Below, one piece after another: positions 1-64,000 of a stretch of 64,000 nt of DNA. Source of the stretch: an uncultured Acidobacteriota bacterium (GTDB taxonomy: Bacteria > Acidobacteriota > Thermoanaerobaculia > Multivoradales > UBA5704); contig OY969474.1 in assembly GCA_963700145.1 (NCBI GenBank), forward strand, positions 288,001-352,000, in the 5' to 3' direction. A model generated the notes under the pieces. It did not search any database. It was not told where the DNA came from and worked only from the letters and a program-made list of their open reading frames with translations. The translations under genes were made by a program, and so were the position numbers. Position 1 is the first letter of the stretch; every line of letters begins with the position of its first letter.

Positions 1-1
1 C

Positions 2-223
2 GGCCTCGACGCCGACCTCCGCTTCAAGACCATGAACGGCGAGGCGTTCACCGAGTTCGACTACGAGACCCGCTCGCTCGCCGTCCCGGCGGGCGACCGG
101 AGCAAGGGGCGCTTCATCCTGCAGCGCGACGGCGCCTACGGCATTCGCATCGGCTCCGGCGGGCCCGAGCTCGCCTTCGCCACCATCAACGGCAACATCC
201 TGGTCCGCAACCAGGACCGGTAG
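2..223 (+). CDS. DUF4097-like beta-strand repeat (putative adhesin) protein, 5'-truncated
   Basis: Frame is open from the window edge (GLDADLRFKTMNGE...FATINGNILVR); same repeats as the next gene. Confidence 0.75.
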   Translation, partial: GLDADLRFKTMNGEAFTEFDYETRSLAVPAGDRSKGRFILQRDGAYGIRIGSGGPELAFATINGNILVRNQDR

Positions 224-232
224 GAGACGACC

Positions 233-1048
233 ATGAGACGAGTCACCCTGGCGGCCTGCGCCGCCGCCATTCTGACGATCCCGCTCGCCGCCGCCGCGCA
301 GGAGGGGCAGGTCGAGCGCTTCAACGTGCCGCTCACCGACCCCGGGCGTCCGGTGCAGCTCGAAGTCGGCCTGGTGTCCGGCGGGATCACCGTCGAGGCC
401 GGCGGCGGCAACCAGGTCGTCGTCGAGGCCCGCGCCCGCGACGACGACCGCCACGGCAAGCCCGAGGTGCGCGGCGGCATGCGGCGCATCCCCCTCTCCG
501 GCTTCAAGCTGTCGATCGAGGAGAAGGACAACGTCGTCGAGATCGGCTCCTCGCCGACGGTCGCGGTCTTCCTCACCATCAAGGTGCCGGAGCAGACCTC
601 GGTCAAGCTCTCGACCGTCAACGACGGCGACATCGAGGTCAGCGGCGTGCGCGGCGACCACGAGATCTCCAACGTCAACGGCGGGATCCGCGCCCGCGTC
701 GGGGGGTCGCTCGTCGCCCACACGATCAACGGCGAGGTCAAGGTGACGCTCTCCACCGTCGCGCCGGGCAAGGCGATGGCCTTCAGCAGCCTCAACGGCG
801 ACGTCGACGTCACCGTGCCGGGCGGCACCAAGGCCGACCTGCGCATGGAGTCCGAGAACGGCGAGATCTACACCGACTTCGACATCGCCCAGCGCCAGCG
901 CGCGGCGCCGACGCAGACCGAGCGGCAGGGCGGCCGCTACAAGCTGACCGTCGAGCGCGCTGTCTTCGGCACGATCAACGGCGGCGGTCCGGAGATGTAC
1001 TTCAAGACTTTCAACGGCGACGTCCACCTGCGGCGGGCGGGCGGATGA
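233..1048 (+). CDS. Secreted DUF4097-family beta-strand repeat protein
   Basis: AGGAG SD, signal peptide, repeated T/S-x-NG-x-I/V motifs. Confidence 0.8.
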   Translation: MRRVTLAACAAAILTIPLAAAAQEGQVERFNVPLTDPGRPVQLEVGLVSGGITVEAGGGNQVVVEARARDDDRHGKPEVRGGMRRIPLSGFKLSIEEKDNVVEIGSSPTVAVFLTIKVPEQTSVKLSTVNDGDIEVSGVRGDHEISNVNGGIRARVGGSLVAHTINGEVKVTLSTVAPGKAMAFSSLNGDVDVTVPGGTKADLRMESENGEIYTDFDIAQRQRAAPTQTERQGGRYKLTVERAVFGTINGGGPEMYFKTFNGDVHLRRAGG

Positions 1049-2723
1049 GAAAGCCACTCTCGAGCGTGCGTCCCCGCAGCTCGAGGCCCGGGTCCGGGTC
1101 GGGGGCGCAGGGGAAGGGCTGGTACCAGCAGCGGCCGTCGAGCGCCACGCGCAGGGTGAAGCCGTCGCGCACCGTCGCCCGCGTCGGCGGCACCGGGGCC
1201 GCCGCCGGCAGCACGGCGTGGCGCGCAGCCTCGGCGAACACCTGCGGCTCGCGCGCCAGGGTCTGTGCCCCCCGGACGGTGAAGTAGGCAAGGAGGAAGC
1301 CGGCGAGGGCACCAGCCGGCAGCCTCCGCGCCGCCGGGAGGAAGAAGGGTCCCGCCGCGAGCAGGGTCAGCAGGAAGAGGAACCCCCAGCCGAACCGCGG
1401 AGCGGGCGCGGTCGTCAGCCAGAAGAGCACTCCCGCCGCGGCCGTCGCGAAGAGAACGGCGTGGTCGAGCGCGCCGGGAGGGAGCGGCCGGCGCCGGCGC
1501 GCCAGCCACAGCCCCGCCTGCGCCGGAGCGAGCGCCAGGCAGGCGAGCAGCGCCGCCTTCGTCGAGAGCAGCAGATCGTTCCACCAGAGCGGCGCCCATT
1601 CCCGGAGCGGCATCGCCAGCACCACCTCCGCCGGCAGCAGCTGCGACCGGGAGAAGCTCGTGATCCACCGCGCATGGGTCGCCACCCACTCGGCTGGTAT
1701 CCGCCAGTCCACCGGGAACGGGGCGAGCCCGGGGACGGGGAAGAGGAGGTAGCCGGAGACCACCACCGAGTGGAGGAGGGCGGGGAGGACGAAGACCAGG
1801 ACGGTCCCGGCCAGCGCGCCGGCAGCCCGCCATCGCCGGGCGGCGGCGAGCCGCGCCGCCAGCCAGAGCGGCAGGAGGAGGAGCGGCAGGGCCGAGAGCT
1901 TGACGCTCGCGGCGAAGGCCGCGAGGACGGCCACCGCCGTCTGCCGCGGGCCCGGCGCGGCGAGCGAGCCCTCCTCGACGGCCTTGAGCCAGAGCGCCGC
2001 CACGACCCACACCAGGACCGCGGCCGGCACGTCCGGGGTCGCCGCCGAGAGCCAGGGAGCGAAGAGGTGGAAGGTGAGGACCGCCGTCGCGAGGCGGACG
2101 AGGAGGCTCGCCCGCCGCGCGCCGCGCCGCCATTCGCCGACGGCGGCGACGCCGTCCACGAGGACCAGCAGGAAGAGCGCGCCGTTGAGCACCTGGAGTC
2201 GCCCGAGCAGTGCCTGCGGCGCGAACCAGCCGGCGGCGAAGGCGAGGCGGCCGTGCAGGTTCCCGAGCCCGGGGACGGCGCCGAGCTCCTGCAGCCAGCG
2301 GATCGCCTGGAGCTGATAGGCGGCGGTGTCGAAGTGCGCGGTGGCGACGGCGGTGCGGGCGAGGCCCAGCAAGGCGCCCGCGGCGAGCGCCGCGGCGCCG
2401 AGCCCGCGGCCGGCCGCGAGCCCGCTCCCCAGAGCCCCTCCGAAGTCGCGCAGCGCCGCGGCCAGGGCACGCCGCCGCACGGCCGCGAGGAGCGCCGCGC
2501 CGGTCAGGGCCGCGGCGAGCATGCGGCCGTCGAGCGGCACGACGAGCGACGCCAGGAGCGCGCCGGCGGAGAGCACGGCGAGGCCCGCCAAGGCGAGCAC
2601 CGGCAGCCGCGGTGGCGCGCGCCGCTCGCCCCCGGTCAGCCGCGCCAGCCCGCCGAGCGCGGCTTCGCCGTAGGCCGTGGCGACGAACGCCAAGCCGGCT
2701 GCCGCCAGCAGCGCCGCGAGCAT
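1011..2723 (-). CDS. Polytopic membrane protein (LIC_10190-like, GT-C-like)
   Basis: Many TM segments; DTAAYQLQAIRW, PGLGNLHGRLAF, SGYLLFP, APAPRFGWG motifs. Confidence 0.65.
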   Translation of the reverse strand: MLAALLAAAGLAFVATAYGEAALGGLARLTGGERRAPPRLPVLALAGLAVLSAGALLASLVVPLDGRMLAAALTGAALLAAVRRRALAAALRDFGGALGSGLAAGRGLGAAALAAGALLGLARTAVATAHFDTAAYQLQAIRWLQELGAVPGLGNLHGRLAFAAGWFAPQALLGRLQVLNGALFLLVLVDGVAAVGEWRRGARRASLLVRLATAVLTFHLFAPWLSAATPDVPAAVLVWVVAALWLKAVEEGSLAAPGPRQTAVAVLAAFAASVKLSALPLLLLPLWLAARLAAARRWRAAGALAGTVLVFVLPALLHSVVVSGYLLFPVPGLAPFPVDWRIPAEWVATHARWITSFSRSQLLPAEVVLAMPLREWAPLWWNDLLLSTKAALLACLALAPAQAGLWLARRRRPLPPGALDHAVLFATAAAGVLFWLTTAPAPRFGWGFLFLLTLLAAGPFFLPAARRLPAGALAGFLLAYFTVRGAQTLAREPQVFAEAARHAVLPAAAPVPPTRATVRDGFTLRVALDGRCWYQPFPCAPDPDPGLELRGRTLESGFLIRPPAAGGRRR

Positions 2724-2732
2724 GGCCGGACG

Positions 2733-4787
2733 CTACTGGAAGTAGCCGTTGACGTCGAGGATGAAGTGCGTGGCGGCGGCCGAGCCGTTCAGCACGCCAA
2801 GCGTGCCGGTGCCGTCGGTGGCGAGCGTCAGCACGGCGTTGTTGGCGCGCGTCACGCCGGCCCTGAAGCTGATGGAGCTGGTGGTCATGGGGAAGGCGTT
2901 GCCCGGGAAGGTCGAGAGATAGCCGGCCGCACCGGGCGCGGGCACCGTGACGTTCACCGAGATCGCTTTCGCCCCGTTGGGGATGCCGCAGGTGCCGGTG
3001 ACGTCGAAGCTGCGGACGCCGTTGGCGGCGAGCGCCGGCCCGCCGAGCGGTCCGTTGGGGTTGCGGGTGTCGACCACCCGGCAGGGCGCGAGCGTGTAGA
3101 AGCCGGTCGGCGTCGGCGGCGGCGTGTAGAAGAAGGCGTTGGCCATGGTGGCGCTCGCGCCGCCCGGGTTGGTGACCACCAGGTTGACGGCGCCGGTGGC
3201 GTGGGCCCCGGTGACGGCGGTGATGCGGGTGCTGTTGACCACGACGACCGAGGTCGCCGCCACGCCGCCGAGAGTCACCGTCGCCCCGGGGAGGAACCCC
3301 GTGCCGGTGATCGCGATCGCCGTGCCGCCGCCGGTCGTGCCCGACTGCGGCGCGACGCTGCCGATCGTCGGGTTGACGACCGCCGGGAAGATGCAGGCGC
3401 CGGGCCCGGTCGTCTTGCTCTCGACGATGGGCTCGAGCAGCTGCACCGTCCGCGAATGGAAGACCGAGCTGGCGCTGCAGCCCCCCAGGTTGTGGCAGTA
3501 GCTCATCACCGTGCCGCGCACGTTGGGGACGCCCTGGTAGGTCGCCGGGGCCGGGCAGGAGGTGGCGCCGCTGTAGCACCCCGATTCGCCGTTGAAGCAC
3601 GTGTCGATCGGCGTCGGCGTGAGATAGCAGTGGGTGTGGTGCGAGCCGAAGTTGTGGCCGATCTCGTGCCCCACGATTCGGGTGTCCTGCGTCAGCAGGT
3701 TGGTCGAGCCGAAGACCTGGGTGAAGCTGTAGCCGCCGTTGGTGCTGCAGAGAGCGTTGATGAAGGCGATGCCCGAGGCGCCCGAGCTCTGCTTGCCCGA
3801 GATCAGCGCCGCGATGGCGCGCGGGACCGTGCCGTAGTTGGCGACCCAGTAGTTCCGGAACTCGTTGAGCTTGGTGAAGTCGGCGCCGCCGCTGCCGCCC
3901 GTCCAGGGGTCGTTCGAGGTGGTGCGCAGGAAGGTGGTGCCCTGGAGCAGGCGGACCTTGAGGTCCCGCTCGTACATCACGTTCATCTGCGCGAAGAGGC
4001 TGGCCAGGTAGTTCGTGACCGCCACGGTGTTGCCGCCGAACTTGTTGGCGATCAGCTCGTAGTCGGTGTCCACGGCGACGGTGGCGGTGTGGAGGCTCAC
4101 GATCGCCTCCTCGAAGACCGCGGTCGAGGCGGCGCTCTCGAAGGCGAGCGGCATCGCCTGTGGCGCTTCCTCGGCGCCGCAGCTGAACTCCGGCGCCGCG
4201 GCCGCGGCTTCCTCGCCGGGGGTGAGGAAGACCGCCGGGGGCGCCAGCCGGTACAAGCGGCGGTCCCCGCCCGCCGGCTCCGGGCGCAGCTCGTGCCGCT
4301 CCTCCCGCGTCTCGGTTAGCCCTTCGAGCGCTCCGGTCTGCGGATCGACGGAGACCATGACCCGGGTCTCGCTGTCGAGCTCGGCCTCGCCGAAGAAGAA
4401 GACCAGCCGCGAGCGGGGGAGCTCGCGCCGCCCGCCGCCCACCTGCACGATGCGGGCGCCGGGGGCGTAGATCTCGCGCCGGGTGAGGAGGACGGCCTCG
4501 CGGCGGTCCGGTGCGACCGGCCACTCCTCGACGCGCACCGTCTCCTCGTTGCCGGTGGCGAGGAGGGCGGGAGCGAGCTCCTCGTCGAGCGGCAGGAGCT
4601 CCATCGCGGCGCCGCTCTCGAAGTCCTCGAGGAGCCGGCCGGGGCCGGCGGCGCGGAGCGGGCCGCGGTCGAAGGCGTCGTCGGAGGGGGGCGCGGCGAA
4701 GGCGGCTGTGGGAAGGGTGAGGCTGACCGCCAGAACAGCGGCCAAGCAGGGAAGTACCCAGGAGCGACGACGCGATGCCGATTCCAT
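2733..4787 (-). CDS. Secreted M12/reprolysin-like zinc metallopeptidase with IPT/TIG domain and C-terminal CRVVDTR...CGIP domain
   Basis: HEIGHNFGSHH zinc motif, Met-turn TVMSYC, signal peptide, IPT-like segment. Confidence 0.85.
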   Translation of the reverse strand: MESASRRRSWVLPCLAAVLAVSLTLPTAAFAAPPSDDAFDRGPLRAAGPGRLLEDFESGAAMELLPLDEELAPALLATGNEETVRVEEWPVAPDRREAVLLTRREIYAPGARIVQVGGGRRELPRSRLVFFFGEAELDSETRVMVSVDPQTGALEGLTETREERHELRPEPAGGDRRLYRLAPPAVFLTPGEEAAAAAPEFSCGAEEAPQAMPLAFESAASTAVFEEAIVSLHTATVAVDTDYELIANKFGGNTVAVTNYLASLFAQMNVMYERDLKVRLLQGTTFLRTTSNDPWTGGSGGADFTKLNEFRNYWVANYGTVPRAIAALISGKQSSGASGIAFINALCSTNGGYSFTQVFGSTNLLTQDTRIVGHEIGHNFGSHHTHCYLTPTPIDTCFNGESGCYSGATSCPAPATYQGVPNVRGTVMSYCHNLGGCSASSVFHSRTVQLLEPIVESKTTGPGACIFPAVVNPTIGSVAPQSGTTGGGTAIAITGTGFLPGATVTLGGVAATSVVVVNSTRITAVTGAHATGAVNLVVTNPGGASATMANAFFYTPPPTPTGFYTLAPCRVVDTRNPNGPLGGPALAANGVRSFDVTGTCGIPNGAKAISVNVTVPAPGAAGYLSTFPGNAFPMTTSSISFRAGVTRANNAVLTLATDGTGTLGVLNGSAAATHFILDVNGYFQ

Positions 4788-4952
4788 GCTTGCCGGGCCC
4801 TATAAGTCGAGCCGCTGCCGTCATATTCCCATCGACGCGGGGGTCCGGGTGGGCCGCGCGGAGGCGCGACTTGGCGCCCGATTGACGGCCGCCCATCAGG
4901 GTGGCGGAAAGGGGCGGAACGCCGTCTCGCGGGATGGTACAGTCCCGCGGCC

Positions 4953-5927
4953 GTGCCTCTCCCCGTGACCTTCGAGGACGTGCGCGCGGCGCGGGCGCGG
5001 ATCGCCGGGCACGTCCACCGCACGCCGGTCCTTACCTCCCGCCAGCTCGACGCGCTGACCGGCGCCCCTCTCTTCTTCAAGTGCGAGCTCTTCCAGCGGG
5101 TCGGCGCCTTCAAGGCGCGCGGCGCCTTCTCACGCCTCACCCTCCTGACCGCCCCCGAGCGGGCCGCGGGCGTCGTCGCCTTCTCCTCGGGCAACCACGC
5201 CCAGGCGGTGGCGCTGGCGGCGCGCGAGCTGGGGGTGGCGGCGACGATCGTCATGCCGCGCGACGCGCCCGCCACGAAGGTCGCCGCCACCCGCGGCTAC
5301 GGCGCCCGGGTGCTGCTCTACGACCGCGCCGAGGAGAGCCGCGAGGAGATCGCGCGGCGGATCGTCGAGGAGGAGGGGGCGGTGCTCGTGCCTCCCTTCG
5401 ACGACGACAGGGTGATCGCCGGTCAGGGGACGCTGGGCCTGGAGCTGCTCGAGGAAGTGCCGGAGCTGGAGATCGTCGTCACCCCGTGCGGCGGCGGCGG
5501 GCTGCTCTCGGGGGTCGCGGTGGCGGCGCGCGGCCTCGCGCCGGCGATCCGCCTCTGGGGCGTCGAGCCGGAGGCGGGAGACGACATGCGGCGCTCGCTC
5601 GCGGCGGGCGAGCCGGTCTCGATCCCGGTCCCGAACACCATCGCCGACGCCTTGCAGACCACGCGTCCGGCCGAGCGCACCCTGGCGATCGTCGGCGCCC
5701 TCTGCGAGGGGATCGTCACGGCGAGCGACCTCGAGCTGCGGCGGGCGATGGCCCTCCTCGCCTCGCGTCTCAAGCTCGTCGTCGAGCCGGGCGGGGCCGC
5801 CGCCTTCGCGGCGCTCCTCCACGGCCGGGTGCCCGGCGTGGAAGGTCGCCGCGTCGGGGTCGTCCTCTCCGGCGGCAACGTCGACCTCGCCCGCTTCGGC
5901 GAGCTGGTGAGCGGGATCGAGGTCTGA
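4953..5927 (+). CDS. PLP-dependent threonine/serine dehydratase family enzyme
   Basis: KCELFQRVGAFKARGA, SSGNHAQ, PCGGGGL, LSGGNVD motifs. Confidence 0.92.
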   Translation: MPLPVTFEDVRAARARIAGHVHRTPVLTSRQLDALTGAPLFFKCELFQRVGAFKARGAFSRLTLLTAPERAAGVVAFSSGNHAQAVALAARELGVAATIVMPRDAPATKVAATRGYGARVLLYDRAEESREEIARRIVEEEGAVLVPPFDDDRVIAGQGTLGLELLEEVPELEIVVTPCGGGGLLSGVAVAARGLAPAIRLWGVEPEAGDDMRRSLAAGEPVSIPVPNTIADALQTTRPAERTLAIVGALCEGIVTASDLELRRAMALLASRLKLVVEPGGAAAFAALLHGRVPGVEGRRVGVVLSGGNVDLARFGELVSGIEV

Positions 5928-6558
5928 GCTGCCAGGAGAAATGCACCATTCCGCCGCCGCTTTGCACCACGCGGCGGCGGAAAACGGCGCCGCGGGCGCT
6001 CGGGAGGCCGAATCGGCGGCTGGAGACGAGCCCGCGAGGGGAAAAATGCACCCCGCCGAGCCTGCGGGGTGCACCGCGGGCCCGGGGGAAGGCGCCGCCG
6101 CACCTTTTTTGCACCATTTTCTGGCTGCTTTGCACCATTTTGGTCCCGCGGCAGGCTCCGCAGGCCCTCCGGCGAGGCCCCAAGGGCCTGCGGCGACGTC
6201 CGGAGCCGCCAAATGGTGCAAAGAAGCCGCCGGATGGTGCACCTTTCCCGCGGAGGATATGTCCTCAGCCGCCGCGGGGTGCATTTCTGCCGCCGCATGG
6301 TGCATTTTTCCTCCCGAGGAGGCATCCCATGCCGACGCGGGCCCGCGGGGCCCTCTTCAAGTTCCCCGTCCTCTCGACCGCCGGCCCCGACCTCGCCTCT
6401 CAAGCTCGCCGTCGAGCCCGGCGGCGGCCGCCGCCTTCGCGGCGCTCCTCCACGGCCGGGTGCCCGGCGTGGAAGGGCGCCGCGTCGGCGTCGTCCTTTC
6501 GGGCGGCAACGTCGACCTCGCCCGCTTCGGCGAGCTGGTGAGCGGTTTGGAGGTGTAA
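5761..6558 (+). repeat. Imperfect direct repeat of the dehydratase 3' end (5761-5927 and 6391-6558)
   Basis: Direct alignment of 167/168 bp; mostly synonymous changes plus a 1-nt insertion. Confidence 0.95.
5931..6312. repeat. Palindromic element with TGCACC/GGTGCA motifs on a 21-bp lattice
   Basis: TGCACC at 5942, 5963, 6047, 6110, 6131; GGTGCA at 6068, 6215, 6236, 6278, 6299; all equal 5942+21n; nested inverted repeats. Confidence 0.85.
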
Positions 6559-6635
6559 GACGAAGCCTTGTCGACCCACTCGGCCAGGGTGATCCAAGGC
6601 AGCGGGGAGCTAGGCGGTCTGTTGGTCCCTCGGGC

Positions 6636-7565
6636 TCAGTCGCCGCCGCCGCAACCGCCGCCGCAACCTCCTCCGTCACCGCCGCCGCCGTCCCCGCCAC
6701 TTCCCCCATCACCCCCGGAGTCTGCACCGGCGCCCGAGTCGCTGCCGGCATCAGGGCTCGGTGGGCACTCGGCCATGCCCGGCTCGACCTCCGGCCCGCA
6801 AGGGGAGAGCTGGGTGGGAGTCTCGCCGGGGGCCGCGGCGCTTGCGCCGGCGGGCTCGTCGGTCGAGCCGCCGGTGGAGAAGACGACCGCACAGCCGCCG
6901 CCGTCCGCCTGGCCCGCACCCTCCCTGCCTCGGGACGGCGGCCGCACCTGGCGGCGCTCGCGCGCGGCGGAAAGGAGCGCTGCGGCGCCAGCGCCCACAG
7001 CCACGATCAGCATGCTCTCTCCGAGCACGGCAGCTCCCGGCTCGTCGAAGGCGCGTGCGCAAGCGACCGCGAGGGTCAGCGCCACGGCGCCGGCGCCACC
7101 GAGCGCGAGCCGCCGCCAGGGGCGATCTCCGGCAGCCACCGGCGCTTCCGGCGCTGGCCAGACCTCCGCTGGCGGCGTCTCGCCGAAAAGCCGCCGATAG
7201 CTCGCGAGGGTGTCGGCGTACATCCGCGCGTGCCGCTGCGCCTCCGCCGGACCGCCGCGCGACGGCTCGTGGTGGAACGGCCGGCCCAGCACCTGGCCGC
7301 AGAGCGCTTCCCAATACGAGCGCGTGTAGGTCAGGTGGAGGTGCCAGGCCTCGTCCACCGCGCCCGAAGGGCTCACGGGATGACCGGCCCGCGCCCCAAG
7401 GTAGAGGAAGCGCCGGTACTCCGCGACGACGCGGCGCGCGTATGACGGGCTCCAACCCTTCTCCTCCGCCAGGCGGCGGGTGAACGGCCGCCGAGCCCCG
7501 GGCTCGTCGAGGGGGAAATCACGGAGCTGTGGCCAGAGAGGATCCGCGCCGGCTTCAGGAGTCAT
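6636..7565 (-). CDS. Glycine-rich-domain membrane protein (DUF1399/TIGR04222-like)
   Basis: EYRRFLYL, PSGAVDEAWHLHLTYTRSY, HHEPS; GGGCGGGCGGG tail; ATG at 7565. Confidence 0.8.
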   Translation of the reverse strand: MTPEAGADPLWPQLRDFPLDEPGARRPFTRRLAEEKGWSPSYARRVVAEYRRFLYLGARAGHPVSPSGAVDEAWHLHLTYTRSYWEALCGQVLGRPFHHEPSRGGPAEAQRHARMYADTLASYRRLFGETPPAEVWPAPEAPVAAGDRPWRRLALGGAGAVALTLAVACARAFDEPGAAVLGESMLIVAVGAGAAALLSAARERRQVRPPSRGREGAGQADGGGCAVVFSTGGSTDEPAGASAAAPGETPTQLSPCGPEVEPGMAECPPSPDAGSDSGAGADSGGDGGSGGDGGGGDGGGCGGGCGGGD

Positions 7566-7576
7566 CGGGCAGCCCC

Positions 7577-10500
7577 TCAGAACGCGCCGGTGTCGGCGAC
7601 GCTCGCCAGGTTGCCGCTCTTGTTGGTGTAGGTCTTGACCGCGCCGGTCGCCGTGTCGGTGACGCGCAGGGTGTACTCGACGCTCGAGAGCGCGCCGTAG
7701 AAGACCCAATGCTTGCCGTTGACGGCCGTGCCGTCGAGCACCTTGAGCACCACCTCCACGTTGTCCGCGCCGAAGAACCAGAAGTAGCCGGTGTCGCCGG
7801 TGAGCGGGACGGCGCTGCCGACGCCGGTGTTGCCCGAAAAGTCCTTCCAGGTCGCCTCGACCGCGAAGCGGCCGCCGCGGAGGCAAAGCCGGGTGGCGGC
7901 AGGTTGGCAGGGACCCGTAACCGCCGCGACTTCCGAGCCGGCGCGCGGCGGCGGGCCGGAGGCGCTGGAGGGCTCGGCGACCGAGAACGCCCCGAGCGGC
8001 CCGAAGCCGGTCGTATCGGCGACGCTCGCGAGCTGACCGGTCGGGTTCCAGTACCGAGCGGTGAGCCCGGTCTGCACGTCGGTCACCGTCAGCGCGTACT
8101 CGACGCTGGAGAGCGCCCCGTAGAAGACCCAGTGGTGCTGATTGAGCCCCCGCCCGTCGAGGACCTTGAGGATCACCTCGAGGTTCTCCGGCCCGAAGAA
8201 CCAGAAGGCGCCGGTGTCGGCCGTGAGCGGCAGGGCCGTGCCGGCACCGGTGTTGCCGGTGAAATCTCGCCACGTCGCCGTCACGCGGAACCTTCCCCCG
8301 AGGCAGAGCGCGGCCGGCGAGGTCACGCAGGCGCTCTCCGGGGCGCCGAGCTCGAGCAGCCAAAGTTCGCGGCCGGAGAGGCCGTCGTCTGCCGAGAAGT
8401 AGAGGCGGTTGGCCGCTGCCGTGAGCTCCTCTGGATAGGACGATGCGGCGCCGGGCGCGATGTCCTGAACCATCCGCGTGCCTTGCGCCGTGCCGTCGGT
8501 CTGCCACAGTTCCCAACCGTGGACTCCGTCTCCTGCCGCGAAGAACAACCGTCCCCCTGCCGGCCGGAGGCCGCGAGGATGGGAGCCCGGCGGCCCCGGC
8601 ATGATGTCGCGTACCAGCACGGTTCCCGCGTCGGTGCCGTCGCTCCTCCACAGTTCGCGCCCGTGGAGCCCGTCGTCGGCAACGAAGAAGAGAGAGTCGG
8701 CGAAAACCGTGAGAAAGCCCGGGTTCTGGCCGGGGTCGGGGACATGGCGGAATCCGCGCACCAGCACCGTCCCTTCGGGGCTGCCGTCGGTCCGCCACAG
8801 GCCGCGGCCGGAGGAGGTCGCGGCGAAGAAATAGAGGTTGCCACTCAAGGAGACCAGCTCGCCAACGCCTGCGGGGCTGAGACTGGTGCCCGCGGCGTGC
8901 ACCGGAGTCGAGCCCGCCAGGGTGCCGTCTGTCTTCCAGACCTGCGCGAATCCGCCCTGCTCGCGGCCGATGAAGTACACCCACGGACCGACGCGGGTGA
9001 ACTCTGGGTCGGCTGCGTGGTTGAATCTGCCGAAGAAGTCCGTGACCTTGCGGGTTCCTTCGGGCGTGCCGTCGCTCCGCCAAACGTCTCGGCCGAACTC
9101 GTGATCGGCGGCCGTGAAGTAGAGCTCGTTGCCGAGCGCGGTCAGGTGGCGGATGTCGGCTGCGCTCTCGGTCGGGAAGTCGACCGCCTTCCGCGTGCCT
9201 CCGGTCGCGCCATTGGTTTGCCACAGGGCGTACTCGAACGGGTCGGCCCCGGTGAAGAAGACCTCGCCGTGGATCTCGGCGAAGCCCGAGCCCGAGGTGG
9301 TCAGGAGATCGGGGGGCAGGCCGGCGAGCCGCGCTGTGCCTTCCGGCGTTCCATCCGAGGTCCAAACCTGGGGCTCGTGGAGTGTTTCCTCGCGGAGGAA
9401 GAACAGCCTGCCTGCGGCGGCGGTCAACTCCTGGGGAAAGCGATTCGGGCCCGGGCAGTCCGTTTCTGGCTCGCTAGGTGCCAGCGCGAGGGTGGTGGCC
9501 GCCGATCCAGCGGTCCTCCACAGCTTTCTGAACCTGTCCTCGCAGGCGGTGAAGAAGAGTCGCTCGCCGAGAGCCACCAGCTCGAGCGGCGTCGAAGAGT
9601 CGTGGCGATCGGCGAAGTCGGTCAAGAGTCGCGTTCCCGGCCGCGTGCCGTCGCCCACCCAAAGCTCGTGACCGTACTGCGTCCGGGCAGTAAAGAAGAC
9701 CTCGGGACCGCGCGCCACGAGAAAGCTCTGGGACACTTCGAGCTCGCCGGTGAAATGCGTGAACCGATGCGTACCCGCGGCCGTGCCGTCGCTTCGCCAG
9801 AGGTTGGCTCCTCGCGACGAGACCCCTTCCTCGGAGGCGACGAAGAACGCCGTGCTGCCGGCGCGGGCCGGCCCCGTGAGGAGCCCCCCGCACCGGCCAC
9901 TGCAGACATCGGCGAGGAGCCCGGTACCGGCTTGTGTGCCGTCGGTTCTCCAAAGCTCCCGGCCATGGTCCGTAGTCTCTGCCGCGAACAGGGCACGGCC
10001 GGCAGTCTGGACCAGCGGGTGCTCGAGAAGCAGGCGCGGGCAGCCTGGGCAGGAACCGGCCAGCCTCGACATCGTGCGTGAGACGCCCGTGGTCGACCAG
10101 AGGCCATAGCCGTCGCCGGCGTTGGCCTTGAAGATTAAGCGGTCGGCGACCTCGACCAGCTCGAGCGGTGCCAGGAAAGGCCTCGGATTCTGGAACTCAG
10201 TAATTCGAACGGTGCCGGCTGCCGTGCCGTCGCTACGCCAGATCTCTTCGCCACCCACGCCGTCGTCGGCCAGGAAATACACGCGCGATCCGATCGCCTG
10301 GAGCGTCGAGCCCTGGCGGACCGCGACGCCTTGAGCAGGGAAGCTCGTGAGCTGGCGCGTGCCGGCGGCGGTGCCGTCGCTCACCCAGAGCTGGCGCGCG
10401 CTTCCCGTGACGCGAATGAAGAACAGCCGGTTCGTGGTGCCGACGAGGGCGAGAGGGCGCGCGTCGAGGTCGAGGATGGGAATCGTGCCGGCAGCCGTCC

Positions 10501-11140
10501 CGTTGCTGCTCCACAACGCCAATTCCCCGGGCTCGGTCTGGCCGACGAAGAAGAGCTTCCGGGCCGCCGCGTGGATGCCGGTGACGCCTGGGGCGTCGAA
10601 GACAAGCACCGTTCCTTCCGGCGTGCCGTCACTCCGCCAGAGGTCGCAGCCCAGGTCGGGCGTGCAGCCGGGAAAGTAGAGCGTCTCGTCGATCAGGGCG
10701 ACGGTAGGTGGTTCTGGCAAGGAGGAGAGCGATACCGTGAGGTCCGAGGCCGCGCCGGCGAGGGCGAAGGTCCCTGCGCGTGTCCCGTCCGAGCGCCACA
10801 GTCGTGGCTGCGCATCGCCGGCGGTAACCCAGAACACCAGGTTCGACGTCGTGGCGAGGAACAGGGGACGTGAGGAGCAGGCGCCGGGGCAACCGTCCAC
10901 GAGCAGCTCGGTCCCAGCCGAGGTGCCGTCGCTCGCCCAGGCCTCGTCGCCAACGGTGAAGTCCGCCCGCACGAAGAACACGGCGCTCCGGATGGAGACC
11001 ATCCGGCCCACGAATGAGCTGGACTGGTCCGGACGCGCGGTGCTGATGTCGCGAACCAGAGAGGCGCTCTGAGCCTCCGCGCCATGCGCGAAGAGGACCA
11101 GCGAGGCGCCGAGAGTGGCGAGCCGACCGACTGCCTGCAT
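7577..11140 (-). CDS. Secreted ELWxxDGT repeat protein with two C-terminal LCLxxRF-type domains
   Basis: AAGGAGG SD before ATG 11140, signal peptide, about 18 (E)LW-x-S/T-DGT repeats. Confidence 0.88.
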   Translation of the reverse strand: MQAVGRLATLGASLVLFAHGAEAQSASLVRDISTARPDQSSSFVGRMVSIRSAVFFVRADFTVGDEAWASDGTSAGTELLVDGCPGACSSRPLFLATTSNLVFWVTAGDAQPRLWRSDGTRAGTFALAGAASDLTVSLSSLPEPPTVALIDETLYFPGCTPDLGCDLWRSDGTPEGTVLVFDAPGVTGIHAAARKLFFVGQTEPGELALWSSNGTAAGTIPILDLDARPLALVGTTNRLFFIRVTGSARQLWVSDGTAAGTRQLTSFPAQGVAVRQGSTLQAIGSRVYFLADDGVGGEEIWRSDGTAAGTVRITEFQNPRPFLAPLELVEVADRLIFKANAGDGYGLWSTTGVSRTMSRLAGSCPGCPRLLLEHPLVQTAGRALFAAETTDHGRELWRTDGTQAGTGLLADVCSGRCGGLLTGPARAGSTAFFVASEEGVSSRGANLWRSDGTAAGTHRFTHFTGELEVSQSFLVARGPEVFFTARTQYGHELWVGDGTRPGTRLLTDFADRHDSSTPLELVALGERLFFTACEDRFRKLWRTAGSAATTLALAPSEPETDCPGPNRFPQELTAAAGRLFFLREETLHEPQVWTSDGTPEGTARLAGLPPDLLTTSGSGFAEIHGEVFFTGADPFEYALWQTNGATGGTRKAVDFPTESAADIRHLTALGNELYFTAADHEFGRDVWRSDGTPEGTRKVTDFFGRFNHAADPEFTRVGPWVYFIGREQGGFAQVWKTDGTLAGSTPVHAAGTSLSPAGVGELVSLSGNLYFFAATSSGRGLWRTDGSPEGTVLVRGFRHVPDPGQNPGFLTVFADSLFFVADDGLHGRELWRSDGTDAGTVLVRDIMPGPPGSHPRGLRPAGGRLFFAAGDGVHGWELWQTDGTAQGTRMVQDIAPGAASSYPEELTAAANRLYFSADDGLSGRELWLLELGAPESACVTSPAALCLGGRFRVTATWRDFTGNTGAGTALPLTADTGAFWFFGPENLEVILKVLDGRGLNQHHWVFYGALSSVEYALTVTDVQTGLTARYWNPTGQLASVADTTGFGPLGAFSVAEPSSASGPPPRAGSEVAAVTGPCQPAATRLCLRGGRFAVEATWKDFSGNTGVGSAVPLTGDTGYFWFFGADNVEVVLKVLDGTAVNGKHWVFYGALSSVEYTLRVTDTATGAVKTYTNKSGNLASVADTGAF

Positions 11141-11233
11141 CAACGACCTCCTTGGAACTGTGATCGCGACACTACTGTGGATTCTTTCACCAGCACAACG
11201 CCTCCACGGCCGCCGCGTGCCACAATCCCGCTC

Positions 11234-13861
11234 GTGCCCGACCCCGCCGACGCGCCGGCCGTCCTCTCGTCCGAGCTCGTCCCCACTCTCACCCCAGCCC
11301 CCGGCCGTCCCTCCCTCCTCGACCGCGTCCCGACCGAAGGCGCCGCCGCCGATCCCGAGGCAATCCTCAGCCGCTTCGTCGAATGGGTTGCCGACCTCGG
11401 GCTCGAGCTCTACCCGGCGCAGGAGGAGGCGCTGCTCGAGGTCTTCGCCGGCAAGCACGTCATCCTCAACACGCCGACCGGCTCGGGGAAGTCGCTGGTG
11501 GCGCTCGGGCTCCACTTCAAGGCGCTTTGCGAAGGGCAGACCTCCTTCTATACCAGCCCGATCAAGGCGCTGGCGTCGGAGAAGTTCTTCGCCCTCTGCG
11601 ACGACTTCGGCGCCGCCAACGTCGGCATGCTCACCGGCGACGCCTCGATCAACCCGCGGGCGCCGGTCCTCTGCTGCACCGCCGAGGTGCTCTCCAACAT
11701 GGCGCTCCGCCGCGGCGAGGCACTGGCGGCGCCCTACGTGGTGATGGACGAGTTCCACTACTACTCGGACAACGAGCGCGGCGTCGCCTGGCAGGTGCCG
11801 CTCCTCTCCCTGCCGCGCACCCAGTTCCTGCTGATGTCGGCGACCCTGGGCGACACCAGCGCCATCGCCGAGCACCTGCAGCGGCAGACAGGGCGCGAGG
11901 TGGCGCTGGTCTCCTCCGAGCAGCGGCCGGTGCCGCTCGACTTCACCTACCGTGAGACGCCGCTGCACGAGACGGTCGAGGAGCTGCTCGCCGCCGGCAA
12001 GGCGCCGATCTACATCGTCAGCTTCACCCAACGCGAGTGCGCCGAGCTGGCGCAGGCGCTGACCAGCACCCAGATCACCACCCGCGAGGAGCGGGAGCGG
12101 ATCCGCGAGGCGATCGGCGACTTCCGGCTCGACAGCCCCTACGGCAAGGAGTTCCGCCGCTTCCTCTCCTTCGGCGTCGGCGTCCACCACGCCGGTCTCC
12201 TGCCCAAGTACCGGCTGCTCGTCGAGCAGCTCTCGCAGCAGGGGCTGCTCAAGGTGATCTGCGGCACCGACACGCTCGGCGTCGGGGTCAACATCCCGAT
12301 CCGCACCGTCCTCTTCTCCAAGCTCGCCAAGTTCGACGGCAAGAAGGTGGCGCTGCTCTCGGTGCGCGACTTCAAGCAGATCGCCGGCCGCGCCGGGCGG
12401 AAGGGGTTCGACGACAAGGGGAGCGTCGTCGCGCAGGCGCCCGAGCACGTGATCGAGAAGCGCCTCGCCGACCGCCGCGCCGGCGAGGGGAAGCGGCGGC
12501 GCGGCGGGCCGAAGGCGGCGCCCAAGGGGGAGGTGACCTGGAGCGAGGAGACCTTCCAGAAGCTGATCGCGCGCCCGCCCGAGACCCTGCGCTCGCGCTT
12601 CCGCGTCACCCACGGCATGGTCTTGAACCTCCTGCAGCGCGACGCCGAGCAGGACGACCCGGGGCGGCGCAACTTCTCCTCGCTGCGCGAGCTGATCGCC
12701 CGCAGCCACGAGGACGAGGGCACCAAGACCCGTCTCCTCTCTCACGCCGCGGCGCTCATCCGCTCGCTCTATCGCGCCGGCGTGCTGCGCATGGCCCGCG
12801 ACACGACGTCGCCGTACCTCTGGATCGTCGTCGCCCAGGAGCTGCAGTGGGACTTCTCGCTCCACCAGGCGCTCTCGCTCTACCTCGTCGAGACGCTGCA
12901 GACGCTCGACCCCGAGTCGCCCGACTACGCGCTCGACGTCATCACCCTGGCCGAGGCGGTCTTGGAGGACCCGGAGATCGTGCTGCGCAAGCAGGCCGAC
13001 CGCGCCAAGCAGGAGCTGCTGGCGCGGCTCAAGGAAGAGCGGATGCCCTACGAGGAGCGCATGGAGCGGCTCGAGGAGGTCGCCCACCCGCAGCCGCTCG
13101 CCGACTTCCTCTACGGCAGCTTCAACCGCTTCCGCGGCGCCCACCCATGGGTGGGAAGCCGGGAGATCCGCCCCAAGTCGATCGGGCGCGAGATGTTCGA
13201 GGGCTACCTCTCCTTCGCCGACTACGTGAAGCTCTACGGCCTGCAGCGCAGCGAAGGCGTCCTGCTGCGCTACCTCTCGCAGCTCTACAAGACGCTCGAC
13301 CAGAGCGTGCCGCAGGCGGCGCAGAGCGAAGGCGTGCTCGACGCCGTCGGCTTCTTCCGCGCCTTGATCGAGCACACCGACTCGAGCCTCTTGGAGGAGT
13401 GGGAGAGCCTGCTGCACCCCGAGCTGCGGCTGGCCCGGGAGCGCGAGCGGGAGCTGGCGCGCGAGGCGCTCTGGGTCGACCAGCTCCTGCACGACGCCGG
13501 CGCCTTCGCCGCGCGCGTGCGCGCCGAGCTCCACCTCCTCGTGCGCGCGCTCGCCGACCGCGACTGGGAGGAGGCGGCGCTCTCGGTGCAGCAGGACCCC
13601 GCCGATCCGTGGGACGCCGCGCGCTTCGAGGCGGCGATGGCGCCGTTCTATACCGAGTACCGCGAGCTGGTCTTCACGCCCGAGGCGCGCCGCCACCGCT
13701 GGACGTCGATCCGGCGCAGCGGCGACCGCTTGTGGGAGGTGAGCCAGACGCTGCTCGATCCCGAGGAGGACGACCTCTGGGCGGTGACGGGAACGATCGA
13801 CCTGCGCCGCCCCGGCGCGGTCGAGGGCCCGCTGGTCCGGGTCGCGCGCATCGGCCCTTGA
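11234..13861 (+). CDS. Ski2-like DEAD/DEAH-box helicase with DUF3516-like C-terminus
   Basis: PTGSGKS, DEFH, SAT, QIAGRAGR motifs; GTG start inferred from an upstream TGnCACAAT. Confidence 0.9.
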   Translation: MPDPADAPAVLSSELVPTLTPAPGRPSLLDRVPTEGAAADPEAILSRFVEWVADLGLELYPAQEEALLEVFAGKHVILNTPTGSGKSLVALGLHFKALCEGQTSFYTSPIKALASEKFFALCDDFGAANVGMLTGDASINPRAPVLCCTAEVLSNMALRRGEALAAPYVVMDEFHYYSDNERGVAWQVPLLSLPRTQFLLMSATLGDTSAIAEHLQRQTGREVALVSSEQRPVPLDFTYRETPLHETVEELLAAGKAPIYIVSFTQRECAELAQALTSTQITTREERERIREAIGDFRLDSPYGKEFRRFLSFGVGVHHAGLLPKYRLLVEQLSQQGLLKVICGTDTLGVGVNIPIRTVLFSKLAKFDGKKVALLSVRDFKQIAGRAGRKGFDDKGSVVAQAPEHVIEKRLADRRAGEGKRRRGGPKAAPKGEVTWSEETFQKLIARPPETLRSRFRVTHGMVLNLLQRDAEQDDPGRRNFSSLRELIARSHEDEGTKTRLLSHAAALIRSLYRAGVLRMARDTTSPYLWIVVAQELQWDFSLHQALSLYLVETLQTLDPESPDYALDVITLAEAVLEDPEIVLRKQADRAKQELLARLKEERMPYEERMERLEEVAHPQPLADFLYGSFNRFRGAHPWVGSREIRPKSIGREMFEGYLSFADYVKLYGLQRSEGVLLRYLSQLYKTLDQSVPQAAQSEGVLDAVGFFRALIEHTDSSLLEEWESLLHPELRLARERERELAREALWVDQLLHDAGAFAARVRAELHLLVRALADRDWEEAALSVQQDPADPWDAARFEAAMAPFYTEYRELVFTPEARRHRWTSIRRSGDRLWEVSQTLLDPEEDDLWAVTGTIDLRRPGAVEGPLVRVARIGP

Positions 13862-13924
13862 AGCGCGAGTCGGGGTGATGCACGAGGCTCAACGTCCCCC
13901 AACATCTTGTGGCTTGAGCTTCCC

Positions 13925-13947
13925 TTGACAACAATTCGTGGTACTAT
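13925..13947 (+). promoter_or_regulatory. Extended -10 promoter (TGgTACTAT)
   Basis: TG 13939-40 and TACTAT 13942-47; TTGACA at 13925 has a non-canonical 11-bp spacing. Confidence 0.45.
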
Positions 13948-14035
13948 GCCGCGCATGGCCGGGGGGCAGTCCCAAGGGTGTGTCGGGTGGGTGCTTGAGA
14001 CGTGCTCAACCAGAAAGGAAGGGAGGTGATTCGAG

Positions 14036-14113
14036 ATGGCCGCGAAAAAGCCTGCGCCCAAGAAGAGCGCTGCTAAGAAGTCGACCGCCAAGAAGTCGAG
14101 CAAGAAGAAGTAA
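14036..14113 (+). CDS. 25-aa Lys-rich microprotein MAAKKPAPKKSAAKKSTAKKSSKKK
   Basis: Strong SD GGGAGGTGA, ATG 14036, TAA 14113, AAG-biased codons, downstream hairpin. Confidence 0.75.
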   Translation: MAAKKPAPKKSAAKKSTAKKSSKKK

Positions 14114-14254
14114 GGCAGTACCAGGGGTGTTCACGACCTGAACCCCCGGCCCGTTTCGGACACTTTCCTCTCCTGATCTCAGCTCTTCCCGGCGGCTGGC
14201 TTGCCAGCCGCAGTGTCCCTCCTCTCGCCGCCGGGGCGGCCTACAATACGGACC

Positions 14255-15936
<1,682 letters not shown>

Positions 15937-15940
<4 letters not shown>

Positions 15941-15968
15941 CGCCCGGCCCACGCGCCGGGCGTTTTTT
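15937..15968 (+). repeat. GTAG-type REP acting as probable terminator after hutU
   Basis: GTAG-CGCCCGGC-ccacgc-GCCGGGCG-TTTTTT. Confidence 0.8.
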
Positions 15969-15977
15969 CTTCACCCC

Positions 15978-18900
15978 TTGCGCCGCCTCCCCGAGGTCCC
16001 GATCCTCCTCGCCGCGCTCGCGGCGCCCCTGCTGCCGTCGCCGTTCTCTGCCGTCGCGCTCCTGGCGCTCGGCGCCCTCTGGCTGCGCCGCCGGCCGCCG
16101 CAGCGCGAGATCGCCGTCGTCGGCCTGCCGCTGCTGGTCGCGGTGGCGGCGCTGGCCGGCGAAACGCTGCTCCGCCCGCGCCTCGACGCTCCGCCGGAGA
16201 CCTGGCGGCGCGCTGCCGGGCGCGGCTACGAGCGGCTCTGGCGCGAGCTGGAGCGCGACGCCGGCGCCGCGGCCGCGGCGCTGCCGCCGACCCTCCAGGC
16301 GCCGCTCGCGGCGCCGGCCTCCACTCCCGCCGCGCAGCTCGACGCCTTCCGCCGCCTCGCCGCGCAACGGCCCGGCCGCGGCGCCGGGCGGCACACGCTG
16401 CTCCTCGTCGATCCCGACGGCGCGCCGATCGCCTGGGCGGGGGAGGGGCTGCTGCACGAGCTCGGCGCCGGCGAGCTGCCGCGCGCCGGTCGCCACTTCA
16501 AGGCCGGCTTCGGTGCCGCGACGCTGCTCGTCGTCGAGCCGCTCGGCGCCGCGCGCCGCCCCTGGCGTGTGGTGGCAGGCGCGAGCTACGCCACCGCCTC
16601 GCTCCCCTTCCCGGCGCCCGATCGGGAGCGGCGCTGGGCGCTGGTCGAGGAACCGGGCCGCGCGCTCCCCGGCGCTCTCCAGGTGCCGCTCCCGGCTTCG
16701 CCGACCCTGGTGATCGCCGCCGCCCGCCGTACGGCGGCGGCGCCGCCGCTGCCGCTCCGCCCGCTCGCCTGGGGGGCGCTCGCGGTGGCGCTCCTGGCGC
16801 TGGCGGTGATGCGCGGCGTCGGTCTCGTGCTGCCGGTGCAGCGGCCGGAAGCGCGCGAGCGGCGGCTCTGGGTCGCGGCGCTGGCGCTCGGCGGCGCCGT
16901 CGCCGCCGGGGCCGCCGCGGCGCTGCCGCCGGCGACGCTCGCCGCGCTCGCCGCCGGCGTGGCGCTGGCGGTGGCGGGCGTCGTGCTGCCGCCGCGCGAG
17001 CCCGGGCGCCGCCCGCCCTGGCTCGCGCCGCTGCTCGGCGCGCTCGCCGCGCCGCTCCTCGGCCTCGCCGCCTGGGCCCTCGGCCGCGGCGTCCCCCCTG
17101 ACCTCGCCGCCGACCTCTTCGTGCCGGCGGAGCGCTACGGCCTGCGCCTGGCACTCACGGCGGCCGCGCTCGGCCTCCTCGCCGGGGCGGGGCGGCTCGC
17201 GGCCGGCGCGCGCGGCGCCTTCTGGGCGCGCGAGCGCTGGGCGTGGCTGGCCGTCGCGCTGCTGCTGGCCGGCGGCCTGCTCCACGACCTGCCGCTCGCC
17301 GCGCTGCCGCTGCTCGCCGCCGGCTGCGGCCTGGCGGCCGCCTGGGCGGGGGACCGCCGCTGGTCGGAGCAGCCGCTGGCGCTGGCCGCGCTGGTCCTCC
17401 TCGCCACGCTTGCCGGTGCCGGCGCCTGGGAGACCGCCTACCGCCTGCGGCTGCGCGAGGCCGCGGCCGGCGAGCTGCTGGCGCGGCTGATGCCGCCGCG
17501 GGCGGCGGCGCTGCGGCCGGTCGCCGCCGGGCTCGACCGCCACTTCCGGCGCCGCGACCTGGCGCAGCTTCTGCCGCGCGTGCCGGCCGGCCTCGAGCGG
17601 CAGGACCTCGCCTTCGCGCTGTGGAGCGGCTCGCCTCTGGCGCGCGGCGACGCCCGCACCGCGCTGGTCGTCGAGCCGCGCGAGGGGGAGCGCTCCTCCT
17701 TCGCGTTCGGCCTGCCGCTCGACCCGCAAGGGCGGATCGACGTCCGCCCCGAGCGCTGGCCGGGGGCGCGCCTGCCGCTCGACCGCGCTCTCCTCCTGAG
17801 CGGCATGTCGCCGCTCGCCTTCCGCGGCCGTCCCTGGGCGACGGTGCGCTGGTGGCTCCTCCCCGAGCCGGGCTTCCGCGCCGCCGCGCCGCGCCCGCTC
17901 TCCGGCGTCGCCGAAGGCCTGCTGCGCGGCGAGCCCGGCGCCGCCGAGCCGGCCGGGCTCCCCGAGGCCGCGCGCTTCGCGCTCTACGACGCCCAGGGGC
18001 GGGCGACCCGCTCGCCCTGGCTGGAGACGCCGCCGCTGCCGCCGGCGCTGCGCCGGCGGGCCGCCGCGCAGGCGGCCGTGCGCACGCCCGAAGGGCCGGC
18101 CATGGCCTACGTGCGCCCGCTGCCCGACGGCTGGGCGGCAGTGCTGGTGCCCGCCTTGCGGCCGCTGCCGGCGATCGAGCGTGTCGGCACCTGGGCCTTC
18201 GGCACCCTGGCGCTCGCCGCCGTCGCGCTCGCCGCGGCGCTGCTCCTGGCGCTGCCGCGCGCCGCCTTCCGCGAGAGCCTCGGCCGCGCCGTCCGCACCT
18301 ATTCGAAGCGGCTGCTCATCGTTACCACGCTGCTCCTGCTGGTGCCGCTGCTGCTGCTCAACGTCGTCCTGGTGCGCGCCACCGAGCGCCGGCTCCTGGC
18401 CGCCCGCCGCGACGCCGGCGAGGCCGCCCTCAACACCGTGCAGAAGGTGCTCGGCGACTACATCCTGACCTTCGCCCCCGGCTTCGGCCTCGACACCGCA
18501 CTCGACGACGACCTGCTGGTTTGGCTCTCGCGCGTCACCCGCCACGAGGTCAACCTCTACTGGGGCAGCGGCGTCTACTCCTCGAGCCGCCACGAGCTGT
18601 TCACCGCCGGTCTCCTGCCCAAGCGCATCCCGGGCGAGATCTACTCGCGTCTGGCCCTTCTCGGCTACGAGCTCTCGTCGCGCATCAACCGCGCCGGCGA
18701 GACCGCCTACCTCGAGCTCTACGCGCCGCTGCGCGTGCCGGGGGTACCGGCGGCGCAGGCGCGGCTGTTCCTGTCGATGCCGCTCCTGGCGCAGCAGGAG
18801 GAGGTGGCGCGCGACCTCGCGCACCTGCGTCGCCAGGGCGTGCTGGTGAGCGCCGCCCTCTTCGCCCTCCTCCTGGCCGTGGCGACGCGCCTGGCGCGCA

Positions 18901-20075
18901 ACTTCACCCGGCCGCTCACCGAGCTCGTGGAAGGCACTCGGCGGATCGCCGCCGGCGCGCCGTCGCTCGACCTGGCGCCCACCGAGGTGGAGCTGGCGGC
19001 GCTGGTCGAGGCGGTCGACCAGATGGCGCGGCGGATCGCCGAGGCGCGCGAGCGGCTGCTGCGCGAAAAGCAGGTCGTCGAGCGCATGGTCGAGAACATC
19101 ACCTCCGGCGTCGTCTCGCTCGACGGCGAGGGCCGCGTCCTGATGCACAACCGCGTGGCGGCCGAGCTGCTGGGGACGCGGGTCGGGGAGCGGCTCGCGG
19201 AGGCGGTGACGCGCTCCTCGCGCCTCGCCCCCGTCGCCGCCTTCCTGGGCGGGGTCGCCGGCGAGCCGGCGCGCGCCACCGTGCGCCTGCCGGGCGGCGA
19301 GGGCGACGAGCGGGAGTGGGCGCTGGTCTGGGTGCCGGTGCCGGGAGCGGGGGAGCCGGCGGCGCTCCTCGTCGTCGAGGACGCCACCGAGGTGCTGCGC
19401 GGCCAGCGTCTCCTGGCCTGGGCGGAGATGGCGCGCATCATCGCCCACGAGATCAAGAACCCGCTGACCCCGATCCGCCTCTCGGCCGAGCACATGCGCG
19501 AGGTGCACAAGAGCGACCCGCAGCACTTCGGCGCCGTCTTCGAACGCTGCACCACCAACATCCTGGCGCAGGTCGAAGAGCTGCGGCAGATCGCCTCGGA
19601 GTTCTCGGCCTACAGCTCGATCCCGCGCATCGACCCCAAGCCCGGCGACCTGGCGGCGTCGGTGCGCGAGCTGGTCGAAGGCTACCGGGCGGCGCCGCCC
19701 GAAGGGGTCGAGGTGGACCTGGCGGTGGACGGACCGCTGCCGGCGCGCTTCGACGCCCGGCTCCTCGGCCGCGCGGTGCGCAACCTCCTCGAGAACGCGC
19801 TGCGGGCGAGCGCCGGCGGCGGCCGGGTGACGGTGCGGGTGGAAGGGGACGGCGAGGAGGCGCGGATCGTCGTTGCCGACACCGGCCCGGGCGTGCCGCC
19901 GGAGGTCCTGTCGCGGATCTTCGACCCCTACTTCTCGACCCACGACACCGGCACGGGCCTCGGCCTCCCCATCGCCCGCCGCATCGCCGAAGAGCACGGC
20001 GGCGACCTGACCGCCCGCAACCGCCCCGGCGGCGGGCTGGAGGTGACGATCACGCTGCCGCTCGTGTCGGAGTAA
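15978..20075 (+). CDS. Large membrane-bound NtrY-like sensor histidine kinase
   Basis: Multi-TM N-terminus, HAMP, PAS, AHEIKNPLTPI H-box, NLLENA, DTGPG, GTGLGL. Confidence 0.88.
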   Translation: MRRLPEVPILLAALAAPLLPSPFSAVALLALGALWLRRRPPQREIAVVGLPLLVAVAALAGETLLRPRLDAPPETWRRAAGRGYERLWRELERDAGAAAAALPPTLQAPLAAPASTPAAQLDAFRRLAAQRPGRGAGRHTLLLVDPDGAPIAWAGEGLLHELGAGELPRAGRHFKAGFGAATLLVVEPLGAARRPWRVVAGASYATASLPFPAPDRERRWALVEEPGRALPGALQVPLPASPTLVIAAARRTAAAPPLPLRPLAWGALAVALLALAVMRGVGLVLPVQRPEARERRLWVAALALGGAVAAGAAAALPPATLAALAAGVALAVAGVVLPPREPGRRPPWLAPLLGALAAPLLGLAAWALGRGVPPDLAADLFVPAERYGLRLALTAAALGLLAGAGRLAAGARGAFWARERWAWLAVALLLAGGLLHDLPLAALPLLAAGCGLAAAWAGDRRWSEQPLALAALVLLATLAGAGAWETAYRLRLREAAAGELLARLMPPRAAALRPVAAGLDRHFRRRDLAQLLPRVPAGLERQDLAFALWSGSPLARGDARTALVVEPREGERSSFAFGLPLDPQGRIDVRPERWPGARLPLDRALLLSGMSPLAFRGRPWATVRWWLLPEPGFRAAAPRPLSGVAEGLLRGEPGAAEPAGLPEAARFALYDAQGRATRSPWLETPPLPPALRRRAAAQAAVRTPEGPAMAYVRPLPDGWAAVLVPALRPLPAIERVGTWAFGTLALAAVALAAALLLALPRAAFRESLGRAVRTYSKRLLIVTTLLLLVPLLLLNVVLVRATERRLLAARRDAGEAALNTVQKVLGDYILTFAPGFGLDTALDDDLLVWLSRVTRHEVNLYWGSGVYSSSRHELFTAGLLPKRIPGEIYSRLALLGYELSSRINRAGETAYLELYAPLRVPGVPAAQARLFLSMPLLAQQEEVARDLAHLRRQGVLVSAALFALLLAVATRLARNFTRPLTELVEGTRRIAAGAPSLDLAPTEVELAALVEAVDQMARRIAEARERLLREKQVVERMVENITSGVVSLDGEGRVLMHNRVAAELLGTRVGERLAEAVTRSSRLAPVAAFLGGVAGEPARATVRLPGGEGDEREWALVWVPVPGAGEPAALLVVEDATEVLRGQRLLAWAEMARIIAHEIKNPLTPIRLSAEHMREVHKSDPQHFGAVFERCTTNILAQVEELRQIASEFSAYSSIPRIDPKPGDLAASVRELVEGYRAAPPEGVEVDLAVDGPLPARFDARLLGRAVRNLLENALRASAGGGRVTVRVEGDGEEARIVVADTGPGVPPEVLSRIFDPYFSTHDTGTGLGLPIARRIAEEHGGDLTARNRPGGGLEVTITLPLVSE

Positions 20076-20272
20076 GCTCCTCAGAACGCCCGGGTCCGGG
20101 CGCCCTTTCCCCCTTCTCGTCCTTCCAAGTCGGCAGCCGGCCGCCGAAATCAGGGAACCCGTCCGTCTCAAGAGAGCGAAAGCTACTCCTGATGATAGCG
20201 TCGAGACTCACTCCCTGGGATGCGATAAGCGGCGGGCTGGGACACGCCGCGCCCGCACGCTTGTCCTTGAGA

Positions 20273-23200
20273 ATGGCGACCCGCCACTTCACAGCCGCGG
20301 CATTGGCTGTGACGTTGGCCCTGGCGGTCGCCAGCCACGGCCCACCCCGCGGCGACGCTGCCCGCAGCAGCCCTCGGCGCGGGCTGGCGACGATCGGTTC
20401 CGTCGATCTCGGCCCCGGGCGGTTCGTGGGCCTCGCGGCGGCACCCTTCGGCTCCGGCGCACGCCCCGAGGTGTCGGTCGTGCGCGCCCTCCAGGGCGAG
20501 CTTGACACGGAACGCAGTCCCTCGCCCGAACATCTGGCCGACGCTGCCGTCTTGCGTCTCCTCGCTGCCGATGTCGGCGGGGCCATCGGTTTTCTCGAGA
20601 GGGCGCGGCGGGCTCGCCCGGACGAGCCGTCGCTGCTGAGCGATCTCGCGGCAGCCCATCTGCGGGCGGCGCACCTCGGTTTGGGCGCGCATCACCTCGT
20701 GCTCGCACTGGATGCGGCCGAGCGCGCGCTGCGCATCTCGCCGCAGCTCGCCGCGGCGCGATTCAATCAGGCCGCTGCGCTGCAAGAGCTGGGGCAACCC
20801 TTCCAGGCGCGGTTGGCCTGGGGCAGGTATCTCCGGCCCGCAATCGGTGACGAGTGGGACGAGGAGGGGCGGCGCCGGCTCGAGGCGCTGCCACGCGACG
20901 ACGCGCGACAGCACTGGGAGCGGGTCCGCGCGCAACTCCTCGGAGCCTGTCGCCGGAGCGATTCGGCGGCCGTGCGGAACCTGCTGCCGGGGTTCGGTTA
21001 CGAAACCCGGGAGCTGATCGAGGCGGAGCTGCTGCCGCAATGGGCGGTCGCCGTGCGGGAGCGGCGTTGGCAAGCGGCTGAGGCAAATCTTTCGCTGGCG
21101 GGCTGCGTGGCGCGCGGTCGCGCCGAGACGCTCGGCAGCGGGCTCCTGGCGGCGGCGGTGGCGCGGTTGAAGGTGCTGCAAGAGCGGCGAGAGGAAAGCG
21201 CCCTCGAAGAGCTCGCTGCGGCCCTTCTCGCGCTGCCTCGAGGGTTGACGCTTGCCGAGAGCTTCAAGTTCGAGGAAGCGGAGAAGCAGTTCGCGTTCGC
21301 CGAGGCGGCATTTCGCCGCGGCGGGAGCCCGCTCGCCCTGCGTGCCGCGGCCGAAGTGGCAGCGGCGCGCTTCCAGGCGCACGACTACGCGCAGGTGTTG
21401 GCGATCCTCGAGACCATCGACCACGCTCCCGAAGGCCAAGGCGATCCGTCCCTTGCCGCCCGTGTGCTCTGGCTGCGTGGCCTCGTGCACTTCATCCGCG
21501 CGCAAAACGAGCGGGCCCTGGAGAGCTACCTGGCGGGGCTCGACGCAGCGGCGCTGACACAGGATGCGACGACCGAGACGGCGCTCGCCCATCTGGTCGG
21601 CGAGACGCTGCTCGTCACCGGGGCCGAGGAGGCCGGTTGGACCTACCTCCTGCAGGCGCTGCGCCGATTGCCCGCCGTGCGCCCTCCTCACGTGGCCTAC
21701 CGCGTGGCCTCCGGAGTCGCCTATGCCTCGCTCTACGTCGGCCGGCTCGGCGCGGCCATCGGCTTTCAGCGCGAGGCGACCCGCATCACGCTCGCCGCCG
21801 GACGAGCGACCATGGGGATGCTGTCCCTGCGCCGCCAGGCCTTGATCGAGAGCCGGTTGGGCGATCAGGAGGCGGCGACGCAGCCTGGCGGCCGCAGCGG
21901 AGCTGGAACCCGACATTCCGGCGGGCGAGCAGCGCGCGGGGATGGTCACCGATCTGGCGTTGGCCGAGGGCGAGGTCCACCTCGCCGGCGGATCGTTCGG
22001 CGCCGCCGTCGTCGCCTACGACCGCGCGCTGGCCGGCTTCGAGGCCACCTCCTACCGGTTTCCGCTGGTGCGCGCGCTGGCCGGTCGTGCGCAAGCCTTG
22101 CGCCGCGCCGGCGACCCGGCGCGCGCCCGCGCCGACCTGGCGCGGGGGGTCCGCGAGGTACTGAGCGAGCGGCGAGAGGTGGCGCCGGACCAGCGTGTGC
22201 CCTTCCTGGATGCTGCCGCACCGCTGTTCGAGGAGCTCGCCGCCCACTTCGTCGAGATCGAGCGGCGCCCGGAACAAGCTCTGGTCGCCGCCGACCTGCT
22301 CAGGGCGCGGACGCTCGTCGAGGACCGCCCGGTGGAGGACTTCGAGAGCGCGGCGCCTCGGCTCCTCGCGGAGCTGCGCCGGGCCTTGCCGCCGCGGACG
22401 GCCCTGCTCGAGCTGTTGGTGCTATCGGACCGCACGTATGGCTGGTTCATCGACCGTGACGCGATGCGTTTCGCTGCGCTGCAAGTCGGGGCCGAGGACT
22501 GGGTCGCCGAGGTCGAGCGGTTCCGCGACAGCGTCCAGCACGGTGCGGCCGGCTGCGCGGAGGGCGCGCGGCTGTTCGACCGGCTGCTCGGACCCTTCCG
22601 TGACCTTCTGAGCGGCGACTCCGCGCTGCTCGTGGTGGCGGACGGGCCGCTTCACCGGCTGCCGTTCGGCGCGCTGTGTTCGAAGCCGGGACGGCGCCTG
22701 GTCGAGGATCTTGCGCTCGCGCGCCTGCCGAGCGCTTCCTATCTGCTCGCCGCGCACCGCCGGCTCCAGTCGCCGCCGGCCGCAGCGGCGCCCGCCAAGG
22801 CGCTCGTCGTCGGCGACCCTGCGATCGATCGCCGCCTCTTCCCGCATCTCGCGCCGCTGACCTGGAGCCGCAGCGAAGCGGAAGACGTCGCCGCGCGATA
22901 CCCGTCCGCCCGCCTGCTGCTGGGTGCGCGCGCGTCGCGCAGCAACGTCCTGACCCTCCTGCCGGATTTCGACGTGGTCCACCTCGCCGCTCACAACCTG
23001 ATCCGGGAAGCGGGAGCGGAGAGCTCGGCGTTGGTCCTCGCCCCGGGGACGGACGGCGCCGGCCTGCTCTCGGAAAAGGACCTCGCCTCGATCCGGCTCG
23101 AACGGCACCCGGTGGTCGTGCTGCCGGTGTGCGGGAGCGCCATCGGCCAGCCATCGCGCTCCGAAGGCCAGCTCAGCCTGGCGCGGCCGTTCTTGCGCGC

Positions 23201-23495
23201 CGGCGCCGCAGCGGTGGTGGCGACCCTGTGGCCGGTAGAGGACCAGGGGGCCGCAGCGTTTTCACGCCAGCTCCATCAACGCCTGATCGCCGGCGTGCCG
23301 CCGCTCGACGCGTTGCGCCAGGCACAGCTGTCCCTGCTTCACGGCACGGACCCAAAGCTTGCCGCTCCGTCGGTGTGGGCGGCCTTCGATCTGATCGGTC
23401 TCGGGGCGGCTGCCGCCCCGCTTTCCAGGGAGGTGTCAAATGTTCACGCTCAAGCTGGTGATCATGGGCTTGGTCGGCCTGGTGCCGGCCGATGA
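20273..23495 (+). pseudogene. TPR plus CHAT (caspase-like) protein with a frameshift near 21880
   Basis: TPR helices in two consecutive frames; VADGPLHRLPFGAL, VVHLAAH, VVLPVCGS, FLRAGAAAVVATLWPVED, WAAF; a sequence error is possible. Confidence 0.8.
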
Positions 23496-24462
23496 CGGGT
23501 TCGTCTTCGTCCTGCCGAACGTCAGTCATGCGGACATGAGGGACATGGTCCACGTTCCCATGTTGGCCTGTAATCCGGGAACGGTCTGCTCCGTCGAGGG
23601 GGGCGAGGACGAGTGGGACGCCCTCGAGACGGCGCTGAAGATCAACCCCGGCGACGACACTGTCGGCCTGCGCTTGCAGGGCGAGACGCTCACATTGGTT
23701 GGCGCCGAGCCGGGGCCTCTCGCCAAACCGTCCGCGCGTCGGTATGGCCTTCTGTCCGTGCTCTTCGGCGCCTGCCCGAAGAGCCCTACAGCGGCGCAGT
23801 CCCTCTCCTGGCTGCCGGAGCTGAGCAGAGTCGAGCCGAATGCCGCAGCCATCGATCCTGTCCACCTTCGGCAGCCAGACCCGGAAGTTGTCGCGGCACT
23901 TCTGCCGCTCTCGGTCCGCGGCACGCTGCGAGCGTACAGCTACCCGCTCTTCAAGGTGGGGAATGGAAAGGAATTCGTGCGTTCCTTCACCTTCAAGCGG
24001 CGGGGGAAGCGGGTGTTCATGACACGCCGGCACGCCGCCCCCGATGTGCTGGAGGTGACGATCCCGATCGCGGAGAGCGCCGCGCAGATTCGGCTCCAGC
24101 CTTTCTCCGGCGAGGGTGCCAGCCGGACACTCACGATCAAGCCGGAAAGCGCCGGCGGTGAGGCAGTGGTTCTGCTCGGCAACCTCACGCCAATGGGCGA
24201 GGACAAGGAGGAGCCCGTGGGCTCGGAGATCGCCCACTTCGAGCTCTACTACAAGCTGTCGAAGCTGTCGCCCGCGCCGGCCACGAACGGAACGCTCAAG
24301 GTCCCGCACATCGGCAGACGGCACGTAAAGGCTAACAAGGTGAACCCCTTGAAGATCCACGCAATCCTGGGGATCGTAAGTACCCAGAGTCCCCCTGCTG
24401 GAGGCTTTGAACGGCCCGTTTGCACCTTCACCAGCTTCACGGCCCCGCCAACTGGTAAGTGA
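23440..24462 (+). CDS. Hypothetical protein, CHAT-associated
   Basis: GGGAGG SD; overlaps the CHAT gene end; 340 aa. Confidence 0.7.
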   Translation: MFTLKLVIMGLVGLVPADDGFVFVLPNVSHADMRDMVHVPMLACNPGTVCSVEGGEDEWDALETALKINPGDDTVGLRLQGETLTLVGAEPGPLAKPSARRYGLLSVLFGACPKSPTAAQSLSWLPELSRVEPNAAAIDPVHLRQPDPEVVAALLPLSVRGTLRAYSYPLFKVGNGKEFVRSFTFKRRGKRVFMTRRHAAPDVLEVTIPIAESAAQIRLQPFSGEGASRTLTIKPESAGGEAVVLLGNLTPMGEDKEEPVGSEIAHFELYYKLSKLSPAPATNGTLKVPHIGRRHVKANKVNPLKIHAILGIVSTQSPPAGGFERPVCTFTSFTAPPTGK

Positions 24463-24472
24463 GGAGAGAGCC

Positions 24473-25876
24473 ATGTCGATCTGGGAAGAAAAGGAATGGA
24501 AGTGGCAGGACCGCCGGTCGGGCATGGTCCGCTTCATGCCTCAAAGATCACTGGTGACCGTCGCCTATCGGCCCGTTGACGCAACCGAGGCGGCGCGTGC
24601 ATCGATCGAAGCGTCGGTCAGCGCTCCGTCGATCCGCACCGGCACCCTGGATGGCTGGCGGTTCGTCGCCCGCGCCTTCGATGCCGCGAGCGGCGAGCAA
24701 GCGCTGCTGGAAAGCGTCGCGCGCACGAAGAACGGCCGCACGCTGCCGGTCGTGACGGGACAGCAGGGGGAGACGAGGTACTTCATCCCCGGACGTGTGT
24801 CGGTGCAACTCGAGGAAGGGGAGCCGCAAGACGGGCTCGATCGGCTGGCGGCGGAGCTCGCCGGCCAAGTCGTTTACCGCTCCCGGGTCGCCGCCGGCTT
24901 CGGACATATCGCCTTGCCGGTTGACGCCATCGAGCCCGAAGTCGTGGCACGGTTGAATCAGGACTCCCGCGTGCGAGTGGCGAGCCTCCCGGAGTTCGGC
25001 CTGGGAATCCTGGCGGCTGCTGTCGGTGGAACGAAGTGCAAGCCGTGGGGAGTGGGGAGGGTCCGCGCCAAGAAGGCGAAGGTTACGGGTAATGCCGAAG
25101 TCGTGGTCGGGATTGTCGATTCCGGCGTCGACCTCACGCACCCGCAGCTGCGACCTCGCCTCGTCCCGCCGGTGCCCGGCGAGGATCGGGATTTCCTGGA
25201 CCCGGCGGACGTCAGCCCACACACGCTCGAGGATGGACATGGGACGCATGTCGCCGGCATCGTCGCGGCCGTGGCGCCACAGTGCAGGCTGCTGCCGGTG
25301 CAGGTGGGCCTCCTGGAGAACGGTCAAGACACCGCCTACAAGGAGGCGCTCATGCTCCTGGCAGGCAGGGCGGCGGCGGGGGCGCGCATGGTGGTGAACA
25401 TGAGCTTCGACCTGGGCGGTGCCGAGCCGCCGCAAGTCAAGGACGCCGTCGCGCAAGCCCACCGGGCGGGCGCTCTGCTGATCGCTGCGGCAGGCAACCG
25501 GACGCAGGAGATAGGCACCACGAGGAAGTCCTTTCCGGCGAGTTTCCCCGAGGTAGCCGCGATCGCGGCGACCAATCCCGATGACGAGAAGATCGCCAGG
25601 TCCAACTTCGGCATCCCGATCGCTGCCTCGGCCCCCGGCGCGAATATCCGCTCGACGGTGCCGGGAGGCGGAACAGGGTGCATGTCGGGCACGTCGATGG
25701 CCGCGCCGCACGCCGCCGGGGTCGCGGCCTTGATCTGGCGCCAGCACGGCCATCTCGCCGCGGCGGGAGTGCTCGCGCGGCTCCGCTCCGGCTGCGACGA
25801 CATCAGGGCGAGAAACGACCCGGCTCTTGCCGGCAAGCTGGGCGCCGGGCGACTCAACGCCCAGAGATCGGTCTGA
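24473..25876 (+). CDS. S8 subtilisin-family serine peptidase
   Basis: IVDSG, HGTHVAGIVAA, AAAGN, SGTSMAAPH; GAGGAG SD. Confidence 0.92.
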   Translation: MSIWEEKEWKWQDRRSGMVRFMPQRSLVTVAYRPVDATEAARASIEASVSAPSIRTGTLDGWRFVARAFDAASGEQALLESVARTKNGRTLPVVTGQQGETRYFIPGRVSVQLEEGEPQDGLDRLAAELAGQVVYRSRVAAGFGHIALPVDAIEPEVVARLNQDSRVRVASLPEFGLGILAAAVGGTKCKPWGVGRVRAKKAKVTGNAEVVVGIVDSGVDLTHPQLRPRLVPPVPGEDRDFLDPADVSPHTLEDGHGTHVAGIVAAVAPQCRLLPVQVGLLENGQDTAYKEALMLLAGRAAAGARMVVNMSFDLGGAEPPQVKDAVAQAHRAGALLIAAAGNRTQEIGTTRKSFPASFPEVAAIAATNPDDEKIARSNFGIPIAASAPGANIRSTVPGGGTGCMSGTSMAAPHAAGVAALIWRQHGHLAAAGVLARLRSGCDDIRARNDPALAGKLGAGRLNAQRSV

Positions 25877-25894
25877 CCGGATCTTTCCCGCCGG

Positions 25895-28525
25895 TCACTC
25901 CGCCCGCAGCGCCAGGTTCGGGTTGATCCGCGTCGCCCGGCGGGCGGGGAGCCAGCAGGCGACGGTGCCGGCGGCCAGCAGGGTGAGGGCGGTGGCGGCG
26001 TAGGTCGCCGGCGCGTCGGCGCGGACGCCGTAGAGGAGGTCCTGGAGGGCGGCGCCGAGGGCGAAGGCGAGGAGCAGGCCGAGCGCCACGCCGGCGCCGC
26101 AGAGGATGACGCCGCGGCGCAGAACGTGGCGCAGCAGGCGGCCGGGCGAGGCGCCGAGCGCGCCGCGCACCGCCAGCTCCGGCGTGCGCTGGACGACGCC
26201 GTAGGCCACGACGCCGGCGGCGCCCACGGCGGCGAGCAGCAGGCCGACGCCGGCGAAGAGGGCCACCACCACCGTCTGGAGACGCGGCTCGGCGACGCTC
26301 CCCGCGATCACCGCCGACATCGTCCGCACGTCGAAGAACGGGCGGTCGGGCGAGAGGCGCGCCGTCACCTGCCGCAGCTCGCCGGCCAGGGCGTCGGGGT
26401 CGCCGGCGGTGCGGGCGAGGAGGTTCATCGTCGGCAGGATCACCCAGGTGCTCGACATGTAGATGGTCGGCGTGATGCCCTCCGCCAGGCTGAGCTGGCG
26501 GGAGTCGCCGACCAGGCCGACGACGTTGTAGGCCTGACCGTTGCTCAGCCACACCTGGCGGCCGACGGGATCGGCGCCGTCCGGCCACACCCGCCGGGCA
26601 AGCGCCTCCGAGACCACGACCGAGCGATGGTGCTCGCCGCTCTGGAACCAGCGCCCGCGGCGCAGCGGGATGCCGAGCGTGGACAGGTAGTCCGGCGTCA
26701 CCGTGCGCCACGACGCCTGCACGCCCTCCTCCCCGCCGGGCGCGATGCGCTGCGCCGCGGCCGCCATCGTGGTGTCCACCTCGCCCAGCGGGATCTCGCT
26801 CGACATGCCGGCCGAGACGACGCCCGGCAGCGCGCCGACCTCGGCGAGCAGCGCGTCGAGCAGGACCTGATCCTCCGGGTGGCCCTCCTCGTCCCCCCAG
26901 TCCGGAAACGAGATGCGCGCGGTCACGAGCTGGTCGGGCTGGAAGCCGAGCGCCACGCTCTGGAGCCGGACGAAGCTCTGGACGAGGAGGGCGGCGGCGA
27001 CGACCAGCATGGTGGCGAGCGCGAGCTGGGTGACGACGAGCGCCTCGCGCACCGGCGTCCGCGCCGCGTCGACGGTGGAGCGCCCGCCCTGCTGCAGCGC
27101 GGCGTGGAGGTCGGCGCCGCCGGCCAGGAGCGCGGGGAGCAGGCCGAAGCCGACGGCGGTCAAGCCCGTGATCAGGAGGCCCGCCGCCGCCACCGGCCAG
27201 CTCAGCTCGAGCGCCGCCAGGCGCGGCATCGACGCCGGCAGCACGGCCGCGGCGCCCTCGACGGCGGCCCAGGCGAGGCCGAGCCCGAGCGCGCCGCCCA
27301 GGGCGGCGAGCACCAGGCTCTCGACCATCAGGTGCCGCACGACGCGCGCCGGGCTCGCGCCGAGCGCCCGGCGCACACCGATCTCCCGCGTCCGCGCCGT
27401 GGCGCGCGCCAGCTGGAGATTGGCGACGTTGGCGCAGGCGACGAGCAGCAGGACCCCCACCGCCGCCAGCAGCACGAGGAGCCGCGCCCGCAGCTCGGGG
27501 TCCACGATCCAATCCCGCGCCGGCTTGACCAGCGCTCCCCACCCCTCGTTGCTGTCGGGGAACTCGCGCGCCAGCGCCGCGGCGATCGATTCCATCTCCG
27601 CCGTCGCCCGCTCCGGCGTCACGCCCGGCGCCAGCCGCCCGAGCACTAGGAGGCGCCGGTCGCCGCGCCAGTAGACCCCCGGGTCCGGCTTGAGCGGCAG
27701 CCAGACGTCGATGTCGGTCGAGAAGCCGACGTCCTGCGGCGCGATGCCGACCACCGTGTGCGGCGCGCCCTCGATGCGGACGGGGCGGCCGAGCAGCGAC
27801 CGGTCGCCGCCGAAGCGGCGGCGCCAGAGCCGCTCGCTCAGGATCGCGACGGCGGCGCCCCCCGGACGGTCCTCGGCGGCGCTGAAGGCGCGGCCGGCGA
27901 CCAGCGGCAGGCCCAGGACCTCGAAGAGGTCGGCCGACACCGCCAGGCCGTCGAGGCGCTCCGCGCCGCGCTCGCCGCTCAGGTTGACGCCGACCTCGCG
28001 CAGGCCGGCCAGAGCGGTGAAGCTCCGCGCCTGCTCCTCCCAGGAGAGGAAGTTGGGGTACGAGACCGCGAAATCGTCAATGTCGCGGGGGAGGTTCGTC
28101 TCGGCGAGGAAGACGACCCGCTCCGGCTGGCGGTAGGGGAGGGGGGCGAGCAGCACGGCGTGGACGAGGCTGAAGATGGTCGTCGCCCCGCCGATGCCCA
28201 AGGCCAGCGTCGCCCCGGAGGCGAGCGTGAACGAGAGGTTGCGCGAGCGGAAGAGGGCGCGCCAGGCGTGGCGCAGGTCCTGGGCCAGGAGATGGCGGTG
28301 CTCGCCGAGCGCCGTCGCCAGCGTGTCGGCCCCGACCGACAGCGCCAGCCGGCCGGCGGCGAGGGCGCCGCCCGTGCGCCGCACCTCCGCCCAGCGGCCG
28401 GCGAAGGCGGCGCTCATCTCGCCGCCGTACTCCTCGCGGAAGGGCCCGGGGTAGCAGCGCAGCAGCGCCGCGTAGGCGCGCCCCGCCCAGCTCCCGCCGG
28501 CGTCGCGGCTGCCCGCGGCGCTCAC
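25895..28525 (-). CDS. ADOP-family duplicated ABC permease (MacB/FtsX-like)
   Basis: TLALGIGGATTIFS, LLVACANVANL, REIGVRRALGAS, PARRATRINP. Confidence 0.92.
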   Translation of the reverse strand: MSAAGSRDAGGSWAGRAYAALLRCYPGPFREEYGGEMSAAFAGRWAEVRRTGGALAAGRLALSVGADTLATALGEHRHLLAQDLRHAWRALFRSRNLSFTLASGATLALGIGGATTIFSLVHAVLLAPLPYRQPERVVFLAETNLPRDIDDFAVSYPNFLSWEEQARSFTALAGLREVGVNLSGERGAERLDGLAVSADLFEVLGLPLVAGRAFSAAEDRPGGAAVAILSERLWRRRFGGDRSLLGRPVRIEGAPHTVVGIAPQDVGFSTDIDVWLPLKPDPGVYWRGDRRLLVLGRLAPGVTPERATAEMESIAAALAREFPDSNEGWGALVKPARDWIVDPELRARLLVLLAAVGVLLLVACANVANLQLARATARTREIGVRRALGASPARVVRHLMVESLVLAALGGALGLGLAWAAVEGAAAVLPASMPRLAALELSWPVAAAGLLITGLTAVGFGLLPALLAGGADLHAALQQGGRSTVDAARTPVREALVVTQLALATMLVVAAALLVQSFVRLQSVALGFQPDQLVTARISFPDWGDEEGHPEDQVLLDALLAEVGALPGVVSAGMSSEIPLGEVDTTMAAAAQRIAPGGEEGVQASWRTVTPDYLSTLGIPLRRGRWFQSGEHHRSVVVSEALARRVWPDGADPVGRQVWLSNGQAYNVVGLVGDSRQLSLAEGITPTIYMSSTWVILPTMNLLARTAGDPDALAGELRQVTARLSPDRPFFDVRTMSAVIAGSVAEPRLQTVVVALFAGVGLLLAAVGAAGVVAYGVVQRTPELAVRGALGASPGRLLRHVLRRGVILCGAGVALGLLLAFALGAALQDLLYGVRADAPATYAATALTLLAAGTVACWLPARRATRINPNLALRAE

Positions 28526-28893
28526 GTCCGCCGCGGGGCGAGCCCCGCCCTCCGGCCGAGGTCGACCAGCTCGCCGAGCCGCGCCAGCTCGCGTTGCGCG
28601 GCGCGCCGCCCGGCGGGCGTCAGCCGGTAGTGCCGGCGGCGCTCGTCCTGGCCGCTTGCGACCTCGCGGTCGGCGAGCTCGACGATGAGGCCCTGCTCGA
28701 GCAGCCGCCGCAGCGTCGTGTAGAGCGTCCCGGGGTTGAGCTTGGTGCGGCCGCCGCTGCGCTCGGCGACCTCCTGCATGATGGCGTAGCCGTGCCGGTC
28801 CGACTCGGCCAGCGCGACCAGGATGTGGAACGCGGCCGCGGGCAGCGGCGGCTCCTCGGGCGTGGGGTCTGCGGGGGGTTCGCGGCGGCTCAT
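28522..28893 (-). CDS. PadR-family transcriptional regulator
   Basis: HGYAIMQEV, PGTLYTTLRRL, RRRHYRLTPAG; overlaps the permease start. Confidence 0.92.
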   Translation of the reverse strand: MSRREPPADPTPEEPPLPAAAFHILVALAESDRHGYAIMQEVAERSGGRTKLNPGTLYTTLRRLLEQGLIVELADREVASGQDERRRHYRLTPAGRRAAQRELARLGELVDLGRRAGLAPRRT

Positions 28894-28899
28894 GCCGCG

Positions 28900-28929
28900 A
28901 CTATATCTACACCAGATATATTAGGTCAA
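28900..28929 (-). promoter_or_regulatory. padR promoter with palindromic operator
   Basis: TTGACC-N18-TATAGT, 6 nt before ATG; inverted repeat TATATCT-acacc-AGATATA at 28902-28920. Confidence 0.7.
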
Positions 28930-30611
28930 GATACAGAGACGGCGGCGTGGCCGTTGCCGCCGGCGGCGGCTGTCTGCTCGAAGGTGCTCAGCAGCTTCAG
29001 CAGCGTCGCGGGATCGACCGGCTTGACGATGTGCTGGTCGAAGCCGGCCTCCTGCGACTGCCGCTTGTCCTCCTCCTGCCCCCAGCCGGTGATGGCGATC
29101 AGCACCACCCCCTGGCCGCGCGGCTGGCTGCGGATCCGGCGCGCCACCTCGTAGCCGTTGAGCTTCGGCAGGCCGATGTCGAGCAGCACGACGTCGGGCC
29201 GGAACTCGCTCGCCGCCGCCAGCGCCTCGACGCCGTCGTGGGCGGTGCGGACGTCGTGCCCGGTCAGCTCGAGCAGCAGGGCGAGCGTGGCGGCGGCGTC
29301 GCGGTTGTCGTCCACCACCAGGATGCGCAGCGGCGCGCCGGCGCGGGCACGCTCCTCATGGAGGTCGGGGTGGGGCAGTGCTCGCGGCACCTCGGCCGTG
29401 GCCGGCAGGCAGATCGTGAACTCGCTGCCGCGGCCCGGCCCGTCGCTGTGGGCGTCGATCGTGCCGCCGTGCATCTCGACCAGCCGCTTGGCGAGCGTCA
29501 GGCCGATGCCCAGCCCCCCCTGCGCGCGCTCCAGCGAGCGGTCCACCTGGGTGAACATCTCGAAGATCGAGGGGAGCATCTCCTCCGGGATCCCGATGCC
29601 GGTGTCGCGCACGGTGATCGCCGCTTCGCCCGCACGCCGCTCCAGCGCCACCGTGATGTGCCCGCCGCGCGGCGTGTACTTGGCGGCGTTGTTGACCAGG
29701 TTCGAGAGCGCCTGCGCCAGCCGCGTCGGGTCGGCGTCGACGAAGATCGGCCGCGGCGGCACGGCCACCGTCAGCCGGTGGCCGCCGGCCCCGAGCAGCG
29801 GCCGGCTGGTCTCGACGGCGGACCGCACCAGCCCCGCCAGCTCGATCCGCTCCAGGCGCAGCTCGAGCTTGTTGCGGGTGATGCGCGAGACGTCGAGCAG
29901 GTCGTCCACCAGTCGCGTCATCTGCTCCATCTGGCGGTCGATGACCTCGAGCGCCCAGCGCGCCTCGGTCGTCGTGCCCTTTTGCCGGTTCAGGATCTCG
30001 ACGGCGTTGCGGATCGGCGCCAGCGGGTTGCGCAGCTCGTGCGCCAGGGTGGCCAGGAACTCGTCCTTCGAGCGGTCGGCCTGGCGCAGCGCCTCCTCGG
30101 CCCGCTTGCGGTCGCTGATGTCCACCAGCACGTTGACCGCCCCGGCGACGGCCCCCGACTCGTCACGGATCGGGTTGGCGTGGGCGAGGGCGGTGAGGCG
30201 GCGGCCGTCCGGCTGCTCGACGACGATCTCGTGCCCGTTGTACTCCTCGTTGTTCCGCAGCGCCAGTGCCATCCAGCACTCGTCGTGGCAGAGGGGGTTG
30301 CCCTCGGCCGAGTAGAGCTTGAACGAGCCGCAGTAGCGGTCCTCGGGGTGGTTGAGCTGCGGCTCCCGCCCCCAGATCTCGACCGCCCGCTGGTTGTAAA
30401 AAGTAATCAGGCCGTGGGGGTCGCACGTGTAAGCCCCGGCAGGGAGCTTCTCCAGGAGGCGCCGGAACTCCAGGGCGCTCCAGGGCAGGGGAATTACGGA
30501 GGTCTGTAGAGGAGCGCTGGCTTGGGGGCTGGGTTCGCTTACCACCGGTTTTCCTGCATCGCTCGGTGAAAGCGCACTTCGAGCGCTACACCCGCACCCA
30601 TTCACCAGCAA
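28926..30611 (-). CDS. Hybrid PAS histidine kinase/response regulator
   Basis: PAS/PAC, LAHELRNPL, GGLGIGL, receiver LVVDDN...LLDIGLP...KP; start uncertain. Confidence 0.9.
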   Translation of the reverse strand: MLVNGCGCSARSALSPSDAGKPVVSEPSPQASAPLQTSVIPLPWSALEFRRLLEKLPAGAYTCDPHGLITFYNQRAVEIWGREPQLNHPEDRYCGSFKLYSAEGNPLCHDECWMALALRNNEEYNGHEIVVEQPDGRRLTALAHANPIRDESGAVAGAVNVLVDISDRKRAEEALRQADRSKDEFLATLAHELRNPLAPIRNAVEILNRQKGTTTEARWALEVIDRQMEQMTRLVDDLLDVSRITRNKLELRLERIELAGLVRSAVETSRPLLGAGGHRLTVAVPPRPIFVDADPTRLAQALSNLVNNAAKYTPRGGHITVALERRAGEAAITVRDTGIGIPEEMLPSIFEMFTQVDRSLERAQGGLGIGLTLAKRLVEMHGGTIDAHSDGPGRGSEFTICLPATAEVPRALPHPDLHEERARAGAPLRILVVDDNRDAAATLALLLELTGHDVRTAHDGVEALAAASEFRPDVVLLDIGLPKLNGYEVARRIRSQPRGQGVVLIAITGWGQEEDKRQSQEAGFDQHIVKPVDPATLLKLLSTFEQTAAAGGNGHAAVSVS

Positions 30612-30620
30612 ACCCCGTGC

Positions 30621-31079
30621 CTAGAACGGGATGTCGTCGTCCTCCGCGGCCCCACCGCCGGCGCCGCCGCCACCGTAGGCGGGGGCTTCGTCGTAGCCGC
30701 TCTCGGCGGGATGGCTCTGGCCGCCGGGCTCGAAGTCGCCGCCGCCGCCGCGGCCGCCGCCCAGCATCTGGAAGTTGTCGCAGACGATCTCGGTGCGGTA
30801 GCGCTTCTCGCCGCTCTGGCGGTCCTCCCAGGAGCGGGTCTGGAGGCGCCCTTCGACGTAGATCTGCTTGCCCTTGGTCAGGTACTGGCCGGCGATCTCC
30901 GCCTGCCGCCCCCAGACCACGATGTTGTGCCACTCGGTCTGCTCCTGCTTGGCGCCGCTCTTGTCGCGCCAGCGGCGGTTGGTGGCGAGGGTGAAGCTCG
31001 CGACCGGCTGCCCCGAGGGGGTGGAGCGGACCTCCGGGTCGCGGCCCAGGTTGCCGATGAGCATGACCTTATTGAGCAT
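30621..31079 (-). CDS. ssb: Single-stranded DNA-binding protein
   Basis: [27 protein letters not shown] tail. Confidence 0.97.
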
Positions 31080-31153
31080 GGATGGGGTCTCCCGAATGCC
31101 GTCGCGGGTTAAGGTATCACGGCGGTTTCTTCCAACGGAGTAGACGGAAAACG

Positions 31154-31609
31154 ATGCGTCTGGTCGTGCAGCGGGTGCGCTCGGCGGCCGTGCGGGTGGC
31201 CGGGGAGACGGTGGGGCGGATCGGCCCCGGGCTCCTCGTCTTCGCCGGCGTCGAGCGCGGCGACGGCCCCGCCGCGGCCGACGCGGCGGCCGAGAAGCTC
31301 GCCGGCCTCCGCGTCTTCGAGGACGCGGCCGGCAAGATGAACCTCGACGCCGCGGCCGCCGGCGGCGCCTTCCTCGTCGTCTCGCAGTTCACCCTGGCCG
31401 GCGAGCCCTTGGCGCGCGGCCGCCGCCCCTCCTTCGACGCCGCCGCGCCGCCCGCCGAGGCGGAGCCGCTCGTCGACCGCCTCGTCGCCCGCCTGCGCGA
31501 GCGCGGCTACGCCGTCGAGACCGGCCGCTTCCGCGCGCTGATGGAGGTCGAGTCGGTCAACGACGGCCCCGTCACCTTCGTCCTGGACGTCAATCCGCAA
31601 GTCCCGTAG
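31154..31609 (+). CDS. dtd: D-aminoacyl-tRNA deacylase
   Basis: [20 protein letters not shown]. Confidence 0.95.
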
Positions 31610-31631
31610 CGCCCGGCCTACGTGCCGGGCG
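31606..31631 (+). repeat. GTAG-type REP
   Basis: GTAG-CGCCCGGC-CTACGT-GCCGGGCG; its TAG is the dtd stop. Confidence 0.85.
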
Positions 31632-31721
31632 TCTTGTTGTCCCGCGCCGTCCTTTCCGGCACACATACATAGATAGATAGCGATTTGGTTCTTTCGAGAA
31701 CAACACAGGAAAGGATCGCCT

Positions 31722-34454
31722 ATGCATCCAACCGGCTCCATGTCCTTCCGTCTCACCGCCTGCTGCCTCGCGCTGGGCCTCGCGGCCGCGAGCGCCGCGG
31801 CCGCACCGCCGCACCAGGGCAACCCCCGCACCTACGACCGCCGCATCGACCTCCTGCGCGGCGCCGCCGAAGCGCCCGCGGCCGCGCAGCTCGAACGCGC
31901 GGCGGAGCTCAGGCGCCAGATGCCCGATCTCCTGGTCACCTACGACCCGGTGACCGCGGCGGTCCGCTCGCTCTCCAACGCGGGCGGCCCGCTCAGTGGG
32001 CCGCACCCCGGCGCGGAGCCGCTCGCCATCGCCGAGGAGTTCCTCGCCGAGCACCTCGACCTGCTGGGGCTCTCCGCCGCCGATCTCGCCGAGCTCGAGG
32101 TGACGGACGTCGTGCCCTCCGAAGCGAGCGGCGTCACCCACCTCTACCTCCGCCAGATGCACCGCGGCCTGCCGGTCTACAACGCCCAGCTCCAGGTCCA
32201 CCTCGACGCCGAGGGACGGGTGCTGTCGGTCAACAGCGACTTTCTCCCCGATCTCGCGCTCGGCGTCGGCTCCCTCGAGCCGCGCCTCGACGCCGCCGCC
32301 GCGGTCGCCGCCGCGGCCAAGCACGTCGAGAAGACCCTCGCCACCCCGCCGCGCCCGCGGGGCAAGCCCACCGGCGCCGGCCGGCGCACCGTGCTGGACG
32401 CCAGGGACCTCTCCCTCGAGCCGATCGAGGCGCGCCTCGCGCTGTTGCCGGTGCGCCGCGCCGACGCCCGGCTGGTGTGGAACTTCCAGGTCTACACCCT
32501 CGACGAGCAGCACGTCTACGACTTGACCGTCGACGCCGCCACGGGCGAGGTGCTGACCCGCTACGACTGGGTGGCGTCCGACTCCTACCGCGTCTACCCG
32601 CGGCCGGTCGAGAGCCCCAACCACACGACGCCCTTGCCGCCGGCCGACGGCCGCGTGCTGCTCACCAACCCGGCCTTCGCCCCCTCGTCGCCGTTCGCCT
32701 GGCACGACACCAACGGCGTGCCCGGCGCCGAGTTCACCATCATGCGCGGCAACAACGTCCACGCCTACGAGGACAGCGACGCCAACGGTCTGCCGCCCGC
32801 CGTCCAGCCCGACTGCGGCCCCTCGATCGTCTGCGACTTCCCGATCAACCTCGCGGGCCAGCCGAGCACCTACCGCCCGGCGGCGGTGGCCAACCTCTTC
32901 TACTGGAACAACCTCATCCACGACATCCAGGCGCAGTACGGCTTCACCTCGGCGGCGGGGAACTTCCAGGTCAACACCTACGGCGCCGGCGGCCTCGGCA
33001 ACGACGACGTGCGGGCCGAGGCGCAGGACGGCGGCGGCATCAACAACGCCAACTTCCTCACCCTGCCCGACGGCCAGCGGCCGCGCATGCAGATGTTCCT
33101 CTGGAACACGGCCAACCCGCAGAAGGACGGCGACCTCGACTCCGGCGTCATCGTCCACGAGTACGGCCACGGCATCTCGAACCGCCTGGTCGGCGGACCG
33201 CTGATCGTCACCTGCCTGCAGAACCTGCAGCAGCCGGGGGAGGGGCTGAGCGACTGGTGGTCGCTCGTCTACACGCACGAGAGGGGCGACCAGGGGACGG
33301 ACGGCCGCGGCATCGGCACCTACGTGCTCAACCAGCCGGTCACCGGCCTCGGCATCCGCACGCAGAAGTACAGCACCGACCCGACCGTCAACACCTGGAC
33401 CTACGCCTCGATCGCCGGCATGATCCCGCCGCACGGCGTCGGCTCGGTGTGGGCGCAGGGCGCGTGGGAGGTCTACTGGCGGCTCGTCGACCGCTGGGGC
33501 TTCGATCCCAACCTCTACGACGCCCTGGGCGGCGCCGGCAACCAGCGGATGAACCTCTACGCCACCGAGGGCCTCAAGTACACCGCCTGCAGCCCGACCT
33601 TCACCCAGACCCGCGACGGCTTCCTCCAGGCCGCCGCCCTCAACTACGGCAGCCAGGACGTCTGCCGCATGTGGAAGGGCTTCGCCGCCTTCGGCCTCGG
33701 CTCCGACGCGATCAGCGGCGGCCCCAACAACCTCAACGTCACCAACGGCTTCGCCACCCCCGCCTCGTGCGCCTGTGCGCTCGACCCCTTCCACCCCGTG
33801 ATCGTGCACTCGACCCAGACGTCGGCGACCTCGTTCGCCGTCTCCTGCCCGGCCGGCACCCTGGTCGTCGGCGGCGGCTGCAGCGACGACTTCACCAGCA
33901 CGATCCTGAGGAGCTCGGCGCCGCAGGGCAACAACGCCTGGAGCTGCAGTTACGAGAGCAACCCCGGGAGCCTGACCGCGTGGGCCCTCTGCGAGGACGT
34001 CCCGGTCGACAACTGCCGCGGCTACGAGATCGTCAACACGACGACGACCACGAGCAACGTCGCCTTCCTGAAGTGCCCGAACGACAAGATCGTCTTGGGC
34101 GGCGGCTGCCGCGACAACACCAACTCGTCGCCCCTGCAGTCGACCTACCCGTGGGGCGACGACGGCTGGGTCTGCAACTGGCAGAACGTGACCGGCAGCC
34201 TGACCGCCTACGCCATCTGCGGCGGCGCCAACCTCGACACCGGCCTCGCCGCGACGACTCACACCGAGACCTTCAGCAACGTCTCGTTCGTCCAGTGCCC
34301 GGCGGGGAAGAAGGTCGTCTCCGGCGGCTGCAGCGACGACTTCACCAGCACCACCGCCCAGAGCAGCTTCCCGTGGAACGACAACGGCTGGATCTGCAAC
34401 TGGACCAAGAACCCCGGCAGCCTGACCGTGTACGCGCTGTGTGAGGACCCGTAG
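31722..34454 (+). CDS. Secreted M36 fungalysin metallopeptidase with FTP propeptide and three Cys-rich C-terminal repeats
   Basis: HEYGHGISNRLVGG, GEGLSDW, AGNFQ, INNANF; three CPxxxxVxxGGC repeats. Confidence 0.92.
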   Translation: MHPTGSMSFRLTACCLALGLAAASAAAAPPHQGNPRTYDRRIDLLRGAAEAPAAAQLERAAELRRQMPDLLVTYDPVTAAVRSLSNAGGPLSGPHPGAEPLAIAEEFLAEHLDLLGLSAADLAELEVTDVVPSEASGVTHLYLRQMHRGLPVYNAQLQVHLDAEGRVLSVNSDFLPDLALGVGSLEPRLDAAAAVAAAAKHVEKTLATPPRPRGKPTGAGRRTVLDARDLSLEPIEARLALLPVRRADARLVWNFQVYTLDEQHVYDLTVDAATGEVLTRYDWVASDSYRVYPRPVESPNHTTPLPPADGRVLLTNPAFAPSSPFAWHDTNGVPGAEFTIMRGNNVHAYEDSDANGLPPAVQPDCGPSIVCDFPINLAGQPSTYRPAAVANLFYWNNLIHDIQAQYGFTSAAGNFQVNTYGAGGLGNDDVRAEAQDGGGINNANFLTLPDGQRPRMQMFLWNTANPQKDGDLDSGVIVHEYGHGISNRLVGGPLIVTCLQNLQQPGEGLSDWWSLVYTHERGDQGTDGRGIGTYVLNQPVTGLGIRTQKYSTDPTVNTWTYASIAGMIPPHGVGSVWAQGAWEVYWRLVDRWGFDPNLYDALGGAGNQRMNLYATEGLKYTACSPTFTQTRDGFLQAAALNYGSQDVCRMWKGFAAFGLGSDAISGGPNNLNVTNGFATPASCACALDPFHPVIVHSTQTSATSFAVSCPAGTLVVGGGCSDDFTSTILRSSAPQGNNAWSCSYESNPGSLTAWALCEDVPVDNCRGYEIVNTTTTTSNVAFLKCPNDKIVLGGGCRDNTNSSPLQSTYPWGDDGWVCNWQNVTGSLTAYAICGGANLDTGLAATTHTETFSNVSFVQCPAGKKVVSGGCSDDFTSTTAQSSFPWNDNGWICNWTKNPGSLTVYALCEDP

Positions 34455-34476
34455 CGCCCGGCCTACGTGCCGGGCG
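34451..34476 (+). repeat. GTAG-type REP
   Basis: Identical to 31606-31631; contains the stops of both flanking genes. Confidence 0.85.
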
Positions 34477-35494
34477 GGCCGAGCACCACTTCGCGGATCG
34501 GCACCGGCATGAAGCAAAGCACGAAGAGGAGCAACGCCAGGACCGCGAGCGCCTGCCGCCCGCGGTCCAGCGGCTCCGCCTCGTCGCGCACCGGCGGGTG
34601 CCGCAGCCCCATGAGCAGCACGATGGCGGTCCAGAAGATCCAGCCCGGCCAGATGAGGCTGGCGAGCGCCAGCAGGCCCCAGAGCGGCAGCGCGACCCGG
34701 CGCTGCAGCCGCCCGGTCGCGGCGTAGAGGATGTGCCCGCCGTCGAGCTGGCCCAGGGGCAGCAGGTTGATGGCGGTGGCGAGGAGCCCGAACCAGGCGG
34801 CGAGGGCGAAGGGGTGGAGGTCGAGCACCGTCCCCTCCGGCAGCGGGCCGTGGAAGAGGCGGGCGACGAAGTCGAAGGCCAGGCTCCGCCCCGGGATCAG
34901 GATCGTCGCGGCGCCGCCGGCCGGGATCACGGCGTCGGCGAGCGGCACCGGCCGCGAGCGCGCGAGCCCGATGAAGAGGAAGGGGAGGAGCGCGACGAAC
35001 CCGGCGAAAGGGCCGGAGGCGCCGACGTCGAAGAGCTCCCGCTTGCTGCGGATCGGCGCCTGGATCTTGATGAAGGCGCCGACCGTGCCGATGCCGAAGG
35101 GCGCCGGCAGGAAGTAGGGGAGCGTGGCGGGGAGGCCGTAGCGCCGGCAGGTCAGGTAGTGCCCCAGCTCGTGGACCAGCAGGATCCCCAGCACCGCGAG
35201 CGAGAAGCGCAGCCCCAGGCCGAGCAGCGCCGGGTCGTTCCACACCGCGCGGATGCTGGCGCCGCTGAGCCACGGCATGAGGCTCCAGAAGATGTCGGTG
35301 CGCGTCTGGATCAGGAAGACGGCGCCGAGCGTCGTCGTGGTGAAGAAGGTCAGCAGGAAGAGCAGCAGCGCGAGCCCGTAGCGCGGGCGGACCGGCGCCG
35401 GCTCGGCCGGGGCGCCGGGGGGCGGGAGCAGCTCGATGCGCAGCGGGCGCGGCGGTCCGGCGTCTAGAGAGGACGGATCGGGCGGCGGGCTCAG
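34463..35494 (-). CDS. Site-2 protease (M50) family membrane metalloprotease
   Basis: HELGH, NLLPLGQLDGGH; frame stays open past ATG 35278 through another TM helix; start uncertain (CTG 35494 proposed). Confidence 0.85.
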   Translation of the reverse strand: MSPPPDPSSLDAGPPRPLRIELLPPPGAPAEPAPVRPRYGLALLLFLLTFFTTTTLGAVFLIQTRTDIFWSLMPWLSGASIRAVWNDPALLGLGLRFSLAVLGILLVHELGHYLTCRRYGLPATLPYFLPAPFGIGTVGAFIKIQAPIRSKRELFDVGASGPFAGFVALLPFLFIGLARSRPVPLADAVIPAGGAATILIPGRSLAFDFVARLFHGPLPEGTVLDLHPFALAAWFGLLATAINLLPLGQLDGGHILYAATGRLQRRVALPLWGLLALASLIWPGWIFWTAIVLLMGLRHPPVRDEAEPLDRGRQALAVLALLLFVLCFMPVPIREVVLGPPGT

Positions 35495-35757
35495 AGGTTC
35501 TTGAGGTCCTTGCCCGGCTTGAAGCGGACCGTCTTGCCGGGGGTGATCGCCACTTCGACCCCGGTCTTCGGGTTGCGGCCGACGCCCTTCTTGCGGTCGC
35601 GGACCTGGAACACGCCGAAGCCGCGCAGCTCGATCCGCTTGCCGTCGCAGAGGGCGGTTTTCATCGCCTCGATGATGGTGTCGACGGCCTGCGCCGCCTT
35701 GACGCGGGGCACGTCCGACACTTCCGCAACGTGATTGACGATGTCCGACTTGATCAT
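35491..35757 (-). CDS. HU/IHF family DNA-binding protein
   Basis: IELRGFGVF, GRNPKTG, VRFKPGK. Confidence 0.95.
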   Translation of the reverse strand: MIKSDIVNHVAEVSDVPRVKAAQAVDTIIEAMKTALCDGKRIELRGFGVFQVRDRKKGVGRNPKTGVEVAITPGKTVRFKPGKDLKNL

Positions 35758-35861
35758 GAATTGGTCCGAAGCGGCGGGGAGTGTAGCACGGCGCATCGAC
35801 CTGTCAACTCGTTGGTCCTGGGGGATTTGCCGGCTCGGAAGGGGGCCGCTAGGATGGCCGC

Positions 35862-36809
35862 GTGAGCGCCTCCGCACCTCTCCGCGTGGCCCTGAGCGGC
35901 GGCGCCGGATTCATCGGCTCGCACCTCGCCGACGCCCTCCTCGCCGCCGGCCATCGCGTCGCGGTGATCGACGACCTGTCGAGCGGCCGGCGCGAGAACG
36001 TGCCCGAAGGCGCCGAGCTGCACGTCCTCGACGTGCGCTCGCCGCAGGCGGCCGAGCTGGCGGCGGAGAGCGACGTGCTGGTCCACACCGCGGCGCAGAC
36101 CGACGTCCGGCGCTCGCTCGCGGACCCGGCCTTCGACGCCTCGGTCAACCTGCTCGGCGGGCTCAACCTGCTCGCCGGCGTGCGGCGCGGCGGGCGATTG
36201 CGACAGGTCGTCTTCGCCTCGACCGGCGGCGCGATCTACGGCGAGCAGGAGGCCTTCCCGGCGCCCGAGGAGCACCCGACGCGGCCGCTCTCGCCGTACG
36301 GCGTCTCGAAGCTCGCCTTCGAGCGCTACCTCTTCGTCCACCACACCGCCTATGGGCTCGACGCGGCCTGCCTCCGTTACGGCAACGTCTACGGCGAGCG
36401 GCAGAACCCGCACGGCGAGGCGGGAGTGGTGGCGATCTTCCTCGACCGGCTGCTGGCGGGGGAGACGCCGACGATCAACGGCGACGGCCTCCAGACCCGC
36501 GACTACGTCCACGTCTCCGACGTGGTGCGCGCGACCGTCGCGACGGTCGGCCGCCCTGGCTTCCTGATCTACAACGTGGGGACGGGTGTCGAGACCTCGG
36601 TCGTCGACCTCTACCGCGAGCTCGCCCGCGCGGTCGGCAGCGACGCCGAGCCTGTCCACGGCCCCGCCAAGCCCGGCGAGCAGCAGCGCTCCAGCGTCGA
36701 CCCCTCGCGCCTCTTCCGCGACCTCGCCCTCCCCCCGCCGCTCTCCCTCGCCGAAGGCCTGTCCCGCACCGCCGCCTGGTTCCGGGCGCGCTCAGCGGCG
36801 CAGGACTGA
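35862..36809 (+). CDS. NAD-dependent epimerase/dehydratase (GalE-like)
   Basis: GGAGFIGSH, STGGAIYG, YGVSK, RYGNVYGERQ. Confidence 0.92.
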   Translation: MSASAPLRVALSGGAGFIGSHLADALLAAGHRVAVIDDLSSGRRENVPEGAELHVLDVRSPQAAELAAESDVLVHTAAQTDVRRSLADPAFDASVNLLGGLNLLAGVRRGGRLRQVVFASTGGAIYGEQEAFPAPEEHPTRPLSPYGVSKLAFERYLFVHHTAYGLDAACLRYGNVYGERQNPHGEAGVVAIFLDRLLAGETPTINGDGLQTRDYVHVSDVVRATVATVGRPGFLIYNVGTGVETSVVDLYRELARAVGSDAEPVHGPAKPGEQQRSSVDPSRLFRDLALPPPLSLAEGLSRTAAWFRARSAAQD

Positions 36810-37283
36810 GTCCAGCCGCACGCCGTCCACCCAGATCTCGACGTCGCGCACGTCCGGGAACTGGCCGGCGGTGCGGGTGAGCTGCTCGAGGACGCGCGGG
36901 CCGTCGCACTTCTCTTGGATCTCCACCCAGCCGGCGAGGTCGATGCGCACGCGGCCGTCGCTGTTCTGGATGCGCTGGATCTCGAGCGGCGAGGCGTGGA
37001 GGGCGCTGTAGAGGCCGCTGGCGGGGTGGTGGGGGGTGTCGATCGCGAGCAGCGCTTCGAGCGCGCCGCGCAGCGCCGGCCGCTGGGCCGGCAGGTCCAC
37101 CTCGACGGCGACGACGCTGTCGCCGCAGCCGATCCGCGGGCCGCCGACGCCGCCATCGTCGCGGTCGATCAGGAAGATGCGCGCCTCGTCGGTCTGGCTC
37201 CAGGCCGACGGCGCCCGCCCCGGCGCGCAGGAGAAGACGGCGAGGAGAAGCGCCAGCGCCGAGCGCGGTCCGGCGCGGCTCAC
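36792..37283 (-). CDS. GerMN-domain-like exported protein
   Basis: IGCGDSVVAV, CDGPRVLEQLTRTAGQFPDV; GTG overlaps the folA stop. Confidence 0.65.
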   Translation of the reverse strand: MSRAGPRSALALLLAVFSCAPGRAPSAWSQTDEARIFLIDRDDGGVGGPRIGCGDSVVAVEVDLPAQRPALRGALEALLAIDTPHHPASGLYSALHASPLEIQRIQNSDGRVRIDLAGWVEIQEKCDGPRVLEQLTRTAGQFPDVRDVEIWVDGVRLDSVLRR

Positions 37284-37774
37284 GCCGGCTCCCAGATCTG
37301 AAAGCGGAAGGGCGCCGGCGGCGTGCCGGCCGGCGGGTGCGCCTCCTCCCACACCAAGCGCCACCGCGCCGGGTCGAGCTCCGGGAAGAACGTGTCCCCC
37401 TCGAAGTCGCGCTCGAGGAGCGTCAGGTGGATGCGGTCGGCGCGGTCGAGGGTGGCCGCGTAGATCGCCGCGCCGCCAGCCACGAAGAGCTCCGTCTCGC
37501 CCGCCGCCTCGGCCAGCGCCAACCCCTCCTCGACCGAGCGCGCGACGTGCGCCTTCTCGGCCGTGTACGCCGGATCGCGCGTCACCACGATCGTCGGCCG
37601 CCCCGGCAGGGGCTTCCTCCCGATCGAGTCCCAGGTCCGCCGCCCCATCAGCATCCAGTGCCCGGAGGTCAGCTTCTTGAAGCGCTTGAGGTCGGGCGGC
37701 AGGTGCCAGGGGAGGCCGCCGCCGCGGCCGATCACCCGGTTGGCCGCCATCGCGGCGATCAGTGAGACCTCCAT
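37280..37774 (-). CDS. folA: Dihydrofolate reductase
   Basis: IAAMAANRVIG, LPWHLPPDLKRFK, MGRRTWDSI, GDTFFP. Confidence 0.95.
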   Translation of the reverse strand: MEVSLIAAMAANRVIGRGGGLPWHLPPDLKRFKKLTSGHWMLMGRRTWDSIGRKPLPGRPTIVVTRDPAYTAEKAHVARSVEEGLALAEAAGETELFVAGGAAIYAATLDRADRIHLTLLERDFEGDTFFPELDPARWRLVWEEAHPPAGTPPAPFRFQIWEPA

Positions 37775-37785
37775 GCAGAGGCGCG

Positions 37786-38580
37786 TTATACCGCGACCGG
37801 CGCCTTGATCGCCGGGTGCGGGTCGTAGCCGGAGAGGGTGAAGTCCTCGTAGCGGAAGTCGAAGAGCGAGCGCACCTCCGGCGCCAGCGCCATCTCCGGC
37901 AGCGGCCGCGGCTCGCGGCCGAGCTGCAGGTGCGCCTGTTCGAGGTGGTTGAGATAGAGGTGGGCGTCGCCGAGCGTGTGCACCAGGTCTCCGGGGGCGA
38001 GGCCGCAGGCCTGCGCCACCATCCGCGTCAGCAGCGCGTAGGAGGCGATGTTGAAGGGCAGCCCCAGGAAGACGTCGGCGCTGCGCTGGTAGAGCTGGCA
38101 GGAGAGGCGGCCGTCGCCGACCCAGAACTGGAAGAGCACATGGCAGGGCGGCAGGCGCATGGCGTCGAGCTCGGCGACGTTCCAGGCCGAGACCAGGTGG
38201 CGGCGGGAGTCGGGGTCGCGGCGGATCTGCTCGACGACTTGCGCCAGCTGGTCGATCGTGCCGCCGTCGTGCGCCGGCCAGGAGCGCCACTGCCGGCCGT
38301 AGACCGGCCCCAGCTCCCCGGCCTCGTCCGCCCATTCGTCCCAGATCGTCACCCCCTGCGCCTGCAGGGCGCGCACGTTGGTGTCGCCGGCGACGAACCA
38401 GAGCAGCTCGTGGAGGATGGAGCGGAGGTGGACCTTCTTGGTCGTCAGCAGCGGAAACCCCGCCGCCAGATCGAACCGCAGCTGCCAGCCGAAGACCGAC
38501 AGCGTCCCGGTGCCCGTGCGGTCCGCCTTGCGCACCCCGTGATCGAGGACGTGGCGGAGAAGGTCGAGATACTGCCGCAT
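37786..38580 (-). CDS. thyA: Thymidylate synthase
   Basis: [30 protein letters not shown]. Confidence 0.98.
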
Positions 38581-38608
38581 GGGGTGGTTTGGAGTTTATA
38601 TCGTTGGA

Positions 38609-39342
38609 TCAGGGACAGGTGGCGAACGCGTCGGTGTCCTGCACCGGCGCGAAGGGGACGCCGAGGACGTTGTCGTAGGTCTTCTGCTCGCCGGTCTGCG
38701 TGTCCGTGACGGTGATCTCGACCTCGACGTCCGTCAGGCCGCCGGCGAAGACCCAGTACTTTCCGAACGGGCCGCAGGCGTCGAGCACCTTGATCACGAC
38801 CTCGACGTTGGCCGGTCCGAAGAACCAGAGGTAGCCGGTGTCGTCGGTGAGCTTGACCACCGCGGCGCGGCCCGCGTCGGTGGCTGTCCGCCAGGAGGCC
38901 TCCACTTGGAAACGCTCCCGGTTCAGGCAGAGGACGTGCGATAGGGCGGCGCAGGTATGGGCGAGGTTGAGAGCGACGTTGTCGAAGTGCGCCGTCGCCG
39001 TGCCCGGGCCGGACTTGCCGACGACGAGCGAGAGCCGAACGCCTCGCGCGGCGAGCGGCGCGCTGAACTCGAAGTCCGGGAAGGGGCTGGAGTGCCAGGC
39101 GCCGTCCTCCTCCGGCCCGGAAAACCCGCCGTTGCTGGAGAGGAAGAGGCCGCAGGCCGGGTCCGCAAACCAGGCGAAGATGGCTTGCACGGACGCGTCG
39201 ATCCCGGCCGTCGTTTCGAGGCGGTAGTCGGCGCGACGTCCGTGTCGAAGGTGCCGTTCTGGAGCAGGTTCTGCGCCGAAACCGGCGCGGCGGCGCAGGA
39301 GAGGAAAACCGCGAGGACAAGGCGGCGGTTGCTTCGGCTCAT
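38609..39342 (-). pseudogene. Secreted protein with C-terminal LCLxxxRF-type domain, frame break near 39230
   Basis: Signal peptide and QNLLQNGTFDTD in one frame, remainder in another. Confidence 0.65.
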
Positions 39343-39463
39343 CGTCCGGGCTGAGCATCGCACAAGTTGCTCGGTGCCTCTGTAACGCCCGCCACGGGCA
39401 CGCGCCTGTAGAGTCGGTCACCCGGCCCGCCGGAGCGGGCGGAGTGCCGCAAGGAGACGCGCG

Positions 39464-40771
39464 ATGAGAGAGCGAAACGCGAAAGCCGCGCCGGCGGTGG
39501 GTCTGGGGTTGGCGCTGATCCTCGCCTTCGGCTGCCGGGGCAAGGCGCCTTCCGACGAGACGATCGTCTCCGACACGCTGCGCTTCAAGGGCAGAGTGGT
39601 GGAGGAGCTGCCGTCGGGCGAGGTGATCCGGGAGACGGCCATCGTCCGCGGCAAGGAGTTCCGCTGGCAGGCCAAGCTGGAAGACCGCGCCGGCACGCCC
39701 GAGATCGAGGCAGATGTCTCCTCCCAGCCCGTCGACCTGGACGCCGTCAGCGTCGAGGAGCTGGCGGAAAAGCTGCGCGGGCTGGCTCTCTACCAGGGCC
39801 ATCAGTTCCTGGAGGCGGAGCCGCCCTACGAGCTGGCGCGGCGGGTCAAGGAGCACCACCGGCTCCTGCGGCAGGGAGCGCCGGTCGAGGCGCTGGAGCG
39901 CGTCTTCCGCGGGGTGGCGGCTGCGCAGGGGGCCGCCGCTCGCACCGCCAGCTTCGAGGCGGTCGAGAGGCCGGCCGGCGCCAGGGGCCCGTTGACGCAG
40001 CAAGTCCACGGCGCCGACGACCGTTCGGTCTTCGACAACACGGTCTACCCCCACCGGGCGCAGATCGTTTTCGACAACACCGGCAGCACGAGCGCGATCA
40101 ACGGCGCCCAGGGCTCCGGCACACTGATCGGGCGGTCCACCGCGATGTCGGCCGCCCACGTCTTCTGGGACGAGGGCAACGACACTTGGGAAGCCGACCA
40201 TCTCTGGTCGCCTGGCTTCGACAGCCAGGACGGGGACTCCAGCCCCTGGGGCGACTGGTTTCGCTGCTACTGGGTAACGATCCCGACGGCCTACACCAAC
40301 AACGAGAACCAGAACACCTGGGACTTCGCCGTGGTGGACTTCAACGTGGGCTGCAACTCCGTGGACAACGGAGTCAACTCGGACCGGCCGGGCAACACCG
40401 TCGGCTGGCTGGGCCACTACACCGCCTCCGAAAGCGCCATCGAGGGCACGACGGGCTACGTCCGCGGCTATCCCGGCGCCAGCGGCACCTGCGGCAGCTC
40501 CGGGGGGGCTTGCAACGTGCGGGTGTGGGGCGACACCTCCAGCGGCAGCGAAAACGACGTCAGCTCCCAGGAGATCCGCCACCTGGCCGACACCAGCAGC
40601 GGGCAGAGCGGCTCGGGCTTCTACCACTACGCCGACCCGAGCTGCGGCGGCTGCGGCCACGGCCCGTACGTCGTCGGCATGCACCGGGTCGGCTCAGGAA
40701 CGACCAACGGGGCGCGCCGCTACGACTCCACGGTCCGCGGCTTCGTCCAGGACAATAGCAGCGAGTTCTGA
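39464..40771 (+). CDS. Trypsin-like (V8/glutamyl endopeptidase-like) serine protease, probable lipoprotein
   Basis: AAGGAG SD, LAFGC lipobox-like, SAAHV, DFAVV, GQSGS. Confidence 0.82.
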   Translation: MRERNAKAAPAVGLGLALILAFGCRGKAPSDETIVSDTLRFKGRVVEELPSGEVIRETAIVRGKEFRWQAKLEDRAGTPEIEADVSSQPVDLDAVSVEELAEKLRGLALYQGHQFLEAEPPYELARRVKEHHRLLRQGAPVEALERVFRGVAAAQGAAARTASFEAVERPAGARGPLTQQVHGADDRSVFDNTVYPHRAQIVFDNTGSTSAINGAQGSGTLIGRSTAMSAAHVFWDEGNDTWEADHLWSPGFDSQDGDSSPWGDWFRCYWVTIPTAYTNNENQNTWDFAVVDFNVGCNSVDNGVNSDRPGNTVGWLGHYTASESAIEGTTGYVRGYPGASGTCGSSGGACNVRVWGDTSSGSENDVSSQEIRHLADTSSGQSGSGFYHYADPSCGGCGHGPYVVGMHRVGSGTTNGARRYDSTVRGFVQDNSSEF

Positions 40772-40787
40772 GGGACCGTGTAGGTTC

Positions 40788-40816
40788 TTGACCGTAGCCT
40801 CCATGGCACCTATAAT
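40788..40816 (+). promoter_or_regulatory. Sigma70 promoter, leaderless
   Basis: TTGACC-N17-TATAAT, 6 nt before ATG 40823. Confidence 0.8.
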
Positions 40817-40822
40817 CCCGCA

Positions 40823-41029
40823 ATGAGCTATATCAAGACCTCCCTCAATCTATCCCCTCCCGCCCTCGACGCCCTCCGGAAGATGGCCGCCAGGCGCGGT
40901 GTGACGGTCGCCGAGATCGTGCGCCAGGCGATCGCCACCGAGAAGTTCTTCGTCGACGAGGTGGAGAAGGGCCACAAGATCCTCATCGAGGACAAGGACC
41001 GGAGCCTCCGCCAGGTGGTCTTCCGCTGA
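40823..41029 (+). CDS. Ribbon-helix-helix (CopG-like) protein
   Basis: KTSLNL strand followed by two helices (TVAEIVRQAI). Confidence 0.8.
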   Translation: MSYIKTSLNLSPPALDALRKMAARRGVTVAEIVRQAIATEKFFVDEVEKGHKILIEDKDRSLRQVVFR

Positions 41030-41031
41030 TC

Positions 41032-41352
41032 GTGACCGCCGGCGCGCCCAGCCCCTCGGTCCAGCCCTTCAGCATCGACCTCGAAGCGACCCCCGCCCCC
41101 GGCCACCCGTTCGCGCCGCCGCCGCCCTTCCCGCCGCTCGAGACCGTCCCCTACTCCGACCGCATCCGCGGCCGCATCGCCGAGCGCCTGATCTGGATGC
41201 TCGCCGCCGTCATCCTCCTCGCCTTCGCCACCTACTGGCGCGCCAACCCCGACCCCGCGCAGCTCCAGGAGTTCCTCGCCGTCCTCTTCGGCCCCCTCAT
41301 CGCCCTCGTCTCTGCCGCCGTCGGCTACTACTTCGGCGGGAAGGCGGGGTAG
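41032..41352 (+). CDS. Small two-TM membrane protein
   Basis: Two hydrophobic helices ending AAVGYYFG; 2 nt after the RHH stop. Confidence 0.7.
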   Translation: MTAGAPSPSVQPFSIDLEATPAPGHPFAPPPPFPPLETVPYSDRIRGRIAERLIWMLAAVILLAFATYWRANPDPAQLQEFLAVLFGPLIALVSAAVGYYFGGKAG

Positions 41353-41362
41353 CGACGCTCGC

Positions 41363-42130
41363 CTACGCCTGCGAGCGCGCGTTCAGCAGACCGCTCTCGC
41401 CTGCGCTCACCAACACCGGCGCGGGCTTCCTGCGGCGCAGGCGCCAGACCCAGTACGGCATGGCGAGCAGGGGTACCAGGACGGGCACGACGATCAGCGC
41501 GGGGTGGCGCAGTGCCTCCGGGAAGGTGTGGGCCTGGCCGATGAAGAACGAGCCGGCGGCGATGAAGAGCGCGAAGCACATCCGCCACAGGTGCCGCACC
41601 AGCCGCGGCCTGCCGTGCAGCCCCCCGCGGCGGATCACGCGCACGTCGGAGGCTGCCGCCAGGAGGAGGACCGTGCTCATGAACAGGGTCATCGGCGCCG
41701 GCACGCCCTCGCGAACGAACGGACCGCGGGTGACGCCCTCGATTCCCTGGACGAGCCCAAAGACGCCGAGAAAGCCCGCCACCAGCATGCCTCCGACCTC
41801 CAGCCACCGCCGCCGCTCCGCCGCGGGGCGGACCGTGGTCAGCGCGGTGAGGACGAAGTAGGCGACGACCAGCCCGCCGCCCCAGTCCTCGCCCTCGAAG
41901 ACGTTGATCACCACCGCGAGGGCCCCCATCGTCACGATCGAATAGACGAACCAGATCCCGCTCTTGCGATGCAGCGCCGAGCCCTTGGCGGCGTAGAGCG
42001 CGAGGTAGCCGGTGACGAGCGCGACGGCGCCCGCCAGGACGTGCACCAGCAGCATCATCCGCAGCGGCGCCGGGCCCTCGGCGAGGGTGACGCGGGCGGC
42101 GAGGGCGATCAGGGGCAGGCTCGCAGTCAT
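41363..42130 (-). CDS. DUF2306-like membrane protein
   Basis: HVLAG, KGSALHRKSG, RHLWRMC; about six TM segments. Confidence 0.7.
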   Translation of the reverse strand: MTASLPLIALAARVTLAEGPAPLRMMLLVHVLAGAVALVTGYLALYAAKGSALHRKSGIWFVYSIVTMGALAVVINVFEGEDWGGGLVVAYFVLTALTTVRPAAERRRWLEVGGMLVAGFLGVFGLVQGIEGVTRGPFVREGVPAPMTLFMSTVLLLAAASDVRVIRRGGLHGRPRLVRHLWRMCFALFIAAGSFFIGQAHTFPEALRHPALIVVPVLVPLLAMPYWVWRLRRRKPAPVLVSAGESGLLNARSQA

Positions 42131-42216
42131 CGGCTTAGATACGCCGCCGAGCCCGACGGATTACACCGCGCGGTCTATGAATTGCATGATTTAGATGCAT
42201 AAGAGAGGAGACACCG

Positions 42217-43485
42217 ATGACCAACCCTACACGCCTTTTGTTCGTCCTTGTTCTGGTCTTGGTCACTGCCTCTGCTGGATACGGGGAGGAGCCGCGGAGC
42301 GGCCCGGCGGCGGTGGGGTCGAGTCCCCAGGCGCGCAAGGCGCTCGCGGAATCGATCCCGCGCCGGGAGAAAGAGCTCGCGCTCCGGGAGCGGAAGGATG
42401 TCCTGACCGAAGTGGAGCAGCGGATGCAGGAGATGGGCGTGAGCGCCTCCGCCGACGAGCTGACCGATCTCCTCGGGCGGCGGGCGTCCCTCCAGATCGA
42501 CCTCGACAAGTGCCAGTTGGGAAGCAACAAAGCCGGAGACTGCCGCGCGATGGAGACGGAGATGGCGGCCGTCGAGGCGAGCTTCCGCAAGAAGACCGGG
42601 CTCTCGACGCGCGAGTTCCGCGGCGGTCGCCGGGATACGGCCGAGCGTGACGGCCTCCGGGCCGCCAAGGCCGGAACGCCAAGCGCCACCACCGCCTCCT
42701 CCTCCGGCGACAGTTGCACCTGCGCCTTGTCGGTCTACAGCGGCTACCGCTGGATGAACCGTTATTGGGGGCTCGAGTGCAACAACCACGCGAGCCACGG
42801 CGTCTGCAGCAACAACGTCGACTCGGCCCACACGGCCGGCACAGGCGGTATGACCGGCGACATCAACCTCTATTTCGGCTCCTACCACCAGTACCGGGAG
42901 TGCCCGGACGACCAAACCACCTGCTTCCATGGCCCCGAGACCGTGCACCCCGGGGAGTGGGGCAACGCCTGCAATTGCGACACCTGGCACTCGCAGTACT
43001 CCAACCCTCAAGGGACCTGGTACGGCGGGGACCTCTCGGACAGCGCCTGGGTGCATCAGGTCTCGACCCCCTACTTCACGGTGGCCGGCTCCTGCGAAGG
43101 TGCCACCGTCACCGTGAGCGAGTACATCAAGGAGAACGATCCCTGGTGTTGCGACGACCCGATGGGGACGCTGTGGTTCTCGGTGCCGGTCGCCAACGGC
43201 TCCGGCAACAGCCCGGGTCAGGCCTCGGTCGAGAACTGCAACGGCGGCTCGCAGAGCGGCGCCTACCCCTACTGCGGCACCTTCGGGGCGACGATCTGGG
43301 TGGCCTACATCTGCTCGACCTATTCGCAGCCGGAGTGTCCGGATCCCCAAGCGGAGCAGGATTGCTATGCCATGGGCTGGAACTGGCAACCCTGGCCGGA
43401 CTGCAGCTGCGTGGACCCGTGCACACCCCCTCCCGGTTGCCCCTATTGGAACTTCCAGAACTGTATTTGCGAGAACTACTACTGA
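42217..43485 (+). CDS. Secreted Cys/Trp-rich protein of unknown function
   Basis: GAGGAG SD, signal peptide, helical N-terminal region, Cys-dense C-terminal region. Confidence 0.8.
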   Translation: MTNPTRLLFVLVLVLVTASAGYGEEPRSGPAAVGSSPQARKALAESIPRREKELALRERKDVLTEVEQRMQEMGVSASADELTDLLGRRASLQIDLDKCQLGSNKAGDCRAMETEMAAVEASFRKKTGLSTREFRGGRRDTAERDGLRAAKAGTPSATTASSSGDSCTCALSVYSGYRWMNRYWGLECNNHASHGVCSNNVDSAHTAGTGGMTGDINLYFGSYHQYRECPDDQTTCFHGPETVHPGEWGNACNCDTWHSQYSNPQGTWYGGDLSDSAWVHQVSTPYFTVAGSCEGATVTVSEYIKENDPWCCDDPMGTLWFSVPVANGSGNSPGQASVENCNGGSQSGAYPYCGTFGATIWVAYICSTYSQPECPDPQAEQDCYAMGWNWQPWPDCSCVDPCTPPPGCPYWNFQNCICENYY

Positions 43486-43496
43486 ACTGCCCCGAT

Positions 43497-43526
43497 CCCC
43501 CGGCCGGAGCCGACTCCGGCCGGGGG
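43497..43526. terminator. 13-bp stem hairpin between convergent genes
   Basis: CCCCCGGCCGGAG-ccga-CTCCGGCCGGGGG; no clear U-tract. Confidence 0.55.
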
Positions 43527-43594
43527 CTCCGCCTCTTCGGTACCTGATCGCCCTCGACTCCGCCGCCGTCGGCTGCTACTTCGGCGACCGCAGT

Positions 43595-43861
43595 TCACCC
43601 TTGAGGGCAGAGAAGATCCATCAGACGAATGAACGTCTTCAGGGCGTTTCTCCATGACTGGGGGATGAAAGGCAAGTTGCTCAGGGCGACCAGAATCGGC
43701 CGGACCACACGATAGATCCCGCAGATTTGCTGGACCGCCTGTGCGGGTTGGGCCTTCACCGTTTCCGCCGTGAAGGCTTTTGCGCCGGCCTCGAACTGGC
43801 TCAGGTCCTGTGAACTGATGTGCCGATCGATCTCTTCAAAGGTGTACTCGCGCTCTGCCAT
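43595..43861 (-). CDS. 88-aa protein with a Cys-bounded amphipathic C-terminal half
   Basis: AAGGAGG SD; ICGIYRVVRPIL...MDLLCPQG. Confidence 0.75.
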   Translation of the reverse strand: MAEREYTFEEIDRHISSQDLSQFEAGAKAFTAETVKAQPAQAVQQICGIYRVVRPILVALSNLPFIPQSWRNALKTFIRLMDLLCPQG

Positions 43862-44008
43862 GGCTGCCTCCTTGAAGTGAGGAGACCATCTCCTCTTTCA
43901 GAAGGACGGACTCGCCGCGAGTTTTCACAAATGAGGTCGATTGCGGAACTTCTGATCTGTGCCTCACGGCCTGTGTGGCTTCTCTCGCTGGCGCCGGTAG
44001 TCGGCCCC

Positions 44009-44656
44009 TTAGCCCGGCCACCGGTACCCGAGCACCGAGTCCGCCCGGTAGGCCCGAACCTTGACCCGGTTCTCTTGATTGCCGCCGAGGAGTTCGAGGA
44101 GGGCACCGCGGGGGGCGAAGAAGAAGGCGACGTGGCCTTGGGCCGGGTTGTTGCCTCGCCGCAGGACGACGACGCAGCCGCTCCGCGGTCTCTCTAGAGG
44201 CCGGCCCCACGCCAGCCAGGAACGGGCGGCGGCGGAGTCCGTGCCGCGCAGGCCGGCTCGGCGTAGACACCAGTTGACGAAGGCCGAGCACCAGGGGACC
44301 TCGTCGGCGGTGGCGCGGAGGGCGGTGGTCGCGTGGTACGCGACGATGCGTGGGTTGTGGGTCTCGTCGGGGTACTCGCGGACGCCGATCTCGCGCTTGG
44401 CGAGGGCGAGCCAGGGCGGTTGTCCTTGCGGGCCGCGGAAGGCATCGCCGGTCCACGGCAGCAGGTAGCGCGCCGCGGCCCAGCCGGTGAAGAGGCCTTC
44501 GGGGGCAGCGCGCCGCACTTCGAGCCACCGGCCGTCCGGCGAGGCGCTCAGCCGCTCGAGGACCATGCCGCGCGGCAGGACGGCGAGGACCGGAAACGCC
44601 GTGCCCGGGCCGCGGCGCAGGTTCAAACCGCTGGCGGTGACTTCGACTGCGGTCAT
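44009..44656 (-). CDS. SH3b plus TIGR02594 (NlpC/P60-like) peptidoglycan hydrolase
   Basis: LNLRRGPGT, DEVPWCSAFVNW, SAAARSW, GHVAF, LLGGNQ. Confidence 0.88.
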   Translation of the reverse strand: MTAVEVTASGLNLRRGPGTAFPVLAVLPRGMVLERLSASPDGRWLEVRRAAPEGLFTGWAAARYLLPWTGDAFRGPQGQPPWLALAKREIGVREYPDETHNPRIVAYHATTALRATADEVPWCSAFVNWCLRRAGLRGTDSAAARSWLAWGRPLERPRSGCVVVLRRGNNPAQGHVAFFFAPRGALLELLGGNQENRVKVRAYRADSVLGYRWPG

Positions 44657-44736
44657 CGCATCGCCCTCCATGAACGGGGGACCGATCGCCCGGGGCGCCC
44701 CCCCATGCCCGTCGGGGCGCCCCGGGACCGGGACGT

Positions 44737-45096
44737 CTACTGCTCCTGCTCCTCCTGCTTGCCGTCGATCGCCTTGGCGAGGTCGAACTCGGCCTCGGTG
44801 AGGCTGCGGGCGAGGCGGCTGACCAGCGTCACGACGATGCGGTTGGGCCGCAGGTCGAGGTCGGCGCTCAGGCCGTGGTCGAACGCGGTCTCGGTGACGA
44901 AGTGGGCGAAGGCGACGGCCGCGCGGGGGCTCGAGAGCGTGTAGCGCCGCGAGATCTCCGTCGCGTTGCGCGCGGCGCTCCAGCCGGGCAGCTCGCGCAG
45001 GAGCTCCTGGATGCGCTCGGCCTTGAGCCTCGCGGTGACCGGGGTCGGCGCCGCCGGCGCCGGGTGCCCTGACGTGTGCGTGGTGGTCCTCTCCAT
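44737..45096 (-). CDS. Pterin-4a-carbinolamine dehydratase (PCD/DCoH)-fold protein lacking the catalytic His motif
   Basis: LPGW, ISRRY, LTEAEFDLAKAID; no HHP motif. Confidence 0.7.
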   Translation of the reverse strand: MERTTTHTSGHPAPAAPTPVTARLKAERIQELLRELPGWSAARNATEISRRYTLSSPRAAVAFAHFVTETAFDHGLSADLDLRPNRIVVTLVSRLARSLTEAEFDLAKAIDGKQEEQEQ

Positions 45097-45145
45097 AGGC
45101 GTCCTCCTTCCTGACGCGCCGGCCTTCGGTGGCCGGCGCACCCGC

Positions 45146-45210
45146 ATTATAGTCTGATACTCTGCCGTTTACCACTGTCTATTGACAATAGAGTCAGAGA
45201 CTCCGATACT
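45146..45210. promoter_or_regulatory. Divergent promoters with a palindrome over the -35
   Basis: Plus strand TTGACA(45182)-N17-GATACT; minus strand TATAAT at 45146-51; TCTATTG-A-CAATAGA at 45178-45192. Confidence 0.65.
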
Positions 45211-45312
45211 TCTTCGACTTTTTCGCCCGCGGGCAGAGGAGAAGGTGTGAACAGACCGGGTCGGCTAGTAAAGCGCGTGGATCAGGAGACGGATGGGCTG
45301 GGTCGGCGGCTC

Positions 45313-45543
45313 GATCCAGTCGGTTCGGCTGTGGATCGATTCGGTTCCGCTGTGGATCCACTCGGTTCTGGCGTGGATCGGTTCGGTTCCGCCGCCGATC
45401 CGCTCGGTTCCGGCGTGGATCGACTCAGTTCGGCCGCGGATCGATTCGGTTCCGCTGCGGATCCACTCGGTTCCGGCCTGGATCGACTCGGTTCGGCCGC
45501 CGATCCACTCGCTTCCGGCGCCGATCGATTCGGTTCGTGCCGC
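45313..45543 (+). repeat. Tandem array of 11 x 21 bp (GATCnnnTCGGTTCnGnnGnn)
   Basis: GATC at 45313+21n for n=0 to 10. Confidence 0.95.
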
Positions 45544-45597
45544 GGGCCGCCCTCATCGGATGGCGGTGCGATCAACCTGTAACGGAAAGGAGGCAGC

Positions 45598-45984
45598 ATG
45601 GCTATCAACGGAAACTCACTGTCCGAACGTGTCACCCGCTGGCAGGTCGTGGTCGAGAACCTTCGCGAAGGCGAAGGCTTCAGCCACATCGCGGCGGATC
45701 TCCAGCGGCTCGAGGAGCGCATCGCCGAGGCGCGGACCGTCCAGAACCAGCTCGAGGACCTGCGCTCGCAGTTCCGGGCGCAGACCGCGCGGGTCCGCAA
45801 GCTCGCCATCGAGGGCGACTCGCTCCGCGCGCGCATCGGGGCCAGCCTGCGCAGCAAGCACGGCTTCACCAGCGAGGCGCTCATCAAGTACGGCTTCAAG
45901 CCGCTGCGGGTGCCGCGGCGGCGCTCGAAGAAGCCGGAGGCGGGCACGACGCCTCCCACGGTCCAGACCCAAGCCGCGGAGTGA
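45598..45984 (+). CDS. Small helical/coiled-coil protein with basic C-terminal patch
   Basis: AAAGGAGG SD; heptad-like helices; KYGFKPLRVPRRRSKK. Confidence 0.8.
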   Translation: MAINGNSLSERVTRWQVVVENLREGEGFSHIAADLQRLEERIAEARTVQNQLEDLRSQFRAQTARVRKLAIEGDSLRARIGASLRSKHGFTSEALIKYGFKPLRVPRRRSKKPEAGTTPPTVQTQAAE

Positions 45985-46026
45985 GCGGCGCCCTCATCAC
46001 CGCAACAGGACGAGAAAGGAGGAGCG

Positions 46027-46221
46027 ATGTCGCGAACCGAACGGCGGTCCTCCCGGCGTCGGGCGTCGAAGGGCGGCCGCTTCCTGGCCGACCCTGACGC
46101 CGATCCCGACGCGAAGTCGTTCGCCGGCCCGACGCTGACCCAGGCGTCGGACCGGGCCTGGCGTGACCGGCGCCGCCAGCGGCGGCGGCGGCTCGCCCGG
46201 CACTACGGCGAGGGGGACTGA
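46027..46221 (+). CDS. Small Arg-rich protein
   Basis: AAAGGAGG SD, 64 aa, fills the intergenic gap. Confidence 0.5.
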   Translation: MSRTERRSSRRRASKGGRFLADPDADPDAKSFAGPTLTQASDRAWRDRRRQRRRRLARHYGEGD

Positions 46222-46298
46222 CCGAAGCCCGGCGCGGCGGGCGTGGCGCAAGCGCGCCCGCCGCGCCTTTTTCCGACCGCTGCACGAGGAGCGACCCG

Positions 46299-46820
46299 AT
46301 GCCCGAGCCCGCGCGCCGCACGTTTCCGACGTCCCTGCGCGACACCGTCCGCGGCTGGCTGGAGCCCGCCGGCTGGACCTTCGAGGAGCAGGAGCACCCC
46401 GCGGTCGGCGTCGGCCTGGCCGACGGCGAGTTCCTCTGGGTCGATGCGGCCGTCCGCGACAACGTCGCCGTGCTCGTCGCCGAGCCGGCCACCGGCCCCG
46501 AGCGGCTGTTCGTCTGCTACCACTTCTCGCTCGACCTCGCCGAGCGCGACCGCCTCGAGCGGCTGGGCCGCGCGGAGCGCGTGCAGCTCGCCTGGGACGT
46601 CCTGAGCCACCTGAACCTCCTCCAGGTCGAGTACGTGATCGACGCCACCGTCCCCAACGACCTCCTGCTCTACATCGAGGTGCCCCGCCCGAGCCTGGCG
46701 TGCGACGCGCTGCTCGGCCACCTGCAGCGGCTCGGCGCCGCCATGCGGCTCGTCTCCGTCGCCTACACCAAGGCGCTCGGCACGCTCGACGACCAGCCCG
46801 CCGCGCCGTCCGTGCATTGA
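46299..46820 (+). CDS. Hypothetical protein (possibly YbjN/DUF2299-like)
   Basis: GAGGAG SD, host-like codon usage. Confidence 0.65.
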   Translation: MPEPARRTFPTSLRDTVRGWLEPAGWTFEEQEHPAVGVGLADGEFLWVDAAVRDNVAVLVAEPATGPERLFVCYHFSLDLAERDRLERLGRAERVQLAWDVLSHLNLLQVEYVIDATVPNDLLLYIEVPRPSLACDALLGHLQRLGAAMRLVSVAYTKALGTLDDQPAAPSVH

Positions 46821-46827
46821 CGGAAAA

Positions 46828-46897
46828 CGCCCGGCACGTAGGCCGGGCGCTACGCCTCCCGCTCCGGCGCCGTAGCGCCCGGCCCACGTGCCGGGCG
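46828..46897. repeat. Inverted REP doublet between convergent genes
   Basis: Minus copy 46828-46853 and plus copy 46872-46897, 18-bp spacer. Confidence 0.88.
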
Positions 46898-46899
46898 TT

Positions 46900-48246
46900 C
46901 TAGCCCGCACCTTCCAGCACCTGCCCGGTCAGCATCAGGAGCCCGGCGCGGAAGCCCCCGGCCGGCAGCTCGCGCAGCACCTCGCGCCAGACCTCGGCGA
47001 CGAGCCGGCGGTCGGCGCTGCCCGCCGCGGCCGCGTCGCTCAGCCGACGCAGCGCCGCGCGCACCTTGGGCGGCAGCGCCCGGGCGCGGACGAGCGGTGC
47101 GAGCTTCGGCGCCATCCGCATCAGCTCGCGCCGGCGGCCGCGCCAGATCCAGAGGCTGGCCAGGTGAATGCCGGCGACGGCCGCCGCCTCGGCTGAGCCC
47201 GCGGCGAGCGCCTCCGCGAACGCCGCGGTGAGTCGCCGCTCGGCCTCGTCGGCGCGGCCGGCCAGCGCCGCCGCTTGCGCGGCGGTCACGCCGAGGACGG
47301 CGCGCAGCGCCGGGTCGTCGAGCGCCGCCGGGTCCGCTTGCCCCAGCACCGCCTCGGCCTGGTCGGCGCGGTCGAAGCGGAGGAGGAGTTGCGCGAGCAT
47401 CAGCCGCCCGCGCGTCGCCGCCGCCGGGTCGGCGAGCCGGCTCGACAGCAGGAACGAGCGCGAGAAGAGGCCCACGGCGCGCTCCAAGTCCCCGAGGTCG
47501 GCATAGAGCGTGCCCTGTTCTTCGAGCGCCAGGCTCTGCTGCGCCACCTCGCCGCACTCCTCGAAGAGCGTCACCGCCCGCTGATAGAGCGCCAGCGCTT
47601 CGGGCGCCCGCTTGCCGGCGCGCCGGAAGCCGGCGAGGCGCCGCGCCAGCACCGCGGCCTCGAACGAGTCCTGCTCCTCGAGGAGGTCGGAGGCGGTTCG
47701 GAAGGCGAGCTCGGCGCTCGGGAGCTCGCCGCGCCGATGGAGCGCCTGGCCGACGAGCGTGTAGCCGCCGCTCTGGAGGTCGCGCACGCCGGCGCCCGGC
47801 GGCAGCCGCTGGAGGACGGTCAGCGCGAGCCGCGCCAGCTCCTCGGCGGCGTCGGGCTGCGTGTCGGCGGCCTGGCCGCCGCGCTCGAGGAGCGTCAGGA
47901 CGACGGCGGCCGTGTTGAAGCGCTCCTCGCCGCGGAGCGCGAGCGTCCGCCGCTCCCTCGGCAGCGCCAAAAGCTCGTCGACCAGCGGCCCGGCCGCCGC
48001 CCGCTCGGCGGCGATCGCCGCCGAGCGCGCCTCCCAGCGCCGGGCGAGCCGCGGCCAGGCCCGCTCGAGCTCCGGCGCGCCGGCCGCCGGCGCCACGCCG
48101 GCCGCCGTCTGAGCGAGCTGGCCGGCGATCGGCCGCGCCAGGTTGCGACAGCGCGAGCAGGCGAGGAGGTGGCCGAGGACGCCGGCCTGGCGCTCGGTCA
48201 GCGATGTCACGAACGGCAACAGCTCGCCCTCGCGGAAGTGCTCCAT
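46900..48246 (-). CDS. TPR protein with N-terminal zf-HC2-like motif
   Basis: MEHF...HLLACSRCR followed by TPR-like helical repeats. Confidence 0.78.
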   Translation of the reverse strand: MEHFREGELLPFVTSLTERQAGVLGHLLACSRCRNLARPIAGQLAQTAAGVAPAAGAPELERAWPRLARRWEARSAAIAAERAAAGPLVDELLALPRERRTLALRGEERFNTAAVVLTLLERGGQAADTQPDAAEELARLALTVLQRLPPGAGVRDLQSGGYTLVGQALHRRGELPSAELAFRTASDLLEEQDSFEAAVLARRLAGFRRAGKRAPEALALYQRAVTLFEECGEVAQQSLALEEQGTLYADLGDLERAVGLFSRSFLLSSRLADPAAATRGRLMLAQLLLRFDRADQAEAVLGQADPAALDDPALRAVLGVTAAQAAALAGRADEAERRLTAAFAEALAAGSAEAAAVAGIHLASLWIWRGRRRELMRMAPKLAPLVRARALPPKVRAALRRLSDAAAAGSADRRLVAEVWREVLRELPAGGFRAGLLMLTGQVLEGAG

Positions 48247-48551
48247 CGGCTGTCTCGCTCCCGTCACTGGCTCGGTTGCAGGTGTTTGGCTGGATTTGCT
48301 GCTCTCCAGCCCTTTTCATCAGTGACGCTGACATTTCTAGCATAGTGTTGCTGAAGATGGCAAGTAGATGTTCCTCCGAGACGTTGGGTAGCGCCCAGGA
48401 ACTGGCCCCTGCCGTCCGTTGCTCGCCGCCGCATCCGTCGTCCCAGCGGGGGAGCGGACCGCACTACGCTGGTGGGAAAAGAGACAACCCCGCGAGCGCC
48501 GCAGCCATCCCGGCCGTCCGGCGACCCGCCGGGGAACGAGGAGGCTTTGCG

Positions 48552-48779
48552 ATGTCAGGTCGGAAAATCGTGGCAAGCGTGGGGGCGCTCGCGGTGGCGG
48601 CGTTCCTCGTCCTGGGCACACCGGCGCACGCCATCGGCTCGCGCGCCGGCAACGAGGCGCCGCCGGCCCGGGCCAGCGCCCGGCTGGCGTTGGCCGAGCT
48701 GTTGCGGGACGTTCTCGACTTCGTCGGGCTGCGGGCGGTTTGGGAGAATCAGGGTATAGGGATCGATCCGTACGGCTAG
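48552..48779 (+). CDS. 75-aa secreted propeptide ending WENQGIGIDPYG
   Basis: GAGGAGG SD, Sec signal with AHA cleavage site. Confidence 0.78.
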   Translation: MSGRKIVASVGALAVAAFLVLGTPAHAIGSRAGNEAPPARASARLALAELLRDVLDFVGLRAVWENQGIGIDPYG

Positions 48780-48849
48780 CAACAGGAGCGCAAGCGGTTG
48801 TGGCAGAATACGCCCGCTAATCTGCTGAAACCCGGGAGACTGCCCGAGC

Positions 48850-50187
48850 TTGCGCGACCACCCTACGCACGAGACCCTCGACCGCTTCCTGCGCGGGCAG
48901 CTTCCGGCGATCGAGGGTGCCCGCGTCATTGCCCATCTCGTCCGCGGCTGCCGCTTCTGCCAGGCGGCGGCCGCGGATCTCGCGGGGCCGCTCTTCGAGG
49001 AAGGCGAGCCGGAAGACCTCGGGAGCGACGAGGGCGCGGTCTACGAAGTTGATTTCGACCGCGCTTTCGCCGCGGCGGGCCCCGCCGCCGCCGCCCACGA
49101 ACAGGAGACCCTCCTGGCCGACGAGATCTACGCCGCGCTGGTGGCGGGGGGACACTCCGCCATCCCCGCCTCGCACTTCTGCAGCGCCCCTGTCTGCCGC
49201 GCCCTGATGCGGCGGAGCTGGGAGCTGCGGCACGAAGACCCGACCCAGATGCTGCAGCTAGCCCACCTCGCGGTGTACACCGCGAGCCGGCTCGACCCCG
49301 AGCAGGTGGGAACGGTGCGAGTCGCCGAGCTCAACGCCCGTGCGCTCGGCGAGTACGGGAACGCGCAGCGCATCACCGGCGACTTGAGCGGCGCCGACCG
49401 ATCGGTCGAGCAAGCCCTCGCTCTCTACCGGGGCAACGAGGAGGACCGGCTTCTCGGCGCCCACCTGCTGACCATCAGGGCCGCGCTGTTCGGTGATCAG
49501 CGCCGCTTCTCCGAAGCCCTCGACTTGCTCGAGCAGGTAGAGCAGACCTACGAGGAGTTCGGCGAGCGCCATCAGCAGGGGAGAGCGTTGGTCCAGAGGG
49601 GGCTCTATACCGGCTACCGCGGCGAGGTTGCGGAGGGGGTCCGCCTCCTGCGTAGCGCGCTCGCACTGATCGACGAGACGGTCGACCCGAAGCTGGCCCT
49701 GGTAGCTGTTCACAACCTCGCTTGGTTGCTCTCCGAGTGTGGGCAGCTCCGCGAAGGCCGGATACTGTTGTGGGAGAACAGCGGTCGCTACGACCGACAC
49801 GCGGATCGCGTGATGCTCTTGAAGCGCACCTGGCTTGAGGGGTACAACGCCGCGGGCCTCGGCGACCTGGAGCGTGCCGTCGAACGGCTGAGCGACGCGA
49901 TCCAGGGCTTCGACGAGGCAGAGCTGGGCTATCAGGCCGCGCTCGCCACCCTCGACCTCGGCGCCGTCTGGCTGCGCCAAGGCCGCTCGCACGCGGCGTT
50001 GGAGATCCTCGAATACGCTGCCGAGACCTTCGTCGCCATCGGCGTCGGCCGCGAAGCCCTCGGCGCCTTGGCCCTCCTCCAGCAAGCCTGCGAGCAAGAG
50101 AACGTCACCGTAACCTTCGTCCACGAAGTCTCCGCCTTCCTCCGCCGCCTCGAGCACGACCCGGCCGCCCGCTTCAGGCAGCGGTAG
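48850..50187 (+). CDS. TPR protein with N-terminal zf-HC2-like motif
   Basis: MRDHP...AHLVRGCRFCQ, multiple TPR-like repeats; TTG start. Confidence 0.82.
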   Translation: MRDHPTHETLDRFLRGQLPAIEGARVIAHLVRGCRFCQAAAADLAGPLFEEGEPEDLGSDEGAVYEVDFDRAFAAAGPAAAAHEQETLLADEIYAALVAGGHSAIPASHFCSAPVCRALMRRSWELRHEDPTQMLQLAHLAVYTASRLDPEQVGTVRVAELNARALGEYGNAQRITGDLSGADRSVEQALALYRGNEEDRLLGAHLLTIRAALFGDQRRFSEALDLLEQVEQTYEEFGERHQQGRALVQRGLYTGYRGEVAEGVRLLRSALALIDETVDPKLALVAVHNLAWLLSECGQLREGRILLWENSGRYDRHADRVMLLKRTWLEGYNAAGLGDLERAVERLSDAIQGFDEAELGYQAALATLDLGAVWLRQGRSHAALEILEYAAETFVAIGVGREALGALALLQQACEQENVTVTFVHEVSAFLRRLEHDPAARFRQR

Positions 50188-50300
50188 CGCAGCTTCCTTC
50201 TCTAGTACCTCGATAGCTGACCGGCCTCGGCCGCCCTCGATCGCGAACACGAGGTCATCGGGCGCCGCCGCGTGAGGGTGACGCATGCAGCCGGAGCGTG

Positions 50301-50553
50301 CTACGGCGGCCGCTCGGGCGCGCGGACGACTCGCTGGGTGCCGTCTTCGTACAGCGCGCGGACGCTTCCGTCCGGGGATAGCACTTGAAGAGTGCCGCGT
50401 GGCCGGCCCCCTCGCAGCGCAGCCGCACCCCGGACTGGAACTGCCGATGTGACCTGGCACTCCCTGCGCCTGAACCTCGATCCAGTCACGAGGAATTAGA
50501 AGGTCGCCATCGCGTGGGAACTGCAGTGCCCAAAGGGTGGCGTAGATGCTCAT
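50301..50553 (-). pseudogene. Probable remnant of a hypothetical gene
   Basis: MSIYATLWALQFP...AQGVPGHIG in one frame, LRGGRPR...DGSVR in another. Confidence 0.35.
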
Positions 50554-50672
50554 GAGCTTCACCACGCTCGCCGCACCGGTCGGGCCGTGAGACGGCCTGG
50601 AGTGCGCCACGGCTGCGGCGAGGCTGGCGCCGCGTCTTATCTAGGTGGGCCCTGGTGAAAACCCCAGAGTCC

Positions 50673-51977
50673 TCAACGTTCGAGCTCGCCTAGAACCAGA
50701 TCGATCTCCCAGGGCCGCACAAAGCGAACGGGGACTCCTTCCTCGACGGTGTCGAGCCGCAGAGAGGCGTTGACCACGCCCAGGCAGGCCGGACGGTACG
50801 CTTCGAGAAAGCTATGTGTTCCTCGTGACACCGTCGGACGGGCGAGCTCGGCAGCTTTGACTTCAATTGCCACCATCCGTTTCCCGCGCCGCACCACGAA
50901 GTCGACCTCGGCACCGCCCTTCGAGCGCCAGAAGCGGATTTCGTCCAGCAACTCCAAGCGTTTTGCCAGCTCGTTGAAGATTGCATTCTCCCAGAGAGCG
51001 CCGCGGTCAGCCCTCTCGCTGCTCGCCTTGAAGCCGCCGAAGACCGCGTTGCGCAAGCCGTTGTCGAGGAAAAAGACTTTGGGCGTTCCGGAGATCTCGG
51101 AGCGCTTGCCCCCCGCGAACGGTGGCACCAGCCGGAGCACGAGTGCTTCCTCTGCGATCTCGAGGTAACGCCCAACGGTGTTGCGGGAGGCTTGGGCCAA
51201 GCCTGCCCAGTCGGTGAGATTCACCAGATTGCCGATGTCCGCCGCCGCCAGCTCCAGCAGCTTGCGAAACACCGACGGCCGCTCGATCTGATGGAGATCG
51301 GAGGTGTCCTTGAGGACGAAGGCTTCCACCAGGTGATGCAGTGCCGTCGCAGGATCAGAATCGAACCACGGCTCCGGATAACCGCCCGTGACGACGAGCT
51401 TTTCCCACAGGTCGCGGAGCCGCAGGTCGCGGATCGCGGGCGCCAGCCCCGCGGGAACGAGCGCTGCGACCTCCTGGAGAGAAAAGGGCAAGAGCTCAGT
51501 CCGTCGCGCCCGGCCGGCGAGAGACTCCCGCGTCCGCGCGCTGAATGCGAACGACGAGCTGCCGGTGGCGACGATGCGTCGCGACTTGTCGAGGTCGACA
51601 AGGCCCTTGATGAAGAGCGGCGCCTCCGCAAGGTGCTGGATCTCCTCGCACAGAAAGAGGGTCTCGGGGCTCAGCACCTCGGCCAGGGCATCCAGAGCGA
51701 GAGCGGGGGAGTGGGCGAGCTCGCGGATCCGCGGCTCCTCGGCATGAAGGATGAGGACCGGGGCCTCGACGTGAGTCAAGGCTTCCCGAATCCACGTCGA
51801 CTTTCCAGCCTGCCGCGGCCCCACGACCAGCTCTGCGCGCCCCGGACGCAGCTCGAGCCGGCGATGGCGTGCGATGAACAGTTCCGGCAGTGAGGCAGCG
51901 AGCAAAGCAGCTTGATCCGCCGGCCGGTCAAGCCACGGATTGTGCATACGGAGCGTCGCCAGGAGGGCCGGGTCCAT
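50673..51977 (-). CDS. AAA_14 ATPase with DUF4143 and nuclease-like C-terminus
   Basis: GPRQAGKST, EEIQ, ATGSS, ESLAGR, GGYP, EVDFV...AIEVK. Confidence 0.9.
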   Translation of the reverse strand: MDPALLATLRMHNPWLDRPADQAALLAASLPELFIARHRRLELRPGRAELVVGPRQAGKSTWIREALTHVEAPVLILHAEEPRIRELAHSPALALDALAEVLSPETLFLCEEIQHLAEAPLFIKGLVDLDKSRRIVATGSSSFAFSARTRESLAGRARRTELLPFSLQEVAALVPAGLAPAIRDLRLRDLWEKLVVTGGYPEPWFDSDPATALHHLVEAFVLKDTSDLHQIERPSVFRKLLELAAADIGNLVNLTDWAGLAQASRNTVGRYLEIAEEALVLRLVPPFAGGKRSEISGTPKVFFLDNGLRNAVFGGFKASSERADRGALWENAIFNELAKRLELLDEIRFWRSKGGAEVDFVVRRGKRMVAIEVKAAELARPTVSRGTHSFLEAYRPACLGVVNASLRLDTVEEGVPVRFVRPWEIDLVLGELER

Positions 51978-52107
51978 GATCGGCTCAGGTTAACTGTGAG
52001 CAACGAGCCCGGTCAATCGGCATTTGCCCTGACGATTAGTAGGGTTGATCGGCGGGCTCGGGCGCCTGTCGCGCTAGGCTGGGGCACAGCGGCACCGGGA
52101 GAACCCT

Positions 52108-53808
52108 ATGACCGACCCACCGACGCCTGCCCCGCCCGCCGCGACCGTCATCGCCACGCCGTCGCCAGAGAACCGGGAAGCCATGTTCCCGGCATTGACG
52201 GCGGCGCAGCTCGCCCGCGTGGCCGCGCACGGCACCGAGCGCCGGACCGCCCCCGGCGAGGTGCTGGTCGAGGTGGGGGACTCCCACGTGCCGTTCTTCG
52301 TCGTCACCGCCGGCGAGCTCGAGGCCGTGCGCCTCTTCGGCGGCACCGCGACGCGGGTGGCCCTGCACGGCCCCGGCAACTTCACCGGCGAGGTCAGCAC
52401 GCTCGCCGGCCGCCGCGCCCTGGTGAGCGTGCGCGCCACCCAGCCGGGCGCGGTGATCGAGCTCGACCGCGAGGGGCTGCTGGCGCTCGTCCAGACCGAC
52501 GCGGAGCTCTCCGAGATCGTCCTGCGCGCCTTCGTCCTGCGCCGCGTGGAGCTCGTCGCCCAGGGCCTCGGCGACGTCGTCCTGGTCGGCTCCGACCACT
52601 GCTCGGGCACGCTGCGGGTGCGCGAGTTCCTGACCCGCAACGGCCATCCCTACGCCTACATCGACCTCGACCGCGACGAGGGCGTCCAGGAGCTCCTCGA
52701 CCGCTTCCACGTCGCCGCTGCCGACGTGCCGATCGTCATCTGTCGCGGCGAGATCGTGCTGCGCAACCCGACTAACCAGCAGATCGCCGGCTGCCTCGGC
52801 TTCAACGACGCCATCGACCAGAGCCTGGTGCGCGACCTCGTCGTCATCGGCGCCGGCCCCTCCGGTCTCGCGGCCGCGGTCTACGGCGCCTCGGAAGGGC
52901 TCGACGTCCTGGTGGTGGAGGCGAGCTCACCCGGCGGCCAGGCCGGCGCCAGCTCGCGGATCGAGAACTACCTGGGATTTCCCACCGGCATCTCCGGCCA
53001 GGAGCTCGCCGGCCGGGCCTACACGCAGGCGGAGAAGTTCGGGGCGAAGGTGGCGATCCCCCGTAGCGCCCGGCGCCTCGCCTGCGACCGCCGCCCGTAC
53101 GTGCTCGAGCTCGACGCCGGCCCGCCGGTGCCGGCCCGCGCGGTGATCATCGCCACCGGTGCCGAGTACCGGCGGCTCGCCCTCGACGACCTCGGCCGGT
53201 TCGAGGGCGCCGGGGTCTACTACCTGGCCACCTTCATGGAGGCGCGGCTGTGCCGCGACGAGGAGATCGCCGTCGTGGGCGGCGGCAACTCCGCCGGCCA
53301 GGCCGCGGTGTTTTTGGCGCAGACCGCGCGGCACGTCCACGTGCTGGTGCGCGCGCGGGGGCTGGCGGACAGCATGTCGCGCTACCTCGTCCGTCGCCTC
53401 GAAGGCACCCCCAACATCACGCTGCATACGCGGACGGAGATCGTGGCGCTCGAGGGCGAGGCCCACGTCGAGCGCGTGCGCTGGCGCGACGGCGCGGAGC
53501 AGACGGTCGAGAGCCACGACATCCGCCACGTCTTCGTCATGACGGGCGCAGTGCCGAGCACGCGGTGGCTCGCCGGCTGCGTGGCGCTCGACGAGAAGGG
53601 CTTCATCAAGACCGGGACGACGCTGACGCCGGAGGACCTCGCCGCGGCGGGCTGGCCGCTGGCACGGCTGCCTCACTTGCTGGAGACCAGCCTGCCGGGC
53701 GTCTTCGCGGTCGGCGACGTGCGCAGCGGCAGCTTCAAGCGCGTGGCCTCGGCGGTCGGCGAGGGCTCGATCGCCGTCGCCCTCGTCCACCAAGTGCTGC
53801 ACGAGTAG
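52108..53808 (+). CDS. cNMP-binding domain thioredoxin-reductase-like flavoprotein
   Basis: N-terminal cNMP fold, GAGPSG, SSRIENYLGFPTG, GGGNSAGQ, GDVRSGS. Confidence 0.9.
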   Translation: MTDPPTPAPPAATVIATPSPENREAMFPALTAAQLARVAAHGTERRTAPGEVLVEVGDSHVPFFVVTAGELEAVRLFGGTATRVALHGPGNFTGEVSTLAGRRALVSVRATQPGAVIELDREGLLALVQTDAELSEIVLRAFVLRRVELVAQGLGDVVLVGSDHCSGTLRVREFLTRNGHPYAYIDLDRDEGVQELLDRFHVAAADVPIVICRGEIVLRNPTNQQIAGCLGFNDAIDQSLVRDLVVIGAGPSGLAAAVYGASEGLDVLVVEASSPGGQAGASSRIENYLGFPTGISGQELAGRAYTQAEKFGAKVAIPRSARRLACDRRPYVLELDAGPPVPARAVIIATGAEYRRLALDDLGRFEGAGVYYLATFMEARLCRDEEIAVVGGGNSAGQAAVFLAQTARHVHVLVRARGLADSMSRYLVRRLEGTPNITLHTRTEIVALEGEAHVERVRWRDGAEQTVESHDIRHVFVMTGAVPSTRWLAGCVALDEKGFIKTGTTLTPEDLAAAGWPLARLPHLLETSLPGVFAVGDVRSGSFKRVASAVGEGSIAVALVHQVLHE

Positions 53809-54004
53809 CAGTCGCGCCGATGCTCCGGCGTTCATAAGCTTCTTCTCCCTAAATCATCGAATGTATGAGATCTGGCTCCTGGCTCGAGGGCCTCCTCGAC
53901 CCCGGCCGGCGCTCTTTCTCCTCGGGAACCGACCGCTCCAGGGACACTCTCCGCCCGTGGCATTCCTCTTGCGAAATGGGCTCCCACCTACCGAGGAGAT
54001 AGCG

Positions 54005-55135
54005 ATGTCGACTGACTCTGTTCACGGCTCGTCTCGATTCCTGCTGCGCAGCGTGTTGCCGGTGGTGCTGGTCGCGATCGGCGCCCTGCTGGTGCCGCCG
54101 TCCGTCACCGCGCAGAGCTGCGTTCTCACCCGCCTCGACACGCCCGTCATGGACGCCTTCCACAACGACTTCACCCCCACCGGCGCTCACCAGCGCTTCC
54201 AGGCCTCCCTCGGCCACCGCTACGGCTACTCGTTCCGCCACTTCGTCGGCACCGACGAGCAGGAGGAGCGGATGGCCGAGCACAGCCAGGTGGTCAACAA
54301 CGTCAACATCATCGACCTCTCGATGCGCTACAGCTTCAACTCCCAGACGAGCCTCTCGGTGGGCCTCCCGTACCTGACGGCCAACCGCGACGGCGCGCTG
54401 CGCAACGCCGAAGGGCACGTGATCGCGCGCTACACGCGCAGCCAGACCGAAGGGCTCGGCGACGTCACGGTGGTCGCCAAGCACCTGCTCTGGGACCCGG
54501 CGACCCACCGCCGCTCGAACCTCTCCCTTGGGCTCGGCATCAAGGCCCCGACCGGTGACTACAAGCAGCGGCAGAGCACGCTGTCGCTCCGCGGCAGCCA
54601 GATCGTGCGCAGCGACGGGGGCACTGCCGATTACTCGGTCCAGCCCGGCGACGGCGCCTGGGGGATCATCACCGAGGCGAGCGGCTACCGCATCCTCAAC
54701 AAGACCGGCTCGCTTGCCCTCTACGGCAGCGGCACCTACATCTTCGCGCCCGAGACGCACAACGGCGTCGCGCGTCCCAACGCCAACATCGCCGAGGAGT
54801 TCGTGTCGGCGACGGACCAGTACGTGGCGCGCCTCGGCGTGCAGATCGGTCCCAAGTCCTGGCGCGGCTTCGGCCTCGGCCTCGGCGGCCGCATCGAGGG
54901 CATCCCGCCGCACGACGCCTTCGGCTCGAGCTTCGGCCGCCGGCGCCCGGGCTACATGGCCTCGGTCGAGCCGTCGCTGAGCTACTCCTGGGGCGGCAAC
55001 TCGCTCTCGATGTCGGTGCCGTGGGCCGTCGAGCGCAACCGCCAGCGCAGCGTCTCGGACCTCATCCGCGGCTCGCACGGCGACGCGGCCTTCCCGGACT
55101 ACGTGGTGCTGACCAACTACGCGGTTCGGTTCTGA
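54005..55135 (+). CDS. Outer-membrane beta-barrel/transporter-like protein
   Basis: GAGGAG SD, signal peptide, GLGDV, LGIKAPTG, QPGDG, terminal YAVRF. Confidence 0.7.
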   Translation: MSTDSVHGSSRFLLRSVLPVVLVAIGALLVPPSVTAQSCVLTRLDTPVMDAFHNDFTPTGAHQRFQASLGHRYGYSFRHFVGTDEQEERMAEHSQVVNNVNIIDLSMRYSFNSQTSLSVGLPYLTANRDGALRNAEGHVIARYTRSQTEGLGDVTVVAKHLLWDPATHRRSNLSLGLGIKAPTGDYKQRQSTLSLRGSQIVRSDGGTADYSVQPGDGAWGIITEASGYRILNKTGSLALYGSGTYIFAPETHNGVARPNANIAEEFVSATDQYVARLGVQIGPKSWRGFGLGLGGRIEGIPPHDAFGSSFGRRRPGYMASVEPSLSYSWGGNSLSMSVPWAVERNRQRSVSDLIRGSHGDAAFPDYVVLTNYAVRF

Positions 55136-55187
55136 TGCGGCGAGGCGACGGCGCGCTCTGGTAGGACTCCGCCGCCGCTGAGTGCGC

Positions 55188-55622
55188 TCAGCGCCGCCGC
55201 GCCCGGTCGGGCTCGCGGGGTTCGGCGGCGGGGGCGGCGGCTTGGGCGGCGAGGATCTCGCGCAGCTTGCCGAGGGCCTGGTCGAGCTGCTCGGGGGTGA
55301 AAGGCGGGGGCTGGCGCGGGACGCTGCCCTGGAGCTTGGTGGCGAGGTCGCGGACTTTCTGGCCGGTCGGGCTCGGCTGCGGCGCTTCCTGCGGGTACGC
55401 CAGGCGGAAGAACTCGACAGGGTCGAGCTGGATGACCTCGAGGATCTGGAACAGGTGGCCGATCTTGAAGGTCAGGGAGCGGCCCCAGAGCTTGCTCAGG
55501 TAGCCGGACGCGAGGTCCATCCGGCGCTCGATCTCGTTGAGCGGGACGCCGGAGATCCGGACGACCGTCAGCAGGAGCTCGAGGAGCCGGTTGGTCTCCG
55601 CCCTGGCGGCTTCCGCAGACAC
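55188..55622 (-). CDS. XRE-like helix-turn-helix protein
   Basis: LNEIERRMDLASGYLSKLW...PVEFF. Confidence 0.7.
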   Translation of the reverse strand: MSAEAARAETNRLLELLLTVVRISGVPLNEIERRMDLASGYLSKLWGRSLTFKIGHLFQILEVIQLDPVEFFRLAYPQEAPQPSPTGQKVRDLATKLQGSVPRQPPPFTPEQLDQALGKLREILAAQAAAPAAEPREPDRARRR

Positions 55623-55633
55623 GATGCCCTAGG

Positions 55634-58749
<3,116 letters not shown>

Positions 58750-58750
<1 letters not shown>

Positions 58751-60318
58751 CAGTGCACGTGCCCTTCGACCGCGCCCGAGCCCAGCAGCTCGCTGCGGCG
58801 GATGGCGTTGCCGCCGCGGGTGACCACGCGCTCGCCCGGAGCGATGCCGCGCACCGCCACCCGCGGCCCCTGCCGGGCGACGACCTCGACCTCGCGCCGC
58901 GCGAAGCTCTCGCCGCCGAGCTGAACGTAAACGACCTCGACGCCGGCGTCGTCCACCAGCGCCGAGGCGGGCAGCACGATGCCGCGCACCTCCCCGGGCA
59001 GCAGCAACTCGGTCTCGACGCGGCTGCCGAGGCGCAGCACGTCGACGCCGCGCCGGACCTCCAGGACGACCGGCACCATGCCCGTCGCGCGGTCCACCTC
59101 CGGGGAACGCGAGACCAGCCGCAGCTCGCCGGCCGGCACCGGGAAGGGCTCCTCCTCCGCCCAGCGGCGGACGAAGAGGCCGGCCGGCGCGGCGGTCAGC
59201 GCCGCCGCCTGCGCCGGCCGCAGGGCCAGCTCCAGCCAGACGGGCGAGGTCCGGACCAGGCGCGCCAGCGGCGCGCCGGCGGCCACGAACTGCCCCGGGC
59301 TCACCGCCACCTCCGCCACCCGGCCGGCGATCGGCGCCGCGATGCGGAAGCTCTCCGGCCCGGCGCCGCCCCGCCGCACCGCGCCGGCCGCGGCGCGGCC
59401 GCGGCGGGCCGCCTCGAGGCGAGCCGAAAGCGCGCGCACCGCCGCGTCCGCCTCCTCGACCTCGCGCCGGCTCGCCGCCTCGACCGCCAGCAGCTCGCGC
59501 AGGCGGGCGAGCCGCGAGCGCGCCGCGTGCAGCTCGGCCTCGAGCGATGTCACGTCGGCGCCCAGCTCGGAGAGGCTGCGCTCGCCCTCGACGCGCGGCG
59601 CCAGCGTGAAGAGCGGCGTCCCCCGCGCCGCCTCCAGGCCGACGTGCGGCCAGCGCGCGGCGGTGACCACGCCGTCGGCAGGGGCGGTGAGCGTCGCCTC
59701 GCCGCCGCCGGCGGCGCGCACCGTCGCCGGGGCCCGCAGCGTCCGCCGCAGGCTTCCGGTCTCGGCCCAGGCGGTGGCGAACGGCGTGCGCCATTGCTGC
59801 TCCTTCAGAAACCCGATCGGCTCGCCGCCGGCAGCGTCCTCGGCCGGCGTCCCCGGCGGCGGCTCGACCAGCCCGCCCGGCGACTCCGCCGTCCCGACGC
59901 GCACGCGGCCGGCGGCGATCTCCTCGCGGCGGCCCCGCTCCTCGACCCGGAAGACGAGGTCGAAGGTGCCCTCGCGTGCCGGGCGGAAGACGACCTGGAA
60001 GATGCCGGGGCGGAGCGGCGAGGGCGCGTGGAACGTCTCCTCCCGGCCGCCGCCGCGCAGGATGCCGGTGACCGAACCGCGGTCGAGCGCCGAGAAGTCA
60101 TCGAGCACGGTGAAGTGGGCGTGCGAGGGGGCCTCGCGGCCGGCGATCAGGGGGTCGGTTTCGGCGAACAGCTCGTAGTGCTCGCTCCAGGCGGTGACCG
60201 ACCAGGGCTCGGCCTCGCCGGCGTGCTCGTCGCCCTCAGGGCCGGCGTCGCGGCAAGCCGGCAGAAGGGCGAGCGCCAGGACGGCAAGGGGAAGGAGCGG
60301 CGTCGCGGCACGGGTCAT
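58750..60318 (-). CDS. RND periplasmic adaptor, lipoprotein
   Basis: LPAC lipobox, FLKEQQW, IAAPIAGRV, GERVVTRG, GHVH tail. Confidence 0.9.
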
Positions 60319-61544
60319 GGCAGCTCTCCAGGTGCGGGAGTCGATCCGACGGGGCGGCCGGCGGCGGCCTCGAGGGCGCGCTCGGCCGCGAGCGCCGCCT
60401 CGCGCAACGCGAGTGAAGTCGTGCGCGACGCGAGGGCCGCGCGCAGGCTGTCGAGGAAGTCGGTCAGGTCGGCCTCGCCGAGCTCGAACGCGGCGGATGC
60501 GCCGGCCAGCACCGCGTCGGTCTCGGCGGCGGCCGCTTCGGCCGCCCCGGCTTCGCGGCTCAGGCGCTCGTAGGCGGCGAGCGCGCCGGCCAGCTCGGCC
60601 TCGGCGCGGGCGCGGGCCAGAGACAGCTCGGCGCGGGCGCCGGCGAGGCGGGCCTCGGCCTCGCGGCGGTCGGCCTGGCGGCGGTCGAAGAGCGGCACCG
60701 TCCAGCCGACCGAGGCGACCGGCCCGGCGTGGGCGTCCCCCTCCTGCTCCACCCGCTTCCAGCCGAGGCCGAGCGCCGGGGGATCGACGACGCGGCCGGC
60801 GAGCCGCCGCAAGGCCTCGGCGCGCTCGACCTCCCGCTCGCGGGCGAGGAGGTCCGCCCGCGCCGCGAGGGCGGCCGCCGGGGCGATCTCGGCGGCGGCC
60901 GGCAGGGTTGGCGAGGCGGGGCGGGCGCCGGCGGACAGCGCGGGCAGCCAAGCCGCCACCTCCGCCCGCCGGCCGGCCAGCTCCGCCTCGGCGAGGGCGA
61001 GGTCGGCACGCGCCTGCGCCTCTTCGAGCGTCAGGCGCCGGGCGGCCAGGCCGGGGATCTCCCCCGCCTCGGCGCGGGCGCGGGCCCGCCGCGCCAGCTC
61101 GCCGACGCGGGCGAGGTGCGCCGCCGCGAGGTCCCGGCGCTCGGCGGCGAGCGCCCAGCCGGCGTAGGCGGCGCGCAGCGCCAGCCGCAGCCGCAGCCGG
61201 CCCGCAGCGAGGCGCCCCTCGGCGGCCGCGAGCCCGCGCTCCGCCGCCTCGCGGCGCAGGGCGCGGCGCCCGCCGAGCGGCGGCGTCCAGGTGGCGACGG
61301 CGGCCGTCTCGCGCGCGCTCGGGTCCGGCTCCTCGCGGGTGACCTCGACGGCCGGGTTGGGCAGCAGCGCGGCGCGCACCACCTCGGCGGCGGCCACCTC
61401 GCGCTCCGCCAGGAGCGCGGCGGCGGCCGGGTGGTCCTCGCCCACCGCGGCGAGGAGCTCCGCCTCGGTGAAGACGACCGCCTCCTGCGCGCCGGCCGGC
61501 GCGAGAGCGAGCAGGAGCGACAGGGCAAACCAGGTTCTAGACAT
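60315..61544 (-). CDS. TolC/CzcC-family outer-membrane efflux protein
   Basis: LPNP, VPLFDRRQ, Ala-rich helices, operon position. Confidence 0.9.
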   Translation of the reverse strand: MSRTWFALSLLLALAPAGAQEAVVFTEAELLAAVGEDHPAAAALLAEREVAAAEVVRAALLPNPAVEVTREEPDPSARETAAVATWTPPLGGRRALRREAAERGLAAAEGRLAAGRLRLRLALRAAYAGWALAAERRDLAAAHLARVGELARRARARAEAGEIPGLAARRLTLEEAQARADLALAEAELAGRRAEVAAWLPALSAGARPASPTLPAAAEIAPAAALAARADLLAREREVERAEALRRLAGRVVDPPALGLGWKRVEQEGDAHAGPVASVGWTVPLFDRRQADRREAEARLAGARAELSLARARAEAELAGALAAYERLSREAGAAEAAAAETDAVLAGASAAFELGEADLTDFLDSLRAALASRTTSLALREAALAAERALEAAAGRPVGSTPAPGELP

Positions 61545-61636
61545 GACGACTCCGTTCGCGCGAACAAACAGGGTGCGCGGCGCCGCGAGAGGGCACCGCG
61601 AAGGGCCGGACGAGCGCCGGCGCTAGGAGGCGGGGT

Positions 61637-62002
61637 TCAGATCAGCAGACTGCAGAGCAGCGCGAGCCGCGGCGGGCCGCACCCGGACGGGCCGGCAGGC
61701 GGGCGCCCGCGCAAGGGCGCCGTCGCGAGCGCGAGCTGCGCAGGGGGGCCGAGCCGGAGCGGCGAGAAGGCGGGGGACTGGACGCTGCGCGGCGGGTCCT
61801 GCCGCGCGGAGGGCGCGGGGGTGAGGTCGTGAGTATGCGGCGGGGTGCCTTCGGGATGGTCGTGCCCGTGCACCAGCGCCGCGGCGAACGTCTCGGGATG
61901 GCTGTGACCGTCCCACACGGCCGCTCCGAGCTGGAGCAGCCCAGGCGCTGAAGTGACGGCGACGAGCAGAAGAGCGGCGAGAAGCGGACGGCAGGCGCGC
62001 AC
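61637..62002 (-). CDS. His-rich leader protein upstream of the RND operon (CzcI/DUF2946-like)
   Basis: TM helix, HGHDH...HTH, GPP...CSLLI; GTG 6 nt after CACAAT. Confidence 0.6.
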   Translation of the reverse strand: MRACRPLLAALLLVAVTSAPGLLQLGAAVWDGHSHPETFAAALVHGHDHPEGTPPHTHDLTPAPSARQDPPRSVQSPAFSPLRLGPPAQLALATAPLRGRPPAGPSGCGPPRLALLCSLLI

Positions 62003-62059
62003 CGCAGGATTGTGTCCCACCGTCGGACGAGCGGTCAAACCGAGCGATACAGTCACACC

Positions 62060-63028
62060 ATGCGACAACCAATCCCTTCTGCAATCGGGCCGCTCCTCGT
62101 CTGCGCCGTCCTCGCCGCGGCCGCGCTCTCCGCGCAGGAGCCACCCCCGGCCGAGAGCTCCCCGGCCGGGCTCGACACCGCGGCGATCGAGCGGCTGACC
62201 GGCCTCAAGGGGGAGCTCAACGCGCGCGAAGGGGTCTTCCGCGTCAGCGCGCCGCGGAGCGACCTCGCGGTGCGGGTAGGGGGCGTGCGGATGACGCCGC
62301 GCCTGGGCCTGAGCTCATGGGCGGCCTTCCGGCGCGCCGGGGCGGCGGCGATGGTGATGGGCGACCTGGTGCTGCTCGAGGGGGAGGTCGATCCGGTCAT
62401 GGGGGCCGCCCTCGACGCCGGCCTCGAGGTGACGGCGCTGCACAACCACTTCCTCGGCGAGAGCCCGCGGGTGATGTTTCTGCACGTCGGCGGGCACGGG
62501 CCGCTCGCCGAGCTGGCCGGCGCCGTGGGGAAGGTCTTCCGGGCGCTCGAGCAAGCGCGGGGGCGGGAGCTGAAACGGGCGGAGATCGACCCCGCGCGGA
62601 CGGCGCTCGACCCGGCGCCGATCGAGACCGCGCTCGGCGCCAAGGGCGAGCTCAAGGACGGCGTGCTGCGGGTGACGATCGGCAAGCCGGCGCGCATGCA
62701 CGGCGAGGAGCTGGGCGCGGCGATGGGGGTCAACACCTGGGCCGCCTTCGCCGGCGACGAGCGGCAGGCGGTCGTGGACGGCGACTTCGCGATGTACGAG
62801 CCGGAGCTCCAGATCGTGCTGCAGGGGCTGCGCAAGGTGGGGATCTCGGTGGTGGCGATCCACCACCACATGACCGGCGAAGAACCGCGGGTCGTCTTCC
62901 TCCACTACTGGGCGACCGGCCCGGCGCTCGAGCTGGCGGCCGGGCTGCGCGCGGTGCTCGACGCCCAGGCCGGCGCGGCCCCGCGCGCCGCCGGGGCCCC
63001 TGCGGATGCAGCGGCCGCGACGCCGTAG
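62060..63028 (+). CDS. Secreted DUF1259 double-domain protein
   Basis: SWAAF, MVMGDLVL, TALHNH and VAIHHH, FLHYW. Confidence 0.85.
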   Translation: MRQPIPSAIGPLLVCAVLAAAALSAQEPPPAESSPAGLDTAAIERLTGLKGELNAREGVFRVSAPRSDLAVRVGGVRMTPRLGLSSWAAFRRAGAAAMVMGDLVLLEGEVDPVMGAALDAGLEVTALHNHFLGESPRVMFLHVGGHGPLAELAGAVGKVFRALEQARGRELKRAEIDPARTALDPAPIETALGAKGELKDGVLRVTIGKPARMHGEELGAAMGVNTWAAFAGDERQAVVDGDFAMYEPELQIVLQGLRKVGISVVAIHHHMTGEEPRVVFLHYWATGPALELAAGLRAVLDAQAGAAPRAAGAPADAAAATP

Positions 63029-63092
63029 GCGTTCGCTCGGTGCGGTCCTCCTCACGACCGCCGGCGGGCTCGAGCGCGCTACAATGCCCCCG

Positions 63093-63467
63093 ATGAGGCG
63101 ACTCCCGGCCCGTGGCCGCTCGGCCGCCGCCAGTCTGCTTGCCCTGCTCCTCGGCGCCGTCCTCCTGGCCGGCACGGTGGAGGTCCACGGCACGGCGGCG
63201 GAGCACTCCGCCCTCGATCGGCCGACCGTCGTCTTCACCGACGCGCGGCACGCCGACCAGCCGCTCCACCTCGAGACCTCGGCCGTCCTGGAGGTCCCGC
63301 GCTGCGCCTGGTGCGTGCTCCACGCCAAGAGCCTGGGCGACGCCCTGCGCGTGCCCGCGCGGCTCGCCGGCCCCGCGCTCGCCCGGACCGCCGCCGGCGC
63401 TCCGCTCGACGAGCCCGCCGCCCCGCCCCGCCTCCGCCCGGTCTCCCGCGGCCCGCCGCTCGCCTGA
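63093..63467 (+). CDS. DUF2946/CruR-like leader protein with CxxC and RGPP
   Basis: TM helix, His residues, CAWC, C-terminal SRGPPLA. Confidence 0.72.
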   Translation: MRRLPARGRSAAASLLALLLGAVLLAGTVEVHGTAAEHSALDRPTVVFTDARHADQPLHLETSAVLEVPRCAWCVLHAKSLGDALRVPARLAGPALARTAAGAPLDEPAAPPRLRPVSRGPPLA

Positions 63468-63541
63468 CCCGCTCCTCGCGCTGAAAAAGCCCGCGCCGGC
63501 GGGCACTTCGCCTTTTCTCTGCGACGGAAAGGAGTCCGGAC

Positions 63542-64000
63542 ATGACCGGCAGGCGACCGCCTTTCGCGAATCCGATCTTGAGACTGATCCCGTGCGGGCT
63601 CGCGCTCGCGCTTCTCGCGCCACCCCTGGGGGCTCAAGAGTCCCCTGCCACCGACCCTGTCGGCGCCCTGCGCGCCGAGATCGAGGCGCTGCGCGCCGAC
63701 TACGAGGTGCGCATCGCCGCCCTCGAAGGGCGCCTGGCGCAGCTGGAGGCCGGCGGCACGGCCGTCGCCCCCGCCCCGCAGCCCACCGAGATCCCGCCGG
63801 AGGTCGCGGCCACCGGTGCCGCGCCCTCCACGGCCACCTACTTCAACCCCAGCGTGGCGATGATCGGCAACTTCCTCGCCGCCGGCGGGCACGCGGCGGG
63901 CGACGACGCCGCGCCGAGCGCCGAGTTGCGGGAGTCGGAGCTCGGGCTCCAGGCCGTCGTCGATCCCTACGCCCGTGCCGACTTCTTCCTCGCCTTCGGC
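63542..64000 (+). CDS. Outer-membrane porin/receptor, probably metal uptake, 3'-truncated
   Basis: AAGGAG SD, signal peptide, coiled coil, FNPSVAMIGNF, ELGLQAVVDPYARADFF. Confidence 0.75.
   Translation, partial: MTGRRPPFANPILRLIPCGLALALLAPPLGAQESPATDPVGALRAEIEALRADYEVRIAALEGRLAQLEAGGTAVAPAPQPTEIPPEVAATGAAPSTATYFNPSVAMIGNFLAAGGHAAGDDAAPSAELRESELGLQAVVDPYARADFFLAFG

Follow-up and report, generated by a model that had tools for sequence, protein, structure and literature searches.

Between positions 46900 and 50187 of the window (the whole stretch of 64,000 nucleotides analysed here), a small gene for a peptide with a signal sequence lies between two genes for zinc-finger TPR proteins, and the question raised by this locus is whether the peptide is the exported signal of one of its neighbours. 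Peptide pheromones with cytoplasmic TPR receptors are regarded as a hallmark of Bacillota and their phages, and ECF sigma factors are thought to be controlled chiefly by anti-sigma factors in the membrane, by kinases or by extensions at their C-terminus. The source organism of the window is a soil acidobacterium with a double membrane.

Table 1. Features of the peptide-receptor locus (positions in the window).
Feature	Position	Strand	Remark
TPR-A, 455 aa, zinc-finger and TPR	46900-48267	-	ORF list
Divergent spacer, 284 bp, lower G+C	48268-48551		Presumed promoter site
Propeptide gene, 75 aa	48552-48779	+	Signal peptide 1-27, helical pro-region, C-terminal core
Signal peptide, residues 1-27	48552-48632	+	Predicted AHA-IG cleavage point
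Core QGIGIDPYG, residues 67-75	48750-48776	+	Predicted ligand
Conserved block TGTGGCAGAATACGCCCGCTAATCTGCTGAAACCCGG in the 70-nt peptide-receptor spacer	48799-48836	+	Sequence conservation
TPR-B, 445 aa, TTG start	48850-50187	+	Predicted cytoplasmic receptor

The layout of the locus agreed with the original prediction, which had been made from the letters of the DNA (Table 1). The 75-aa ORF was present with its strong Shine-Dalgarno sequence, signal peptide and tail; its ATG at 48552 is nested in a longer ORF call of 191 aa (48204-48779), its stop codon occupies 48777-48779, and the sequence GAGGAGG at 48538-48544 is 7 nt 5' of the ATG. Both TPR genes were also found as described, TPR-B starting 70 nt 3' of the propeptide stop and TPR-A diverging from the propeptide gene across the 284-bp spacer. 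The product, MSGRK...TPAHA-IGS...WENQGIGIDPYG (translation of 48552-48779, with the hyphen at the predicted cleavage point), has a signal peptide of the AXA type, and its most hydrophobic 19-residue stretch covers residues 6-24 with a Kyte-Doolittle mean of 2.14. TPR-A and TPR-B both peak at 1.3 on the same scale and are therefore taken to have no membrane segment, which together with the lack of a signal peptide bears out the cytoplasmic location proposed for them. The H-x3/4-C-x2-C motif noted in the two proteins was recovered as H29-x4-C34-x2-C37 in TPR-B and as H-x3-C-x2-C in TPR-A. For the amphipathic helix of the propeptide, a hydrophobic moment of 0.65 per residue (residues 41-64) was in favour, this being a crude check only.

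A scan by features only (signal-peptide pattern and D[PG]xG near the C-terminus) covered all 59,536 ORFs of the genome (stop to stop, at least 40 aa), and 12 passed. Of these 12, 11 are followed on the same strand, within 1,500 bp, by one of this genome's 14 near-full-length paralogs of TPR-B. The gene arrangement of peptide and receptor is far above chance. The module in the window is one of a dozen in its own genome, every one with a different core. The receptor family is a large one in one class of Acidobacteriota, to which database records give the name Thermoanaerobaculia. It was present in 38 of 41 related genomes, and every one of 24 genomes from the window's family had it, with 12-43 matches per genome. 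Peptides had been predicted beside homologous TPR genes, and upstream ORFs with a signal peptide and D[PG]xG indeed occurred at 79 of 94 eligible loci and at 26 of 37 held-out loci, so that in the joined sets 105 of 131 loci have an exported-type peptide with a G-x-x-[IVLM]-D-P-x-G core directly upstream of the receptor. By these computations the genes are real and paired, and both the pairing and the core are conserved across genera.

Conservation of the tail could likewise be followed through the family, which keeps the core consensus G-x-x-[IVLM]-D-P-x-G over a length of 8-9 residues with an invariant D-P-x-G turn. Two propeptide paralogs in the same genome (E 3.6e-12 and 2.2e-4) are each directly upstream of a TPR-B paralog, and the ortholog from the genus is 85% identical with the differences concentrated in the core. 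More than one core was found in 26 of 83 precursors (two cores in 20, three in 6), and the four variable core positions showed 70% identity within a precursor (31 pairs) vs 29% between precursors (3,003 pairs); judged from these sequences, the core behaves as the functional unit of the precursor. It forms the end of the protein in 24/83 precursors, and in 42/83 more than three residues follow the last core, for which extra C-terminal processing would be needed. Cysteines on both flanks of the core (16/83) suggest disulfide loops formed outside the cytoplasm. A Trp-rich helix between signal peptide and core is conserved across the family and is not explained by a simple pro-region role.

Co-folding of TPR-B with the peptide, which had been recommended for the last residues, gave a score of 0.62 vs 0.01 for the best of three controls. 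A score of 0.62 was reached by 58/80 solved complexes and 2/110 mismatched pairs, counts which hold only roughly because custom unpaired alignments were used for the co-fold. The last nine residues (67-75) were the only confident interface residues of the peptide and were placed in the concave TPR groove; at least 56% of contacts were shared between runs, with a partner pLDDT of only 48-50. The AlphaFold2 model of TPR-B itself (pLDDT 87.3, pTM 0.77) has helical repeats over residues 113-436, and its Foldseek matches are peptide-binding TPR superhelices. Polar residues that are invariant in the family line the groove, and the invariant or near-invariant residues R127, N171, L282, H288 and Y361 fall inside the predicted interface.

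Covariation between peptide and receptor was computed independently of the co-fold, as APC-corrected mutual information over 1,530 pairs of receptor column and peptide position in 83 cognate pairs. The top three of the 1,530 were residue 292 with core position -3, 252 with -2 and 249 with +2, all among the 17 scorable predicted contacts, and five of the top ten were contacts (hypergeometric p 2e-8); the co-variation expected of a matched pair was thus detected. On the tree, W292 changed together with G(-3) about 10 times the same way and never in the opposite way, L252 with G(-2) about 12 times to 0, and K249 with D(+2) 10 times to 0, by which the co-changes of groove and core recur independently. 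The three pairing rules were picked after the discovery tables had been seen. Among 26 new pairs held out from discovery, W292/G(-3) (Fisher p 3e-5) and L252/G(-2) (p 0.003) were confirmed and the K249/D(+2) rule failed (1/4 D cores, p 0.29). The closest ortholog has a receptor which is 87% identical and a core that differs at 3/4 variable positions; 7/26 of its interface residues are changed vs 59/445 overall (p 0.04), and L252I occurs together with G to A at core position -2. By computation, the core and the groove are predicted to be in contact and have co-evolved at the predicted contact positions. These signals speak for recognition as such and not for its site, because covariation and co-fold would look alike if the precursor were bound in the cytoplasm before export.

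TPR-B consists of an N-terminal zinc-binding, anti-sigma-like domain (H4, H29, C34, C37), a linker helix (59-104) and the TPR superhelix (113-436). In 71 sequences H29, C34 and C37 never vary and H4 reaches at least 90% conservation; the ligands follow H-x24-H-x4-C-x2-C, the last spacing being H-x4-C in TPR-B and H-x3-C in TPR-A, and the N-terminal helical domain is taken to carry the H/C-x(23-26)-H-x3-C-x2-C-type zinc pattern of ZAS. A profile of this domain matched the PDB entries 8rlz (DdvA, E 3.9e-5), 2q1z (ChrR, 4.9e-4), 8rot (2.5e-3) and 3hug (RslA, 7.6e-3), and Pfam zf-HC2 matched 13 of 71 domains at E ≤0.1 (best 5.9e-4), all below the curated cut-off. The N-terminus of the receptor is, by profile, anti-sigma-like. 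The suggestion that the zinc finger has its output through an ECF sigma factor was supported by this match and by a sigma gene that abuts the receptor gene upstream at 21/131 loci. The linked sigma genes are of the ECF type (TIGR02937, 67.9 and 63.6 bits; cut-off 42.9). Sigma and receptor genes share a strand at all 13 sigma loci of the held-out set, with a gap of -1 to 29 nt from the end of the sigma gene to the receptor start, and in 7 of the 13 a core-bearing peptide ORF is upstream of the sigma gene. For the copy in the window the suggestion did not hold as far as linkage goes, with no sigma gene within 44000-54000, and four sigma genes of the linked subfamily are located elsewhere in the genome. 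Most receptor copies, including this one, have no adjoining sigma gene.

The divergent protein TPR-A matched TPR_12 (E 5.9e-7) and the antisigmaE subfamily (E 0.037), and within its own genome it matched sigma-linked paralogs (E 1.3e-18 and 9.6e-14) and TPR-B (E 2.3e-6); these matches mark TPR-A as distantly paralogous to the receptor family. Aligned with TPR-B it shows the groove changes R127A, N171Q, R174H, H288L, N289M, K325V, W328V and Y361E, in a register that is uncertain because the alignment has only about 24% identity. TPR-A is probably not a receptor for the QGIGIDPYG peptide, since the conserved groove residues are missing.

Taken together, we consider it somewhat probable that the 75-aa product is a Sec-exported propeptide whose core, about QGIGIDPYG, is the specific ligand of TPR-B, a fusion of an anti-sigma domain and a TPR superhelix, in the following circuit. 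The propeptide would be exported and cut by signal peptidase I after AHA; the core would be released outside the inner membrane, accumulate, be taken up again and dock in the groove of TPR-B. Docking would alter the hold of the N-terminal domain on an ECF sigma factor of the dedicated subfamily, and in operons with three genes (peptide, sigma, receptor) this could give autoinduction. The module in the window has no sigma gene of its own and would therefore act on one of the four paralogs elsewhere. Export, processing, outer-membrane passage, re-import, sigma control, the direction of the response and the choice of sigma partner for this copy are only what we infer. An analogous peptide system in a diderm, as originally proposed, is supported computationally by pairing, tail conservation, co-fold and covariation; with its many pairs of a small exported peptide and an apparently cognate cytoplasmic regulator, it has the look of Bacillus-type peptide signalling in a group that is unrelated to Bacillus and double-membraned. 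A wider statement, that Thermoanaerobaculia independently invented RRNPP-style signalling through a fusion of anti-sigma and TPR parts, and that a dozen to more than 40 orthogonal channels per genome converge on few ECF sigma factors, is possible but falls somewhat short of what we would call probable.

The co-fold and the covariation would be explained equally well by a secretion-coupled partner switch or chaperone, in which TPR-B binds the core of the unexported precursor in the cytoplasm and export frees TPR-B or shifts its hold on sigma. Neither re-import nor signalling between cells would take part. Substrate binding of this kind is known from the TPR chaperones of secretion systems. Such a switch requires no outer-membrane passage, importer or protease, and in the loci read no exporter, protease or importer genes were linked to the modules; the three genes for Opp/Dpp-type binding proteins (SBP_bac_5) in this genome indicate import capacity only. 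It also fits the precursors which continue past the last core. However, it leaves the tandem cores and the Cys-flanked cores without an obvious role, a Sec substrate of about 75-100 aa should be exported fast, and it is hard to see why a monitor of secretion would come as a dozen or more pairs per genome, each distinct from the others, by which we regard it as unlikely.

The Trp-rich helix that follows the signal peptide throughout the family could instead mark membrane-active exported peptides of the bacteriocin or kin-discrimination type, the TPR protein being a cognate cytoplasmic immunity or regulatory factor that reads the tail. The strong expansion and diversification in the window's family is typical of antagonism loci and the co-evolved specificity would fit too, but within precursors it is the short D-P-x-G core, and not the helix, that occurs in repeats, no immunity-type membrane protein or dedicated ABC exporter is beside the pairs in the loci read, and the anti-sigma-type N-terminus with abutting ECF sigma genes favours gene regulation; this reading appears quite improbable. 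Direct contact is absent altogether if the two genes are co-regulated neighbours, the peptide being a periplasmic operon product, e.g. a target of the sigma factor, and TPR-B sensing another input, e.g. redox via the zinc site, as is known of RsrA and similar zinc-binding anti-sigma factors, which sense thiol oxidation. Covariation that ranks first to third at predicted contacts, with two rules confirmed out of sample, is unexpected without contact, as are the family-invariant polar residues lining the groove, and we give this reading very little credence.

The 284-bp spacer contains GCACTACG at 48461-48468. The strongest common signal 5' of 83 family peptide genes was a GGAGG-type site 6-9 nt before the ATG; GCACT/CACTA words were enriched as well and are tentatively assigned a promoter role. 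A motif sampler run on the further-upstream regions of 78 peptide genes converged for part of the set only: a subset shares TTC-N15-CACACTA(G), for which no promoter is claimed because only this subset has the motif. No sigma-70 promoters were found in 48150-50400, and the terminator scan of the same interval gave one terminator-like site, which is on the minus strand and no better than chance, and none that was convincing. The block TGTGGCAGAATACGCCCGCTAATCTGCTGAAACCCGG is nearly identical in the genus ortholog and at a paralog locus of 59% identity, with flanks that differ, and may serve as an internal promoter or help translation to begin at the TTG. The 5' leader element of other genera had no Rfam match in 15 loci at E ≤1 except Pab91 (E 0.19), RNAalifold on MAFFT alignments of it found only one compensatory pair, and the leader in the window folded no better than shuffles (z -0.91). 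Among neighbour genes common to a subset of the modules in this genome, nine of ten tested ORFs had no Pfam family and one had a Lar-type zinc ribbon; these genes may be segmental duplicates.

If the wider statement on Thermoanaerobaculia is true, a family of cytoplasmic receptors for peptide pheromones would be known for the first time outside Bacillota, and for the first time in a double-membraned bacterium, and ECF sigma factors would gain a new class of input. A soluble anti-sigma factor that senses through a peptide-binding TPR groove would join both fields, and its pairing with an encoded exported ligand strengthens the link. It would give the abundant, poorly studied soil Acidobacteriota multi-channel communication or kin recognition. 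The specificity code on offer (core positions -3 and -2 vs receptor residues 292 and 252) could serve in building orthogonal peptide-controlled sigma switches.

Description of the locus as RRNPP-like was supported in its proposed function, with a TPR receptor and an adjoining signal-peptide propeptide, but not by sequence, as there was no Pfam or NCBIfam match to an RRNPP or RRNPPA family. A RiPP precursor with a TPR accessory protein was also considered and rejected: no modifying-enzyme family was found among the neighbours and the precursor has a Sec-type signal. The NCBIfam HaaT TPR match was 26.4 bits against a cut-off of 1125. Full-text searches of the literature found no description of the family or of a TPR anti-sigma factor with a peptide; the supplementary tables of PMC7826278, which were outside the search, might list the group.

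The closest likeness in design is to Rap-Phr of Bacillus. There too, a small gene for a Sec-exported-type propeptide adjoins the gene of a cytoplasmic receptor in which a linker joins a helical effector domain at the N-terminus to a TPR superhelix; a short peptide without modifications, taken from the C-terminal part of the propeptide, is the ligand (predicted here), and genomes have many paralogous pairs with diverged specificity. Repeated units are present in some Phr propeptides, according to the part of PMC11343458 that was available. RapJ-PhrC (4gyo) and RapI/RapF are among the Foldseek matches, with Rap structures ranking 23rd or lower, and the family profile against the PDB gave RapF just E 0.007, a value that kinesin light chain and designed TPRs equal or better. 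Unlike in Rap-Phr, the effector is a zinc-binding anti-sigma domain and not a three-helix bundle, the peptide gene is upstream of the receptor gene, and an invariant D-P-x-G turn marks the core of 8-9 residues. RRNPPA genes are reported, in the portion of PMC9765709 consulted, in Firmicutes and nearly all in class Bacilli, whereas the present host is an acidobacterium with two membranes. With NprR-NprX, PlcR-PapR and AimR-AimP the proposed system would share its logic: a propeptide that is exported, a mature peptide from the C-terminus, and transcriptional control by a TPR receptor in the cytoplasm. NprR, PlcR and AimR bind DNA by an HTH, whereas control here would go indirectly through an ECF sigma factor; the receptor N-terminus has no HTH domain, its profile matching DdvA, ChrR and RslA instead, and Pfam, NCBIfam and PDB profile searches gave no sequence match to these three families.

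The TPR superhelix has its best structural match in the eukaryotic LGN/Pins TPR domain (E 1.9e-7, TM 0.47-0.56), which also binds extended peptides along its inner groove; at 16-19% identity and with an unrelated biological setting this is a resemblance of fold only. In the excerpts of PMC7826278 consulted, soluble anti-sigma factors occur in 10 ECF groups, with others possible, and TPRs in the ECF classification are named only for the extensions of ECF42 and a FecR-like factor of ECF267. The N-terminal ~50 residues of the receptor resemble the ZAS ChrR, RslA and DdvA by profile (E 3.9e-5 to 7.6e-3), and the H-x4-C spacing in TPR-B differs from the H-x3-C usual in ZAS. Set against the ZAS named, the receptor is soluble with no membrane helix, and its predicted sensor is a TPR superhelix in the cytoplasm that goes with an exported-type peptide.

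The small exported propeptide of the original prediction, concealed within a longer ORF call, was recovered as a 75-aa ORF with a strong Shine-Dalgarno sequence (GAGGAGG, 7 nt 5' of the ATG). The product read MSGRK-(hydrophobic stretch)-TPAHA/IGS...WENQGIGIDPYG, and residues 6-24 reached a 19-residue hydropathy of 2.14, in keeping with a signal-peptide build. The two expected TPR genes, one closely downstream (TPR-B) and one divergent (TPR-A), were both found, and both products carried the zinc-finger-like motif near the N-terminus (H-x4-C-x2-C in TPR-B and H-x3-C-x2-C in TPR-A). Neither had a signal peptide, as had been claimed, with no hydrophobic segment in either protein (maximum 19-residue hydropathy 1.3). 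The propeptide had no match in Pfam or NCBIfam, where TPR-A and TPR-B produced solely sub-threshold TPR matches. The genes around the module appeared unrelated to it; among them were an AAA_14/DUF4143 ATPase and a protein resembling cell-wall hydrolases, with SH3 and CHAP domains. Judged by eye, the 566-aa ORF seems to join a cyclic-nucleotide-binding domain to a protein similar to thioredoxin reductase. The tandem repeat array near the module also showed higher-order periods of 42 and 63 bp.

Coordinates of the window module, its surroundings and related loci (G000:C1, contig of the source genome; L-numbers, family loci)
Feature	Position	Strand	Remarks
Propeptide gene, 75 aa	48552-48779	+	nested in longer 191-aa ORF call
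TPR-B, 445 aa	48850-50187	+	start 70 nt past peptide stop
TPR-A, 455 aa	46900-48267	-	divergent, 284 bp spacer
Neighbour ORF	44009-45175	-	
Neighbour ORF	50673-51977	-	
Neighbour ORF, 566 aa	52108-53808	+	
Tandem repeat array	45313-45537		21-bp unit, 10.4 copies, 75% matches
Coiled-coil-like ORF, 128 aa	45598-45984		array sits just upstream
Duplicate three-gene unit (L008)	G000:C1:4273044-4276297		outside the window
Two tandem sigma operons (L121)	G000:C1:794300-801200	-	
Opp/Dpp-type substrate-binding gene	G000:C1:1860979-1862022		
Hairpin/palindrome example	L088:1014-1070		
Hairpin/palindrome example	L089:1871-1928	-	
Hairpin/palindrome example	L115:985-1042		
Hairpin/palindrome example	L072:1764-1821	-	

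The source genome, a single contig of 5.46 Mb, contained two propeptide paralogs (E 3.6e-12 and 2.2e-4) and, at E ≤ 0.001, 23 matches to TPR-B, including 14 that were nearly full-length. Upstream DNA of these 14 showed that most were preceded by a small ORF of propeptide-like build, in which an AXA signal peptide leads into a Trp-rich helix and the C-terminal part carries [GC]-[ILVM]-D-P-x-G. Because looking solely at the expected places was to be avoided, all 59,536 ORFs of 40 aa or more (stop to stop) were scanned genome-wide by features only, namely a signal-peptide pattern and D[PG]xG among the 45 C-terminal residues. The scan left 12 ORFs, and 11 of them lay within 1,500 bp upstream of a TPR-B paralog on the same strand; 10 of the 11 directly adjoined the receptor gene (peptide stop and receptor start 9-136 nt apart) and one was separated from it by an ECF sigma gene. 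All 12 cores of the genome were mutually different. The whole three-gene unit was duplicated at 4.273-4.276 Mb with identities of 75% (TPR-A), 50% (peptide) and 59% (TPR-B). This duplicate looks decayed; its peptide ORF had lost the stop codon after G-G-V-D-P-Y and its TPR-A copy had an in-frame TGA.

Modules at 3.20, 3.11, 3.38 and 3.89 Mb (e.g. locus L119) had in common a block of neighbour ORFs without a Pfam family, one of them with a Lar-type zinc ribbon, and a second, shorter TPR paralog downstream of the receptor. The block may be a segmental duplication of a larger cassette. Opp-type binding-protein genes numbered three in the genome. One of these, an Opp/Dpp-type substrate-binding gene, was located approximately 2.7 kb from the peptide-gene start of the 1.857 Mb module and 8 kb from the 1.852 Mb module, which may be a coincidence.

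A total of 103 family loci were read (14 from the source genome, 29 best per relative genome and 60 more in listing order), of which 94 were eligible in that their N-terminal match was intact and their upstream DNA reached 700 nt or more. A peptide gene was called by an automatic rule at 79 of the 94 loci (10/12, 18/23 and 51/59 for the three sets, respectively), and at least three of the missed loci encode peptide variants outside this rule: L039, L049 (I-D-N-N-G) and L096 (I-E-P-N-G). In a later set of 40 loci, 26 of 37 eligible loci had the peptide. Overall, a peptide gene adjoined the homologous TPR gene at 105 of 131 eligible loci, which is the recurrence that the original prediction called for. 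A motif sampler run on 83 upstream regions settled on AAGGAGG placed 6-9 nt ahead of an ATG with Ser-Arg codons after it, which is the look of translated genes.

The precursors were 61-152 aa long (median 101) and the family core was [DEQ]-x-G-x-x-[IVLM]-D-P-[ND and others]-G. Counted from the Asp, G(-4), D and the final G were nearly invariant, as anticipated from the C-terminal motif G-x-x-[IM]-D-P-x-G, and positions -3, -2, -1 and +2 were variable. One core was present in 57 of 83 precursors, two in 20 and three in six, and identity at the variable positions was 70% within a precursor (31 pairs) compared to 29% between precursors (3,003 pairs). The core was the end of the protein in 24 of the 83 precursors and was followed by 1-3 residues in another 17, while 16 precursors had Cys on both sides of a core.

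Many peptide genes of other genera had a conserved GC-rich hairpin or palindrome of approximately 45 nt (CCGCGGGC...GGGGCC-AUGG-...CCCGCGG) ending 2-6 nt before the Shine-Dalgarno sequence, which was not clearly present in the source genome. In a subset of these loci it was preceded by a GCAACG-N4-6-CGTTGC hairpin and a promoter-like TTC-N15-CACACTAG. Since the element had no Rfam match and its covariation in MAFFT alignments was weak, RNA structure and DNA operator were indistinguishable.

The AlphaFold2 model of TPR-B from a 54-sequence alignment was confident and all-helical (pLDDT 87.3, pTM 0.77), with three short N-terminal helices, a long helix at 59-104 and a TPR superhelix at 113-436. 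Foldseek matches of the model were peptide-binding TPR superhelices, of which LGN/Pins came first (E 1.9e-7) and the RapJ-PhrC complex 23rd (E 2.2e-5); MalT domain III and kinesin light chain were among the other matches. Co-folding of TPR-B with peptide residues 27-75, with our own alignments supplied and three controls, scored 0.62 compared to 0.01 for the best control; in calibration, 58 of 80 solved complexes and 2 of 110 mismatched pairs attained this mark, counts that are only roughly valid here given the use of our own alignments. The runs agreed in at least 56% of contacts with a partner pLDDT of at least 48. The peptide tail was placed as proposed: the confident interface consisted of residues 67-75 (QGIGIDPYG) only, predicted to run along the inner groove and to touch 26 receptor residues, including the family-invariant R127, N171 and L282 and the near-invariant H288 and Y361.

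Inter-chain covariation could not be used by the co-fold because its two alignments, of 54 and 29 rows, came from different sources and were not paired. APC-corrected mutual information was calculated for 83 cognate pairs over 306 variable receptor columns and five variable peptide positions (1,530 pairs). Ranks 1, 2 and 3 were receptor residues 292 with -3, 252 with -2 and 249 with +2, all within the 17 scorable co-fold contacts, and contacts made up five of the top 10 pairs (hypergeometric p 2e-8; rank test p 8e-4). The pairings are chemically sensible: W292 paired with Gly(-3) (25/32 W), L252 with Gly(-2) (24/30 L), I252 with Ala or Cys, and K249 with Asp(+2) (15/17 K). On a FastTree tree with the covarying columns left out, phylogenetically independent joint changes were approximately 10 to 0 for W292/G, 12 to 0 for L252/G and 10 to 0 for K249/D (sign tests, p 5e-4 to 0.002).

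As the paired states had been chosen after the tables were seen, the 40 further loci were taken as a hold-out. Among its 26 pairs, W292/G(-3) held (Fisher p 3e-5), with W292 opposite all six Gly(-3) cores and a non-Gly core in one of seven W292 receptors, and L252/G(-2) also held (6/8, p 0.003). The K249/D(+2) rule failed (1/4 D, p 0.29). The expected co-variation of peptide and receptor was thus detected, with two of three rules reproduced. In the closest ortholog, whose receptor was 87% identical, the core was QGPAIDPNG and differences affected 7 of 26 interface residues compared to 59 of 445 in the whole receptor (p 0.04); one of the seven is L252I, which accompanies a change from Gly to Ala at -2.

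By sequence, TPR-A is a distant member of the receptor superfamily, and its nearer relatives are the sigma-linked paralogs (E 1.3e-18, compared to 2.3e-6 for TPR-B). Most conserved groove residues were absent (R127A, N171Q, R174H, H288L, N289M, K325V, W328V and Y361E, in an alignment of approximately 24% identity with uncertain register), so TPR-A, although divergent and zinc-finger-like as described, was not counted as a receptor of the window peptide. One possibility is an anti-sigma-like paralog that responds to a different input.

In 71 N-terminal segments, H29, C34 and C37 were invariant and H4 was at least 90% conserved. The profile matched the anti-sigma factors DdvA (8rlz, 3.9e-5), ChrR (2q1z, 4.9e-4) and RslA (3hug, 7.6e-3) as well as a CHAT-domain protein (8rot, 2.5e-3), and Pfam zf-HC2 was reached weakly (13/71 segments at E ≤ 0.1). 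Locus L121 of the source genome held two tandem operons, each running from peptide through ECF sigma to zinc-finger TPR protein: the TPR-B paralogs at 795 and 798 kb each had an ECF sigma gene directly upstream and a core-bearing peptide ORF upstream of that. The sigma proteins at 797 and 799 kb passed the ECF model TIGR02937 with 67.9 and 63.6 bits (cut-off 42.9). In a third module a sigma gene of the same subfamily was divergent from the peptide gene, and a fourth copy stood alone. The subfamily was present in 8 of 94 eligible loci and 13 of 37 held-out loci; in all 13, sigma lay upstream on the receptor strand and a gap of -1 to 29 nt separated its end from the start of the receptor gene, and in seven the peptide ORF was upstream of sigma. 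The three-gene operon is likely the ancestral form of the module. The suggestion that the zinc finger outputs to an ECF sigma factor therefore found backing in the N-terminal profile and the linked loci but not in the window module, which has no sigma gene of its own.

At least 169 relatives of TPR-B at E ≤ 1e-5 were found among 8,000 candidates scored in the protein collection, named solely 'hypothetical protein' or 'TPR repeat protein' and assigned, where an organism was given, to Thermoanaerobaculia or Acidobacteriota. The receptor family was present in 38 of 41 genomes (the source genome and 40 relatives), and the 24 further genomes belonging to the window's family were all positive, with at least 12-43 matches each under a ceiling of 41 scored candidates per genome. 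When 301 genomes were sampled evenly across the phylum, the receptor profile at E ≤ 1e-30 matched at least six (best five candidates per genome), all from the same class and five from the same order. In the sole genome from another order, two loci encoded zinc-finger TPR proteins and no core-bearing peptide was seen upstream.

Overall, peptide and TPR protein form a genuine association that is both conserved and unusual. Computation gives good support to recognition of the core by TPR-B, which is probable on the models and covariation. In the proposed mechanism the propeptide would be exported and its core would act as ligand of a soluble anti-sigma factor whose sensor is the TPR part; an ECF sigma factor would be the output of this RRNPP-like logic, and in the three-gene operons the circuit would give autoinduction. 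The full circuit is plausible, and we lean slightly towards this mechanism as a whole.

A serious rival is a secretion-coupled switch, in which the receptor would bind the unexported precursor. The co-fold and the covariation are silent on the place of recognition and suit this switch equally, while the tandem and Cys-flanked cores of the precursors favour a released, extracytoplasmic peptide. A membrane-active peptide with the TPR protein as its immunity or regulator protein is less likely: the unit repeated within precursors was the short core and not the helix, the anti-sigma-like N-terminus and abutting ECF sigma genes suggest gene regulation, and the loci read showed no immunity-type membrane protein or dedicated ABC exporter beside the pairs. 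Pairing of the two genes without direct contact of their products is likewise less likely, given that the three top covarying pairs were predicted contacts, that two pairing rules held out of sample and that invariant polar residues line the groove. The preferred reading remains the exported core as ligand of an anti-sigma-like TPR receptor.

Full-text searches yielded no description of the TPR-B/peptide family, the supplementary tables of PMC7826278 aside. In the main text of that survey, 10 ECF groups are credited with soluble anti-sigma factors, and TPRs come up solely for ECF42 extensions and a FecR-like factor of ECF267 (PMC7826278). In the text available, RRNPPA genes are reported in Firmicutes, with all but one genus in class Bacilli (PMC9765709), and RRNPP systems are framed as a Bacillota trait (PMC10075063). 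The RRNPP analogy of the original prediction stood in part: the receptor family showed neither the homology nor the effector domain of RRNPP members but shares their architectural features.
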